In this document: one piece after another, positions 1-16,015 of the stretch | Position numbering within the stretch: position 1 is the stretch's first letter | Layout: the number at the start of each line of letters is the position of its first letter | From: a virus | Lineage: Duplodnaviria; Heunggongvirae; Uroviricota; Caudoviricetes | Strand: one strand, 5' to 3' | IMG/VR virus record: IMGVR_UViG_2851955134_000007 | DNA length: 16,015 nucleotides | Translations under genes and position numbers: made by a program | The notes under the pieces: model-generated | The model's database searches: none | What the model was told of the DNA's origin: nothing | The model's input: the letters and a program-made list of their open reading frames with translations, nothing else

Positions 1-1164
1 TTACGCCTTCTTTATATCCTCCATAATTCCAGAGTGGGACATATTTGGGACATTATCACCAAAAATGTCGTCTATTTTCCTCGCATGCTCTGTCAAATGA
101 TTAGGCGCAAGGTGAGCATACCTACGAACCATTTCTATGGACTCCCATCCGCCCATTTCCTGAAGCACTGATAATGGGACGCCTGACTGAATCAGCCAGC
201 TTGCCCAGGTGTGTCTGAGGTCATGGAAACGGAAATCTTCAATTCCTGCACGACGACAAGCTGATAGCCATGATGTCTTGCTGTCGATGCGCATCTTCCT
301 GACCGCAGGCGTTGATGTTCCATCTGCTCGCTTAGCCGCCTTGGTATGTACAAACACCCATTTGTGATGCTTGCCTATTTGATCACGCAACACTTTACAG
401 GCGGTATCGTTCAGCGCCACACCAATGGCGCGGTTTGATTTGCTCTCTTCTGGATTCACCCAGGCAACTCGTCGCTGCATGTCGATTTGTTGCCATTCCA
501 GATTTATGATGTTCGACTTTCTCAGACCAGTTGCCAGCGCAAACTTGACGACAGATTTCAGTGGTTCGGGGCACTCATCAATAAGGCGTTTTGCTTCCTC
601 CTTTTCCAGCCATCTGACTCGCTTGTTTCTGACCGCTGGTATCTTGATGACAGGCGCTTTTTCCAGCCACTTCCAGTCGCGTTCTGCAGCACGGAGAATG
701 GCCTTTATCATGGCAAGATGCTTTGCCTTTGTCTGAGTTGATACTGGCTTTGGTTCATAAACAGGCGGTTCTTTACCTTTCCTGATGGCGGCCTGAACTT
801 TCTGTTTCCATATTTCTTTCGTCTTTCTGTTATGCATTCTGCTTACAGCAGAGTAAATCTTTGCCTCCGAGATATCTTTAAGCCTTATACCCTCAAAATG
901 TTCAAGCCAGAACTCAATCCGGCTTTTATCTGAATCGAGAGATTTTTTATCAGCTTTTTCCTCAAGCCATCTTAGGCAGGCCTCTTCAAAAGTGACATCA
1001 GGTAAATCCCCTAGCTTTTCTACTCGCCAGAGTTCTGCTTTTCGCTTGTCGTGCAACTCCTGAGCTTGCCGCTTGTCCTTTGTGCCAAGAGATTCCTTAA
1101 TTCGTTTCCCGCCCGGGAGCGAATACGAGGCATACCATATTTTATTTCTGCGGAAGAGTGACAT
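1..1164 (-). CDS. int: Tyrosine-type phage integrase, 387 aa, lambdoid (phage 21 / DLP12 IntD-like)
   Basis: Complete ORF with GAGG Shine-Dalgarno upstream of the ATG at 1164. C-terminal catalytic motifs [10 protein letters not shown] and VRRYAHL (catalytic Tyr). N-terminal arm-binding region resembles lambdoid integrases as recalled. Stop codon sits at window positions 1-3. Confidence 0.9.
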
Positions 1165-1391
1165 TTTCTTTCCTCTGTTATGCCATCACCCGCGCTCACC
1201 TGGACAGTATGCAGCGGAGACTGAAGCGCCGCAATGCAGGCTTGCCGTGTTGTGAGGTAAGGAGATTTTGGCTTGGTTGGATCTTTACGTGTTGCCTGTA
1301 GGCGGCCTGTTCGTATCCAGTTGGTGGCGGTTGGTCTGGATATCTTAAGAAACTGACAGGCCTCATCGAGTGTGAGGCTGTATGATTCCAT
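1020..1391 (-). CDS. xis: Excisionase-like HTH protein (AlpA/Xis family); 3-prime end uncertain
   Basis: ATG at 1391 preceded by GAGG at 5 nt spacing. N-terminal HTH-like segment [24 protein letters not shown]. The ORF runs 145 nt into int, which is unusually long, so the C-terminal extension may not be real. Confidence 0.55.
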
Positions 1392-1641
1392 GGTTACCTC
1401 TGCTTTTTGAACGCATGTCACGTAACTTCTTAATGTGTTCTGCCGTTTCGATCTCTTCTGCTATCCGATCTGCATCAGCTTTATTCACAGGTTCAAAGTC
1501 ATGATTAAAGCGGAACATGCTGGCGATACATGTTCTGCCTTTTCGGATGTAGTGAACTTTGTTGTGGGTAGAACGCAGGATTTTGCAGGGAGTGCCGTGG
1601 TGGTCGACGTACCAGGTGTTAGGCAAAATGATTCTGAACAT
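1363..1641 (-). CDS. Hypothetical prophage early-left protein, 92 aa
   Basis: ORF with good RBS (GAGGTG about 6 nt upstream of the ATG at 1641); overlaps the xis start by 29 nt. No family recognised. Confidence 0.5.
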   Translation of the reverse strand: MFRIILPNTWYVDHHGTPCKILRSTHNKVHYIRKGRTCIASMFRFNHDFEPVNKADADRIAEEIETAEHIKKLRDMRSKSRGNHGIIQPHTR

Positions 1642-1688
1642 TTTTACACCTCAGTTGGACGATGTTGAAATTTGCTGCTTTGAGGCCA

Positions 1689-1907
1689 TCACAATCCCCA
1701 TTGTTTGTTCTTAAGTTCGATCTCCTCCTGGCAGCTTGCACAAGTCCGACAACCCTGAACGGCCAGGCGTCTTCGTTCATCTATGGGATCGCCACACTCA
1801 CAACAATGAGTGGCAGATATAACCTGGTGGTTCAGACGACGCATTTTTATTGCTGTATTGCGCTGTAATTCTTCGATTTCTGATGCTGAATCAATGATGT
1901 CTGCCAT
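1689..1907 (-). CDS. Small zinc-ribbon protein, TraR/DksA-like C4 type, 72 aa
   Basis: Two CxxC pairs (C-C-E-C and C-R-T-C, about 14 residues apart) in a 72 aa ORF, as in phage TraR/DksA-family proteins. Confidence 0.6.
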   Translation of the reverse strand: MADIIDSASEIEELQRNTAIKMRRLNHQVISATHCCECGDPIDERRRLAVQGCRTCASCQEEIELKNKQWGL

Positions 1908-1957
1908 CTTCCATTAATCCCTGAATTGTTGGTTAATACGCTTGAGGGTGAATGCGA

Positions 1958-1985
1958 ATAATAAAAAAGGAGCCTGTAGCTCCCT
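1958..1985 (-). terminator. Intrinsic terminator candidate for leftward transcription
   Basis: Minus-strand hairpin GGAGC-loop-GCTCC (1969-1983) followed by a T run (plus-strand A run 1963-1968). Lies between the 71 aa ORF stop and the zinc-ribbon gene start. Confidence 0.45.
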
Positions 1986-2005
1986 GATGATTTTGCTTTT
2001 CATGT

Positions 2006-2221
2006 TCATCGCTCCTTAAAGACGCCGTTTAACATGCCGATCGCCAGGCTTAAATGAGTCGGTGTGAATCCCATCAGCGTTACCGTTTCGCGGTGCTTCT
2101 TCAGTACGCTACGGCAAATGTCATCGACGTTTTTATCCGGAAACTGCTGTCTGGCTTTTTTGATTTCAGAATTAGCCTGACGGGCTATGCTGCGAAGGGC
2201 GTTTTCCTGCTGAGGTGTCAT
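2006..2221 (-). CDS. Hypothetical protein, 71 aa (MTPQQENALRSIARQ...)
   Basis: Start chosen at the ATG at 2221, which overlaps the stop of an upstream 27 aa ORF (ATGA). The 104 aa extension in the ORF track has no RBS support. Confidence 0.45.
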   Translation of the reverse strand: MTPQQENALRSIARQANSEIKKARQQFPDKNVDDICRSVLKKHRETVTLMGFTPTHLSLAIGMLNGVFKER

Positions 2222-2301
2222 TGAACAAGTCCCATGTCGGCAAGCATAAGCACACAGAATATGAAGCCCGCTGCCAGAAAAATGCATTCCGTGGTTGTCA
2301 T
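2218..2301 (-). CDS. Putative small hydrophobic peptide, 27 aa (MTTTECIFLAAGFIFCVLMLADMGLVQ)
   Basis: Below the ORF-track size cutoff; found by reading the strand. GGAGG about 4 nt upstream of the ATG. Hydrophobic core long enough for one transmembrane helix. Stop overlaps the start of the 71 aa ORF. Confidence 0.3.
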   Translation of the reverse strand: MTTTECIFLAAGFIFCVLMLADMGLVQ

Positions 2302-2369
2302 GCAGCCTCCCGACGGGCAAGAATCCTTGAGCCGAACGCCATCAACTCTCCACGATCAACGGTCGTAAA

Positions 2370-2993
2370 GTGGCAGTGTGTACGGGGGTACAGCAGGTAG
2401 CGCAGATCATCAACGGTGTGTTCAGCCAGTTACTGGCAACTTTCCCGGCGAGCCTGGCTAACCGTGACCAGAACGAAGTGAACGAAATCCGTCGCCAGTG
2501 GGTTCTGGCTTTTCGGGAAAACGGGATCACCACGATGGAACAGGTTAACGCAGGAATGCGCGTAGCCCGTCGGCAGAATCGACCATTTCTGCCATCACCC
2601 GGGCAGTTTGTTGCATGGTGCCGGGAAGAAGCATCCGTTATCGCCGGACTGCCAAACGTCAGCGAGCTGGTTGATATGGTTTACGAGTATTGCCGGAAGC
2701 GAGGCCTGTATCCGGATGCGGAGTCTTATCCGTGGAAATCAAACGCGCACTACTGGCTGGTTACCAACCTGTATCAGAACATGCGGGCCAATGCGCTTAC
2801 TGATGCGGAATTACGCCGTAAGGCCGCAGATGAGCTTGTCCATATGACTGCGAGAATTAACCGTGGTGAGGCGATCCCTGAACCAGTAAAACAACTTCCT
2901 GTCATGGGCGGTAGACCTCTAAATCGTGCACAGGCTCTGGCGAAGATCTCAGAAATCAAAGCTAAGTTCGGACTAAAAGGAGCAAGTGTATGA
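2370..2993 (+). pseudogene. P: Replication protein P, C-terminal fragment (about 200 aa); N-terminus deleted
   Basis: From about 2385 (VQQVAQIINGVFSQLLATFPASLANRDQNEVNEIRRQWVLAFRENG...) the translation matches the C-terminal part of lambda P as recalled. Upstream sequence is unrelated and the only in-frame start is a GTG without RBS. Confidence 0.85.
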
Positions 2994-3280
2994 CGGGCAA
3001 AGAGGCAATTATTCATTACCTGGGGACGCATAATAGCTTCTGTGCGCCGGACGTTGCCGCGCTAACAGGCGCAACAGTAACCAGCATAAATCAGGCCGCG
3101 GCTAAAATGGCACGGGCAGGTCTTCTGGTTATCGAAGGTAAGGTCTGGCGAACGGTGTATTACCGGTTTGCTACTAGGGAAGAACGGGAAGGAAAGATGA
3201 GCACGAACCTGATTTTTAAGGAGTGTCGCCAGAGTGCCGCGATGAAACGGGTATTGGCGGTATATGGAGTTAAAAGATGA
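2990..3280 (+). CDS. ren: Ren protein, 96 aa
   Basis: MTGKEAIIHYLGTHNSFCAPDVAALTGATVTS... matches lambda Ren as recalled. ATG overlaps the P stop (ATGA). Confidence 0.85.
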   Translation: MTGKEAIIHYLGTHNSFCAPDVAALTGATVTSINQAAAKMARAGLLVIEGKVWRTVYYRFATREEREGKMSTNLIFKECRQSAAMKRVLAVYGVKR

Positions 3281-3305
3281 CCATCTACATTACTGAGCTA
3301 ATAAC

Positions 3306-3337
3306 AGGCCTGCTGGTAATCGCAGGCCTTTTTATTT
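3306..3337 (+). terminator. Rho-independent terminator, tR2-like
   Basis: Stem AGGCCTGC (3306-3313) / GCAGGCCT (3322-3329) with 8-nt loop, followed by TTTTTATTT. Same position (between ren and ninB) as lambda tR2. Confidence 0.7.
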
Positions 3338-3353
3338 GGGGGAGAGGGAAGTC

Positions 3354-3794
3354 ATGAAAAAACTAACCTTTGAAATTCGATCTCCAGCACATCAGCAAAA
3401 CGCTATTCACGCAGTACAGCAAATCCTTCCAGACCCAACCAAACCAATCGTAGTAACCATTCAGGAACGCAACCGCAGCTTAGACCAAAACAGGAAGCTA
3501 TGGGCCTGCTTAGGTGACGTCTCTCGTCAGGTTGAATGGCATGGTCGCTGGCTGGATGCAGAAAGCTGGAAGTGTGTGTTTACCGCAGCATTAAAGCAGC
3601 AGGATGTTGTTCCTAACCTTGCCGGGAATGGCTTTGTGGTAATAGGCCAGTCAACCAGCAGGATGCGTGTAGGCGAATTTGCGGAGCTATTAGAGCTTAT
3701 ACAGGCATTCGGTACAGAGCGTGGCGTTAAGTGGTCAGACGAAGCGAGACTGGCTCTGGAGTGGAAAGCGAGATGGGGAGATCGGGCTGCATGA
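3354..3794 (+). CDS. ninB: NinB (recombination mediator, Orf family), 146 aa
   Basis: MKKLTFEIRSPAHQQNAIHAVQQILPDPTKPIVVTIQERNRSLDQNRKLW... recognised as lambda NinB. GGGAGAGGGAAG RBS upstream. Confidence 0.9.
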   Translation: MKKLTFEIRSPAHQQNAIHAVQQILPDPTKPIVVTIQERNRSLDQNRKLWACLGDVSRQVEWHGRWLDAESWKCVFTAALKQQDVVPNLAGNGFVVIGQSTSRMRVGEFAELLELIQAFGTERGVKWSDEARLALEWKARWGDRAA

Positions 3795-4318
3795 CTATCA
3801 AATCAAATACGCCAGCACACGACAAGGACTGCTGGCAAACGCCGCTTTGGCTTTTTGATGCACTGGATATTGAGTTTGGATTCTGGCTGGATTCGGCAGC
3901 GAGCGACAAAAATGCTCTGTGTGCTCACTGGCTAACTGAGGCCGACGACGCGCTCAATTCTGAGTGGGTAAGCCACGGTGCAATCTGGAATAACCCACCG
4001 TACAGCAATATCAGGCCGTGGGTGGAAAAAGCCGCTGAGCAGTGCATACAACAGCGACAGACGGTAGTTATGCTTGTGCCAGAGGATATGTCAGTCGGAT
4101 GGTTCAGCAAGGCTCTGGAGAGTGTCGACGAAGTTCGCATTATCACTGATGGACGGATTAATTTTATCGAACCATCGACAGGGTTGGAGAAGAAGGGAAA
4201 CAGCAAAGGCTCCATGCTGCTGATTTGGCGACCGTTCATCAGTCCTCGACGGATGTTTACTACCGTATCCAAAGCGGCATTGATGGCGATCGGGCAGGGC
4301 GTCAGGAGGGCGGCATGA
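3791..4318 (+). CDS. Orphan DNA N6-adenine methyltransferase (phage Dam-like), about 175 aa
   Basis: [13 protein letters not shown] motif and the catalytic NPPY tetrapeptide (AIWNNPPYS). ATG overlaps the ninB stop (ATGA). No restriction endonuclease gene adjacent. Confidence 0.8.
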
Positions 4319-4491
4319 GGCGACAGCGACGAAGTTTCACCGACATCATCTGCGAAAACTGCAAATACCTTCCAACGAAACGCTCCAGAAATAAACGCAA
4401 GCCAATCCCAAAAGAATCTGACGTAAAAACCTTCAATTACACAGCTCACCTGTGGGATATCCGGTGGCTAAGATATCGTGCGAGGAAATGA
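4315..4491 (+). CDS. ninE: NinE, 58 aa
   Basis: [58 protein letters not shown] matches lambdoid NinE as recalled. GGAGGG RBS; ATG overlaps the methyltransferase stop. Confidence 0.8.
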
Positions 4492-4493
4492 CA

Positions 4494-4835
4494 ATGGATT
4501 ATTCACAGTTAAGTGATTTTGAAATTAACAGAATGGTAGGAGACATAATTTTTAAAGGCCTTTGGGCAAGTAAACCGGAAACATCAGGGAATAACATCAA
4601 CAAATGGTATTACGGAAATGCTGATACAACTTTTGAGCCATTAAATCATTTGCCTGACTACTGCAATGATCCGAGCGCTTCATGGCCGATTATTGAGAAA
4701 TACAGGATTTCTATCTTAGACCAGTTAACTGAATGGTGTGTGGATGCAAAAGGCGTAAGCCCAATATTTGATACCAGACCTCTCCGCGCCGCCATGATTG
4801 TCTTTCTCCTGATGCAGGAGGCCAATAATGCTTAG
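4494..4835 (+). CDS. Hypothetical nin-region protein, 113 aa ([22 protein letters not shown]...)
   Basis: ORF directly after ninE. Start taken at the second ATG (4494), 8 nt after GAGG; an alternative ATG at 4488 overlaps the ninE stop. No family recognised. Confidence 0.55.
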
Positions 4836-5022
4836 CCCATCTCAATCCCTTCAATACCTGAAAGGAAGCATAGAGCGGGCTTCAATGAGCACAGAGTGGA
4901 TTCTATCTAGGTTTAGCGCATACAGAAGATTGCCGGTAAAGGGCATGCCAAGCAAGTCGATGCTGCATATGCAAAAGAATGCGCGCTGGAAGGTATGGCG
5001 AAAACACAGGTTATGTGGCTGA
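4828..5022 (+). CDS. Hypothetical small basic protein, 64 aa
   Basis: GGAGG 6 nt upstream of the ATG; start overlaps the stop of the preceding ORF. No motif recognised. Confidence 0.4.
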
Positions 5023-5041
5023 AAGAGGGGATTATTAAGGC

Positions 5042-5404
5042 GTGAATACCTACAGCATCACATTACCCTGGCCTCCGAGCAATAATCGCTATTACCGCCA
5101 TAATCGCGGGCGCACGCACGTCAGCGCAGAGGGGCAGGCATACCGCGATAACGTCGCCAGAATCATTAAAAACGCAATGCTGGATATCGGCCTGGCTATC
5201 CCTGTGAAAATCCGCATTGAGTGCCACATGCCGGATCGCCGTCGCCGTGACCTGGATAATCTGCAAAAAGCCGCTTTTGACGCACTCACTAAAGCAGGTT
5301 TCTGGCTGGATGATGCTCAGGTCGTTGATTACCGCGTTGTGAAGATGCCTGTTACCAAAGGTGGGAGGCTGGAACTGACCATCACCGAAATGGGGAATGA
5401 ATGA
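5042..5404 (+). CDS. rusA: RusA Holliday-junction resolvase, 120 aa
   Basis: [42 protein letters not shown]... recognised as E. coli DLP12 RusA. GTG start. Confidence 0.9.
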
Positions 5405-5541
5405 TGTTTGAGTTTAATATGGCAGAACTTCTTCGCCACCGCTGGATGCGCCTGCGCTTATATCGTTTCCCCAGTTCTGTTTTGACCGATTACCGAATAC
5501 TGAGGAATTACGCCAAAACCCTGACAGGAGCAGGAGTATGA
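5401..5541 (+). CDS. ylcG: Small protein YlcG-like, 46 aa
   Basis: [49 protein letters not shown], read manually. Start overlaps the rusA stop; same position as ylcG in DLP12 as recalled. Confidence 0.55.
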
Positions 5542-5626
5542 AGTCAGAGATAACAATCAACTAATACTGTTTTATTGATTTTTGCTTGTAATTGGCGTTC
5601 TGGTCTGATTTTTGTGGAGTAAGTTG

Positions 5627-6010
5627 ATGCGTGATATTCAGATGGTTCTTGAGCGTTGGGGAGCGTGGGCGGCTAATAATCATGAAGATGTGACCTGGTC
5701 GTCCATTGCCGCCGGTTTTAAGGGATTAATTACTTCAAAAGTAAAATCTCGCCCGCAATGTTGTGACGATGACGCGATGATCATTTGCGGGTGCATGGCC
5801 CGTCTGAAAAAGAACAACAGCGATTTGCACGATTTATTAGTAGATTATTATGTAGTCGGTATGACATTCATGTCACTGGCAGGTAAGCATTGCTGCTCTG
5901 ATGGTTATATCGGGAAAAGGTTACAGAAGGCTGAGGGCATAATTGAAGGGATGTTAATGGCATTAGATATCCGGTTAGAGATGGATATCGTTGTTAATAA
6001 CTCTAATTAA
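5627..6010 (+). CDS. quuD: Late-gene antiterminator Q, phage-82 type, 127 aa
   Basis: [33 protein letters not shown]... with Cys clusters [13 protein letters not shown] and KHCCSDG. Recognised as DLP12 QuuD. The ORF-track start at 5612 is an upstream extension. Confidence 0.85.
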
Positions 6011-6043
6011 TATGCCAATTGTTTACTAAAAATTATTAAAAAT

Positions 6044-6190
6044 GGGGCGTTGAGACGCCCCCAAAAATAAAGGGTAATATATAACAGAAGGTTTATATAG
6101 TTAGAAGCAAGGTTGTGCTTCTAAAGGAAGTGGCTTGAGGGAGCCACTTATATGTTGGGGAGGCAAAGCCTCCCGCAACATATCTTTTTC
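6044..6190 (+). promoter_or_regulatory. Late-promoter / terminator region between Q and convergent nmpC
   Basis: Four inverted repeats: GGGGCGT-TGAG-ACGCCCC (6044-6061), GAAGCA-AGGTTG-TGCTTC (about 6104-6125), AAGTGGCT-TGAGGG-AGCCACTT (about 6128-6149) and a 34-nt near-palindrome (6150-6183) followed by CTTTTTC. Candidate -35 TTGAGA (6050-6055) and -10 TAATAT (6075-6080), spacing not optimal. Confidence 0.4.
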
Positions 6191-6199
6191 GTAATCAGA

Positions 6200-7160
6200 T
6201 TAGAACTGATACACCAGACCTACAGCGACGATGTCGTCGGTATCAATACCAGCTGTTTTGGTAAACTTACTATCGTCAATTAAGTTGATTTTGTAATCAA
6301 CAAAAGTGGACATGTTTTTATTAAAGTAGTAAGTAGCACCGACATCGACATACTTGACTAAGTCTCGGTCACCATGAACACCAAGGTCTTTACCTTTTGA
6401 CTGAAGGTAAGCAACAGATGGTCGCAGACCGAAGTCAAACTGATATTGTGCTACTGCTTCAAAGTTTTGTGCTTTGTTTGCAATATGGTTATTACCAAAA
6501 ACGGTCATATTCTGAGTTTCAGAATATGTGGTAGCCAGATAGATATTGTTCGCATCATATTTCAGGCCTGCAGCCCATACTTCCGCATTTTTGCCGGAGG
6601 CATTGAATTTGCTCTTACCATAGGCGACCTGACCGTCAGTGCGATCTGATTTAGCATAGGTTGCACCCACGCCGAATCCTTCATACTCATAAGTAGTGGA
6701 GAAACCGAAACCATCACCATTGGCTTCAGTTACGTCAGTGCGGTCATTTTTACCCTGATACTGAGCAGCAAAGTTCAGGCCATCGACCAGACCAAAGAAG
6801 TCGTTGTTACGATAGGTTGCAACACCAGTGGTGCGACCAGTCATGAACACATCTGTTTGGGTCCAGGTATCGCCACCGAATTCTGGCAGAACGTCAGTCC
6901 ACGCACCGATGTCGTATGCTACACCGTAGTTACGGCCGTAATCGATTGAGCCGTAGTCACCGAATTTCAGGCCTGCAAATGCAAGACGGGTTTTGTCTTT
7001 GGAGGAACCTTGAGATTCAGCGCGGTTGCCTTTGAATTCATATTCCCACTGACCGAAACCAGTCAGTTGATCGTTGATTTGGGTTTCACCTTTGAAGCCA
7101 AGACGGGCATAAGTAGTATCACCATCATCTGCATCGTTAGATGAAAAGTAGTGCTTGGCA
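6200..7160 (-). pseudogene. nmpC: Porin NmpC (OmpC/OmpD family), 3-prime portion from codon 44 to stop, cut off by IS10
   Basis: Translation ...[42 protein letters not shown]... to C-terminal ...VGLVYQF (terminal Phe typical of outer-membrane beta-barrels). The MRGSLSA start in the ORF track is read-through from the IS10 end, not a real start. Confidence 0.9.
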
Positions 7161-7173
7161 CTGAGAGATCCCC

Positions 7174-8382
7174 TCATAATTTCCCCAAAACGTAACCATG
7201 TGTGAATAGATTTTGAGTAAGCAGGGTTGCAGCCACGAGTGAGTCTTCCCTTGTTATTGTGTAGCCAGAATGCCGCAAAACTTCCATGCCTAAGCGAACT
7301 GTTGAGAGTACGTTTCGATTTCTGACTGTGTTAGCCTGGAAGTGCTTGTCCCAACCTTGTTTCTGAGCATGAACGCCCGCAAGCCAACATGTTAGTTGAA
7401 GCATCAGGGCGATTAGCAGCATGATATCAAAACGCTCTGAGCTGCTCGTTCGGCTATGGCGTAGGCCTAGTCCGTAGGCAGGACTTTTCAAGTCTCGGAA
7501 GGTTTCTTCAATCTGCATTCGCTTCGAATAGATATTAACAAGTTGTTTGGGTGTTCGAATTTCAACAGGTAAGTTAGTTGCTAGAATCCATGGCTCCTTT
7601 GCCGACGCTGAGTAGATTTTAGGTGACGGGTGGTGACAATGAGTCCGTGTCGAGCGCTGATTTTTTCGGCCTTTAGAGCGAGATTTATACAATAGAATTT
7701 GGCATGAGATTGGATTGCTTTTAGTCAGCCTCTTATAGCCTAAAGTCTTTGAGTGACTAGATGACATATCATGTAAGTTGCTGATAGGTTTCCAGTTTTC
7801 CGCTCCTAGGTCTGCATATTGTACTTTTCCTCTTACTCGACTTAACCAGTACCAACCCAGCTTCTCAACGGATTTATACCATGGCACTTTAAAGCCAGCA
7901 TCACTGACAATGAGCGGTGTGGTGTTACTCGGTAGAATGCTCGCAAGGTCGGCTAGAAATTGGTCATGAGCTTTCTTTGAACATTGCTCTGAAAGCGGGA
8001 ACGCTTTCTCATAAAGAGTAACAGAACGACCGTGTAGTGCGACTGAAGCTCGCAATACCATAAGCCGTTTTTGCTCACGGATATCAGACCAGTCAACAAG
8101 TACAATGGGCATCGTATTGCCCGAACAGATAAAGCTAGCATGCCAACGGTATACAGCGAGTCGCTCTTTGTGGAGGTGACGATTACCTAACAATCGGTCG
8201 ATTCGTTTGATGTTATGTTTTGTTCTCGCTTTGGTTGGCAGGTTACGGCCAAGTTCGGTAAGAGTGAGAGTTTTACAGTCAAGTAAGGCGTGGCAAGCCA
8301 ACGTTAAGCTGTTGAGTCGTTTTAAGTGTAATTCGGGGCAGAATTGGTAAAGAGAGTCGTGTAAAATATCGAGTTCGCACAT
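7174..8382 (-). CDS. tnp: IS10 transposase, 402 aa
   Basis: [71 protein letters not shown]... recognised as IS10/Tn10 transposase. Start 108 bp from the outside end, as in IS10. Confidence 0.95.
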
Positions 8383-8443
8383 TTTGTTGTCTGATTATTG
8401 ATTTTTGGCGAAACCATTTGATCATATGACAAGATGTGTATCT
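8375..8443 (+). ncRNA. IS10 RNA-OUT antisense RNA (position by analogy with canonical IS10)
   Basis: Region antisense to the transposase 5-prime end; sequence TCGCACATTTTGTTGTCTGATTATTGATTTTTGGCGAAACCATTTGATCATATGACAAG resembles RNA-OUT as recalled and contains the Dam GATC site. Exact ends not determined from sequence. Confidence 0.45.
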
Positions 8444-8489
8444 ACCTTAACTTAATGATTTTGATAAAAATCATTAGGGGATTCATCAG

Positions 8490-8620
8490 TGCTTGGCATT
8501 AACTTTCCCGTACAGATCCAGCTTGTTACTGTCTTTATTATAAATTTCAGCTGCCTGAGCAGACATCGTCATCAGTACTGATGCAGCTACAGCAGAAATT
8601 GCCACTGTTAATTTTTTCAT
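8490..8620 (-). pseudogene. nmpC: Porin NmpC, 5-prime portion (signal peptide plus first mature residues), separated from the rest by IS10
   Basis: Minus-strand translation MKKLTVAISAVAASVLMTMSAQAAEIYNKDSNKLDLYGKVNAKH: signal peptide with AQA-AE cleavage site. Reading frame joins exactly to the 3-prime portion once IS10 and one repeat copy are removed (1083 nt, 360 codons plus stop). Confidence 0.9.
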
Positions 8621-9208
8621 CGTGAGCCCTTTTTTTTGAACTATTATTAAAAAATGATGTCACTGCGCGATAAATATTCATCTAATCAATGTGATTATTT
8701 CAAGATGTAAGTTTTAGTTTCTCATTTAATTTGTGAAGTAGATCTCTATTTTTATCTGAACTTTTTCTATCGAAACCTATTTATGGCTCTTATTTGAACA
8801 AAAATAAACCTATTAGCTAATTTATATTAATGGCTGTTATTTATGGGGGTTCTATAATTCGGTGGTTTAATTTAAATCAACTAAAAATAACGCCGGAAAT
8901 TATTTATTGGTTATTTGTTGAGGTTTTCTTATATATTTGTGGTGGTGTTTTGAACACTCGGTAGCATTCTCATAAATATCATTCAGTGGTTTACGTACGT
9001 AAAAAATTGGTTATGCTGTTAAGAGTGGTTACTTCGTCACACAGCTTAAACCCGCCGTCGAGCTGGTTTTTCCATTTTTTGAGTCTCGATATTAGCTGAT
9101 AACTCAATACCTGAGTTATTCACTGACTCCGAGTCTGTTACGTTTCTGCTTTTTTGCGATACGTTGTATTCCCTCAATTTACACCCGCTTTGTCTGCGAG
9201 GTGGGGTT

Positions 9209-9424
9209 ATGAAATCCATGGATAAGTTAACAACGGGTGTCGCCTATGGCACCTCAGCAGGTAGTGCCGGTTACTGGTTTTTACAGCTGCTCGATAAAGT
9301 CACGCCCTCACAGTGGGCAGCAATAGGTGTGCTGGGTAGCCTGGTATTTGGCCTGCTGACGTACCTGACAAACCTTTATTTCAAGATTAAAGAAGATAAG
9401 CGCAAGGCTGCGAGAGGTGAATAA
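9209..9424 (+). CDS. essD: Class II holin / pinholin, phage-21 S type, 71 aa with dual start
   Basis: [71 protein letters not shown]; Met1-Lys-Ser-Met4 dual-start motif; GAGGTGGGG RBS. Matches phage 21 S as recalled. Confidence 0.9.
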
Positions 9425-9921
9425 TGCCTCCATCATTACGAAAAGCCGTTGCTGCTGCTATTGGTGGCGGAGCAATTGCTATAGCATCAGTGTTAATCAC
9501 TGGCCCAAGTGGTAACGATGGTCTGGAAGGTGTCAGCTACATACCATACAAAGATATTGTTGGTGTATGGACTGTATGTCACGGGCATACAGGAAAAGAC
9601 ATCATGCTCGGTAAAACGTATACCAAAGCAGAATGCAAAGCCCTCCTGAATAAAGACCTTGCCACGGTCGCCAGACAAATTAACCCGTACATAAAAGTTG
9701 ATATACCGGAAACAACGCGCGGCGCTCTTTACTCGTTCGTTTACAACGTGGGCGCTGGCAATTTCAGAACATCGACGCTTCTTCGCAAAATAAACCAGGG
9801 CGATATCAAAGGCGCATGTGATCAGCTACGTCGCTGGACATATGCTGGCGGTAAGCAATGGAAAGGTCTCATGACTCGTCGTGAGATTGAGCGTGAAATC
9901 TGTTTGTGGGGTCAGCAATGA
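9424..9921 (+). CDS. rrrD: SAR endolysin (T4-lysozyme-like, phage 21 R type), 165 aa
   Basis: N-terminal signal-anchor-release segment [20 protein letters not shown] followed by a lysozyme-like domain. Start overlaps the holin stop (TAATG). Confidence 0.9.
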
Positions 9922-10379
9922 ACAGAGTAACCGCGATTATCTCCGCTCTGGTTATCTGCATCATCGTCTGCCTGTCATGGGCTGTTAATCATTACCGTGA
10001 TAACGCCATTACCTACAAAGCCCAGCGCGACAAAAATGCCAGAGAACTGAAGCTGGCGAACGCGGCAATTACTGACATGCAGATGCGCCAGCGTGATGTT
10101 GCTGCACTGGATGAAAAATACACGAAGGAGTTAGCTAATGCGAAAGCTGAAAATGATGCTCTGCGTGATGATGTTGCCGCTGGTCGTCGTCGGTTGCACA
10201 TCAAAGCAGTCTGTCAGTCAGTGCGTGAAGCCACCACCGCCTCCGGCGTGGATAATGCAGCCTCCCCCCGACTGGCAGACACCGCTGAACGGGATTATTT
10301 CACCCTCAGAGAGAGGCTGATCACTATGCAAAAACAACTGGAAGGAACCCAGAAGTATATTAATGAGCAGTGCAGATAG
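9918..10379 (+). CDS. rzpD: Rz inner-membrane spanin, about 153 aa
   Basis: N-terminal TM helix ([21 protein letters not shown]) then coiled-coil periplasmic region. ATG overlaps the endolysin stop (ATGA). Confidence 0.85.
10138..10320 (+). CDS. rzoD: Rz1 outer-membrane lipoprotein spanin, 60 aa, embedded in Rz in the +1 frame
   Basis: [24 protein letters not shown]... with lipobox LVVVGC and proline-rich region [24 protein letters not shown] 7 nt upstream. Confidence 0.85.
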
Positions 10380-10410
10380 AGCTGCCCATATCGATGGGCA
10401 ACTCATGCAA

Positions 10411-10704
10411 TTATTGTGAGCAATACACACGCGCTTCCAGCGGAGTATAAATGCCTAAAGTAATAAAACCGAGCAATCCATTTACGAATGTTTGCTGGGT
10501 TTCTGTTTTAACAACATTTTCTGCGCCGCCACAAATTTTGGCTGCATCAACAGTTTTCTCCTGTCCAATTCCCGAAACGAAGAAGTGATGGGTGATGGTT
10601 TCCTTTGGTGTTACTGCTGTCGGTTTGTTTCCAACAGTAAACGTCTGTTGAGCACATCCTGTAATAAGCATTGCCAGAGCGGCAGAAAACAACATTTTTT
10701 TCAT
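10411..10704 (-). CDS. borD: Bor lipoprotein (serum-resistance-associated), 97 aa
   Basis: MKKMLFSAALAMLITGCAQQTFTVGNKPTAVTPKETITHHFFVSGIGQEK... with lipobox LITGC. Recognised as lambda Bor. Start at internal Met17 of the ORF-track ORF. Confidence 0.85.
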   Translation of the reverse strand: MKKMLFSAALAMLITGCAQQTFTVGNKPTAVTPKETITHHFFVSGIGQEKTVDAAKICGGAENVVKTETQQTFVNGLLGFITLGIYTPLEARVYCSQ

Positions 10705-11063
10705 CTTATTATCCTGCATTGTTAAAAACGGCAGAATCCTATGTGACAACAATTAAACGATAGTTAAATGGATTGATGAAAATTAAAACTATATAGGTGG
10801 ATGCTCAGCCTATTGGAGGAGGGGGGCACTCAGAATCCTGTGGAATGAAATAAACCGCTCTTTCTGTCCATTACCCTTTTAGCTGCGCTGTATCGTCGCC
10901 GTATTCCCGCATTAACCATGACCGTAGCCCGACGGGGAATTCCTTCTGCGTGAGTGTGCGGGAATAATCAAAAACGATGCACACCGGGTTTTACTGTGCT
11001 GACAGACGCAGGGTTACCCTCATAGTCGCTTTTCCGGTGCGATGGTGGAAGAAACCGGGATGT

Positions 11064-11258
11064 TTATTCATCATCACTCTGGATTGATGTATATGCTCTC
11101 TTTTCTGACGTTAGTCTCCGACGGCAGGCTTCAATGACCCAGGCTGAGAAATTCCCAGACCCTTTTTGCTCAAGAGCGATGTTAATTTGTTCAATCATTT
11201 GGTTAGGAAAGCGGATGTTGCGGGTTGTTGTTCTGCGGGTTCTGTTCTTCGTTGACAT
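11064..11258 (-). CDS. Small RHH-like protein, 64 aa (MSTKNRTRRTTTRNIRFPNQMIEQINIALEQKG...)
   Basis: Basic N-terminus followed by a beta-strand-like IRFPNQMIEQI segment typical of ribbon-helix-helix proteins. Position corresponds to the small ORF next to cos at the lambda right end and to ylcI in DLP12 (recall, moderate certainty). Confidence 0.55.
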   Translation of the reverse strand: MSTKNRTRRTTTRNIRFPNQMIEQINIALEQKGSGNFSAWVIEACRRRLTSEKRAYTSIQSDDE

Positions 11259-11419
11259 GAGGTTGCCCCGTATTCAGTGTCGCTGATTTGTATTGTCTGA
11301 AGTTGTTTTTACGTTAAGTTGATGCAGATCAATTAATACGATACCTGCGTCATAATTGATTATTTGACGTGGTTTGATGGCGTAGATGCACGTTGTGACA
11401 TGTAGATGATAATTATTAT

Positions 11420-11640
11420 CATTTTGCGGGTCCTTTCCGGCGATCCGACAGGTTACGGGGCGGCGACCTCGCGGGTTTTCGCTATTTATGAAAATTTTCC
11501 GGTTTAAGGCATTTCCGTTCTTCTTCGTCGTAACTTAATGTTTTTATTTAAAATACCCCCTGAAAAGAAAGGAAACGACAGGTGCTGAAAACGAGCTTTT
11601 GGGCCTCTGTCGTTTCCTTTCTCTGTTTTTGGCCGTGGAA
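11420..11640 (+). other. cos: cos site: cosQ, cosN (12-nt cohesive end GGGCGGCGACCT at 11458-11469) and cosB with terminase-binding repeats
   Basis: Sequence ...CGGGTCCTTTCCGGCGATCCGACAGGTTACG|GGGCGGCGACCTCGCGGGTTTTCGCTATTTATGAAAATTTTCCGGTTTAAGGC... matches the joined right and left ends of phage lambda as recalled. R-element-like repeats AAAGGAAACGACAG (about 11569-11582) and CTGTCGTTTCCTTTCT (about 11608-11623). Confidence 0.85.
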
Positions 11641-11646
11641 TGAACA

Positions 11647-12192
11647 ATGGAAGTCAACAAAAAGCAGCTGGCTGACATTTTCGGTGCGAGTATCCGTACC
11701 ATTCAGAACTGGCAGGAACAGGGAATGCCCGTTCTGCGAGGCGGTGGCAAGGGTAATGAGGTGCTTTATGACTCTGCCGCCGTTATAAGATGGTATGCCG
11801 AAAGGGATGCTGAAATTGAGAACGAAAAGCTGCGCCGGGAAGTTGAAGAACTGCGGCAGGCCAGCGAGACAGATCTCCAGCCAGGGGCTATTGAGTACGA
11901 ACGCCATCGACTTACGCGTGCGCAGGCCGACGCACAGGAGCTGAAAAATGCCAGAGACTCCGCTGAAGTGGTGGAAACCGCATTCTGTACTTTCGTGCTG
12001 TCGCGGATCGCAGGTGAAATTGCCAGTATTCTCGACGGGATCCCCCTGTCGGTGCAGCGGCGTTTTCCGGAACTGGAAAACCGACATGTTGATTTCCTGA
12101 AACGGGATATCATCAAAGCCATGAACAAAGCAGCCGCGCTGGATGAACTGATACCGGGGTTGCTGAGTGAATATATCGAACAGTCAGGTTAA
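11647..12192 (+). CDS. nohD: Terminase small subunit Nu1, 181 aa
   Basis: MEVNKKQLADIFGASIRTIQNWQEQGMPVLRGGGKGNEVLYDSAAVIRWYAERD... near-identical to lambda Nu1 as recalled. Confidence 0.9.
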   Translation: MEVNKKQLADIFGASIRTIQNWQEQGMPVLRGGGKGNEVLYDSAAVIRWYAERDAEIENEKLRREVEELRQASETDLQPGAIEYERHRLTRAQADAQELKNARDSAEVVETAFCTFVLSRIAGEIASILDGIPLSVQRRFPELENRHVDFLKRDIIKAMNKAAALDELIPGLLSEYIEQSG

Positions 12193-12378
12193 CAGGCTGC
12201 GGCATTTTGTCCGCGCCGGGCTTCGCTCACTGTTCAGGCCGGAGCCACAGACCGCCGTTGAATGGGCGGATGCTAATTACTATCTCCCGAAAGAATCCGC
12301 ATACCAGGAAGGGCGCTGGGAAACACTGCCCTTTCAGCGGGCCATCATGAATGCGATGGGCAGCGACTATAACTGTTA
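12167..12378 (+). pseudogene. A: Terminase large subunit A, N-terminal approx 66 codons only
   Basis: MNISNSQVNRLRHFVRAGLRSLFRPEPQTAVEWADANYYLPKESAYQEGRWETLPFQRAIMNAMGSDY matches the lambda gpA N-terminus; similarity ends after GSDY at about 12376-12380. GTG start overlapping the Nu1 3-prime end, as in lambda. Confidence 0.8.
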
Positions 12379-13295
12379 TTAATGAAAATCCGACAGCACA
12401 AGGATATCAGGCAATTGCTGTAAACACGAATGATGCTTACACCTGCCCGGCAGGTTCTTATACGACGATATCGTGTCTGACGAAAAGTGATAATTCCCGG
12501 TGTCGTGCAAGGTTCGGAAAAATGTCTGATAATGGTGCGTTTGTTTTTCATTCAGATGCAGTTCTGGATCCTGTTACGGGAAATGTTGTTCATGGAAATA
12601 ATGTGACGGTGACGGCAGAAAGAGTCGGTGAATGGTGGTTGTTTACCGCCACTCTTTTTGCAGATGCGGAAATGATAATCAGCTCAAGATTTGAAATCCT
12701 GGCGATGCCTGGAATCAGTATTATCCCCAATGGCTCTACGTTAGATATTGCGATGCCTCAGGCGGAGATTGGGTCGTACAGGACGTCATTTATCATTACT
12801 GAAGGGGCTCCTGGCACTCGCTCCAGCGACATGGTGACAATACCTGTAAGAAACAATATTCACCGATTACCATTCAGTGCTCTTGTTGAAGTTAATAAAA
12901 ACTGGGATATCCCTCCCAGCAAATCACCATTAATCTTTAATGTTAAAGATTATCAGGAAAATGGTCTGTTCACGCATGGATTCCGTGGTAATAATTTCTC
13001 TGATGCCGGTTCTCCTTTTATTTCTATGGGAGGGTGTAATAAATATGTGGCAACAACCCAGAGGAAAATCATTTCAGGCTTCCGTTGTGGCGCTGATGGA
13101 GATGTTCAGGCCGTATGTAATGGTGAATTATCTGTTGCGGCAAAAACAACATGGACTTCAATTGTTCCACGGGCAGTATTGCGAATTGGAGGGCAGGGCA
13201 CTAATGGGGAGTATCATCTTTTTGGTCATATCCGTAATCTGCGTATCTGGCATAAAGAATTAACTGATGCGCAAATGGGGGAGAGTATTAAATGA
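12379..13295 (+). pseudogene. C-terminal approx 305 codons of a receptor-binding / lectin-like (LamG-type jelly-roll) protein, probable tail-fibre remnant fused to the A fragment
   Basis: Frame of ORF 12351-13295. No native start: the ORF ATG is an out-of-frame codon inside the A fragment. C-terminal segment LRIGGQGTNGEYHLFGHIRNLRIWHKELTDAQM resembles the final strands of concanavalin-A-like LamG domains. Domain assignment is from motif recall only. Confidence 0.45.
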
Positions 13296-13573
13296 AAGAT
13301 TTAACACTCAAATTTGCAGACAGGGCCGACTTTTCGGCCTTTATGGAGAGTATTGGCTATTATGATGACGAGTCGATGCAGGATGATATTCTTATTGACG
13401 TGATAGGTAACGTGTACAAAGAAACCGGAGAACTGACTGAAGATGGCGAACCGGTATGTGTTAAGGAAGACGGATATTTTGTAAACGTGCGCATCATTAA
13501 TGATGTAAAAAAATCGTCAATATTCGATAAATACGCGGTTGTTGTTGAGCATCAACTTCGTGGCTGGATGTGA
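13292..13573 (+). CDS. Hypothetical acidic protein, 93 aa
   Basis: ATG overlaps the stop of the upstream fragment (ATGA). Rich in D/E, no TM segment or recognised motif. Confidence 0.5.
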   Translation: MKDLTLKFADRADFSAFMESIGYYDDESMQDDILIDVIGNVYKETGELTEDGEPVCVKEDGYFVNVRIINDVKKSSIFDKYAVVVEHQLRGWM

Positions 13574-13582
13574 GGGAGACAA

Positions 13583-14251
13583 ATGGCTACATCGACAGTA
13601 ATTCCAGGAGATATCACCACGCTAAAGGGAGATGTCAGTAAAACTAAGGAAGATATTTCCTCAATTAACGGAAAAGTATCAACGCTTCAGACTGATATGA
13701 CCAGTGCAAAGCAGGATATCAGCACCAGATACACAAAAACTGAAGTTGATAATAAGCTGAAAAACAAACTGGAAGTGAACGATCTGGAAAGCGGTCGTTA
13801 TGGTGGAGATTTTTACCCGTTGACTGGCCGTGAAGCGTTTTATATGTGGGGATTGGGCACGACTACAGCGGCGGCAAACCTTTATCTTAATCCTGACCCT
13901 GCAATTTCGTCTGTACTGCGGTCAACATCGTCTATTCGCTATAAACATTCAGTAGAGACGATAGATTCAGAGCACGCCGATCTCATTTTCAGGATGCGCC
14001 CTGTGTGGTACAGGTCGCAATGCGAAAATGACAGGCGTGACTGGGGATTCTACGGATTGATTGCCGAGGAAGTAGGAGAAATTGCCCCTCAGTTTGTACA
14101 CTGGCGACCAGCTAACGAAGATGATGCTCCTGAAGCTATTTCCAGCAATGGCCTTGTTGCCGAAGGTGTAATGTACGAACGTCTGGTTGTTCCACTGATT
14201 CACCATATCCAGAAGCTGACTGAAAGAGTTGATGAACTTGAGTCAGATTAA
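13583..14251 (+). CDS. Coiled-coil protein with C-terminal intramolecular-chaperone-like domain (peptidase S74-like), 222 aa
   Basis: GAGGGAG RBS 4-5 nt upstream. N-terminal heptad-like segment (DISSINGKVSTLQTDMTSAKQDIS). C-terminal region SSIRYKHSVETIDSEHADLIFRMRPVWYRSQ...GFYGLIAEEVGEIAPQFV...EGVMYERLVVPLIHHIQKLTERVDELE resembles the self-cleaving chaperone domain of tail fibres/endosialidases, from motif recall. Confidence 0.55.
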   Translation: MATSTVIPGDITTLKGDVSKTKEDISSINGKVSTLQTDMTSAKQDISTRYTKTEVDNKLKNKLEVNDLESGRYGGDFYPLTGREAFYMWGLGTTTAAANLYLNPDPAISSVLRSTSSIRYKHSVETIDSEHADLIFRMRPVWYRSQCENDRRDWGFYGLIAEEVGEIAPQFVHWRPANEDDAPEAISSNGLVAEGVMYERLVVPLIHHIQKLTERVDELESD

Positions 14252-14256
14252 AGTTG

Positions 14257-14286
14257 TTATCCGTTTCCCGAAGCGATATCGGATAA
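14257..14286 (+). promoter_or_regulatory. Inverted repeat TTATCCG-N16-CGGATAA just upstream of the RBS of the 97 aa ORF
   Basis: Perfect 7-bp arms at 14257-14263 and 14280-14286; the spacer contains the palindrome CGATATCG. Right arm abuts the AAGGAGG Shine-Dalgarno (14286-14292). Confidence 0.35.
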
Positions 14287-14296
14287 AGGAGGAGTA

Positions 14297-14590
14297 ATGG
14301 ATATAACACCTTTCCTTCATGCGCTTTGTGCTGTGGCTGCGCAGCTACTGATTGGTCTTTTTACCGGGAACTGGGCTTACGGGGCGATAGCCGGTTGTAC
14401 GTTCTTCATTGCGCGTGAACACACCCAGGCAGAATATCGCTGGATCGAAATGTTCGGGCATGGCAAGCGAATGAATATGCCGTGGTGGGGCGGTTTTGAT
14501 ACACGTGCATGGGATGTGGCAAGCCTGATGGATTTTGCTGTGCCGGTGGTGGCGTGTCTGCTGGTCTGGCTGTTGGTTAATCGTGGGTGA
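14297..14590 (+). CDS. Hypothetical small membrane protein, 97 aa, predicted 2-3 TM helices
   Basis: Strong RBS AAGGAGG 4 nt before the ATG. Hydrophobic segments FLHALCAVAAQLLIGLFTGNWAYGAIAGCTFFIA and ASLMDFAVPVVACLLVWLLV. Confidence 0.5.
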   Translation: MDITPFLHALCAVAAQLLIGLFTGNWAYGAIAGCTFFIAREHTQAEYRWIEMFGHGKRMNMPWWGGFDTRAWDVASLMDFAVPVVACLLVWLLVNRG

Positions 14591-15265
14591 AAAAAGGTGA
14601 GCTGTATATGCAACGGAGGAAGAAAACTCGTTGCTGGAAGCCTGGAAAAAGTATCGGGTGCTGCTAAACCGTGTGGACACTTCCGTAGCACCAGATATCG
14701 AGTGGCTTATTCAACCATAATAAACAGTATGTATATCATAGGTTATTAATTGTGAGTTTTTTCGGTGTGTTATTTGTTTGTTTGATGTTATGCTTTTGCG
14801 CCCCAAAAGGTTGTTTAGATGTATTTTATCAATTGATTTTCAATGTCGTTTAATAAAGAAAAATTAAGCAAGCTGGATGTTGGTTTTTTGTTAATTGAAT
14901 GGTTCTAATAATGTTTTTTTACTGTTGTTGAATGTGACTTGATAAGAAATGCAAGTAAAAATGATACTCTTTTTATTTTAAATTCAAACGGTTGACATAT
15001 ATATAGCAAGAGGTTTCAGGTGCGTTGTAGTGAGTTTATGTTAATAAAAAGTATAGTAAGCGTTGAAAAATGTAACTTTGAAATACGTTAGAATAAAAAA
15101 CAATATACATATAATAATTTAATCTTAAATGAAATTTATTAAAATTTGCAAACTATAATTTTGTGTATAAAAATATAAATGCACATCATCCTGATTATGA
15201 TTGTGTATTTAATTGGTTGTTATTTGACTGCTATCAACTTGTTTTAATTTTATGATAGGTGCAAG

Positions 15266-16015
15266 ATGGATTATGTTTGCTCCGTAGTTTTCATCTGTCA
15301 ATCATTTGATTTAATTATAAACAGGAGAGTTATCTCGTTCAAAAAAAATTCATTGTTTATTGTAAGCGACAAAATTAGAAGGGAGTTACCAGTATGCCCC
15401 TCTAAACTAAGAATTGTTGATATAGATAAGAAAACATGTTTATCCTTTTTTATCGACGTGAATAATGAGCTGCCTGGCAAATTTACTCTTGATAAGAATG
15501 GCTATATTGCTGAAGAGGAACCTCCATTATCGCTTGTTTTTTCTCTGTTTGAAGGGATTAAAATAGCAGACTCACACTCCCTTTGGTTAAAAGAAAGACT
15601 ATGTATATCCTTACTTGCCATGTTCAAAAAACGCGAAAGTGTAAATTCATTTATACTAACAAATATAAATACATTTACCTGTAAAATTACTGGAATAATC
15701 AGTTTTAATATTGAGCGGCAATGGCATTTAAAAGATATTGCGGAATTAATTTATACGAGTGAAAGTTTAATAAAAAAAAGATTAAGGGATGAAGGAACGT
15801 CATTTACTGAAATATTGAGAGATACTAGGATGAGGTATGCAAAAAAACTCATAACTTCAAACTCTTATTCTATCAATGTCGTAGCCCAGAAATGTGGCTA
15901 TAACAGTACTTCATATTTCATATGTGCATTTAAAGATTATTATGGTGTCACGCCATCTCATTATTTTGAGAAAATAATCGGCGTCACAGATGGAATAAAC
16001 AAAACAATTGACTGA
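15266..16015 (+). CDS. appY: AraC-family transcriptional activator AppY, 249 aa
   Basis: [56 protein letters not shown]... with C-terminal AraC-type HTH ([28 protein letters not shown]). Recognised as E. coli AppY. Very AT-rich gene and upstream region. Confidence 0.9.

Follow-up and report, generated by a model that had tools for sequence, protein, structure and literature searches.

The window analysed here, the whole 16,015-nucleotide stretch of IMG/VR record IMGVR_UViG_2851955134_000007, carries on its minus strand an array of genes in the order integrase (1..1164), DUF4222 protein, TraR-type protein, 31-codon open reading frame (ORF), 71-aa ORF, 27-codon ORF and the 3' fragment of a methyltransferase gene. 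The TraR/DksA-type zinc-finger protein (1689..1907, minus strand; PF01258, E=1.2e-8; PHROG 54) is a homologue of lambda Orf73, the function of which has been described (PMC9239242), and the 71-aa protein (2006..2221, minus strand) is a member of the Orf61 family. Positions 1900-2301 share 98.5% identity with lambda 30606-31008 and 95-99% with a further 178 phage records, and positions 1600-2390 are a 100% match to the prophage that occupies the DLP12 site in E. coli B and C strains. Judging from gene order and these matches, the locus belongs to a lambdoid prophage, in which it forms the end of the exo-xis (early-left) block nearest int. Its assignment to a prophage early-left region, proposed earlier from the sequence alone, is borne out by the position next to the integrase gene and beside the TraR/Orf73 homologue, and by the near identity to the lambda block. 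In lambda and Stx phages this block (orf60a, orf63, orf61, orf73, ea22) modulates lysogenisation, induction, the lysis-lysogeny choice and host replication (PMC6213356, PMC8614690, PMC9239242). The window shares with it Orf61 and the homologue of the next gene, Orf73/TraR, but has a methyltransferase gene in place of orf63 and has lost pL. The genes described for the block do not include the 27-codon ORF, which falls within the stretch annotated as the N-terminus of orf61 but is read in a different frame.

The methyltransferase remnant upstream of the small ORF amounts to 89-95 nt of an N6-adenine methyltransferase gene (2298..2392, minus strand; ...ARREAA*, with the TGA at 2300-2298). The same DNA is annotated in BL21 as a partial methyltransferase, and the gene is intact in phage PhiR30_1, where the arrangement reads gam-bet-exo-orf60a-methyltransferase-[gap]-orf61-TraR-DUF4222-int. 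At about position 2391 the fragment is joined head-to-head to the gene of an N-terminally truncated replication protein P (2391..2993, plus strand; PF06992, E=5.7e-62), and homology with BL21 ends near 2390. Because of this junction, pL and all upstream early-left genes are missing in the window; no minus-strand promoter-like site was found in 1600-3400. Given the loss of pL, expression of the small-ORF module in this window is doubtful, and the module is probably silent. The nin region encodes another N6-adenine methyltransferase, this one full-length and in the opposite orientation (3731-4318, plus strand), whose C-terminus (...RRAA) is similar. At the same prophage site BL21 shows a different junction, involving ren; inverted methyltransferase paralogues may have driven these rearrangements. 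Strain FT130 carries an IS3 element in gene P (L003, 82-1243).

The 27-codon ORF occupies, with its stop codon, positions 2218..2301 of the minus strand, from an ATG at 2301 to a TGA at 2220-2218, and is an unannotated candidate gene for a single-pass hydrophobic micropeptide, MTTTECIFLAAGFIFCVLMLADMGLVQ. The minus-strand letters across the locus read cgtcGGGAGGctgcATGACAACC...GTTCAATGACACCT. The ATG is preceded, at a spacing of 4 nt (CTGC), by the Shine-Dalgarno (SD) sequence GGAGG (2310-2306, minus strand), and GGAGGCNGCATGAC is conserved. The predicted duplex with the anti-SD has an energy of -10.3 kcal/mol. In lambda and most Stx phages, in which orf63 is the upstream gene, the SD of the small ORF is weak (-5.6 kcal/mol); the near-ideal ribosome-binding site (RBS) that the sequence-only reading had described is therefore a property of the methyltransferase context and not of the orf63 context. 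That reading was otherwise correct in every part of its description of the 27 codons, the GGAGG and the TGA/ATG overlap. The latter consists of a shared ATGA (2221-2218) between the stop codon of the small ORF and the start codon (2221) of the 71-aa ORF, in keeping with the proposed coupling of the two. A second shared ATGA (2301-2298), which had escaped notice, joins the small-ORF ATG to the TGA of the methyltransferase fragment. Lambda, BL21 and FT130 have both overlaps as well; the small ORF is located at complement(30925..31008) in lambda and at complement(536125..536208) in BL21(DE3) (NC_012971.2).

Conservation of the pair in related prophages had been suggested as a check, and it was found on a large scale: the small ORF is present in 3143 of 5426 complete E. 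coli genomes (58%), at 4260 places (blastn), and in 175 phage records, 138 of them with an identical peptide (tblastn). None of the eight annotated records that we inspected annotates it. The peptide string was not found in searchable full texts, nor in the supplements of the Enterobacteriaceae microproteome study or the Sakai small-gene study. A review of lambda ribosome profiling names a 7-aa and a 31-aa product as extra ORFs in the block, and no 27-aa one, which counts against the small ORF (PMC8614690). The similarity between lambda and the window begins exactly at the small-ORF ATG despite the different upstream genes. These are of two kinds, orf63 (lambda, FT130) or the methyltransferase gene (window, BL21), and the TGA of both overlaps the small-ORF ATG. 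The many low-identity matches returned by the first protein search, apparent distant homologues, proved to be frameshifted or IS-disrupted copies or junction chimeras. In some prophages an IS66 element sits inside the small ORF and is tolerated (L236, 1994-2010); the insertion creates a 100-aa "protein" (P0004, 125 member sequences).

The evidence for coding comes from the pattern of substitutions. We collected 314 regions from IMG/VR, metagenomes and genomes, anchored outside the ORF, and counted distinct mutations, of which this family, 95-100% identical, provides 22. In the frame of the small ORF they divide into 11 synonymous and 11 non-synonymous, where about 25% would be expected to be synonymous (P=0.011); leaving out singletons the ratio is 10:7 (P=0.003), and with the first 213 regions and a varied transition bias it is 10:9 (P=0.006-0.016). 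The two other frames, with ratios of 4:18 and 7:15, have no synonymous bias, and the 71-aa gene, as a positive control, gives 16:21 (P=0.012). All five variants above 10% frequency in the small ORF (136, 53, 49, 48 and 43 copies) are silent. Each non-synonymous variant, by comparison, occurs in at most 10 of the 314 copies (Mann-Whitney against the synonymous counts, P=0.006). The same peptide is encoded by 276 copies; 307 of the 314 are intact, none of those 307 being frameshifted. By these counts the amino-acid sequence of the small ORF is under purifying selection, about as strong as that on the neighbouring accepted gene. The synonymous bias in this frame rules out the suggestion, made when the ORF was first noticed, that the arrangement may equally be chance. 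Overall, we consider it likely, though still some way from secure, that the small ORF is a genuine, conserved, very likely coding and so far unannotated gene of the lambdoid exo-xis module.

An explanation of the ORF at the level of RNA can be set aside, since no significant fold, terminator or RNA family accounts for it: folding of the region gave a z-score of +0.55, which is not significant, no Rfam match was found at the small ORF, and no terminator-like hairpin (a G+C hairpin with a T-run) occurs within 2218-2301. A hydrophobic pseudo-ORF derived from a terminator was rejected for the same lack of a terminator-like site and the same z-score. Inspection of the sequence also ruled out a programmed frameshift fusing the small ORF to the 71-aa ORF, as there is no canonical slippery heptamer.

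The predicted peptide has a hydrophobic core of 16-21 residues, with a Kyte-Doolittle mean of 2.3-2.4 over 17-21 residues and a Hessa sum of about 0; for the 19-residue core CIFLAAGFIFCVLMLADMGLV the values are 2.4 and -0.1. Such a core is consistent with the idea, put forward at the outset, that the peptide could cross a membrane once. In hydrophobicity the core ranks in the top 0.5% when set against open-frame 27-mers of the window, and in the top 0.2% when set against composition-matched shuffles. The peptide lacks basic residues and has a net charge of about -2; the lack of basic residues is unusual among small membrane proteins. E. coli has several small single-pass inner-membrane proteins of 50 aa or less, for example AcrZ, MgtS, KdpF and CydX. 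The peptide resembles these in size and in having one hydrophobic stretch of membrane-spanning length, but it has no sequence similarity to them, has no flanking basic residues, and is phage-borne and embedded in an operon. No family match was found in Pfam, PHROGs or NCBIfam, a match to MtrF (E=0.034) being dismissed as chance transmembrane-helix similarity, and tblastn gave no similarity beyond E. coli lambdoid phages.

The identity of the 71-aa partner bears directly on how the small ORF is to be read. PGAP annotates the protein as hypothetical (WP_000188870.1); it matches positions 23-93 of PHROG 303 (E=4.7e-36), is 100% identical to proteins of many Stx phages (tblastn) and is encoded upstream of the TraR/Orf73 gene. 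Orf61 has been published as a protein of 61 aa in lambda and of 93 aa in Phi24B and 933W (PMC6213356, PMC8614690). The 71-aa frame is open upstream to 2320, which explains the versions of 93-104 aa in databases. Accordingly, one could suppose that the small ORF is a chance overlap and that the real gene is an N-terminally extended Orf61 (93 aa from a start at 2287, 61 aa in lambda), given the open frame, the GenBank records that annotate the extension (933W, Phi24B and others) and the inclusion of the extension in PHROG 303. Several observations make this highly improbable. Substitutions in the frame of the extension number 4 synonymous to 18 non-synonymous among the 314 copies, and the 93-aa ATG has no SD ahead of it (-2.6 kcal/mol predicted). 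The homologues found in phages of Klebsiella, Enterobacter and Vibrio (29-47% identity) measure about 66-78 aa, lack the extension and mostly align from residue 1 of the 71-aa form, as do most of the short matches in an exhaustive HMMER search. An E. coli allele that starts 7 nt after a different upstream gene (P0025, 344 member sequences) likewise has its own GAGG and no extension. Moreover, PGAP calls the 71-aa form, and AlphaFold models the extension of the 93-aa form poorly (pLDDT 48-54, compared with 76-92 over most of the remaining chain and 55 at the last residues); disagreement over residues 1-23 has also been reported (PMC8614690). The 71-aa form is modelled as a three-helix bundle with a mean pLDDT of 89. 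We therefore conclude, from the alignment of homologues, the P0025 allele, the substitutions in the extension frame and the poor pLDDT, that the true Orf61 is the 71-aa protein, and that the published 93-aa N-terminus is unsupported.

The lambda annotation can be understood in the same terms. In laboratory lambda, orf61 contains a run of seven A, where the copies in the window, BL21 and FT130 have six (lambda imm21 record, L002 1560-1570; about 30.9 kb in lambda). The extra A shifts the frame, so the annotated lambda orf61 is a truncated remnant; at 30839..31024 it encloses the small ORF (30925..31008). By this comparison the annotated gene is in part an out-of-frame overlap with the small ORF and in part truncated Orf61. 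Phages whose orf61 is intact include 434 and PhiR30_1. Many NCBI records call the 71-aa family "cell division protein ZapA". This name looks spurious: the Pfam ZapA match scores 16.1 bits, below the cut-off of 23.8, over 33 residues, and structure searches with the 71-aa protein gave no match to ZapA.

Food for comparison is provided by phages in which orf61 is preceded by its own signal. Three such phages are KpnBHU6 and RothD of Klebsiella and BHUENT3 of Enterobacter. Their upstream gene, identifiable as an N6-adenine methyltransferase in RothD and BHUENT3, ends ...GGAGGCNGC-ATGA (the C-terminus in the Enterobacter phage being ...LLARREAA), and the Orf61 homologue (MTP...) begins directly at this ATG, with no small ORF in between. 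The directly served orf61 of these three phages has an SD of -9.5 to -10.3 kcal/mol, and a junction of the form GGAGG-N4-ATGA is common to their orf61 starts and to the small ORF of the window. In the window, 80 nt bounded by the repeat ATGACA...ATGACA separate this old junction from the body of orf61. Because the same GGAGG-N4-ATGA opens orf61 directly in the Klebsiella and Enterobacter phages, the 80-nt segment seems to have captured the orf61 start. The small ORF is absent from the Vibrio homologue and from the P0025 allele; its distribution is limited to the lambdoid phages of E. coli, and the orf61 family can do without it.

The simplest account of its birth is the following. A segment of 80 nt with ATGACA on either side would have been inserted just past the orf61 start codon in the lambdoid lineage of E. 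coli. No donor turned up in the window or among related phages, and inspection of the segment detected no terminal inverted repeats. The old RBS and ATG would now open a new frame of 27 codons closed by a TGA, and ribosomes finishing the small ORF would reinitiate at the overlapping, duplicated ATG of orf61, restoring translation of Orf61. Translation of the small ORF would thereby deliver ribosomes to orf61. In an intact phage, an N-antiterminated pL transcript would carry the upstream gene, the micropeptide, Orf61, the 31-codon ORF and then Orf73. The ribosome exit tunnel is longer than 27 residues, and the peptide would enter the inner membrane after its release from the ribosome. The SD at the 71-aa start is weak, -3.9 kcal/mol in contrast to the -9.5 to -10.3 kcal/mol of a directly served start; since only this weak SD remains, orf61 probably depends on coupling to the small ORF. 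With its ATGA overlaps with both neighbours and the weak SD that follows it, the small ORF is a candidate translationally coupled bridge cistron. It shares the four-base overlaps at both ends and the weak downstream SD with known ATGA termination-reinitiation operons, but differs from ATGA-coupled genes in that the bridging cistron is only 27 codons long and apparently arose when an insertion took over the original RBS and start codon of the downstream gene.

These same features could mean that the ORF is a relay and nothing else, its frame kept open just to pass ribosomes to orf61 while a functionless peptide is degraded. The overlaps at both ends and the weak SD of orf61 speak for a relay, as does the absence of the small ORF wherever orf61 has its own SD. 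Additionally, the window contains a second ORF of like bridge design, located between ren and ninB, 26 codons long (3277-3357, plus strand), identical to that of lambda and encoding MTIYITELITGLLVIAGLFIWGRGKS. As with the 27-codon ORF, its product is hydrophobic, its ATG overlaps the stop of the gene before it (ren) and its TGA overlaps the ATG of the gene after it (ninB). Unlike the 27-codon ORF, it contains a terminator-like hairpin (3306-3329) and a T-run, at the position of lambda tR2, and this element may by itself explain the Leu/Phe-rich sequence. In 119 IMG/VR copies, whose downstream contexts differ, conservation extends over the first 22-23 residues; synonymous and non-synonymous substitutions number 10 each (P=0.04), a ratio confounded by the hairpin and by a mosaic junction. 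What speaks against a mere relay in the case of the 27-codon ORF is that any open frame would suffice for the task, whereas the copies have fewer amino-acid changes than expected, all of them rare, and the hydrophobicity of the peptide far exceeds what its composition predicts. We therefore hold the pure relay to be rather unlikely, and prefer a small ORF that would both deliver ribosomes to orf61 and encode a selected peptide.

On the other side of orf61, the 31-codon ORF (1914..2009, minus strand; 29 codons from the second ATG) has a start that overlaps the stop of the 71-aa ORF and a terminator-like hairpin at 1985-1967, matching the terminator t1 that has been predicted between orf61 and orf73 (PMC4195576). 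This ORF is probably the 31-aa "orf2313" seen by ribosome profiling (PMC8614690). Unlike the 27-codon ORF it reveals no clear coding constraint: of its substitutions 7 are synonymous and 11 non-synonymous (P=0.12), and there are non-synonymous variants that are common.

A toxic role is another way to account for a small hydrophobic peptide in the pL operon. The pair had initially been offered as a Kil/DicB-like toxin, division inhibitor or host-takeover module, and the peptide, alone or with the 71-aa protein, might indeed act as a membrane toxin or division inhibitor (of the Kil/DicB kind or of type I) in host takeover. [quoted passage not shown] The toxin proposal nevertheless fared poorly, and we now regard it as improbable. 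The peptide has no homology to Lambda_Kil or DicB in Pfam, PHROG or NCBIfam, no similarity to any toxin family, and none by tblastn outside its lineage; the kil gene lies elsewhere in related loci. Kil and DicB are also small phage products, but they are not hydrophobic membrane peptides. The likeness to type I toxins (Hok, Ldr, TisB, ShoB, DinQ) lies in a small, hydrophobic and prophage-encoded product. The small ORF lacks their defining features, an antisense RNA and a stand-alone locus, since it forms part of an operon and overlaps both neighbours; it also has no promoter of its own, no homology, and a product that is neither amphipathic nor basic. No antisense promoter covers it and no known RNA family was matched; the one plus-strand promoter-like site (2295-2324) points away. 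The 71-aa partner, a generic three-helix bundle, had no informative structural neighbour in structure searches. The pairing is not obligatory either, as the small ORF does not accompany the orf61 homologues of Klebsiella, Enterobacter and Vibrio phages, nor one allele in E. coli itself, and 58% of complete E. coli genomes carry the ORF, apparently harmlessly.

What the peptide might do can be framed by its location. Lambda is the reference temperate phage, and the effects of its exo-xis region on the lysis-lysogeny decision and on host replication are poorly explained. Since the annotated orf61 encloses the small ORF, orf61 deletion or frameshift mutants would hit the peptide gene too, and in lambda PaPa orf61 is frameshifted. 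A bolder reading is that the peptide is a young gene, born when the 80-nt segment captured the RBS and start of orf61, and that it may also be the true effector behind the lambda "orf61" phenotypes; from the membrane it would then influence either the choice between lysis and lysogeny or host replication and the cell cycle. This is a speculative proposal, which we think has a slim chance of being right. Should the small ORF be a true gene, several consequences would follow even so. The published phenotypes of orf61 deletions and frameshifts would be ambiguous between two genes, and one gene would be missing from the maps of lambda and the Stx-converting phages, and from those of prophages carried by over half of the complete E. 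coli genomes. Furthermore, orf61 would be mis-annotated, the true protein having 71 aa and the lambda copy being a frameshifted remnant, and the locus would offer a clear, datable case of a gene that arose by taking over a ribosome-binding site and a start codon already in place. What is new here is a candidate hidden micropeptide gene in a phage operon and a correction to the annotation of orf61.

Finally, the scan of the genome collection returned mostly lambda contamination in unrelated assemblies. Lambda-identical contigs occur in assemblies labelled Shewanella, Bradyrhizobium, Pseudomonas, Kitasatospora, Paenibacillus and others (L098-L111); several of them are about 48 kb long and of low coverage, and are therefore probably contamination from a sequencing control. 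The record of "Campylobacter phage CJLB-4" (MW057783.1) carries lambda-type sequence across the region, 98.5% identical to the window, as lambda is.

Follow-up and report, generated by a model that had tools for sequence, protein, structure and literature searches.

Do the leftward accessory genes and the truncated P gene that meet between positions 2300 and 2400 of this locus flank the scar of a deletion that took away a prophage's immunity and replication region, and if they do, how was that join made? The window, by which we mean the whole stretch of 16,015 nucleotides analysed, was compared by megablast with 5,426 complete E. coli genomes. This revealed one near-complete match, the argU-linked prophage of E. 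coli TUM9803 at 99.9% identity, and coverage of ~78% in E. coli B, K-12 relatives and many others, at loci that always carry the names intD, quuD, rusA, essD/rrrD/rzpD, nohD and appY. The window begins at the intD stop codon with the tRNA gene just beyond its edge, and in TUM9803 the tRNA-Arg gene lies 15 bp from intD, between fimZ and the prophage. Annotation, Pfam and PHROG matches and cosN together give the lambdoid order int-xis ... P-ren-nin-rusA-Q-porin-S/R/Rz-bor-cos-Nu1 ... appY. On these features we assign the window to a DLP12-family cryptic lambdoid prophage running from intD to appY at the tRNA-Arg gene argU, a site at which prophage DLP12 is found in 74% of 638 Escherichia/Shigella genomes (PMC6379469). 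The gene map, which combines the RefSeq annotation of the near-identical TUM9803 locus with Pfam and PHROG scans of the window's ORFs, is as follows.

1-1164, minus strand: intD integrase, 387 aa, full length (PF00589 on an identical Logan contig; TUM9803 annotation at the identical position).
1020-1391, minus strand: excisionase (xis) ORF, 123 aa, overlapping the start of int (phrog_2907, E = 1.2e-45).
1363-1641, minus strand: DUF4222 gene (Pfam; PF13973 and PF01258 matched among the genes at 1363-2221).
1689-1907, minus strand: TraR/DksA zinc finger gene (Pfam, as for the preceding gene).
2006-2221, minus strand: orf61-like gene of the leftward accessory set (TUM9803 annotation; phrog_303).
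2298-2390, minus strand: 3' remnant of an N6-adenine methyltransferase gene, 30 codons and the stop codon (aligned to the TUM9803 locus and to PhiR30_1).
2387-2390, no strand: deletion junction GGTA (parental and junction sequences set side by side; overlap of the two alignments).
2388-2993, plus strand: 'P, codons 33-233 and the stop codon (tblastn, 97%; PF06992, E = 5.7e-62).
2990-3280, plus strand: ren, first intact gene of the putatively promoter-less rightward operon (tblastn to Ren residues 1-92, 91% identity; phrog_142).
After ren, in this order: ninB, a second methyltransferase gene, ninE, ninX, ybcO', rusA, ylcG and quuD.
Porin gene, split by an IS10 at 7162-8490, the sole IS in the window.
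Between the porin gene and cosN: lysis cassette, then bor/iss.
11458-11469, plus strand: cosN, the lambda 12-base cohesive-end sequence (exact match).
11647-12192: nohD (Nu1; PF07471, E = 1e-100).
Cut at 12369: truncated terminase A gene fused to tail-fibre genes, followed by appY.

A further junction lies within this map at 4955/4956, in ybcO', for which the left parental sequence is lacking.

Alignment with the intact phage PhiR30_1 placed window positions 1-2390 on its positions 41-2430 and window positions 2387-3258 on its positions 9769-10640, each arm collinear, and DNA homology to dozens of intact lambdoid phages begins abruptly at 2387. The scar proposed in the original prediction is thus real, with a left arm that reaches 2390 and a right arm that starts at 2387; its location at 2300-2400 held, but not its extent, as it is a point at 2387-2390 rather than a gap of 65 bp. 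Positions 2298-2390 align throughout with the 3'-terminal part of an N6-adenine methyltransferase gene on the minus strand, whose stop codon occupies 2298-2300. The same remnant corresponds to PhiR30_1 2338-2430, and window 1-2390 to positions 3001-5390 of the TUM9803 locus (L001), where the CDS at 5298-5855 is annotated as 'phage N-6-adenine-methyltransferase'. The leftward ORFs had been described as ending at about 2320, and a minus-strand ORF with a TTG start does span 2006-2320, but 2320 is only its mechanical limit, since the annotated orf61-like gene ends at 2221 and the PHROG profile puts its end at an ATG at 2287. The surrounding ORFs had also been expected to converge, whereas they diverge from the scar, minus strand to the left and plus strand to the right. 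Divergent operons are the layout found on either side of the lambda immunity region, and this orientation leaves the conclusion of a deletion unaffected.

The proposal that the immunity and replication region is absent was borne out: on PhiR30_1 the two arms are 7,338 bp apart (positions 2431-9768). Besides the remainder of the methyltransferase gene, the missing interval of ~7.3 kb contains orf60a, exo, bet, gam, kil and two unnamed genes, followed by cI, cro, cII, O and codons 1-32 of P. When orf63, orf60a, exo, bet, gam, cI, cro, cII and O of PhiR68_2 were used as tblastn queries, none had a match in the window at E <= 1e-3, and no homologue of the repressor, cro, cII or O, whose presence elsewhere in the element would have spoken against the prediction, was found by tblastn in any other part of the window. 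As the lambda-type origin lies inside O, the origin has gone too. A different account of the same map would be a natural mosaic of a viable phage, with its immunity and replication modules at another position and no deletion at all. Lambdoid phages are indeed mosaic and the neighbouring modules vary between strains, yet the window runs from int to appY without those homologues, the RefSeq annotation of the 99.9% identical TUM9803 locus contains no other replication module, P lacks its start codon, the methyltransferase gene is down to 30 codons, and the large terminase, head and tail genes are missing; we consider a viable mosaic extremely improbable.

Taken together, these comparisons suggest, with a probability of about 0.9, that positions 2387-2390 are an illegitimate (non-homologous) deletion join in an argU DLP12-family prophage that lost its immunity and replication region. 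The DNA would have broken at a TA that lies 93 nt from the 3' end of the methyltransferase gene and at another TA in codon 33 of P, and the ends would have been rejoined through the GGTA, or only the TA, that they had in common. Such an event would have removed orf60a, exo, bet, gam, kil, the repressor with the operators and promoters pL, pR and pRM, cro, cII, O with the origin, and P codons 1-32. Measured against intact PhiR30_1, the four bases GGTA are common to both parental sites and the join, while only the two bases TA are common if the ancestor was of the TUM9803 type; in keeping with a microhomology deletion, the arms abut without extra bases and show short identity at the join. Deletion by an IS (adjacent deletion), or by the integrase at a secondary att site, would be expected to leave other traces. 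IS elements have been active in this prophage family, with IS10 in the porin gene here, IS3, IS1, IS5 and IS629 in relatives and IS629-bounded deletions in other loci, and laboratory lambda cryptic prophages were reportedly described by Redfield and Campbell in 1987 as IS2 substitutions. The region from 2300 to 2450 nevertheless contains no IS sequence, the join at 2387-2390 shows no IS end, target duplication or extra base, and neither endpoint is at attL or attR, both being internal (in the methyltransferase gene and in P). A former IS that was later precisely excised is conceivable, though nothing supports it, and among 186 related loci no relative has an IS exactly at the methyltransferase or the P breakpoint. 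An IS or integrase origin is accordingly given little credence. As for an artefact, the identical junction with its 207-aa ORF recurs on two contigs of Logan SRR3112331, a public assembly made independently, which disfavours misassembly. The exact MTase'/'P join at GGTA occurs in 0 of the 5,426 complete E. coli genomes; a join this rare, known from those two public contigs, could serve as a lineage marker.

Whether the join arose at once or in steps was addressed by comparison with TUM9803. Across the left 2,390 bases it and the window have 1 mismatch, and across the 4,772 bases that follow they have 5; at the scar TUM9803 keeps 1,487 extra bp, made up of the remainder of the methyltransferase gene, DUF1317, exo and the final 204 bp of bet. 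Its bet'/'P join shares its position in P with the window's join to within 2 bp. The bet'/'P join was found in 7 complete genomes, TUM9803 and six human isolates (E200086, from Mali, was examined); among them are strains with flanks of only ~97% identity and with differing neighbour modules, and some carry DUF1382 in place of the full methyltransferase gene. These observations point to a two-step origin as the probable history, in which an old bet'/'P deletion was followed, in the window's lineage, by a deletion of 1,487 bp. The second step would have run from a TA within the methyltransferase gene up to the one at the bet'/'P join. The endpoint shared with TUM9803 need not mean shared ancestry, because the TA of P codon 33 is a recurrent breakpoint. 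It recurs with several left partners, so that independent reuse is plausible; GGTA is present at both parental sites in intact PhiR30_1, and the intact P site reads GG/TA, like most partner sites. A single 7.3-kb deletion straight from an intact prophage through GGTA, independent of any TUM9803-type scar, would explain these points as well. Against it stand the 99.9% identity of the window and TUM9803 in both arms, and the presence of the bet'/'P join in more distant strains, which suggests that this join is older than the split between the window and TUM9803. We regard the single deletion as possible though unlikely, and favour the two-step history.

What had been said to survive, int, xis and cos, does: the integrase is a full-length protein of 387 aa, the xis ORF is full length and cosN is exact. 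While RefSeq annotates just a 63-bp HTH fragment at the xis position, the ORF covers positions 2-117 of the 117 of phrog_2907 'excisionase' at E = 1.2e-45, and over this region the window shares 99% identity with the inducible phages PhiR30_1 and PhiR68_2; on account of this full profile coverage and identity xis is probably intact. The cosN sequence GGGCGGCGACCT lies, in the context GGGCGGCGACCTCGCGGGTTTTC, 178 nt upstream of an intact Nu1 gene, which is the expected distance. Downstream, the large terminase gene breaks off at 12369 and runs straight into tail-fibre DNA, with the head and tail genes gone; this is presumably the first of the two scars proposed originally, and packaging would still need a helper phage. 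As it has lost the large terminase, head and tail genes, the element is a grounded remnant, one that has neither immunity nor replication nor morphogenesis genes.

The gene to the right of the scar was listed as a plus-strand ORF at 2370-2993 with a GTG start. By tblastn, residues 33-233 of the PhiR68_2 P protein match 2388-2990 with 97% identity and no gaps, so the description of P homology as beginning mid-gene did not hold: P is cut at codon 33 of 233, near its 5' end. The Phage_lambda_P domain is whole (PF06992, profile positions 1-162 of 162, E = 5.7e-62), while the first six codons of the ORF are foreign and correspond to antisense methyltransferase sequence. The claim that only a GTG without a ribosome-binding site precedes P was confirmed, as no Shine-Dalgarno-like purine run lies ahead of the GTG at 2370 (upstream sequence ACGATCAACGGTCGTAAA); the nearest in-frame stop upstream is at 2328. 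Residues 1-32, the ATG, O and pR are absent, and RefSeq describes the identical TUM9803 stretch as 'replication protein P, incomplete, missing N-terminus'. One promoter-like match faces P, TTGTCA-18-AAGAAT at 2295-2324 (9/12), 46 nt upstream of the ORF; two such sites were found against 1.4 expected, no excess over shuffled sequence, and this weak sigma-70-like match could, formally, still be a promoter. A functional start and promoter upstream of P would have counted against the original reading; what was found was no start with a ribosome-binding site, and promoter matches at chance level. By these features we class the P fragment as a pseudogene of the peaD type. It might instead be argued that the 207-aa product from GTG 2370 is expressed and functional, for example in binding DnaB: all 207 codons are open, the Pfam P domain is whole, the promoter-like match lies upstream, and the ORF was called as a gene on the independent contig. 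Such openness is to be expected of a recent deletion. The ORF opens without a ribosome-binding site on six antisense methyltransferase codons, RefSeq treats it as a pseudogene, and relatives conserve no particular fragment of P (246 bp are kept in REL606 and 312 bp in K-12), all of which makes a functional product improbable.

The gene content also supports the view that the element can neither replicate nor maintain immunity. By lambda biology such a prophage would be neither inducible nor able to replicate, because it lacks a repressor that could be inactivated, early promoters and an origin. Both remaining early operons would point away from the scar without promoters, which matches the known silence of rusA in K-12, where DLP12 rusA is quiescent unless an IS supplies a promoter (PMC1636454). 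The deletion thus explains why rusA, Q and the lysis cassette are missing their phage promoters. By the same reasoning, a survivable deletion would have to remove the repressor together with kil and the replication genes.

Loss of the central region is ordinary prophage decay, of which the exoD/peaD pair of K-12 DLP12 (pseudogenes b0539/b4508) is the textbook example. The K-12 prophage belongs to the same family, at the argU site and with intD, and has lost the same region; like the window it has a 5'-truncated P and a join on a TA dinucleotide, and both keep rusA, quuD, the porin gene, the lysis genes, cos and nohD. The two differ in their breakpoints, which in PhiR30_1 coordinates are 3325/10064 in K-12, along with a second, xis-exo deletion at 1299/3020, versus 2430/9769 in the window. 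In K-12, 306 bp of exo remain and just 312 bp of P, and xis is truncated, whereas xis is full length in the window; K-12 also carries other nin-region modules, an IS3 in ren and an IS5 in the porin gene, where the window has IS10. TUM9803 and the other bet'/'P strains differ from the window by their 1,487 bp more on the left. The intact inducible phages PhiR30_1, PhiR68_2 and PhiR34_1 (PV3405xx) are 95-99% identical to the window over the int-xis-accessory genes, P-ren, the rusA-Q-porin-lysis-cos-Nu1 block and the att-proximal end, but still have complete regions for recombination, immunity, replication and morphogenesis, all of them absent from the window. The K-12 prophages Rac and Qin are, like the window, grounded lambdoid remnants with large internal deletions. 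They keep their immunity regions (racR; dicA/dicC), while in the window the immunity region is precisely the part removed. Elsewhere, the same region has been lost through at least five further joins, among them those of REL606, FT130, K-12 (exoD/peaD), IAL7254 and AHB18. The joins, in PhiR30_1 coordinates, with the site of each prophage, are as follows.

REL606: 2708/10133, at argU.
FT130: 3021/9536, at argU.
K-12: 3325/10064, plus 1299/3020, at argU.
TUM9803 and E200086: 3918/9771, at argU.
IAL7254: 3021/10445, next to ybhC.
AHB18: 3021/8250, next to icd.

Repeated removal is the expected signature of selection against inducible, self-replicating prophages. The finding in this form matters little, adding one more allele of the known DLP12-type loss of immunity and replication. 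The only unusual aspect of the scar is its membership of a TA-anchored class of junctions with heavily reused breakpoints: the strains compared show repeated independent removal with breakpoints far from random, in TA, GGTA/TACC and reused sites.

This class emerged from alignment of the first six junctions, all six of which fell on a T or TA common to both parents. We then gathered 160 loci around orf61 homologues from metagenomes and IMG/VR, compared them all against all by BLAST and added IMG/VR junction-pattern searches; junctions were collected from 186 related loci. IS insertions were set aside, distinct junctions rather than genomes were counted, as some loci may derive from related genomes, and event lists were curated by hand, as automatic clustering had merged classes with a common hot site. 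The sample was chosen by the presence of orf61, so that leftward-extending deletions are under-sampled. The non-IS junctions formed two classes, one with microhomology of 5-14 bp (for example CAGCC, GGAATG or an imperfect 11-mer) and one in which the overlap is exactly TA, or in some cases a longer GGTA, TACC or TTA. GGTA or TACC was present at 15 of 23 unique sites, versus 13-17% of TA sites in these phages (P about 1.5e-7), a count that is independent of motif orientation, whereas orienting the motif by an EM procedure inflates its apparent conservation. Beyond GGTA/TACC, the TA sites showed no conserved arms or inverted repeats.

Three ends were reused. The first, ...GAAAGTGATCGCGCC-TA in codon 10 of orf60a, has at least 15 different downstream partners, which lie in cII, the 3' ends of O and P, ren, ybcO, a tail-fibre gene and elsewhere. 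All 12 of those with recoverable parental sequence have TA at the join; as TA occupies only ~5% of positions, this is not chance. The second, in bet (...CATGGTTTCATCGT-TA), has three partners. The third, TA-CAGCAGGTAGCGCAG, is the window's own right arm at P codon 33 and is joined on its left to at least four partners, in bet, in the methyltransferase gene, in cro and in one unidentified sequence. In one locus (L174) an inverted segment is bounded by TA joins, which speaks for cutting and rejoining rather than copy-choice slippage. L040, a metagenome contig of 1.3 kb and possibly a chimera, holds another candidate inversion.

The pattern suggests a nuclease or recombinase cutting around TA beside CC/GG and leaving self-complementary 2-nt ends. 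A self-complementary 2-bp overlap would be the product of a serine recombinase, or of a TA-overhang nuclease followed by ligation. Most junctions have a 2-bp TA overlap, but a serine recombinase or an IS630/Tc1-like element would also be expected to leave conserved site arms or terminal inverted repeats. We raise, tentatively, the idea that lambdoid prophages may be grounded by a stereotyped, sequence-selective process of breakage and joining, with this scar as one example. Such cutting could reflect an activity that has yet to be described, or the secondary activity of a known enzyme, for example of the prophage's RusA during abortive induction. If a specific enzyme is involved, it would bear on how bacteria disarm prophages. 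The searchable literature yielded nothing relevant on TA-specific prophage deletions, which is weak evidence of novelty.

Several known activities were compared with the pattern. Known sites of the integron integrase, XerCD, Hin-family invertases, IS1, IS3, IS30, IS66, IS200/IS605 (TTAC) and IS630 are inconsistent with it in geometry. The orf60a site matches the IS5 terminal repeat at 12 of 16 positions, but an IS5 pseudo-end was rejected as the break falls 2-4 nt short of where such an end would lie, on its inner side, and the partners do not have YTAR. DNA gyrase and Topo IV leave overhangs of 4 bp (PMC6379681) versus the 2-bp overlaps here, and Rpn (YhgA-like) nucleases are without sequence specificity (PMC5350276). 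The orf60a hot site contains CCCGGATATT, a published minimal site of GajA, which nicks it at C/GGG (PMC8136825); Gabija GajA or another OLD-family nuclease was nonetheless set aside, as the nick is 3 nt off the TA, the site is missing from the second common allele, CGCGGATATT, and Gabija systems are not present universally. All prophages compared encode RusA, whose cleavage lies 5' of CC (PMC1636454). It fits the three hot ends, which read [retained]...TA/CC[deleted] and in bet are offset by 1 nt, as well as roughly half of the partners; the K-12 junctions do not fit it and the requirement for TA would go unexplained. No candidate enzyme fits the TA pattern fully, and none is common to all loci; ybcK is absent from the window, in which ninB and a methyltransferase gene stand where K-12 has emrE-ybcK-ybcL-ybcM.

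Most deletion junctions in the compared lambdoid prophages that do not involve an insertion sequence carry an exact TA overlap, including the join at 2387-2390 of the window, where a methyltransferase-gene remnant meets codon 33 of P. The other TA junctions come from the related prophage loci L001, L003-L006, L010-L012, L034, L056, L079, L082, L095, L144, L158 and L173-L186, and GGTA/TACC accounts for 15 of the 23 unique junction sites in the combined set of the window and these relatives. Three breakpoints recur with many different partners: at least 15 are joined to orf60a codon 10, 3 to a site in bet, and at least 4 to codon 33 of P. One inversion, in the related locus L174, also has TA boundaries.

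Features of the window, and of one related locus
1020-1391, minus strand: xis ORF, 123 aa, covering the complete PHROG excisionase profile
2298-2390, minus strand: left adenine-methyltransferase gene, not intact
3731-4318, plus strand: right adenine-methyltransferase gene
4955-4956: small further scar, ybcO (DUF1364) lacking its N-terminus and adjoining the ninX region
7162-8490: IS10 copy with ends CTGAGAGATCCCC... and ...GGGGATTCATCAG, encoding a 402-aa DDE transposase
12369: second scar, terminase large-subunit gene joined directly to tail-fibre DNA, 1-base overlap, product GACTATAAC
3010-3035 of related locus L007: orf60a hot site, absent from the window, containing CCCGGATATT

The most heavily reused breakpoint, the orf60a hot site, contains CCCGGATATT; the Gabija nuclease GajA has two published minimal recognition sequences on lambda DNA, and this matches one of them exactly (PMC8136825). 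This match may be a coincidence, because the published GajA nick position does not fall at the TA of this breakpoint. The end of a metagenome contig, L060, was left out of the junction set; after its orf60a site it carries CTGTCTCTTATACACATCT, recognisable as a Nextera adapter, so this contig end is a library artefact.

At the second scar the terminase large-subunit gene retains only about the first 200 bp of its reading frame, and none of the head and tail-shaft genes is present. The late-region join of REL606 differs, running from Nu1/A' to J with the overlap TACC. For the ybcO junction, the left parental sequence was looked for and not found; in the near-identical locus of E. coli TUM9803, RefSeq flags an internal stop in ninX.

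The nmpC/ompD-type porin gene is interrupted by the IS10 copy, which is flanked by a 9-bp target duplication, TGCTTGGCA; TUM9803 lacks this element. The same gene carries IS5 in K-12 and IS1 in REL606, and these different elements indicate that it has been an independent target several times over.

The xis ORF and the 5' end of int share 145 nt. The RefSeq annotation at this position is confined to a 63-bp fragment, 'HTH, incomplete', and xisD of K-12 is listed as a pseudogene, in contrast to the full-profile excisionase ORF of the window, suggesting that xis may be systematically under-annotated in this phage family. The immunity region was formerly flanked by two adenine-methyltransferase genes, one per side and in opposite orientation, of which the right-hand copy alone is intact in the window.

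Follow-up and report, generated by a model that had tools for sequence, protein, structure and literature searches.

An orphan phage Dam-family adenine methylase gene in the nin region of a DLP12-type defective prophage

The stretch of viral DNA analysed here (IMGVR_UViG_2851955134_000007, 16,015 nucleotides, henceforth the window) carries an intact gene for a 175 aa N6-adenine DNA methyltransferase, embedded in a chain of overlapping nin genes. Very probably it is the standard nin-region Dam known as M.EcoVT2Dam: an enzyme that methylates GATC, that in a live phage would be produced as a delayed-early protein, that here would be an untranscribed passenger and that would be redundant if it were expressed. 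Gene, family, specificity and genomic location are all on record already, with entries in Pfam, TIGRFAM and PHROGs and with the REBASE name M.EcoVT2Dam. An initial annotation of the window had seen an orphan phage N6-adenine methyltransferase within a coupled nin chain of a cryptic prophage and had added that the enzyme could change the host methylome. The former description stands, the latter proposal is not supported.

The methylase open reading frame was read directly and recomputed. It is free of frameshifts and internal stops, and the initial annotation had its coordinates and its NPPY motif exactly right. The ATG of the methylase (3791-3793) overlaps the TGA of ninB (3792-3794), and its own TGA (4316-4318) overlaps the ATG of ninE (4315-4317), i.e., the coupling by ATGA on both sides was also correctly recognized. 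Because the P'-ren and rusA-ylcG junctions are ATGA overlaps as well, this is the normal style of the operon and nothing peculiar to the methylase. An in-frame GTG at 3731 would lengthen the reading frame upstream; the ATG at 3791 is favoured as start since all homologues begin at the equivalent Met. The features of the window are collected in the table.

Features of the window (positions from its first letter; strand where assigned)
Feature	Position	Strand	Remarks and evidence
intD	1-1164	-	
Second Dam-family methylase, early-left operon, 3' remnant	2298-2390	-	~93 nt, ~31 codons; fused to P'
5'-truncated lambda P (P'), then ren	2387-3280	+	all that is left upstream of the nin genes
Intrinsic terminator between ren and ninB	3306-3339	+	8-bp stem (6 G-C pairs) and T run; terminator scan
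ninB, Orf-family recombination mediator	3354-3794	+	PF05772 2e-54; 99.5% DNA identity to lambda ninB
GGGGAG, Shine-Dalgarno-like	3775-3780	+	10 nt 5' of the methylase ATG, within the end of ninB
ATGA overlap, methylase start/ninB stop	3791-3794	+	lambda homology ends exactly here
Phage Dam-family N6-adenine DNA methyltransferase gene, orphan, 175 aa	3791-4318	+	PF05869, TIGR01712, phrog_111; 175/175 identity to VT2-Sakai orf32
FWLDSAAS codons, residues 31-38, first beta strand and loop	3881-3904	+	F31, D34, A36 invariant; strand 31-36 in AlphaFold model
NPPY codons, residues 68-71, catalytic motif IV of N6-adenine methyltransferases	3992-4003	+	invariant in 40 homologues
ATGA overlap, ninE start/methylase stop	4315-4318	+	
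ninE	4315-4491	+	PF05322 3e-42; 95% nt identity to lambda ninE over 4322-4488
ninX, P22 NinX family, next in the gene chain	4494-4835	+	PF10765 1e-16; phrog_444 4e-43
quuD, Q-type antiterminator, downstream of the nin genes	5627-6010		
IS4-family (IS10-like) element splitting the nmpC/OmpC-like porin gene	7161-8487		
Transposase ORF of the IS10-like element, 402 aa	7174-8382	-	

Several observations on the nucleotide sequence are added for completeness. The G+C content of the methylase gene is 51.9%, that of the window 44.9%. A GATC site (3780-3783) falls between the Shine-Dalgarno-like sequence and the methylase ATG, and the window as a whole contains 35 GATC sites, about 61 being expected from its base composition. 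A minus-strand reading frame of 174 codons (3925-4449) runs antisense to the last two-thirds of dam and to the whole of ninE. Neither Pfam nor NCBIfam gave a family match for this frame; it was treated as spurious and is probably a by-product of sense-strand codon usage.

The identity of the methylase is given by the Stx2 phage VT2-Sakai. All 175 residues are identical to the product of its orf32 (AP000363, 16434-16961), which is annotated as 'similar to DNA methylase' and is positioned between the homologues of nin146 (ninB) and nin60 (ninE). No other methylase-like CDS is found among the annotated VT2-Sakai genes, and a comparison of nine unnamed VT2-Sakai ORFs with Pfam yielded no match to a methyltransferase family. 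The gene orf32 is the only methylase-like one of this phage and corresponds to M.EcoVT2Dam. The two genes share the ninB-ninE slot, the ATGA overlaps, the orphan state and the reported GATC target. Only the host element differs: a DLP12-type defective prophage devoid of N or pR in the window versus an inducible phage.

Concerning the specificity, a passage in PMC6602927 describes REBASE's M.EcoVT2Dam as an orphan MTase of the E. coli prophage VT2-Sa 'known to target 5'-GATC-3''. Passages in two later papers from the laboratory that cloned the VT-2 enzyme count it among those phage enzymes whose Dam-like action on GATC 'has been shown' (PMC7139368; PMC7556043). GATC specificity is thus reported for the methylase of the window by way of these later citations, the 100% identity and the family membership. 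Restriction-protection assays may miss weaker off-target activity. Where phage GATC methylases are discussed, PMC7139368 also cites a study on the purification and characterisation of T1 Dam. In both papers the specificity common to phage and host GATC methylases is described as convergent (PMC7556043; PMC7139368).

The family assignment is beyond chance by a wide margin. The protein matches the Pfam family PF05869 'Dam' with E=6e-65 and 218.4 bits (cut-off 28.1) over profile positions 1-167 of 169, and the equivalog TIGR01712 'phage N-6-adenine-methyltransferase' with E=1e-79 and 265.9 bits (cut-off 97.05) over the full profile (positions 1-165 of 165). PHROG phrog_111 'DNA methyltransferase' is matched at 9e-88, and PF05869 is the sole Pfam match. 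An alignment with 40 homologues of 59-94% identity shows N68-P69-P70-Y71-S72, D34, A36 and 29 further positions to be invariant; the copy in the window keeps every conserved residue of the family. The FWLDSAAS stretch is probably the equivalent of the AdoMet-binding motif I, a function and a cofactor contact which we infer from its place in the model and its conservation.

The AlphaFold model (pLDDT 87.4, pTM 0.86) depicts a compact alpha/beta domain which has neither an extra lobe nor a recognisable target-recognition domain. Together with the Foldseek comparisons and the invariant acidic D34, it places the protein in the class-I (Rossmann-like) AdoMet methyltransferase fold. The best neighbour among solved structures is the methyltransferase domain of PCIF1/CAPAM (E=8e-5, TM ~0.6, ~15% identity), with which the methylase shares the NPP-aromatic catalytic motif. 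PCIF1/CAPAM is a eukaryotic mRNA cap m6Am enzyme of ~470-490 residues with extra domains; the resemblance is at the level of the fold only. TrmM, CamA and E. coli Dam come next in the Foldseek list with far weaker scores, E. coli Dam at E ~0.04-0.09 and TM ~0.33-0.36. A sequence search of the PDB, either with the single protein or with a 40-sequence profile, returned only noise and detected no PF05869 member; it appears that no solved structure exists for a member of this family. By modelled fold and by motif the methylase is an N6-adenine methyltransferase and is not closely homologous to host Dam.

T1 Dam and HP1/HP2 Dam are the founding members of PF05869/TIGR01712 and share the orphan phage setting with the methylase. 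T1 Dam (PF05869, 1.7e-70) is 33% identical and has the motifs SNTP...W.TP, LDAAAS and NPPYS in common with it. It differs by its length of 237 aa, by an N-terminal extension and by an insertion ahead of the last strands, and T1 is a virulent phage which is not lambdoid. The host Dam of E. coli and T4 Dam, which belong to the alpha-class (MethyltransfD12), carry out the same reaction, GATC to G(m6A)TC, using AdoMet, yet no sequence relationship is detectable and the structural similarity is weak (TM ~0.34).

The enzyme and its family are widespread. The same protein is encoded by phage Phi24B, and proteins of 99-100% identity are found in HK97, HK544, Sf6, Sf101 and many Stx1/Stx2 phages. At the nucleotide level the gene is present with at least 95% identity in 244 phage records, which comprise HK544, Sf6, Sf101, wild lambda-like isolates and Stx1- and Stx2-converting phages. 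It is also carried by thousands of E. coli genomes, a large share of the total. Among 5426 complete E. coli genomes, the ninB-dam-ninE-ninX block is covered to at least 80% in 558, and 2305 have a partial match. In a wider circle, a tblastn search of 50,697 phage records gave relatives in 2134 of them, among these phages of Escherichia, Klebsiella, Vibrio, Salmonella, Gordonia and Lactococcus; at the family level, about 4% of the phage genomes sequenced carry such a gene. A profile search (E <= 1e-3) collected 15,610 clusters at 50% identity.

The position of the gene is that of a lambdoid nin-region gene: on the same strand as its neighbours, between ren/tR2 and Q and flanked by ninB and ninE. 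By blastn, window positions 2387-3794 are 99.5% identical to lambda 39,677-41,084, a segment which encompasses P from nt 96, ren, the spacer and ninB. Homology to lambda stops at 3794 (lambda 41,084) and resumes within ninE at 4322 (lambda 42,097). The ninB-ninE interval of lambda consists of ninC and ninD; in the window, in VT2-Sakai and in others dam is found there instead. The slot in the delayed-early nin operon is exactly the same, whereas the content is unrelated, NinC being PAPS-reductase-like. These alignments indicate that dam is a clean cassette which replaces lambda ninC and ninD, a case of lambdoid mosaicism with junctions at gene boundaries. Between ren and ninB the sequence agrees with lambda throughout (100% identity), and the hairpin which it contains at 3306-3339 has a fold energy of -17.9 kcal/mol. 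We take this hairpin to correspond to lambda tR2, which is located in the ren-ninB spacer. tR2 is the terminator that makes expression of the nin region N-dependent.

Farther downstream the window differs from other DLP12 elements. NinX is intact (113 aa), whereas in the genome of strain TUM9803 it is annotated with an internal stop. The 206 bp between ninX and rusA (4836-5041) are non-coding and correspond to a 3' fragment of ybcO (DUF1364), a pseudogene in the TUM9803 annotation. DLP12 of the K-12/B type has ybcN-ninE-ybcO in this place, without dam or ninX.

A partner endonuclease is not in evidence, as the initial annotation had noted. The genes nearby encode NinB, NinE, NinX, RusA, YlcG, QuuD, Ren and P'. 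PADLOC, applied to the ten nearest gene products, reported no match to a restriction enzyme or a defence system, and the best PADLOC model for the methylase itself is 'orphan methyltransferase'. RusA is a Holliday-junction resolvase and not a restriction enzyme. Type II restriction-modification systems have an adjacent cognate endonuclease gene; the methylase does not.

What would such an enzyme do in a live phage? We propose a minimal AdoMet-dependent methylase of 175 aa from the T1-Dam/HP1-Dam family that would methylate GATC without a cognate nuclease. Its gene would be a delayed-early gene transcribed from pR, and only after N permits read-through of tR2, and its translation would be coupled to that of ninB and ninE via the ATGA overlaps. 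When lambda DNA replicates rapidly, its methylation by host Dam stays incomplete, only about half of the GATC sites being modified at the time of packaging (PMC3299994). The phage methylase may complete, before packaging, the GATC methylation which the scarce host Dam leaves unfinished on replicating phage DNA, and packaged genomes may thereby be protected in the next host from methylation-sensitive restriction enzymes which cut GATC. Restriction protection in a live phage is plausible and part of established thinking, not a new idea. The Radlinska group considers the function of phage Dam enzymes 'still not well understood' (PMC7556043).

The setting in the window is a different one. The entire window matches DLP12, a defective prophage which many E. 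coli genomes carry by tRNA-Arg (argU), with fimZ on one side and ompT on the other. After intD come small early-left genes (DUF4222, TraR/DksA-like), then the truncated P, ren, the nin genes and quuD. Past quuD are the IS-split OmpC-like porin gene, the lysis genes essD/rrrD/rzpD, bor/iss, nohD, tail-fibre fragments and appY. The window has lost N, pL, pR and the immunity and replication-origin region, with cI, cro, cII and O among the missing genes, and because of this the label of a cryptic prophage, given by the initial annotation, is correct. The IS10-like element is flanked by 11 identical nt (7150-7160 and 8488-8498) which are spaced 1338 nt apart; this is consistent with an IS of 1329 bp plus a 9-bp target duplication.

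The closest complete genome is that of strain TUM9803 (99.9%), which has a 1.49-kb stretch that is lacking in the window. Window positions 1-2390 align to 1501-3890 of the TUM9803 locus (L001), and those from 2389 onwards align from L001 5378 onwards. At the deletion junction (~2389/2390) the early-left remnants are joined directly to the truncated P. The deletion took most of a second Dam-family methylase gene along with DUF1317, exo and a bet fragment. In TUM9803 this second gene is intact (L001 CDS 3798-4355, minus strand) and is part of the early-left operon on the exo-xis side; its product matches PF05869 at 2e-56 and shares 47% identity with the methylase of the nin region. The DLP12 variant of TUM9803 thus has two PF05869 methylases, and E. 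coli B REL606 retains a longer fragment of the second methylase than the window does.

Is the gene expressed in such an element? Neither the pR promoter nor the N antiterminator is present in it, and tR2 is intact 5' of ninB. A promoter consensus scan of positions 1100-6300 returned five sites against 7.0 expected from shuffled sequence; a simple scan of this kind can miss weak or non-sigma-70 promoters. No promoter-like site was returned between tR2 and the methylase gene. Farther upstream there is a single candidate, at 2295-2324, which agrees with the consensus in 9/12 positions and precedes both P' and tR2. The IS10-like element of the window cannot drive the nin genes or dam because it is located downstream of quuD, in the porin gene. 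A precedent comes from K-12, where rusA of DLP12 is 'normally quiescent' and was activated only by insertion of IS2 or IS10 upstream (PMC1636454); in the window rusA lies 0.7 kb downstream of the methylase in the same transcription unit.

In the inducible phage Phi24B, dam encodes a protein with 100% identity to that of VT2-Sakai. By qPCR, Phi24B dam is among the genes with a pattern 'linked to the lytic cycle', not with the lysogen pattern, and this is as expected of a delayed-early gene dependent on pR and N. Antibodies detected Phi24B Dam in lysogen cultures, signals which the authors credit to spontaneously induced cells. With N and pR deleted, tR2 kept, no convincing promoter at hand and rusA quiescent, the gene in the window is probably silent. 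On the strength of the missing promoter and antiterminator and by analogy with rusA of K-12, we consider it rather likely, though by no means assured, that the methylase is not appreciably transcribed in this prophage.

These data have to be set against the proposal that the cryptic prophage expresses the methylase and that the methylome or the gene regulation of the host is altered, either through a new motif or through GATC sites left unmethylated by Dam, such as protein-protected sites in phase-variable promoters. In favour of the proposal, the reading frame is undamaged and viable phages carry identical copies, the Phi24B orthologue was seen in lysogen cultures, and a weak promoter-like site does exist upstream of P'. 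Nevertheless, the motif is that of host Dam. Since GATC is already methylated in a dam+ E. coli, no motif would be added, and the methylase, if expressed, would be redundant with host Dam. The STEC O111 strain 95NR1 is instructive because it has two copies which are 99% identical to M.EcoVT2Dam (PMC6602927). SMRT methylomes of 95NR1 show GATC, CTGCAG (M.EcoGIII) and CRARCAG, and no motif is attributable to the M.EcoVT2Dam-like copies. We considered CRARCAG as the motif of the methylase and rejected it, as the authors assign it to a type IIG enzyme which is IS-inactivated in a sister strain. A quantitative effect, i.e., extra GATC capacity, requires expression, and the anatomy of the prophage argues against it: N and pR are deleted and tR2 stands upstream. 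The transcript of Phi24B dam is lytic and rusA of DLP12, in the same operon, is quiescent. An expressed methylase with consequences for the host is very improbable in our estimation. In view of the shared GATC motif, the lytic type of expression and the loss of N and pR, the suggested change of the host methylome is poorly supported.

Another possibility is an adenine methyltransferase of relaxed or no specificity, similar in function to M.EcoGII or Hia5, for which GATC would only be the best-studied target and which would have a broad anti-restriction role. The protein is indeed very small and lacks a recognisable target-recognition domain, prophage-borne non-specific adenine methylases exist (PMC3299994), and the GATC specificity is known at second hand. 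Against this, Hia5 and EcoGII form a separate family, alpha-class and Dam-related, Hia5 with DPPY and FxGxG (PMC3299994), and membership of the methylase in that group was rejected: it matches PF05869 only and possesses NPPY but no FxGxG. Further, an enzyme of the very same sequence (100% identity) is listed as GATC-specific, the family member T1 Dam has been purified and characterised according to the passage in PMC7139368 which cites it with phage GATC methylases, and strains carrying the methylase display no unexplained m6A motifs. We regard a non-specific enzyme as highly improbable. Even less credit is due to the notion of an inactive relic which decays along with its defective prophage. 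True, the element is heavily degraded: P is truncated, the second methylase is a remnant, an IS10-like element interrupts the porin gene, and only fragments of ybcO and of the tail genes are left. Yet the methylase frame has neither frameshift nor stop, all invariant residues of the family are in place, and inducible Stx phages encode the identical protein; a dead enzyme is exceedingly improbable. The reading which we prefer remains that of a standard nin-region Dam, with an intact gene that most probably is an untranscribed passenger in a DLP12-type defective prophage at argU.

The cell could in principle gain a second GATC methylase, one non-homologous to host Dam, from read-through at a low level or from chance transcription; we consider this very improbable. 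If true, a second GATC methylase may hit sites protected by regulators, as in switches of the pap or agn43 type, or may back up a lost dam. The outcome would be a subtle shift in phase variation, mismatch repair or prophage stability.

As a discovery the methylase amounts to little: it is an identical copy of a named and characterised enzyme from a very common family, and it resides in a decayed prophage. Two questions pertain to the whole family and not to this locus: why phages of dam+ hosts carry a non-homologous GATC methylase of their own, and how an enzyme of 175 residues without a target-recognition domain reads GATC.

Follow-up and report, generated by a model that had tools for sequence, protein, structure and literature searches.

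Why is a prophage porin gene interrupted by IS10 at codon 44, and does the interruption record a single event or a site to which the element returns? We addressed these questions in a 16,015-nucleotide stretch of Caudoviricetes DNA (IMG/VR record IMGVR_UViG_2851955134_000007), called the window here. The original prediction held that a complete 1329-bp IS10 with an intact transposase and a 9-bp target duplication lies within nmpC, and coordinates, Pfam and Rfam agree with it. With high confidence, we conclude that the window carries a recent cut-and-paste insertion of IS10 that is predicted to null the porin, and that the insertion lies at a preferred target which IS10 uses recurrently.

The inserted element is an ISVsa5-type isoform of IS10, exactly 1329 bp long, with the following parts.

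7161..8489, minus strand: complete IS10, inside end at 7161 and outside end at 8489
7161..7183, no strand: inside-end terminal inverted repeat, from comparison of the two IS10 ends
8467..8489, no strand: outside-end terminal inverted repeat, from the same comparison
7174..8382, minus strand: transposase gene, 402 aa, intact, without internal stop
8375..8444, plus strand: RNA-OUT, antisense regulator of transposase translation (Rfam RF00240)

The left terminus, which is the inside end, begins CTGAGAGATCCCCTCATAATTTCCCC, and the right terminus, which is the outside end, is the reverse complement of CTGATGAATCCCCTAATGATTTT. The end sequences (CTGAGAGATCCCC... and CTGATGAATCCCC...) are the inside and outside termini typical of the family. 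The inverted repeats are imperfect, with the inside end matching the outside end at positions 1-4, 8-14, 16-17 and 19-22. The transposase, the only one in the element, matches a DDE family (Pfam PF01609, DDE_Tnp_1, 1.5e-24) and is annotated WP_001352368.1 in copies with identical DNA. RNA-OUT lies antisense to the start of the transposase gene, at the element's outside end, and matches its model over the full length (positions 1-70; 97.3 bits vs a gathering score of 41). The intact reading frame, ends and RNA-OUT suggest that this copy is transposition-active. At the nucleotide level, it is identical (0 nt different) to copies in E. coli O111:H11 88.0502 and 2017-03-3CC and differs from IS10R of K-12 BM28 at 16 nt (98.8% identity).

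The element is flanked by a perfect target duplication.

7152..7160, no strand: left 9-bp copy, TGCTTGGCA, identical to 8490-8498
8490..8498, no strand: right 9-bp copy, TGCTTGGCA, identical to 7152-7160

A repeat search extends the flanking repeat to 11 nt (AGTGCTTGGCA), but the additional AG belongs to IS10, whose final two bases happen to agree with the flank; the true duplication is 9 bp. An exact 9-bp repeat touching both ends of the element has a chance probability of ~4e-6. The target consensus of IS10 is NGCTNAGCN, with a relaxed form NPuCNNNGPyN, both quoted in PMC4574204. The window target agrees with the former at 5 of the 6 specified positions, the mismatch being G for A at position 6, and it conforms to the latter. 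An allelic target found in other strains, TGCTTAGCA, matches the consensus perfectly. Within the porin gene, the insertion site is the best IS10 target; none is better, and the gene holds no other consensus-like site.

How badly is the porin damaged? The insertion leaves two fragments, with a putative terminator beyond the second.

8490..8620, minus strand: porin 5' fragment, with the start codon, a predicted 23-aa signal peptide and the codons up to 44
6200..7160, minus strand: porin 3' fragment, codons 41/44 to 360 and the stop codon
6044..6061, minus strand: terminator-like G+C-rich hairpin followed by a T run, from a consensus scan, downstream of the porin stop, putative in function

The duplicated bases begin at the third position of codon 41 and end at the second position of codon 44. 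Interrupted codon 44 takes its missing third base from the start of IS10 and remains CAC (His), and a TGA from the end of the element (8486-8488) closes the 5' reading frame (8486-8620) as a 44-aa peptide. The porin is thus predicted to be a null allele, the 3' part having been cut off from its promoter and signal peptide. A promoter scan of 5900-9300 returned no sigma-70-like sites, a result that is uninformative about the promoter of the porin and about pOUT. Excising 7161-8498 in silico, that is, IS10 and one copy of the repeat, restores a single uninterrupted reading frame of 360 codons beginning MKKLTVAIS..., as had been foreseen; the flanking repeats are identical, and the frame carries no additional frameshift. 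The reconstructed protein matches Pfam Porin_1 over residues 29-360 (1.9e-151), and its closest solved structures are OmpC and OmpK36/37 (1e-137 to 1e-132), members of the 16-strand OmpC/OmpF/PhoE family of general-diffusion porins. Mature solved porin chains align from about residue 24, which places the predicted cleavage site of the signal peptide. Identity to K-12 NmpC, as reconstructed from BM28, is 90.9% at the amino acid level.

Judged by gene order and similarity, the porin is the nmpC-position gene of a defective DLP12-like lambdoid prophage. In the annotated collinear loci of TUM9803 and BM28, the gene is flanked by quuD and essD and runs on the strand opposite to them, and the prophage is located at argU, with intD adjacent.

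1-1164, strand not given: intD, annotation carried over from TUM9803
5627..6010, plus strand: quuD, a Q-type antiterminator and the left neighbour by which the nmpC position is recognised, from TUM9803 annotation through a 99.9% alignment
9209..10379, plus strand: essD-rrrD-rzpD lysis cassette, the right neighbour, from TUM9803 annotation and open reading frames

By annotation carried over from TUM9803, appY lies at the far end of the prophage. The quuD and essD neighbours, intD, appY and the DLP12-like character bear out the assignment to prophage nmpC. The porin allele is intact in 36 sequenced lambdoid phages, at up to 98.7% nucleotide identity, and these phage copies are annotated NmpC, OmpD or OmpC.

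The insertion had been called recent, and an empty site now dates it. The prophage of TUM9803 aligns collinearly with the window (99.9% identity), and its site is unoccupied, with a single copy of TGCTTGGCA. It differs from the reconstructed window by one synonymous change in 1262 nt around the porin gene, and its intact porin is WP_000737293.1. No complete E. coli genome contains the whole window including IS10. Since a near-isogenic prophage one synonymous base away has an empty site, the insertion is recent; the identical repeats, the intact transposase and RNA-OUT and the lack of any other porin lesion lead to the same conclusion. The porin of the source strain is thus predicted to be a recent null allele rather than an old pseudogene. 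The insertion was also suggested to be potentially reversible, which holds in principle only. Precise excision of IS10 or Tn10 between 9-bp repeats is rare and independent of transposase.

We propose that one copy of IS10 was cut and pasted into the nmpC-type porin of a DLP12-like prophage, a lysogenic-conversion gene with the Q antiterminator on one side and the lysis genes on the other. Transposase would have cut TGCTTGGCA in a 9-bp stagger, and gap repair would have doubled those 9 bp. The porin would thereby have been split at codons 41-44, with the 5' part stopping after 44 codons at the TGA supplied by IS10. The position is no accident: the site and its context, AAGTAG-TGCTTRGCA-TTAACTTT, are a preferred target of IS10, probably taken in at least about ten separate events, with the element facing either way, in differing porin alleles and in prophages or islands as well as P1-like plasmids.

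Comparison of E. coli genomes supports this repeated use. IS10 lies at the same porin codons in 14 of 5,426 complete genomes: a junction query in the orientation of the window found 6, and a chimeric query in the opposite orientation found 8 more. The site is uninterrupted in about 2488 genomes. The 14 genomes account for 0.2-0.3% of the approximately 6,000 IS10 places in the collection. Beyond complete genomes, IS10 occupies the site in two further P1-like plasmids and in one metagenome contig. The exact junction pattern has no match among GTDB species representatives and matches a single metagenome contig (n=1), which carries a P7-type porin.

We read 15 loci, comprising the window, 11 E. 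coli genome records, the two further plasmids and the metagenome contig. All 15 carry a 1329-bp IS10 with intact transposase and have 9-bp repeats at identical codons. Among them are ten distinct IS10 sequences and three target variants, TGCTTGGCA, TGCTTAGCA and TGCTCTGCA. Whichever variant a locus carries, both flanks have it, which means that the targets were already different when IS10 arrived. The insertions lie in DLP12 at argU, in complete lambdoid prophages, in an IS-rich island, in a fliE-yedK island (both orientations) and in P1/P7-like plasmids (both orientations). Except in K-12, the reconstructed porins are intact in the 12 loci tested, at 360, 365 or 371 aa. The loci probably represent at least ten independent insertion events, with possible shared descent for the window and 24A16CRGN010 and for the pairs L006/L007 and L008/L009. 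The original prediction inferred repeated independent inactivation of the porin from two different elements; the genome comparison extends this, as IS10 itself has struck the same 9 bp many times. As a control, three sites in the same prophage with the perfect consensus GCTNAGC have IS10 in 0, 0 and 4 records; the two unoccupied ones lie at 329 and 4829 of the window. The site with 4 records, and hence with recurrent IS10, is intergenic and lies upstream of iss, where no gene is inactivated. Five loci that all shared the orientation of the window had raised the idea of an orientation bias, in which pOUT pointing toward essD-rrrD-rzpD would be selected; we dropped it, since eight opposite-orientation insertions exist.

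Why does IS10 recur at this site? One could suppose that recurrence comes mainly from selection, with loss of the prophage porin being advantageous (for example by protecting against a phage or colicin that depends on the porin, or by lowering antibiotic entry) and IS10 being merely the mutagen available at the sole good target. Several carriers are multidrug-resistant clinical strains, among them 24A16CRGN010, whose name possibly denotes carbapenem resistance, and 88COLEC, with mcr-1 next to its porin, and the same gene was lost to IS5 in K-12. Moreover, selected IS10 insertions would still pile up at this position without another consensus-like site in the gene. Recurrence at one site therefore cannot by itself separate preference from selection, because the porin gene offers IS10 no better target. 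However, the BM28 element entered a gene already inactivated by IS5, where porin loss could not be selected, and target preference alone thus suffices for insertion. In addition, about 2488 genomes keep the site and 36 phages keep the gene uninterrupted, and the site upstream of iss is likewise recurrent. We therefore regard selection as the main cause as unlikely. The recurrence is best explained by target preference, and not necessarily by selection against the porin, although selection for porin loss is possible.

Could a single ancestral insertion instead have been spread as an IS10-porin module by homologous recombination or phage transfer, the window having inherited its copy? The window and 24A16CRGN010 (locus L002) share the orientation and the rarer target variant TGCTTGGCA, their porins are 99.7% identical, and 7.4 kb are collinear at 99.3%. 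Yet in the gene region the window differs at 1 position from TUM9803, which is empty, and at 12 or more from L002, and the two IS10 copies differ at 4 positions. Across the loci, IS10 lies in either orientation and in three target variants, each of which flanks it on both sides, IS10 itself comes in ten variants, and porin alleles go as low as 81% amino acid identity; this is more than one event can account for. We rejected one ancestral event for the whole set on the strength of orientations, targets and alleles; a few pairs may have arisen in this way, and inheritance of the window copy by this route seems improbable. An origin as an artefact is more doubtful by far. Cloned DNA is known to become contaminated with IS10 from the E. 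coli strains used for cloning. The element might have come from a cloning host during library construction, as in the hopping of IS10 into vectors documented in PMC4574204, or a repeat might have been misplaced in assembly. But the window copy is 16 positions away from the laboratory IS10R of K-12 and identical to copies in wild isolates, the perfect 9-bp duplication signals true transposition rather than misassembly, and the insertion recurs in many independently sequenced long-read genomes. Recent transposition into a preferred target is the reading we retain.

What does this mean beyond the window? The insertion is a routine event at a known kind of hotspot, and the known mechanism of IS10 is unchanged by our findings. 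What is new is that the site is a recurrent IS10 target, one that captures the element repeatedly in natural isolates, a laboratory strain and P1-like plasmids. Because insertion recurs independently here, annotators should not read shared IS10-nmpC junctions as shared ancestry. A literature search on IS10, IS10R, ISVsa5 or Tn10 together with nmpC found two single cases, BM28 and pSvP1, and no description of a hotspot. These published cases are the same phenomenon, and we found no paper linking them. A paper on H-NS and transposon capture mentions neither nmpC nor DLP12.

The classical Tn10/IS10 hotspots (NGCTNAGCN) share with this site a symmetric 6-bp core within a 9-bp duplication, reuse of the same phosphodiester bonds and insertion in both orientations. 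Unlike the classical hotspots, two of the three allelic forms here have imperfect cores (GCTTGGC and GCTCTGC), yet they are taken, whereas two sites with a perfect core elsewhere in this prophage are free of IS10 in 5,426 genomes. Flanking context is implicated because imperfect cores are used while perfect cores nearby are not. We tentatively suggest that AAGTAG-TGCT(T/C)(G/A/T)GCA-TTAACTTT, at codons 41-44 of the phage-borne NmpC/Lc/P7 porins, may rank among the strongest targets that IS10 has naturally in E. coli, with a strength that would come from the flanking context and not from the core. Dependence of Tn10/IS10 hotspots on flanking context is credited to Bender and Kleckner 1992 in the passage of PMC10044804 that cites it. 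For work on how context affects the choice of target by IS10, the porin site is conveniently at hand in nature. If the suggestion is true, it would be a natural substrate for target selection by the Tn10 transpososome, and a predictable, recurrent route of prophage porin loss in IS10-carrying strains.

Among individual cases, the closest is K-12 BM28, whose lineage gained 15 isolated copies of IS10R, one of them at nmpC codon 44 (PMC10044804). Prophage position, codon, orientation, the 1329-bp length and the 9-bp duplication are all shared with the window. However, BM28 has the perfect-consensus target TGCTTAGCA in place of TGCTTGGCA, its element is the Tn10-derived IS10R, 16 nt from that of the window, its porin allele is 91% identical and also bears IS5, and the insertion arose in a laboratory K-12 lineage. 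The P7-type nmpC of pSvP1 (PMC6906374) likewise has IS10 at homologous codons of a phage-borne porin with a 9-bp duplication, but the target is TGCTCTGCA, the porin is ~83% identical, and the carrier is a P1-like phage-plasmid rather than a chromosomal lambdoid prophage. Finally, in nmpC of K-12 DLP12 the same prophage porin is silenced by an insertion sequence, in agreement with the original prediction; the IS5 at the 3' end, stated in PMC11148124, is seen directly in BM28. There, however, the element is a different one and lies at the 3' end of nmpC rather than at codon 44, removing the C-terminus of the porin.

A single IS10 copy in the window, at 7161-8489, interrupts a prophage porin gene. 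Sequence reading and a script place it at exactly 1329 bp between two identical copies of TGCTTGGCA (7152-7160 and 8490-8498), a 9-bp target duplication. A repeat search gives the flanking repeat as 11 nt because the terminal AG of IS10 matches the flank by chance; the duplication proper is 9 bp. The first bases of the element, CTGAGAGATCCCCTCATAATTTCCCC, are its inside end, and its last bases, the reverse complement of CTGATGAATCCCCTAATGATTTT, are its outside end. By its length, ends, transposase, RNA-OUT and target duplication the element is IS10. It lies among the following features, with the prophage genes mapped from the annotation of E. coli TUM9803, whose prophage is collinear with the window at 99.9% identity:

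1-1164, intD, which adjoins tRNA-Arg in TUM9803
5627-6010, quuD
6200-7160 and 8499-8620, opposite strand, porin gene
7174-8382, minus strand, IS10 transposase ORF, 402 aa, no internal stop, matching DDE transposase family PF01609
8375-8444, plus strand, RNA-OUT, full-length Rfam match, 97 bits
9209-10379, essD-rrrD-rzpD
beyond 10379, iss, nohD and tail-fibre remnants
15266-16015, appY

The layout is that of DLP12, with an nmpC-type prophage porin in the nmpC position. Deleting 7161-8498 leaves one ORF of 360 codons encoding a full-length Porin_1 protein (1.9e-151) that is 90.9% identical to K-12 NmpC, with OmpC and OmpK36/37 as its nearest solved relatives. The intact gene occurs in 36 sequenced lambdoid phages at nucleotide identities up to 98.7%. 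The duplication begins at codon 41 position 3 and stops at codon 44 position 2. The 5' fragment ends ...AAT GCC AAG CAC TGA; the IS10 end supplies the TGA and the final C of codon 44, so that the truncated product is a 44-aa peptide (ORF 8486-8620). The original prediction of a complete IS10 with intact transposase and a 9-bp duplication, splitting an nmpC that is restored when the element and one repeat are removed, is thus confirmed.

The transposase stop overlaps an ATG (TTATGA, 7174-7177) within the inside end, in frame with the 3' porin fragment; the resulting ORF (6200-7177, minus strand) encodes a 325-aa signal-less porin, and the same fusion is expected for every porin-site insertion in this orientation. 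IS10 transposase expression is very low, and the fusion is therefore probably not meaningful. RNA-OUT and its promoter pOUT face out of IS10 toward essD-rrrD-rzpD, about 720 nt away (8375-9424, plus strand), and a plus-strand scan found no terminator-like site between them. Transcription reading through from IS10 might in principle reach the lysis genes, but nothing suggests that this matters, as IS10 is found elsewhere in both orientations equally often.

IS10 has entered this site repeatedly. Among 5,426 complete E. coli genomes, the window's left junction was found in 6 with a 300-nt query spanning it, and the opposite orientation in 8 more records (7 chromosomes and 1 plasmid) with a chimeric query in which IS10 was reversed. 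The uninterrupted site is present in about 2488 of these genomes, and IS10 in 1627, at about 6,054 places. Outside this genome set, IS10 also lies at homologous codons in a P7-type porin gene on two P1-like plasmids, pSvP1 and p204A1-114K, and on one metagenome contig. We read 15 loci: the window, 11 E. coli genome records, the 2 further plasmids and the contig. All have a 1329-bp IS10 with intact transposase and 9-bp repeats at the same codons. The repeat is TGCTTGGCA in 2, TGCTTAGCA in 9 and TGCTCTGCA in 4, and each variant base is found in both copies, which means that the targets were different before IS10 arrived. Orientations divide 7 to 8, and there are 10 distinct IS10 sequences. The hits lie in DLP12 at argU, in complete lambdoid prophages with other immunity regions, in the fliE-yedK island (once per orientation), in an IS-rich island and in P1-like plasmids (both orientations). 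After conservative merging (window with L002, the 24A16CRGN010 locus; L006 with L007; L008 with L009; L012 with L013; L014 with L015), these sequences indicate at least 10 independent events, in line with the repeated inactivation originally proposed. The insertions all appear recent, because removing IS10 from the 12 reconstructed loci restores an intact ORF of 360, 365 or 371 aa in all except K-12; the restored porins are 81% to 100% identical. Only LR-64-1 (L009) among the 15 has non-identical repeats (TGCTTAGCG at 7142-7150 of that locus against TGCTTAGCA), which suggests a somewhat older insertion. In 88COLEC (L011, 8479-14300), the disrupted porin gene in the fliE-yedK island directly adjoins a chromosomal ISApl1-mcr-1-pap2 unit.

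The window's own insertion was predicted to be recent, and the evidence points the same way. TUM9803 has the unoccupied site with a single TGCTTGGCA, and over the 1262-nt gene region it differs from the reconstructed window by one synonymous base at 7142 (TCA versus TCC); the window's repeats are identical, its transposase and RNA-OUT are intact, and there is no secondary lesion. The interrupted porin could instead have been shared with 24A16CRGN010 through recombination, as the two have the same target variant and orientation and are 99.3% identical across 7.4 kb. However, the window is much closer to TUM9803, its gene region differing from the 24A16CRGN010 locus at 12 or more positions as against one, and near their outside ends the two IS10 copies differ at 4 positions. 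The simpler reading is a separate insertion into a TUM9803-like background. The element is unlikely to have jumped in from a cloning host, since it is identical to wild-isolate copies and differs from laboratory IS10R at 16 positions, and the perfect duplication speaks against misassembly. Reversibility of the insertion is theoretical.

The two prophages differ elsewhere. Near 2389-2390 the window lacks about 1.5 kb present in TUM9803 (L001 3391-4877), comprising most of a methyltransferase gene, DUF1317, an exonuclease and a bet remnant, with only 2 nt of microhomology at the junction; this loss is a further step in prophage decay. appY is uninterrupted up to the window's end, whereas in the otherwise near-identical TUM9803 locus (L001 16418-18503) it is broken by an IS3-family element. 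Each strain thus has its own private IS hit here.

Does the recurrence reflect target choice or selection for porin loss? The K-12 derivative BM28 gained 15 isolated IS10R copies over its laboratory history, one of them at nmpC codon 44 (PMC10044804). Its nmpC already carried IS5 at the 3' end, the K-12 lesion named in the original prediction, so selection for porin loss is excluded there and target preference alone is sufficient for a hit. As controls, we searched with composite queries in both orientations for IS10 at three sites of this prophage that match GCTNAGC perfectly:

329, intD, CGCTTAGCC, 0 records with IS10
4829, NinX, TGCTTAGCC, 0 records with IS10
10802-10810, upstream of iss, TGCTCAGCC, 4 records with IS10 (two chromosomes, two plasmids)

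The last site, unoccupied in the window, is thus another position in this prophage module that IS10 hits repeatedly; the occupied copies are in O111:H11 88-19539, O169:H41 2014EL-1345-2 and two plasmids with iss. Reuse of consensus sites is therefore a general IS10 property, and among the four sites examined the porin site is hit most often. Its core is imperfect in two allelic forms, and hits on these fit published work on Tn10, whose targeting depends on the sequence flanking the site (Bender and Kleckner 1992, cited in PMC10044804). Selection may still add to the recurrence; no second good IS10 site exists in the gene, so selection would likewise concentrate hits here. The part of IS10 target choice in the recurrence is at least as large as that of selection. 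Altogether, the original observation is confirmed and its interpretation supported, with target choice and the theoretical nature of reversibility as qualifications.

We found no paper in the literature on IS10 and nmpC that links the known cases or names a hotspot. BM28 has a previously listed IS10 at the same codon as the window, and pSvP1 has IS10 in P7 nmpC with the repeat TGCTCTGCA (PMC6906374) rather than the window's TGCTTGGCA. The window insertion is a fresh instance of this known type of event, and what it adds, a small step, is the insight that IS10 returns again and again to one specific site in phage porin genes.

Follow-up and report, generated by a model that had tools for sequence, protein, structure and literature searches.

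Our analysis favors the view that the IS10 element in this DLP12-like prophage is a routine hotspot insertion at codon 44-45 of the porin gene nmpC/lc, and that any effect of its outward promoter (pOUT) on the lysis genes is small; we consider this reading likely. The sole certain effect of the insertion is the disruption of the nmpC porin. Judged from the sequence, pOUT may contribute to the expression of the lysis genes, though probably not by much, since these genes have a candidate native promoter (essDp) and transcripts leaving the element would meet several obstacles on their way. All positions refer to the window, i.e. the whole stretch of 16,015 nucleotides that was analysed, and the features are collected in Table 1.

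The window is a defective lambdoid prophage, similar to DLP12, at argU. Recombination and nin genes follow intD, and these are followed by rusA, ylcG and the antiterminator gene quuD, whose product also matches the Q21 structures 6P18/6JNX (E 7.6e-7). On the 3' side of quuD comes the porin gene nmpC/lc on the reverse strand, then the lysis cassette, then bor/iss; nohD, a truncated terminase, fragments of tail fibres and appY are found at the right-hand end of the window, and head and tail genes are absent. Q, a porin gene on the reverse strand, an S21-type pinholin, a SAR endolysin and Rz/Rz1 follow one another in this order in 36 phage genome records as well, at 93-99% identity, including those of PA-2, Turner and ev099. 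The TUM9803 prophage is 99.9% identical across 92% of the window, the remaining 8% being the insertion sequence, and represents the uninterrupted site, with TGCTTGGCA present once and an intact porin of 360 aa.

The insertion itself is precise. The element belongs to IS10 (IS4 family) by its length of 1329 bp with terminal repeats, its 9-bp target duplication and its intact DDE transposase reading frame. The inside end (CTGAGAGATCCCC...) begins at 7161 and the outside end (...GGGGATTCATCAG) is at 8489; upon direct reading the terminal inverted repeats are imperfect, with 17 of 23 positions matching. Of the IS10 copies of Tn10 on plasmid R100, the one on the jemA/gltS side is 100% identical to ours, and the one on the tetD side (IS10-Right) has 15 differences. 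Since IS10-Right adjoins tetD in the published Tn10 gene order (PMC5571418, PMC9412624), the copy in the window is the IS10-Left allele, which has been reported to be weak or inactive. Six of the differences between the two alleles fall in IS10 bp 1-107, and three of these (bp 107, 83 and 47) give the RNA-OUT of the window its IS10-Left polymorphisms. No differences from IS10-Right occur in bp 108-409, and consequently the pOUT region is the same as in that well-studied copy. The window thus holds the same element as the IS10/Tn10 pOUT and RNA-OUT system, reportedly described by Simons et al. in 1983, rather than a mere relative of it, and we see no structural difference between them.

Table 1. 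Features of the window that bear on the IS10 insertion and the lysis genes.
Feature	Position	Strand	Evidence or remark
intD	1-1164	minus	
quuD, Q-type antiterminator distantly related to Q21	5627-6010	plus	PF06530, E 3.5e-53
Highly structured quuD-nmpC spacer	6011-6199	plus	-66.9 kcal/mol, z -5.9
Minus-strand terminator in quuD-nmpC spacer	6061-6044	minus	terminator scan
Strong plus-strand terminator in quuD-nmpC spacer	6150-6190	plus	terminator scan
nmpC porin 3' fragment	6200-7160	minus	
Left 9-bp target-site duplication, TGCTTGGCA	7152-7160		
Complete IS10 (IS10-Left allele), 1329 bp	7161-8489	minus	100% identity to Tn10 copy on R100
IS10 transposase gene, 402 aa, intact ORF	7174-8382	minus	PF01609 DDE_Tnp_1, E 1.5e-24
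Probable pOUT -10 hexamer TAAAAT, ending 7 nt before RNA-OUT 5' end	8362-8367	plus	inferred from sequence reading
RNA-OUT antisense RNA; 5' end is the pOUT transcription start	8375-8444	plus	Rfam RF00240, 97.3 bits
nmpC/lc porin 5' fragment: start codon, signal peptide, codons 1-44	8490-8623	minus	
Right 9-bp target-site duplication, TGCTTGGCA	8490-8498		
Inferred essDp: GAACTA 8638-8643, 16-nt spacer, TCACT 8660-8664, +1 about 8670	8638-8670	plus	
Weak terminator-like hairpin and U-tract (UUUUUCCAUUUUUU), upstream of essD	9039-9080	plus	
essD, phage-21-type pinholin/antiholin, dual start M1/M4	9209-9424	plus	PF04971, E 2e-35
rrrD endolysin	9424-9921	plus	PF00959, E 1.3e-45
rzpD (Rz i-spanin)	9918-10379	plus	PF03245, E 4e-54
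rzoD (Rz1 o-spanin), embedded in rzpD	10138-10320	plus	PF06085, E 3e-20

The first-pass annotation had placed the transposase on the minus strand, with the outside end and pOUT facing rightward and a lysis operon starting at 9209 about 720 bp downstream, and this description is accurate to the base: RNA-OUT is on the plus strand at 8375-8444, the outside end of IS10 is at 8489, and essD begins 720 bp past that end and 834 nt from the pOUT start. The RF00240 match covers the full model, with a score far above the gathering score of 41 (E 1e-19); the RNA is antisense to the 5' end of the transposase gene, overlaps its ATG at 8382-8380, and folds into the expected long hairpin (-21.3 kcal/mol). 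From the position and strand of RNA-OUT it follows that pOUT starts at 8375 and faces rightward. No other RNA family was matched in a permissive Rfam scan of 5900-9300. A simple sigma-70 consensus scan missed pOUT, which was therefore called from its exact identity to the characterised sequence of IS10; the promoter/terminator scan of 8200-9500 gave no matches at all, pOUT included, and was uninformative for promoters. RNA-OUT has been described as a 69-nt RNA, the first 35 nt of which pair with the transposase mRNA, with its 3' end at IS10 nt 47 (PMC5006887). The regulatory module of the element is intact, with pIN and the transposase directed leftward and pOUT and RNA-OUT directed rightward toward the lysis cassette, and the bulk of the pOUT product is expected to be the 69-70-nt RNA-OUT, controlling transposase translation.

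The target site supports the view of a routine insertion. The hotspot consensus of IS10 is NGCTNAGCN (PMC4574204), and the target in the window matches it at five of the six specified bases, whereas the target in other nmpC alleles, TGCTTAGCA, is a perfect match (6/6). Among 5426 complete E. coli genomes, 12 carry IS10 at exactly this 9-bp site and approximately 2486 have the site uninterrupted, corresponding to an insertion in ∼0.5% of the genomes having the nmpC site. Different IS10 alleles are present at the site, and the insertions are therefore independent events. One of the 12 cases arose in a laboratory lineage of K-12, BM28, for which an IS10R insertion at nmpC codon 44/346 is on record (PMC10044804). 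The BM28 insertion resembles ours in gene, 9-bp site and orientation, but differs in its IS10 allele (IS10-Right, with 16 differences from ours), in its target (TGCTTAGCA), in an additional IS5 within nmpC, and in the stronger K-12 allele of the terminator upstream of essD.

The recurrence of IS10 could also reflect selection for loss of the prophage porin, e.g. under phage or antibiotic pressure, rather than target preference alone, in which case the orientation of the element and pOUT would be irrelevant. The 12 genomes with the insertion come from ∼9 lineages, K-12 has a separate IS5 in nmpC, and one carrier is labelled carbapenem-resistant, although by its strain name only. On the other hand, most alleles have a perfect NGCTNAGCN hotspot, which by itself is enough to account for the recurrence, and the low frequency of the insertion argues in the same direction. 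We regard selection for porin loss as rather doubtful, and continue to favor routine targeting of the hotspot.

If pOUT acted on the lysis genes with consequences for fitness, the orientation of natural insertions might be informative. Six of the 12 insertions have the orientation seen in the window (24A16CRGN010, two O111:H11 strains, two K-12 BM28 derivatives and strain 16843), and the other six (98203, 2017-03-3CC, LT838200, LT838196, LR-64-1 and MMC-J-0085) are in the opposite orientation at the same 9 bp. The count is small, representing ∼4 against ∼5 independent lineages, and it tests selection and not expression. The lysis cassette is located downstream in three of the four same-orientation lineages, strain 16843 being without it, and in both of the opposite-orientation genomes inspected; moreover, the essD protein is a single RefSeq accession across all genomes checked, in both orientation classes. 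The even split gives no sign that a pOUT aimed at the lysis genes is favored or harmful. A shared orientation, considered as a sign of selection, was ruled out by the six opposite-orientation genomes.

We also considered whether pOUT read-through provides a measurable, Q-independent share of basal pinholin, endolysin and spanin expression in the lysogen. Several observations give this possibility some substance. First, pOUT and RNA-OUT are intact and correctly oriented, with pOUT (8375) and essD (9209) both on the plus strand, as IS-mediated activation of a downstream gene demands. Secondly, read-through from IS10 pOUT into neighboring genes is an established property of the element, at ∼10% of lacUV5 (review PMC9330008), and has been documented to activate acrEF in Salmonella (review PMC9330008; PMC4574204). 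The likeness to acrEF, and to the cat gene in pSU vectors, lies in an outward IS10 promoter facing downstream genes. In the cat case, however, the insertion lay 53 bp before the cat ATG and was obtained by selection (PMC4574204), whereas the target in the window is at a distance of 720 bp, appears to have a promoter of its own, and shows no sign of selection or orientation bias.

Several features of the stretch between pOUT and essD could attenuate read-through. The read-through leader would be 834 nt long, untranslated and 65% A+T, the longest plus-strand reading frame in 8375-9208 being 44 aa. The 719 nt between IS10 and essD have a G+C content of 34.6%, as compared to 44.9% for the window; they consist of 134 nt antisense to the nmpC 5' fragment and a 585-nt spacer of 33% G+C, in which A+T peaks at 74-76% in 8645-8845. 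From its composition, such a leader is a plausible target for Rho or H-NS. Phage PA-2 has annotated CRP sites for the divergent porin promoter, and the nmpC promoter must therefore be in the early part of the spacer and on the opposite strand, where transcription from pOUT would meet it head-on. Transcripts leaving IS10 would thus first cross the antisense stretch against the nmpC promoter region, and then the untranslated spacer with its weak terminator-like hairpin.

The first-pass annotation had called for a search for terminators in 8490-9200, and the outcome was mixed. Terminator scanning and folding revealed no strong intrinsic terminator in 8445-9208 of the window allele, and within IS10 a second A+U hairpin follows RNA-OUT but a U-tract terminator was not found there. 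The sole terminator-like element is a weak hairpin at 9039-9080. In the window this hairpin has a folding energy of -6.7 kcal/mol (z -0.4), whereas its K-12 allele (AAACCCGC/GCGGGTTT) reaches -12 kcal/mol (z -2.3), is followed by a T-tract, and was flagged by the terminator scan. The difference lies in position 9064, where the window, PA-2 and TUM9803 have a T, giving the weaker hairpin, and K-12 has a G. Read-through is therefore possible, and more plausible in the window allele than in K-12. Against a measurable share for pOUT stand the long, untranslated, A+T-rich leader, the head-on encounter with the nmpC promoter region, the lack of orientation bias among natural insertions, a native promoter fragment closer to essD, and the expectation that polymerase started at pOUT is not Q-modified (10.1101/651190). 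On balance we find such a share unlikely.

The lysis cassette itself is of the phage 21 type, comprising a class II dual-start pinholin, a lysozyme-family endolysin, and Rz with an embedded Rz1. The Pfam matches of essD, rrrD, rzpD and rzoD are all full-length. The dual start of essD (MKSM) was seen upon direct reading and is annotated in phages 434B and 21, the counterparts of rrrD are annotated as SAR endolysins in the same two phages, and the name essD is the one annotated in close relatives.

According to the first-pass annotation, nmpC separates these genes from their Q-dependent promoter, which would leave them in want of another source of transcription. The reverse-strand nmpC does lie between quuD and the lysis cassette, but the loss of a promoter is doubtful, as the promoter fragment studied in K-12 maps rightward of the IS10 end. 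A Q-type antiterminator, RpoE and Hha reportedly control the lysis operon of DLP12, and a lux reporter built on its regulatory region, given as '-121 to +650', responds to pH and osmolarity (PMC7918800). The primers of that construct, Pdlp12Fw/Rv, map to 8548 and 9313-9331 of the window. The resulting fragment, 8548-9331, lies wholly to the right of the element and starts 58 bp from its end; the K-12 product by best primer match is 768 bp, as compared to the 771 bp implied by the published coordinates. By arithmetic from these coordinates, which come from a secondary paper, we infer the position of essDp and assign its motif, with a +1 ∼180 bp right of the IS10 end. The motif is sigma-E-like and invariant in five alleles. 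An RpoS-holoenzyme SELEX peak has moreover been reported in the insH-essD spacer (PMC5493296). The lysis cassette thus appears to keep its native promoter, provided that the K-12 result carries over to the window allele, and pOUT would then be expected to make a small addition to essDp in the expression of essD-rrrD-rzpD. A TATAAT at 8853-8858 was considered as a pR' and rejected, as it is without a usable -35, lies where the spacer varies most, and is TATGAT in PA-2.

The closest known systems here are the lambdoid Q/pR' late operons with morons, exemplified by phage 21, PA-2 (lc porin) and DLP12 (essDp). The Q-responsive promoter of the window could adjoin quuD, by analogy with phage 21, or else be situated between nmpC and essD, where the published essDp is. 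Its position bears on the opposite possibility, namely that IS10 lowers lysis or late expression, either by adding 1.3 kb to the late leader if pR' adjoins quuD, or through occlusion of essDp (8638-8670) by pOUT. In phage 21 the -35 of pR' starts 7 nt past the Q stop codon, with the Q-binding element, pause element and terminator in the same block. Similarly, in phage Lambda_2E9 the Q gene is directly followed by a promoter (TTGCTG, 17 nt, TAATGT) and a terminator, with a reverse-strand moron beyond them. The hairpin-packed quuD-nmpC spacer, which ends in a strong terminator, is like a pR'-tR' leader in this respect. However, a convincing sigma-70 promoter was not found in 6011-6045, either by scanning or by direct reading, nor was a convincing pR' or Q-binding element found next to quuD. 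The annotated pR' and Q-binding element of phage 21 (TTGACA, followed by ATTGAGCA and AATGAGCA) had no counterpart that we could read in the window, and when the post-quuD and nmpC-essD spacers were compared with Lambda_2E9 by local blastn, nothing was shared outside the Q gene; non-coding homology was thus seen with neither phage. An 11-nt match, ATTATTAAAAA, between these two spacers of the window is probably due to chance in A+T-rich DNA.

A longer leader need not matter to polymerase under Q control. In lambda, Q-modified polymerase reads through terminators over long distances, and Q-modified transcription from a quuD-adjacent pR' would be expected to pass through both nmpC and IS10 in any case. 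Moreover, the genome record of phage 434B has the DLP12 block of Q, nmpC::IS5 and SRRz, with an insertion sequence in the same interval, and the prophage in the window is already defective. Taken together, a lowering of lysis or late expression by IS10 seems to us very unlikely, and we retain the reading of a hotspot insertion with little effect on the lysis genes. Since loading of Q takes place only on polymerase held at a sigma-dependent pause beside pR' (10.1101/651190), polymerase started at pOUT would stay sensitive to terminators.

Much of what is described here is already known, i.e. IS10, its pOUT and RNA-OUT, hotspot targeting, read-through activation, and the nmpC codon 44 site in K-12 BM28. 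From a practical point of view, nmpC is inactivated in this prophage, and its lysis genes should not be presumed promoterless. More speculatively, the weakened terminator together with pOUT might supply a constitutive trickle of pinholin, endolysin and spanin transcripts that is independent of Q and RpoE, resulting in an orientation-dependent envelope phenotype such as vesiculation, biofilm formation or autolysis; we think this improbable. The lysis genes of DLP12 have been reported to affect outer-membrane vesicle production and biofilm. If pOUT did supply them with transcripts, strains found in nature that carry IS10 here in one orientation or the other would constitute a ready-made experimental pair. 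Should pOUT indeed feed the lysis cassette, the prophage would provide a small example of an insertion sequence rewiring the basal expression of potentially lethal prophage genes.

A terminator-like hairpin followed by a T-tract lies upstream of essD, the first gene of the lysis cassette, and it could represent a tR'-like element of the lysis operon. Its folding energy is -12 kcal/mol in the K-12 allele (strong) versus -6.7 kcal/mol in the allele of the window, in which a single G-to-T change at 9064 weakens the structure relative to K-12. The weak allele is also found in phage PA-2 and in strain TUM9803, which carries a near-isogenic prophage with an empty IS10 site. Just upstream of essD, the K-12 allele and that of strain 98203, where IS10 is inserted in the opposite orientation, lack the 16-bp segment CTGCTTTTTTGCGATA (window 9147-9162).

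Candidate transcription signals in the window
Feature	Coordinates	Strand	Remarks
Strong terminator	6150-6190	plus	inside quuD-nmpC spacer
Terminator	6061-6044	minus	inside quuD-nmpC spacer
Sigma-E-like motif	8638-8670		GAACTA, 16 nt, TCACT; exactly at essDp start according to the published reporter coordinates, "-121 to +650" (PMC7918800)
Terminator-like hairpin and T-tract	9039-9080 (K-12 allele: L002 9049-9070)		about 130 nt upstream of essD

At the other end of the interrupted porin gene, the spacer that separates the Q-type antiterminator gene quuD from the nmpC 3' end (6011-6199) folds into 4 or 5 strong hairpins (-66.9 kcal/mol, z -5.9). These may constitute a late leader of the pR'-tR' kind, or they may just be terminators placed back to back. 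Positions 6032-6042, just after quuD, and positions 8643-8653 in the spacer of the putative essDp share the identical 11-mer ATTATTAAAAA; in A+T-rich DNA such a match is probably due to chance. The sigma-E-like motif itself and the start codon of the divergently oriented nmpC, at 8623, are only ∼15-45 nt apart.

On the minus strand of 8490-8700, the nmpC promoter is now directed into the outside end of IS10, co-directionally with the transposase gene, and the cut-off porin frame continues for 51 nt inside the element before a TAG stop. IS10 reportedly resists external read-through of this kind.

The copy at 7161-8489 is the IS10-Left allele. Although the literature describes this allele as weakly active or inactive, many E. 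coli chromosomes contain exact copies of it as solo insertions with target duplications. Of 5426 E. coli genomes, 1902 carry IS10, with at least 40 matching places in O111:H11 strains, and natural copies display Left and Right polymorphisms mixed as mosaics.

The prophage in the window is defective. Within 12167-16015 the terminase large-subunit ORF ends after 71 aa and is directly followed by tail-fibre fragments and appY, as is also the case in TUM9803; head or tail genes are absent. The K-12 DLP12 block quuD-nmpC::IS5-essD is present in the phage 434B genome record (OL657227; L008 3408-6999), whose annotation marks this stretch as non-homologous to phage 434. Consequently, an insertion sequence between Q and the lysis genes also occurs in a phage genome.

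Follow-up and report, generated by a model that had tools for sequence, protein, structure and literature searches.

A lambda-type cos site and full-length nohD in a DLP12-family cryptic prophage remnant

Escherichia coli K-12 carries at its argU tRNA gene the cryptic lambdoid prophage DLP12 (qsr'), whose late region contains a cos site, the terminase small subunit gene nohD (b0560) and the aaaD pseudogene (b4634). Kotani et al. reportedly showed in 1992 that lambda terminase cuts the E. coli chromosome at the cos sites of cryptic prophages, and the noh names ("Nu one homologue") are said to originate from that work. A lambda cos mutant was reportedly rescued from a defective prophage by Fisher and Feiss in 1980, and the paper by Lindsey et al. 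from 1989 is said to stand beside these two as a classical one. The documented significance of such remnants is that of reservoirs, from which infecting lambdoid phages acquire lysis, cos and nu1 modules through recombination. Lambda recombines into a 3.5-kb DLP12 cos patch (Poteete et al. 2004, PMC545071), and lambda-DLP12 recombinants obtained in K-12, including those with nu1, R or Rz replacements, were all viable (De Paepe et al. 2014, PMC3945230). In the latter study 10 of 19 crossover junctions adjoined cos, which the authors attributed to breaks made by terminase.

Chromosomal cos sites are also used by terminases supplied in trans. The classical lambda doc particles are said to provide a precedent with docL, described by Sternberg and Weisberg in 1975. 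In the helper packaging studied by the Feiss laboratory, a repressed cos in the chromosome serves as the start site for the terminase that the helper supplies in trans, and packaging runs rightward (Nu1 to A); the assay relies on another cos in the same orientation, located one genome length downstream (PMC4669245). Cos-type terminases cut the far end at cosQ-cosN, without which the DNA protrudes and tails cannot attach (PMC9026076, PMC4669245). Cos-type PICIs such as EcCICFT073 are chromosomal islands that encode an integrase and rely on the helper lambdoid terminase to act at their cos; they have their own cosB-like site, Rpp, a replication module and inducible excision, and carry no phage lysis genes.

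The locus described here lies in a window of 16,015 nucleotides, i.e. the whole stretch of DNA that was analysed (IMG/VR record IMGVR_UViG_2851955134_000007). By site and gene content this window is a cryptic lambdoid prophage of the DLP12 family, located at the tRNA gene argU and spanning intD to appY, and the interval 11420-12192 is the known cos-nohD-aaaD' segment of this family, an already described feature. The integrase gene intD is located next to tRNA-Arg argU in matching genomes, appY lies at the other end of the window, and the late region follows the order of DLP12 (rusA, quuD, nmpC/ompC-type porin, essD, rrrD, rzpD, iss/bor, ylcI, cos, nohD). The traits that define the family, namely the argU site, the intD-appY/ompT ends and a quuD-essD-rrrD-rzpD-bor-nohD late region, were all found. 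K-12, REL606, ETEC and TUM9803 matched the window at the argU locus with 98-99.9% identity, and whole-window matches to E. coli chromosomes at this locus reached up to 99.9%, the value for strain TUM9803 at the same chromosomal locus. Identity to E. coli B REL606 was 99.7-99.9% across shared segments except two (92% and 98%). We rejected the ends of the window as att sites, given that the K-12 element reaches past ompT, and dismissed as meaningless the coincidence that three window lengths (about 48 kb) approximate one lambda genome, as there is no replication module.

The window shares the argU/intD-appY site and the gene order with K-12 DLP12 and is 98.1% identical to it over 11047-12369, where both have a full-length nohD and a truncated gpA. 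K-12 differs in carrying C53T in the R3 box of cosB, where the window has G54A, in keeping lambda-like ybcV/ybcW upstream and in an independent deletion, which leaves gpA up to lambda 1018 (102 codons) joined to tfa at 22119, whereas homology in the window stops at 913. The window in turn lacks emrE-ybcK-ybcL-ybcM and has an IS10-like insertion.

Window positions 11047-12369 were collinear with the circularly joined ends of lambda (NC_001416), matching 48092-48502 (95.9%) and then 1-913 (98.2%). Within the interval 11420-12192, 755 of 773 bases were identical to lambda, with one additional 1-bp gap, in agreement with the preliminary description, according to which cos and a full-length Nu1 are preserved almost base for base. 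With sub-sites defined after Murialdo & Feiss 2022 (PMC9026076) and Feiss et al. 2015 (PMC4669245), the cos consists of the following parts.

11428-11434, plus strand: cosQ (GGGTCCT), packaging-termination element, identical to lambda 48473-48479
11453-11474, plus strand: cosN nicking site, 22/22 identical to lambda 48498-48502 plus 1-17
11458-11469, plus strand: 12-nt cohesive end GGGCGGCGACCT, with lambda bp 1 at 11458
11475-11506, plus strand: I2, spacer from cosN to cosB, identical to lambda bp 18-49, spacing to R3 unchanged
11507-11522, plus strand: R3 of cosB, TerS binding site, 15/16 identical, lambda G54 changed to A at 11511
11523-11565, plus strand: I1, segment from R3 to R2 with the IHF bending site, differing from lambda at two bases (bp 73 A to G, bp 102 T to C)
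11566-11581, minus strand: R2 of cosB, inverted, 16/16 identical to lambda 109-124
11607-11622, plus strand: R1 of cosB, 16/16 identical to lambda 151-166

The features of a lambda-type cos, i.e. cosN, cosQ at lambda spacing and a lambda-specificity cosB (R3-I1-R2 inverted-R1), were thus all present. The spacer between cosQ and cosN carries one substitution, at 11441; the exact lambda coordinates of cosQ we take to be those of Wieczorek and Feiss from 2001. The sequence GGGCGGCGACCT was found once in the window, where 0.04 copies would be expected by chance, and it agrees with the 'cos site' annotated in phage DE3. Three further differences from lambda, plus the absence of lambda G138, lie between R2 and the start of nohD. 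The window therefore has cosQ, cosN, I2, R2 and R1 as well as sub-site order and spacing in common with lambda; unlike lambda, it has no functional gpA, and a single cos in the chromosome instead of a concatemer. The 7-bp cosQ is highly conserved in general (PMC4669245).

Each difference of the window cos from lambda occurs in at least one deposited phage genome. Phage PhiR42_1 and the window are base-identical from lambda 48427 to 190, including cosQ, cosN and cosB. That PhiR42_1 is viable is assumed on the strength of its GenBank entry, which gives a complete genome and a named host; we found no paper on plaque formation. The R3 change G54A is common to the window, PhiR42_1 and K-12 Qin, the neighbouring change C53T is found in K-12 DLP12, phage 2H10 and Stx1 phages, and the two I1 changes occur together in phages 2H10 and PhiR34_1, the one at bp 73 also in Kati. 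The base G138 of lambda NC_001416, which would fall between window positions 11594 and 11595, was absent from all other cos sites compared, among them that of DE3, which is derived from lambda, those of four natural phages and those of all prophage remnants; because of its absence Nu1 starts 189 and not 190 bp after the first cohesive-end base. The cos of K-12 Qin is a hybrid, identical to lambda on the left of cosN and exactly the cosB variant of the window on the right, and in sequence it looks like the product of a crossover at cos, which would fit cos as a recombination hot spot.

Downstream of cos there are two terminase genes.

11647-12192, plus strand: nohD (RefSeq name), full-length terminase small subunit gene (Nu1 homologue), 181 aa
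12167-12382, plus strand: aaaD-type pseudogene, 5' stub of gpA, 71 codons (residues 1-68 of 641, then NCY and a stop)

NohD matched the Pfam family Phage_Nu1 (PF07471) over profile positions 1-164 of 164 (E 1.3e-100) and is hence a member of the Nu1 family. It was identical to lambda Nu1 at 177 of 181 residues, with the substitutions K48R, A75T, T81A and L132I, and residues 142-181 were identical throughout. None of the four substitutions affects the recognition helix (residues 17-24) or the wing (31-39), nor do they touch the 40 residues at the C-terminus, which bind TerL. At the nucleotide level nohD differs from lambda by five synonymous and four non-synonymous codon changes. Three of the four amino acid differences circulate in deposited lambdoid phage genomes, while T81A is private to NohD. 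In the gpA stub, homology to lambda ends at 12369 (bp 913), which leaves 67 complete lambda codons and a Y68 preserved by chance. The truncation of gpA had been noted before; the length given then, 66 codons, has to be corrected to 68 gpA residues. There was no Pfam match in the stub, and neither the ATPase/translocase nor the endonuclease domain of gpA was found in it.

A few other observations were made on nohD. Residues 1-55 of its product (window 11647-11811) matched PADLOC mad1, a component of a methylation-associated defence system (E 1e-11). We set this match aside, since it is to a generic 55-residue HTH only and most likely reflects a shared DNA-binding fold. The NohA/NohD "mutations" R48K and R70L (PMC11297538) are paralogue-specific residues and were set aside as uninformative on function. 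A promoter scan around nohD gave 3 sites, with 3.1 expected from shuffles, i.e. no excess.

Lambda homology breaks off at a junction, which we defined by a three-way comparison between lambda, the window and REL606.

12369..12370, no strand: deletion junction between lambda bp 913 and the interior of a tail-fibre gene, 1-bp microhomology
12351-13295, plus strand: chimeric 314-aa ORF, 6 out-of-frame gpA codons including the ATG, then the C-terminal part of the tail fibre

The tail-fibre part of the chimeric ORF matched the REL606 locus from 22207, where the parent gene, encoding 781 aa, is intact. In RefSeq the first gene of this segment is called nohD, the second (K-12 aaaD) an incomplete hypothetical pseudogene and the third a "phage head spike fiber domain-containing protein"; judged from the comparison with REL606, the last of these is a junction artefact. 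We conclude that one deletion, mediated by microhomology, linked gpA codon 68 to the tail-fibre interior and took with it the remaining large terminase and all head and tail genes.

The junction of the window was found in 30 of 5426 complete E. coli genomes. Other remnants end elsewhere. In K-12 DLP12 the junction is lambda 1018::22119 with the microhomology TAT. In REL606, lambda 699 is joined to J at lambda 16135 (microhomology TACC), by which the last 11 nohD codons and all of A were removed, and in K-12 Qin nohA is fused at about lambda 697 to stfQ. The microhomologies at these junctions are short (1-4 bp). Qin nohA and REL606 DLP12 share the cosB variant of the window (A54, G73, C102, A134, G145, G176) and are likewise cos-plus-Nu1 remnants followed by tail-fibre genes. 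They are unlike the window in that the deletion enters nohD at 697-699, so that the last 5-11 residues are replaced and no gpA stub is left; the fused Nu1-type proteins have 189 and 191 aa. When lambda 1-2700 was compared with the 5426 complete genomes, 4478 matching records were obtained, and among 60 genomes taken from these at even spacing by rank the endpoints, besides full-length copies, were 2194, 1758, 1488, 1018, 955, 701, 699, 697 and 427. Judging by these sequences, the left deletion ends in A and in nohD are the result of many independent illegitimate deletions. We had considered that deletions cluster just 3' of cos (699, 913, 1018), which would imply selection for cos/nohD, and dropped this idea because the sampled endpoints span 427-2194, with several inside nohD. 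The starting points of two to three independent deletions lie no more than 5 bp apart at the 3' end of nu1 (lambda 697-701; window about 12153-12157), leading in Qin to stfQ, in E. coli B to J (REL606 locus 17886) and in the '701' class to a tail-tip gene. Their proximity may be coincidental or may point to a small deletion hot spot.

The preliminary description had found it notable that cos and nohD are conserved despite the decay elsewhere. The following identities to lambda speak against this.

gpA stub (lambda 711-913): 203/203, 100%
nohD: 511/520, 98.3%
cosB: 116/120 and 50/52, 96.7% and 96.2%
cosQ-cosN: 52/55, 94.5%
upstream spacer: 359/373, 96.3%

The best-conserved segment is the gpA stub, the one part that is certainly non-functional, and other lineages have lost the 3' end of nohD. 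In its sequence the remnant shows no sign of special preservation. The near identity to lambda would instead reflect a widely shared, recently exchanged phage module, a reading that follows from the circulation of the cos alleles and of three of the four NohD alleles in PhiR42_1, PhiR34_1, 2H10, Kati and Stx1 phages. Intact lambda-type cos-Nu1-A modules were present in 3259 of the 5426 complete genomes. On this reading, cos and nohD would be intact because the deletion happened to begin just downstream of both and because there was too little time for point mutations, selection not being the cause. For nohD the neutral reading rests on few substitutions, which formally leave room for purifying selection. 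The locus represents textbook lambdoid-prophage decay, in which one illegitimate deletion removes the morphogenesis block while the parts outside it (lysis genes, bor/iss, cos, nu1) stay nearly phage-identical for some time. Taken as a whole, the locus is very probably an unselected DLP12 cos-nohD remnant with a single deletion, whose cos is expected to be cleavable and from which mature particles are not expected. Beyond correct annotation it matters little.

With regard to function, the comparisons support the view that, in its sequence, the window cos lacks nothing that a terminase of lambda specificity would need to initiate packaging. It is probably still recognisable by lambda-type phages: recognition with lambda specificity is likely because the site is identical to that of PhiR42_1 and because of the nu1/cos genetics of K-12 DLP12. 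Cleavage of this allele in vivo is expected. The site would be bound and nicked by terminase of lambda specificity (or of the N15 type) that an infecting or induced lambdoid phage provides in trans, and the outcome would be a double-strand break and a recombination hot spot at which phages may swap the lysis-cos-nu1 module with the remnant. An earlier proposal, that a lambda-type helper could recognise this cos by supplying gpA, is therefore likely correct as to recognition but not as to gpA only: any helper brings its own Nu1, and the resident nohD is thus not required for the proposed mechanism. A phage 21-type helper, which had been suggested as well, has the wrong specificity for the lambda-type cosB found here. 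On lambda-specific DNA a 21-specific terminase yielded 8.1e-4 phage per cell, compared with 1.75 for a lambda helper and 0.45 for an N15-type one, so that it packages such DNA about 10^3-fold worse (PMC4669245).

Initiation is one requirement for transduction and termination is another. The idea that the locus could be a source of transducing particles finds no support, since this would require a downstream cosQ-cosN. In the packaging direction no second cosN was detected within 54.4 kb in strain 99-3165 or within 55.3 kb in TUM9803, the two complete genomes with the exact junction of the window that were searched (at most 1 mismatch to the 12-mer, or at most 6 mismatches to the 22-bp cosN). 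In 99-3165 the cos-nohD query matched one genomic place only. The DNA downstream contains appY, ompT, envY, ybcH, nfrAB, a vgrG/rhs cluster, cusSRCFBA, pheP, ybdG, nfsB and ent/fep. A terminase in trans is predicted to start at the window cos and to proceed rightward as in the Feiss-laboratory system; in contrast to that assay, the locus has no second co-oriented cos downstream. At most, unidirectional and unterminated packaging toward appY-ompT-cus-ent would follow, and mature transducing particles are not expected from the window cos alone, as no downstream cos is available to terminate packaging.

Several other explanations have to be weighed against an unselected remnant. The cos might be a dead site that only looks intact, if G54A in R3, together with the other cosB differences, inactivates initiation. 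G54 belongs to the CGTTTCC core that is common to R3, R2 and R1 and is conserved in all three lambda R boxes, and R3 is the most critical of these boxes (PMC9026076). However, R3 extends over lambda bp 50-65 with the TerS contact zone at bp 55-63, so that bp 54 is outside this zone, and the R3 mutations with a known defect affect bp 56, 58 and 59 (PMC9026076). The presence of A54 in PhiR42_1, and of the adjacent C53T in 2H10 and Stx1 phages, also argues against inactivation, as does the finding that the N15 cos functions with R3 only and that the lambda R1 box is a non-essential accessory (PMC4669245). We consider a dead site very unlikely. An initiation-competent cos, as its sequence suggests, in an element with an intact integrase gene intD could also have been kept, with or without nohD, as a selected mobilisation site that allows helper lambdoid phages to package the island, or the chromosome next to it, and to transfer this DNA, be it as a proto-satellite or by cos-dependent lateral transduction. 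The above cos-Nu1-A modules make potential helpers frequent, passive chromosomal prophages are packaged by helpers when two cos sites are present (PMC4669245), and defective prophages have been proposed as proto-hitchers (PMC11389934). Against such a role stand the lack of a downstream cos within a head-full in 99-3165 and TUM9803, the loss of the replication module (O/ori are missing and P lacks its 5' part), the excision of DLP12 in fewer than 1 in 10^5 K-12 cells (PMC3105296), the lysis genes that are still present and a cos that is no better conserved than the neighbouring pseudogene. That nohD at least is not kept follows from the loss of part of it in other lineages. Like cos-type PICIs, the window is a chromosomal island with integrase and cos; unlike them it has a lambda cosB, lacks a replication module and retains lysis genes along with tail-fibre fragments, and it does not qualify as a cos-type satellite. 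Selected mobilisation hence appears improbable to us.

A related reading concerns the single cos remnants of the DLP12 and Qin type, which most E. coli carry. They could seed one-directional packaging of the neighbouring chromosome (appY-ompT-nfrAB-cus-ent) by a helper terminase and so give rise to transducing particles. Such particles could form in strains where another lambda- or 21-type cos lies in the same orientation 38-51 kb downstream, or they might arise at low frequency once nucleases have trimmed the unterminated DNA. This would be a cos-phage analogue of lateral transduction started by dead prophages, and the cos of a dead prophage would mean hidden directional transfer of the ompT-cus-ent region; given the need for a second cos it is unlikely here, and we regard it as improbable overall. 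The remnant might also act as a decoy, with NohD, with or without the 68-aa gpA stub, binding phage cosB or titrating terminase and thereby lowering the yield of superinfecting lambdoid phages. The support for this comes from domain logic. NohD is full length, with DNA-binding domain and C-terminus intact, the TerS-binding domain of TerL is N-terminal (PMC9026076), i.e. within the stub, the PICI protein Rpp is a precedent for a TerS-binding protein that redirects packaging, and the HTH of NohD resembles PADLOC mad1. Yet K-12, whose arrangement is the same, supports the growth of lambda, and lambda readily takes up the DLP12 nu1 (PMC3945230). Neither the stub nor the NohD C-terminus is present in the B and Qin alleles, the PADLOC match is the generic one described above, and promoter sites near nohD are not in excess. 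A decoy role is extremely unlikely.

Some minor observations concern the remainder of the window. Two lambda-like early patches were present, one at 1712-2301 (lambda 30418-31008, 97%) and the other at 2387-3794 (lambda 39677-41084, comprising the 5'-truncated P, ren and ninB; 99.5%). Because O and ori are missing from the window, the element is unable to replicate by itself. The stretch from bor/iss to ylcI (10759-11046) has 288 bp, as in E. coli B and ETEC, while K-12 DLP12 (locus positions 15452-16734) and lambda hold about 1.3 kb there (ybcV/ybcW, lambda p78/p79), a further lineage-specific difference inside the 'same' prophage. An IS10-like insertion at 7161-8487 splits the nmpC/ompC-type porin gene, of which a remnant ORF is left at 6200-7177 on the minus strand. 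The inserted element encodes an IS4-family transposase of 402 aa (7174-8382, minus strand) and has the direct repeat AGTGCTTGGCA on either side (7150-7160 and 8488-8498); the TUM9803 and REL606 loci, otherwise 99.9% identical, are without it. As REL606 has IS1 and K-12 has IS5 in the same porin gene, this gene has been hit independently at least three times.

Follow-up and report, generated by a model that had tools for sequence, protein, structure and literature searches.

The 16,015-nt stretch of DNA analysed here (hereafter the window) is a copy of the cryptic lambdoid prophage DLP12, of the lineage that includes O6:H16 strains, and its late operon carries an internal deletion. At the deletion junction, located at positions 12369/12370, codon 68 of the terminase large-subunit gene A (lambda nt 913) is joined with a 1-nt overlap to codon 474 of stf, the prophage's own side tail-fibre gene. 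The initial annotation had placed a deletion scar between 12360 and 12385, and the junction falls within that interval. We consider it very probable that the scar arose by ordinary microhomology-mediated decay of the prophage. The allele is specific to its lineage, the cryptic element itself has long been known, and so has the process of decay by deletion that formed it.

The identity of the prophage is given by its ends and by its gene order. Positions 1–1259 match the intD/xisD region of K-12 DLP12 at 99.7% identity (blastn), and the integrase gene intD, annotated at 1–1164 on the minus strand, is itself 99.7% identical to its K-12 counterpart. The tRNA-Arg gene argU lies directly upstream of intD in genomes with an identical locus, and intD fixes the window as the argU-integrated prophage locus. 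Between intD at one end and appY at the other, the window contains, in this order, rusA, quuD, a porin gene, essD-rrrD-rzpD, ylcI, cos and nohD; the DLP12 gene order rusA-ylcG-quuD-porin-essD-rrrD-rzpD-...-ylcI-cos-nohD...appY was recovered both by collinear blastn alignment to K-12 and in the annotation of a 100% identical locus. The best match to the window as a whole, TUM9803, covers 92% of it. The right-hand flank, appY (15266–16015, plus strand), is common to the DLP12 variants examined except VG48B2 and PSJ-12, whose loci have other genes downstream of tfa instead.

DLP12 varies as much in its left arm as in its right, since the early region consists of other DNA in FG92-1 (window 2391–4932) and has for the most part been replaced in REL606 and K-12. 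Strain 99-3165 is missing some 3.3 kb of this region (window 1660–4986), including a gene for a phage N6-adenine methyltransferase (3731–4318). The DLP12 porin gene (nmpC/ompC-like, 6200–7177 plus an upstream part) is split in the window by an IS10-like element at 7161–8487, which encodes an IS4-family transposase of 402 aa on the minus strand (7174–8382). Strain 99-3165 does not have this insertion, and 11 nt at the site (99-3165 L001, 9889–9899) align on either side of it. In the area of 10411–10752 (minus strand) and the adjacent bor/iss-type gene, the lipoprotein gene located between rzpD and ylcI is annotated as iss in the relatives from this lineage and as borD in K-12; iss stands for increased serum survival. 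The window is unlike K-12 at 10759–11046, where K-12 has ybcV-ybcW.

On the left side of the junction, cos and nohD are intact. The cos region occupies 11458–11646 (plus strand; lambda nt 1 corresponds to window 11458 by blastn) and is followed on the same strand by nohD (11647–12192), which encodes the whole of a Nu1-type terminase small subunit (181 aa). Residues 1–181 of lambda Nu1 find a full-length match in nohD at 97.8% identity (tblastn), its product matches phrog_57 (terminase small subunit) with E = 3.7e-76, and the identical locus in the database is annotated nohD. Nucleotide similarity to the lambda nu1/A region extends from 11458 to 12369 (lambda nt 1–913) at 98.2% identity (blastn), and residues 1–68 of lambda gpA correspond to 12167–12370 with 100% identity (tblastn). 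The abrupt end of gpA similarity after ...NAMGSDY that had been noticed from the sequence is therefore real: by blastn and tblastn it falls at residue 68, window position 12369. Alignment to phage lambda and to K-12 DLP12 gave no continuation of gpA homology beyond the junction, and tblastn found no match to gpA beyond residue 68 in any frame of the window.

After ...NAMGSDY the gpA frame passes through three out-of-frame codons (N-C-Y) and stops at 12380–12382, so that the gpA remnant as a whole occupies 12167–12382 on the plus strand. A full-length lambda-type gpA has about 641 aa, with an N-terminal ATPase centre and a C-terminal nuclease, and the window holds residues 1–68 only. Terminase large-subunit PHROGs match these residues alone, no Pfam or NCBIfam match was found for the stub, and RefSeq records it as a pseudogene without a C-terminus. 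The Walker A segment of gpA, which we take to start at about residue 76, would lie past the break. The stub is dead and ends ahead of the ATPase centre.

On the right side of the junction, the sequence is that of stf. Positions 12369–14575 match the stf region of TUM1586 at 99.0% identity, and 12369–13292 encode residues 474–781 of a 781-aa Stf with 100% protein identity to FG92-1 and REL606, the relatives in which the complete downstream protein was found when intact versions of the gene were sought. The remnant (12369–13295, plus strand) thus comprises 308 codons and the stop, in a frame shifted by +1 relative to that of gpA; this agrees well with the initial description of about 305 C-terminal codons of another gene in another frame. 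That description had considered the downstream gene unrelated, which is not the case: it is the side tail-fibre gene of the same prophage, and in intact relatives it comes after J and lom, some 20 kb downstream of A. Full-length stf follows J and lom in TUM1586 and PhiR49_1 and a remnant of J in REL606 and FG92-1, and all four have the same small genes 3' of stf as the window. In TUM1586 the full gene is annotated as a 'prophage tail fiber N-terminal domain-containing protein'.

The parental sequences share one base at the junction, the A at 12369, as seen in the comparison of the window with lambda, K-12 and TUM1586 and with FG92-1, which contains both flanks. Both flanks match their counterparts at E = 0, and among 5426 complete genomes there are 30, including several O6:H16 strains, that contain the 161-bp junction sequence without a mismatch (100% identity). 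Since the junction is shared by 30 independent complete genomes, an assembly artefact or a chance similarity is excluded. Two other routes to the junction were rejected. A repeat search of the parental interval in FG92-1 found no direct repeat bridging both breakpoints that was longer than the 1-nt overlap, which argues against homologous recombination between repeats. Site-specific recombination was discarded on inspection by eye, the stf breakpoint showing no convincing resemblance to the gix/cix/hix half-sites of Din invertases, dif or the target preferences of IS elements.

The full-length protein is a side tail fibre of the lambda Stf type, but its tip is another one. It begins with the Pfam domain phage_tail_N (PF08400, residues 3–132, E = 1.9e-66), continues with an Ala/Ser-rich repeat shaft and the NCBIfam domain GTA_spike_fiber (residues 435–626), and finishes with a C-terminal part of about 150 residues. 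Lambda Stf shares the phage_tail_N domain and the position of the gene after J and lom; however, its tip is lambda/T4 gp37-like, whereas that of the window-type Stf is of the GTA_spike_fiber type with a LamG-like part. Moreover, lambda stf is directly followed by tfa, whereas three extra small genes come after stf of the window type.

The fragment in the window covers positions 484–793 of the 793 positions of PHROG 1419 ('tail protein') and is devoid of the PF08400 'prophage tail fibre N-terminal' anchoring domain; the window therefore has a fragment of a Stf family member and not a member. The GTA_spike_fiber profile (NF048003) scores 66.8 bits over profile positions 1–181 with full-length Stf, but 43.8 bits with the fragment (cut-off 36), over positions 43–181 of 182 only. 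The loss of profile positions 1–42 places the break inside a domain and not at a domain boundary. The fragment consequently has neither the domain for attachment to the virion nor the Ala/Ser-rich shaft, and its first receptor-binding-type domain is short of the initial 40 or so residues. As for the C-terminus, PF13385 matches residues 252–308 with 16.7 bits (E = 0.0085), which is below the gathering threshold of 27.6, and two homologues have a precomputed match to the same family. The predicted fold of the fragment is a pair of lectin-type beta-sandwiches, and a beta-sandwich of the LamG/LNS/pentraxin type is present in the model. The Stf C-terminus is thus modelled as a laminin-G/concanavalin-A-like sandwich, and the term 'lectin-like' given to the protein in the initial annotation holds at the level of predicted fold.

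The same annotation had proposed that the junction removes the rest of gpA together with all head and tail genes. This is correct for the rest of gpA, for the head genes and for the tail shaft, none of whose genes are left in the window, but the distal fibre module remains, consisting of the stf 3' end, orf93, a fibre gene, orf97 and a tfa fragment, all on the plus strand. The lambda morphogenesis proteins detectable in the window by tblastn are Nu1, gpA residues 1–68 and Tfa residues 156–191 only. The gene orf93 (13292–13573; phrog_1361, E = 2.4e-46) is conserved, with no assigned function, and comes after stf in intact relatives, the gene order around it being the same in TUM1586, PhiR49_1, FG92-1 and REL606. 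It is followed by a short tail-fibre gene (13583–14251) with an endosialidase-chaperone (Peptidase_S74) domain (PF13884, E = 4.5e-6). Its product has 222 aa in the window versus 234 aa in relatives, owing to a 1-nt deletion near 14247 (alignment to 99-3165), which indicates further decay within the lineage. The conserved gene orf97 (14297–14590; phrog_1443, E = 2.8e-58) also belongs to the module. The last element is a 3' fragment of tfa (14610–14720), the equivalent of K-12 tfaX; lambda Tfa residues 156–191 correspond to 14610–14717 (tblastn), and from 14610 to 16015 the window is 99.4% identical to the tfaX-appY region of K-12.

Two direct copies of the tfa 3' fragment, about 84% alike, flank ybcY in PhiR49_1 (L008, 5934–7055) and in K-12 (L002, 17979–19105). 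The window has one copy (14575–14720) and no ybcY. This arrangement is as expected if the two tfa copies had recombined with each other and ybcY had been lost in the process, which would represent a second scar in the fibre module.

Comparison with the K-12 form of DLP12 (nohD-aaaD-tfaD-ybcY-tfaX-appY) supports the claim that its junction differs from that of the window. The two prophages share the argU/intD site, the order from rusA-quuD through essD-rrrD-rzpD-ylcI-cos-nohD and the tfaX 3' end/appY flank, at 98–99% identity, and in both a gpA stub is joined through a short microhomology to a gene of the fibre module. However, K-12 retains 105 nt more of A, up to lambda nt 1018, joined to tfa at nt 22119 with an overlap of 3 nt (TAT), and the junction is followed by tfaD, ybcY, tfaX and appY, with tfaD-ybcY in the place of the window's stf remnant-orf93-fibre-orf97. 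As each form has DNA that is missing in the other, neither derives from the other by deletion. K-12 DLP12 is known to share about 3.35 kb with lambda at 98% identity across R/Rz-cos-nu1-A, and its nu1 and lysis genes function once recombined into lambda (PMC3945230).

Further relatives are the REL606-type prophage of E. coli B/C and that of FG92-1. Both occupy the same locus, carry an stf allele that is 100% identical over residues 474–781, and share with the window the orf93-fibre-orf97-tfa 3' fragment-appY block at 99.9% identity. They differ from it in having stf whole and in their own junctions, as nohD (lambda nt 699) is joined to J (nt 16135) in REL606, whereas in FG92-1 it is A (nt 2363) that is joined to J, at the 3' end of the latter. 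This deletion in FG92-1 (L014, 10052–12460) gave rise to an open in-frame fusion of 802 aa, made of gpA residues 1 to approximately 551 and the J C-terminus, which RefSeq calls an intact 'terminase gpA endonuclease subunit'.

The undeleted state is represented by PhiR49_1 (PV340568), an isolated lambdoid phage whose Nu1/A region is 99% identical to that of the window. Unlike the window, its 45.3-kb genome is complete, with the layout J-lom-stf-orf93-fibre-orf97-tfa 3' fragment-ybcY-tfa 3' fragment-ompT and an argU attachment sequence; its stf DNA matches the window only in the last 40 codons or so. PhiR49_1 thus shows, in a living phage, what the ancestor was like before the deletion. Its ompT (omptin) gene is located at L008 8986–9939 and the argU attachment sequence at 10359–10408. 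Because PhiR49_1 carries ompT, the ompT gene found beside DLP12 in K-12 is plausibly cargo of a phage type that is still active.

At least 10 junction types exist at the DLP12 locus; we give their left ends in lambda coordinates and their counts, where available, among the 5426 complete genomes. The leftmost in lambda is that of REL606 and other B/C strains (699, in nohD, to J nt 16135; 64 genomes). It is followed by PSJ-12 (about 880, to the stf 3' end), the window type (913, to stf codon 474; the 30 genomes mentioned above), PSS-08-1 (915, to tfa codon 8; three genomes), VG48B2 (955, to a point 2 nt before the tfa start), LR-45 (957, to the last 42 codons of stf), K-12 MG1655 (1018, to tfa nt 22119; 366 genomes), PSJ-16 (1452, to tfa) and FG92-1 (2363, to the 3' end of J; one genome). 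In AST205 (one genome) the left end is upstream of cos and the right end is again stf codon 474. Microhomologies of 1–5 nt were present at the junctions inspected in the window, K-12, PSS-08-1, VG48B2, LR-45, PSJ-16 and AST205; none was resolved on inspection of the PSJ-12 junction. Derivation from the window type can be ruled out for AST205, whose flanks are 100% REL606-type, and for PSS-08-1, which holds the 5' part of tfa and other DNA missing from the window. The independent decay of this prophage in different lineages, suggested earlier from the K-12 comparison, is thus well supported. Our literature search found nothing specific on the diversity of DLP12 junctions, the window junction or phage PhiR49_1.

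These observations suggest the following scenario. The ancestor would have been a complete phage with the late operon cos-nu1-A-(head and tail genes)-J-lom-stf-orf93-fibre gene-orf97-tfa, and an inducible relative with that layout, the argU attachment site and ompT is still extant in PhiR49_1. Illegitimate, microhomology-mediated recombination at a single A would then have removed the segment from A codon 68 to stf codon 474, and the same genes would have been lost via other junctions in other lineages. Both this mechanism and the order of events are our inference; the junction, its two parental sequences, its distribution among genomes and the other junction types were observed directly.

The loss could have been a one-step event of about 20 kb or the outcome of two nested deletions. 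In the latter case, the first deletion would have fused A nt 2363 with the J 3' end and left stf intact, which is the state of FG92-1, and a further deletion would then have produced the scar. Indeed, the window is equivalent to FG92-1 minus 3,683 bp (L014, 10255–13937), with 99.95% identity on either side, and for this reason the scar may be the second of two deletions. The extra DNA in FG92-1 comprises the rest of A to nt 2363, the J remnant and the first 60% of stf, counted from its 5' end. Among the same-locus relatives compared, FG92-1 is also the closest in the left flank (99.95% versus 99.86% for REL606). However, the FG92-1 junction is present in just one of the 5426 genomes and could belong to an independent lineage, and a complete ancestor that lost about 20 kb at once would reach the same end state. 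We therefore give the two-step history somewhat less than an even chance. The 'single junction' of the initial annotation is accurate insofar as there is one junction, but it does not imply a single event, FG92-1 being a possible intermediate.

Whether one step or two, microhomology-mediated deletion leaves the choice of breakpoints to be considered. AST205 is 100% identical to the REL606-type DLP12 on both sides of its junction and unlike the window lineage; accordingly, its deletion, of 5,127 bp, is independent. Nevertheless, it ends in the same stf GATA/ATA as the window junction (AST205 L005, 6003–6010, versus window 12369–12372) and so reuses the right-hand breakpoint to the nucleotide. 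This breakpoint adjoins an 11-nt palindrome, ATAACTGTTAT. In addition, left ends pair 2 nt apart in the window type and PSS-08-1 (913/915) and in VG48B2 and LR-45 (955/957), and most junction microhomologies are AT-rich. Such coinciding ends are not predicted by a model of purely random breakage, and could reflect a sequence-directed break or a strand-slippage hotspot at the stf palindrome and at the Tyr68 codon of A. We regard such a hotspot as unlikely, as the set of junctions is small and was partly found with queries centred on these positions, the arms of the palindrome are just 5 nt long, no enzyme or motif is tied to the site, and chance, at the few-per-cent level, may account for the pattern. 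The clustering is in part due to ascertainment; the remainder may come from AT-rich microhomologies being preferred, from a hotspot or from chance.

A more general proposal is that DLP12 deletion ends recur on the same few nucleotides in independent lineages (the Tyr68 codon and nt 955–957 of A, and stf codon 474 beside the palindrome), either through hotspots or through selection for cos and the small terminase subunit. Many of the inspected left ends do lie just downstream of an intact cos-nohD, although these were partly found with queries centred there. To us this proposal seems a little more doubtful still than the hotspot by itself. If selection were at work, a functional cos and small terminase subunit would be kept in a prophage that is otherwise dead, for instance because incoming lambdoid phages could recombine with it or package it.

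The deletion also created an open reading frame of 314 aa (12351–13295, plus strand, from the ORF list, the sequence and the RefSeq annotation), which RefSeq labels as an intact CDS for a 'phage head spike fiber domain-containing protein'. The ORF opens with six codons (MRWAAT) that come from gpA DNA but are not in the gpA frame, and its stf codons are internal codons of the parental gene. We looked for a start or promoter of its own: no Shine-Dalgarno-like sequence is visible before 12351, and the promoter scan found no sigma-70-like site on the plus strand from 11423 to 14938. The downstream ORF therefore has neither a native start nor a predicted promoter, in line with the interpretation of the region as a scar. 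It might be argued that the ORF is nonetheless real and expressed, as a domesticated carbohydrate-binding protein kept by selection: PGAP calls it an intact CDS in the 30 genomes, it is unbroken, its predicted fold is that of two lectin-type beta-sandwiches, and the fragment starts at the same stf codon in two independent deletions, those of the window type and of AST205. However, the start codon in out-of-frame gpA DNA with no Shine-Dalgarno-like sequence, the lack of a promoter-like site and the break within the NF048003 domain, which deprives it of positions 1–42, all speak against this idea. AST205, furthermore, has no in-frame ATG upstream of its junction, and the frameshift in the adjacent fibre gene of the window points to continuing decay. 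Domestication is thus very improbable. The 314-aa ORF exists by accident, because an ATG in the gpA DNA happens to be in frame, the junction product is non-functional DNA and the scar has no function of its own. Judging from the sequence, the stf fragment is probably promoterless and unexpressed, although it could be transcribed by read-through, being downstream of the Q-dependent late promoter region.

The least credible alternative, with hardly any probability left to it, is the acquisition of stf-orf93-fibre-orf97 from another phage into an already truncated A, given that at the same locus FG92-1 and REL606 have this very stf allele in complete form (100% identical over residues 474–781), with flanks 99.9% identical and J sequence upstream of it, and that loss is far simpler than a gain of exactly the 3' 40% of stf.

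Decay by microhomology-mediated deletion thus remains the preferred explanation of the scar. Its significance is limited beyond annotation and strain history, breakpoint reuse being the sole aspect perhaps worth a wider study. For annotation, the RefSeq CDS of 314 aa at this position should be read as a chimeric stf remnant and not as an intact gene. For strain history, the junction is a simple lineage marker, carried by 30 of the 5426 complete genomes. The living phage PhiR49_1 and the partly decayed prophages of FG92-1 and REL606 are useful comparators for reconstructing the order of events. Together, the DLP12 variants offer a clean case of parallel prophage decay, dated by identity, in which at least 10 junctions remove the same genes at one locus.

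Follow-up and report, generated by a model that had tools for sequence, protein, structure and literature searches.

Does the short stretch between a terminase deletion scar and appY in a DLP12-type prophage hold an undescribed group of genes, or is it what is left of something familiar? The window, by which we mean the whole stretch of 16,015 nucleotides of virus DNA that was analysed (IMG/VR record IMGVR_UViG_2851955134_000007), contains three tightly packed ORFs at 13292-13573, 13583-14251 and 14297-14590. An earlier note, made from the letters alone, had located them correctly and had proposed them as a separate and possibly novel module, for example for receptor blocking or superinfection exclusion. 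All three are real genes under purifying selection, with dN/dS values among prophage alleles of 0.33 for the 93-aa gene, 0.135 for the fibre gene and 0.14 for the 97-aa gene. We consider it very probable that they represent the 3' end of a lateral (side) tail-fibre module, persisting as the right-hand remnant in a DLP12-type lambdoid prophage, and not an independent cassette. The features of the region are as follows.

11647..12192, + strand: nohD, Nu1-type terminase small subunit, left of the scar (Pfam Phage_Nu1, E 1e-100; annotated as nohD in near-identical genomes)
12167..12370, + strand: 5' fragment of the gene for terminase large subunit A, ~68 codons (PHROG terminase large subunit families)
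12369..12371, no strand: deletion junction (scar) from terminase A to mid-stf (three-way DNA comparison)
12369..13295, + strand: 3' remnant of stf, last ~308 codons (PHROG 1419 'tail protein', positions 474-793 of 793, E 1e-81)
13292..13573, + strand: 93-aa acidic lateral-tail-fibre accessory protein, PHROG 1361 (start on the stf stop, ATGA overlap)
13583..14251, + strand: short second tail fibre (Pfam PF13884; PHROG 3299, 454 and 1699 tail-fibre C-termini; PDB 8hqz_d, LtfA)
14247, no strand: 1-bp deletion, AA to A, frameshifting the second fibre (alignment to NZ_CP024275)
14257-14263 and 14280-14286, no strand: 7-nt inverted repeat TTATCCG/CGGATAA (translation of intact alleles)
14297..14590, + strand: 97-aa three-helix membrane protein, PHROG 1443 (AF2; conserved family)
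14610..14720, + strand: C-terminal fragment of a tail fibre assembly protein, tfaX-like (36-aa translation; partial tail fiber assembly protein in relatives)
15266..16015, + strand: appY, right-hand context (annotated as appY in near-identical genomes)

The deletion scar and the stf remnant

The scar was mapped base by base by comparing the window with gene A of phage 2G7b and with an intact stf. Every base of the terminase fragment, which is listed as a pseudogene in the annotations of relatives, agrees with 2G7b gene A up to ~12369, at which point terminase A codon ~68 is joined out of frame to stf codon ~468 with 1-2 nt of microhomology. The 314-aa ORF listed at 12351-13295 is a fusion artefact. 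To the right of the junction the stf remnant matches the C-terminal end of intact 781-aa Stf proteins with 100% identity, and profile searches assign to it a weak LamG-like end and a GTA spike-fibre domain; a sequence-profile search of the PDB with the remnant returned nothing. The N-terminal ~467 codons have been deleted, and PF08400, the prophage tail-fibre N-terminal domain, is missing from the Stf of the window; it is present in one related locus, and the intact Stf of REL606 is annotated as a 'prophage tail fiber N-terminal domain-containing protein'. In intact phages, Stf has an N-terminus of the lambda Stf type, by which it is anchored to the tail, and a variable LamG-like distal end. 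The three ORFs do lie between the scar and appY, as had been described, but the scar is ~920 bp upstream of them, and both the stf remnant and the Tfa fragment intervene.

Gene order in related phages and prophages

The order of the module recurs in the intact lambdoid phages PhiR49_1, 2G7b and 21 and at the DLP12 site of E. coli B REL606, with phage 21 lacking the middle gene, that for the second fibre. A survey of IMG/VR found the gap in which the second fibre lies to be 727 nt in 80 loci, ~1095-1099 nt in 56 and 18 nt in seven. The late operon of intact relatives reads J - lom - Stf (674-812 aa) - 93-aa protein - optional second fibre (~234 or ~346 aa) - 97-aa protein, and the remnant appears to preserve the latter part of this order: Stf, the 93-aa accessory protein, the short second fibre and the 97-aa membrane protein. 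The proposed separate module is not supported by this comparison: its ORFs are co-linear pieces of a tail-fibre locus in intact relatives, and what had looked puzzling is accounted for as one end of such a module, now in decay.

The arrangement of a lateral tail fibre (LTF) gene, a 92/93-aa gene and a second fibre gene extends to the virulent phages ESCO3 (a Nonagvirus), IrisVonRoten (T5-like) and SLUR29 (T1-like), and the 93-aa proteins of a lambdoid prophage and of ESCO3 are 92% identical. Because they occur in the lateral-fibre loci of virulent coliphages (T1-, T5- and 9g-like), the 93-aa protein and the second fibre are parts of the virion or of its assembly and not defence genes. Together with Stf, these two form a lateral-fibre module that is exchanged freely between temperate and virulent coliphages.

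At the same site K-12 carries aaaD-tfaD-ybcY-tfaX, so that the region differs from K-12, as the earlier note had stated; the 93-aa and 97-aa proteins of the window are identical to E. coli B and ETEC alleles. K-12, B and the lineage of the window have each lost parts of DLP12 independently. With terminase A fused out of frame to stf and a frameshift in the second fibre, the module in the window cannot build a fibre.

The 93-aa accessory protein

The first ORF encodes a protein that is acidic (pI 4.3) and coupled by ATGA to the gene upstream, both as first described. Its family comprises 183 phage records and is found in temperate and virulent coliphages, always after Stf or LTF genes, with the gene directly abutting or overlapping the stf stop. 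Amino acid identity of the 93-aa protein follows that of the 40 C-terminal residues of Stf (Spearman 0.65) and is only weakly correlated with that of the second fibre (Spearman 0.29). AF2 predicts a small alpha/beta fold (pLDDT 83), for which a structural search gave no informative match; searches of Pfam and NCBIfam at E<=0.1 found no match, including none in Pfam to the Tfa and gp38 chaperone families, and neither did a sequence-profile search of the PDB. Its position and its covariation suggest that the 93-aa protein may be a fibre assembly factor or a distal adaptor at the extreme C-terminus of Stf. As an accessory protein within a shared fibre module it matters for the engineering of host range.

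The second tail fibre

The middle ORF had been read as a 222-aa protein with an N-terminal coiled coil and a C-terminal region resembling the self-cleaving chaperone of tail fibres. Both parts are present. The ORF itself is there too, but it is a frameshifted form of a 234-aa gene, whose last 13 residues are lost through the 1-bp deletion at 14247; the helical end of the C-terminal chaperone, complete in relatives, is incomplete in the window. The deletion is absent from all 664 complete E. coli genomes with this 3' end, and is therefore either a private mutation or a sequencing error. The palindrome that had been noted upstream of the 97-aa gene likewise exists as a 7-nt inverted repeat, but it falls inside the coding tail of the 234-aa gene; as 14257..14286 is coding sequence of the fibre gene in all intact alleles, we rejected it as a regulatory site.

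The protein begins with a conserved N-terminus of ~20-25 aa containing the putative docking motif, followed by a heptad coiled coil and a Peptidase_S74 intramolecular chaperone with S116 and K121. Residues 7-65 resemble the coiled coil of the P22 gp26 needle and the repeats of DT57C LtfA, and alleles are found that stand a 7-residue (heptad) deletion apart. Peptidase_S74 (PF13884) matches residues 116-172 of the 222-aa protein with 27.3 bits against a cut-off of 22, and the 346-aa allele with 52.8 bits. S116 and K121 correspond to profile positions 1 and 6, the S-x4-K dyad; the sequence TS/SIRYK aligns with TS/GIEYK of DT57C LtfA, and the C-terminal part as a whole resembles the LtfA chaperone domain (8hqz_d, E 2e-8). 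By analogy with LtfA and LtfB of DT57C, the second fibre would trimerise and cut off its own chaperone at Ser116, with a length of ~115 aa after the predicted cleavage. Purely by analogy, it may also dock on Stf to give a branched fibre.

Comparison with known fibre systems

Branched LTFs made of two proteins, and the docking role of their N-termini, have already been published (PMC4728585, PMC10713586, PMC8594841). The module resembles these T5-like fibres (LtfA and LtfB of DT57C/DT571-2; gp14/gp15 of phiEco32) in having a long, tail-anchored first fibre, a separately encoded second fibre with a conserved docking N-terminus, a C-terminal pfam13884 self-cleaving chaperone, and highly mosaic alleles separated by in-register deletions. 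It differs from them in that Stf ends in a LamG-like region and not in S74, a 93-aa accessory gene separates the genes for the two fibres, and little of the second fibre is left after its predicted cleavage, its docking being putative.

With the Stf/Tfa system of lambda the module shares the slot after J and lom, the presence of a small gene directly after stf and, in relatives, an Stf N-terminus that begins MAVKISGVLKDG... and matches Pfam phage_tail_N. However, the two Stf proteins are unrelated in their distal halves, the 93-aa protein lacks the domain of the Tfa family (Caudovirales tail fibre assembly), and a second fibre and a membrane protein come after it; in the window the Tfa family is represented only by the separate C-terminal fragment at 14610-14720. 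The LTF loci of small virulent siphoviruses (Drexlerviridae, Dhillonvirus and Queuovirinae; BASEL collection) have the same succession of LTF, 92/93-aa and second fibre genes, with distal subunits that are conserved at their far N-termini only, but they are without the 97-aa membrane gene.

Transcription and present state of the locus

A scan of the + strand within the cassette found no promoter or terminator above chance, and we therefore dropped the idea that the 97-aa gene, or the cassette, is a moron with its own promoter. Any expression of the 93-aa and 97-aa genes would accordingly need read-through from the QuuD-dependent late promoter. The upstream region has kept QuuD and the late lysis genes intact, which makes such late transcription possible. 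We give about even chances to the view that the genes are inert debris in this strain, neither expressed nor selected, and that the DLP12 deletions simply happened to stop short of them. The separate deletions at this site in three lineages, the out-of-frame stf remnant, the private frameshift in the second fibre and the missing promoter are all consistent with decay, while the intact upstream regulator and lysis genes argue against it, as do the intact 93-aa and 97-aa genes with their identity to the ETEC and B proteins, although at 99.9% DNA identity this last is weak evidence.

The 97-aa membrane protein and its family

The last ORF encodes a membrane protein with its own ribosome-binding site, as had been proposed: AF2 predicts three long hydrophobic helices (pLDDT 93), and a Shine-Dalgarno sequence, AAGGAGGAG, lies at 14286-14294. 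Its family comprises 453 clusters at 90% identity and 348 representatives at 50% identity, and is marked by the motif (A/G)REHxQAEYRWI...NMPWWGGFD, a polar motif strictly conserved across the alpha-, beta- and gammaproteobacteria, with R40, E41, Q44, A45, W72 and P83 invariant. Loop 40-73 has 5.3 K+R against 4.3 D+E, so that the positive-inside count is ambiguous on topology. Cys11 is preceded by a leucine at residue 10 and is not retained across the family; a lipobox is thus missing, and the protein is not a lipoprotein. Searches of Pfam, NCBIfam and the PDB gave no consistent relative for the family, although one of 46 homologues had a marginal match to Phage_holin_8 (E 0.0036), and fold searches were uninformative. 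The earlier description of the two small proteins as uncharacterised stands: both belong to PHROG families of unknown function without matches in Pfam or NCBIfam, PADLOC at E<=0.1 matched none of the four proteins compared with it, and the literature, looked up by accession number, phage 21 and ECOR phages, contained nothing on them.

In phages of the lambda, P22, P2 and DGR types the 97-aa gene lies directly after tail-fibre or tailspike genes, often overlapping the last of them, as seen in JEP4, phiHAP-1, an Aeromonas P2-like prophage, Comamonas prophages and DGR phages. It stands between the tailspike gene and int in the P22-like JEP4, and between the tail-fibre assembly gene and the sheath gene FI in the P2-like phiHAP-1. 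The gene is missing from virulent phages that have the rest of the module, and is also present in large Aeromonas phages of ~235 kb, which are probably virulent. Outside phages, homologues are located beside KdsA, KpsF, KpsC/S-like and Wza-like genes in five alphaproteobacterial lineages with differing gene orders. This Kdo/capsule neighbourhood accounts for ~5 of the ~28 non-phage loci; the others are heterogeneous, and the remaining alphaproteobacterial loci (LigA, FtsZ, PBPs, GT4 and others) have no second theme in common. The family is therefore of interest as one that is strongly conserved and positionally tied both to phage receptor-binding genes and to alphaproteobacterial Kdo/capsule loci.

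Possible roles of the 97-aa protein

These contexts hint that the 97-aa protein may be an inner-membrane accessory linked to tail fibres and made alongside them, and that its target might be a conserved process of the host envelope, most likely the assembly of surface glycans (Kdo, capsule, LPS), and not the fibre. A role in surface-glycan assembly or in exclusion is possible, judging from genomic context. The suggestion of receptor blocking or superinfection exclusion is unsupported for the trio, but its context keeps the 97-aa gene alone as a candidate.

Acting by itself, the protein could be a lysogenic-conversion or superinfection-exclusion factor that alters or blocks the assembly of surface glycans (Kdo-linked capsule or LPS) or a conserved step of entry, in which case cells carrying it, or the debris of lysed cells, would adsorb fewer phages. 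We regard this as rather doubtful. It would fit the location of the gene in what appear to be classic conversion slots, where we take the JEP4 position to be that of gtrABC in P22 and the phiHAP-1 position to be that of Z/fun in P2, a correspondence presumed from gene maps. Also in keeping with it are the absence of the gene from virulent phages with the other module genes, the lack of co-variation with the fibres (identity correlation ~0), the strict retention of the polar motif, and the homologues inside kps-like clusters in five lineages. The protein further resembles the products of P2 Z/fun and P22 gtrABC, Cor of phi80/T1 and Llp of T5 in being a small envelope protein encoded 3' of fibre or tailspike genes. 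However, it has no sequence or fold similarity to any of these, is not a lipoprotein, and is translationally coupled to a fibre gene and not an independent moron. The PADLOC search revealed no homology to known exclusion or defence proteins, most of the non-phage contexts are unrelated to glycans, and the ~235 kb Aeromonas phages that carry the gene are probably virulent. Moreover, without its own promoter and coupled to late structural genes, its expression in lysogens is doubtful. The gene is easy to test, being present in BL21/REL606 and absent from the DLP12 site of K-12.

A wider proposal, which we think unlikely, sees in the 97-aa protein the first phage-borne representative of an undescribed but widely conserved family of three-helix inner-membrane proteins of ~95-105 aa, whose native task would be the assembly of Kdo-linked surface polysaccharides (capsule or LPS). 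Phages of at least four architectures would have captured it at the ends of their fibre or tailspike operons and would use it to modify the glycan that the fibres recognise. If so, the captured gene would bring about lysogenic conversion or exclusion, or would protect progeny from re-adsorption.

A function of the 97-aa protein in lysis, whether holin-like or accessory, is very unlikely. Its small size and three hydrophobic helices, the single marginal Phage_holin_8 match, and a Phage_lysozyme gene ~100-300 nt after the 97-aa gene in the three Comamonas/Acidovorax prophages that were checked could be read in this way. The lysis genes of the window, essD-rrrD-rzpD, however, are 4.5 kb upstream, before nohD, and P22- and P2-type phages generally have complete lysis cassettes elsewhere; a lysozyme gene is a neighbour in a few Comamonas-type prophages only, the polar loop is strongly conserved, which is atypical for holins, the C-terminal tail is not highly charged, and chromosomal copies occur in kps and housekeeping contexts.

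We find it scarcely credible that all three genes together serve a dedicated anti-phage or receptor-blocking purpose. The tight packing, the good ribosome-binding sites, the presence of a membrane protein and a place at the prophage end beside morons such as appY and ompT all speak for it, but PADLOC and the search for a promoter or terminator of its own gave nothing, the middle gene encodes, to judge from its sequence, a fibre whose chaperone domain is autoproteolytic, strictly virulent phages have two of the three genes in their lateral-fibre loci, and the unit is optional, as phage 21 shows. Co-linearity with tail-fibre loci largely refutes the idea.

The tail-fibre region and its deletion junction

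The window represents a cryptic prophage of the DLP12 type, located at argU/intD, with the gene order quuD, nmpC-type porin gene, essD-rrrD-rzpD, iss/bor, ylcI, nohD, the three ORFs considered here, and appY. The segment 12100-14900 is found at 99.9 % identity in 117 complete E. coli genomes, most of them from ETEC O6:H16 strains and their relatives, from which the window differs by a Tyr-to-Cys change at 14022 and a 1 bp deletion at 14247.

Features of the region
12351-13295: 314-aa ORF, an A/stf fusion artefact
12369-12371: deletion junction, terminase A to mid-stf, from base-by-base comparison
13292-13573: 93-aa ORF, ATGA start overlap with the upstream ORF; acidic, pI 4.3
13583-14251: 222-aa ORF, Peptidase_S74 match at residues 116-172
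14297-14590: 97-aa ORF, strong Shine-Dalgarno sequence, three-helix prediction
14610-14720: 36-codon C-terminal fragment of a tfaX-like tail-fibre assembly protein, between the 97-aa gene and appY

The computed ORFs coincide exactly with those placed by an earlier note made from the sequence alone, which had also correctly described an acidic 93-aa protein coupled by ATGA, a 222-aa protein with an N-terminal coiled coil and a C-terminus like a tail-fibre chaperone, and a 97-aa membrane protein with a strong ribosome-binding site. All three are genuine genes rather than chance ORFs, since dN/dS among prophage alleles is 0.33 (93 aa), 0.135 (222 aa) and 0.14 (97 aa). The palindrome reported upstream of the 97-aa gene does exist as a 7-nt inverted repeat, but is normal coding tail of a 234-aa gene, which the deletion at 14247 has shortened to the 222-aa ORF. 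None of the 664 complete genomes carrying the same 3' end shares this deletion, which is therefore either a mutation private to the window strain or an error of sequencing.

The deletion scar that the note had placed beside the genes is also real, although its position required correction. When mapped base by base against gene A of phage 2G7b and an intact stf gene, the window matches the 2G7b terminase large-subunit gene up to about 12369 and the middle of stf from there on, with 1-2 nt of microhomology. The stf remnant comprises the last ~308 codons in a frame different from that of the A fragment, and the 314-aa ORF is thus artefactual. In the window strain the module is unable to build a fibre, as the truncated stf is out of frame and the second fibre (the middle ORF) carries a frameshift. 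A 107-aa ORF at 12940-13263 (+ strand) occupies an alternative frame within the stf remnant; the intact stf of relatives contains it too (L016 4275-4598), and in all likelihood this overlapping ORF is spurious.

The DLP12 terminase/tail boundary has been cut back by at least three distinct deletions (window 12369-12371; loci L249 15383-15453 and L253 5355-6098): terminase A is joined to mid-stf in the window, E. coli B has nohD joined to a J fragment, and K-12 has aaaD joined to tfaD. The three prophages are different deletion derivatives of one ancestral phage.

Gene order in relatives

The proposal that the three ORFs form an undescribed module is not supported, because they are co-linear pieces of the tail-fibre locus of intact relatives, including the plaque-forming lambdoid phages PhiR49_1, 2G7b and phage 21.

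Gene order in intact phages and at the DLP12 site
PhiR49_1: J - lom - Stf (812 aa) - 93 aa - 234 aa - 97 aa - ybcY - tfa ... ompT
2G7b: tail protein (791 aa) - 93 aa - 345-aa fibre - 99 aa
Phage 21: Stf (686 aa) - 92 aa - 97-aa membrane protein; middle fibre absent
E. coli B REL606, same site: nohD - J fragment - intact 781-aa Stf - 93 aa - 234 aa - 97 aa - tfa fragment - appY - ompT
K-12, same site: aaaD - tfaD - ybcY - tfaX

The 93-aa and 97-aa proteins of REL606 are identical to those of the window. At 162 loci, mostly from IMG/VR, the gap between the two genes holds a 234-aa-type fibre in 80, a fibre of ~346 aa in 56, and is empty (18 nt) in seven. What retains interest is the two accessory families, both uncharacterised, and above all that of the 97-aa membrane protein.

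The second fibre and the 93-aa protein

Both the 93-aa gene and the second fibre belong to the virion or to its assembly. The 222-aa protein matches Pfam Peptidase_S74 (endosialidase/tail-fibre intramolecular chaperone) above threshold, and aligns with the P22 needle coiled coil and with the DT57C lateral fibre LtfA (8hqz_d, E 2e-8), the latter alignment including the predicted cleavage motif (TSSIRYK versus TSGIEYK in LtfA). The 234- and 346-aa alleles share the N-terminus M(A/V)T(S/K)TVIPxDIxxLKxD, which fits the published pattern of distal subunits conserved only at their N-terminal docking end, and that of DT57C, in which LtfB attaches via LtfA to give a branched fibre (PMC8594841, PMC4728585, PMC10713586). 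By analogy, the second fibre would dock on Stf.

The order long fibre, overlapping 92/93-aa gene, second fibre also occurs in the strictly virulent coliphages Nonagvirus ESCO3, T5-like IrisVonRoten (796 aa - 92 aa - 574 aa) and T1-like SLUR29 (655 aa - 92 aa - 245 aa), and all 183 phage records of the 93-aa family have a tail-fibre annotation on or beside them. The ESCO3 protein is 92 % identical to that of the window, which suggests that temperate and virulent phages, here a lambdoid prophage and a 9g-like phage, have recently exchanged fibre cassettes. The DNA conserved between ESCO3 (L005 6079-6357) and the window (13292-13573) begins ~80 nt before the end of stf, runs through the 93-aa gene and extends ~65 nt into the second fibre.

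Over 86 non-redundant modules, identity of the 93-aa protein follows that of the C-terminal 40 residues of Stf (Spearman 0.65) and is linked much less to the variable Stf body (0.18) or the second fibre (0.29). From this, and from its retention in phage 21 where the second fibre is missing, we infer that the protein probably assists fibre assembly or serves as a distal adaptor, in connection with the conserved C-terminus of Stf. Structure prediction gives a small alpha/beta fold (pLDDT 83), for which predicted-fold comparison and a PDB search gave no informative structural likeness. By the Pfam search, which gave no Tfa match, the protein does not belong to the Tfa-family chaperones.

The 97-aa membrane protein

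This family comprises 453 clusters at 90 % identity (348 representatives at 50 %), all members being about 95-105 aa. Residues R40, E41, Q44, A45, W72 and P83 do not vary at all across the family, and H8, E46 and R48 hardly vary; the structure prediction gives, with high confidence (pLDDT 93), three long helices of mostly hydrophobic character. No relative was found in Pfam, NCBIfam, PADLOC or the PDB, and fold searches returned only generic helical bundles.

In very different phages the gene lies directly 3' of the last fibre or tailspike gene, often overlapping it: between tailspike and int in P22-like JEP4, between the fibre-assembly gene and sheath FI in P2-like phiHAP-1 (presumably the Z/fun slot of P2), after an S74 fibre in an Aeromonas P2-like prophage, after a J-like protein in Comamonas prophages, and just upstream of the bAvd gene in two DGR-type prophages. 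As a counter-hint, a lysozyme gene lies downstream in a few Comamonas-type prophages. The gene is absent from ESCO3, IrisVonRoten and SLUR29, virulent phages with the rest of the module, and no promoter or terminator sets it apart within the window.

Five alphaproteobacterial lineages have non-phage homologues within or beside kps-like clusters (Kdo-8-P synthase KdsA, KpsF-family arabinose-5-P isomerase, KpsC/S-like Capsule_synth proteins and a Wza/KpsD-like exporter), namely Devosia, Novosphingobium, Sphingomonas humi, an uncultured clade and metagenomic contigs, with differing gene orders (L201 2652-9655, a Devosia MAG; L202 1674-2675; L223; L227/L228; L167; L240); the remaining ~23 alphaproteobacterial loci have unrelated neighbours. 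We suggest, as a tentative reading that is on balance unlikely, that the protein sits in the inner membrane, is linked to the tail fibres and acts on some conserved process of the envelope, which may be the assembly of surface glycans. A fibre-specific chaperone or receptor-matched blocker is disfavoured, since in E. coli prophages the protein (mean conservation 93 %) varies independently of both fibres. BL21/REL606 carry the gene and the DLP12 site of K-12 lacks it, so that it is directly testable.

In Comamonas nitrativorans and Pigmentiphaga humi (L198, L200, 8305-8688) the homologue is immediately upstream of bAvd, an accessory protein of diversity-generating retroelements, and is preceded by a protein of ~370-380 aa, which may be a fibre-type target of the retroelement.

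Other features of the prophage

A 402-aa ORF (7174-8382, - strand), which we take to be the IS10 transposase, adjoins an ORF for the C-terminal 325 aa of an OmpC-like porin (6200-7177, - strand), and we interpret 6200-8382 as the nmpC-type porin gene of DLP12 interrupted by IS10. This gene carries other insertion sequences in K-12 and REL606 (IS1 in the latter) and is intact in TUM9803 and ETEC M9682-C1. The bor homologue (10411-10704, - strand) is named 'increased serum survival' lipoprotein Iss in near-identical genomes. The 0.5 kb spacer 5' of appY (14750-15265) is very AT-rich, and all promoter-like matches of the region, on both strands, fall within it.
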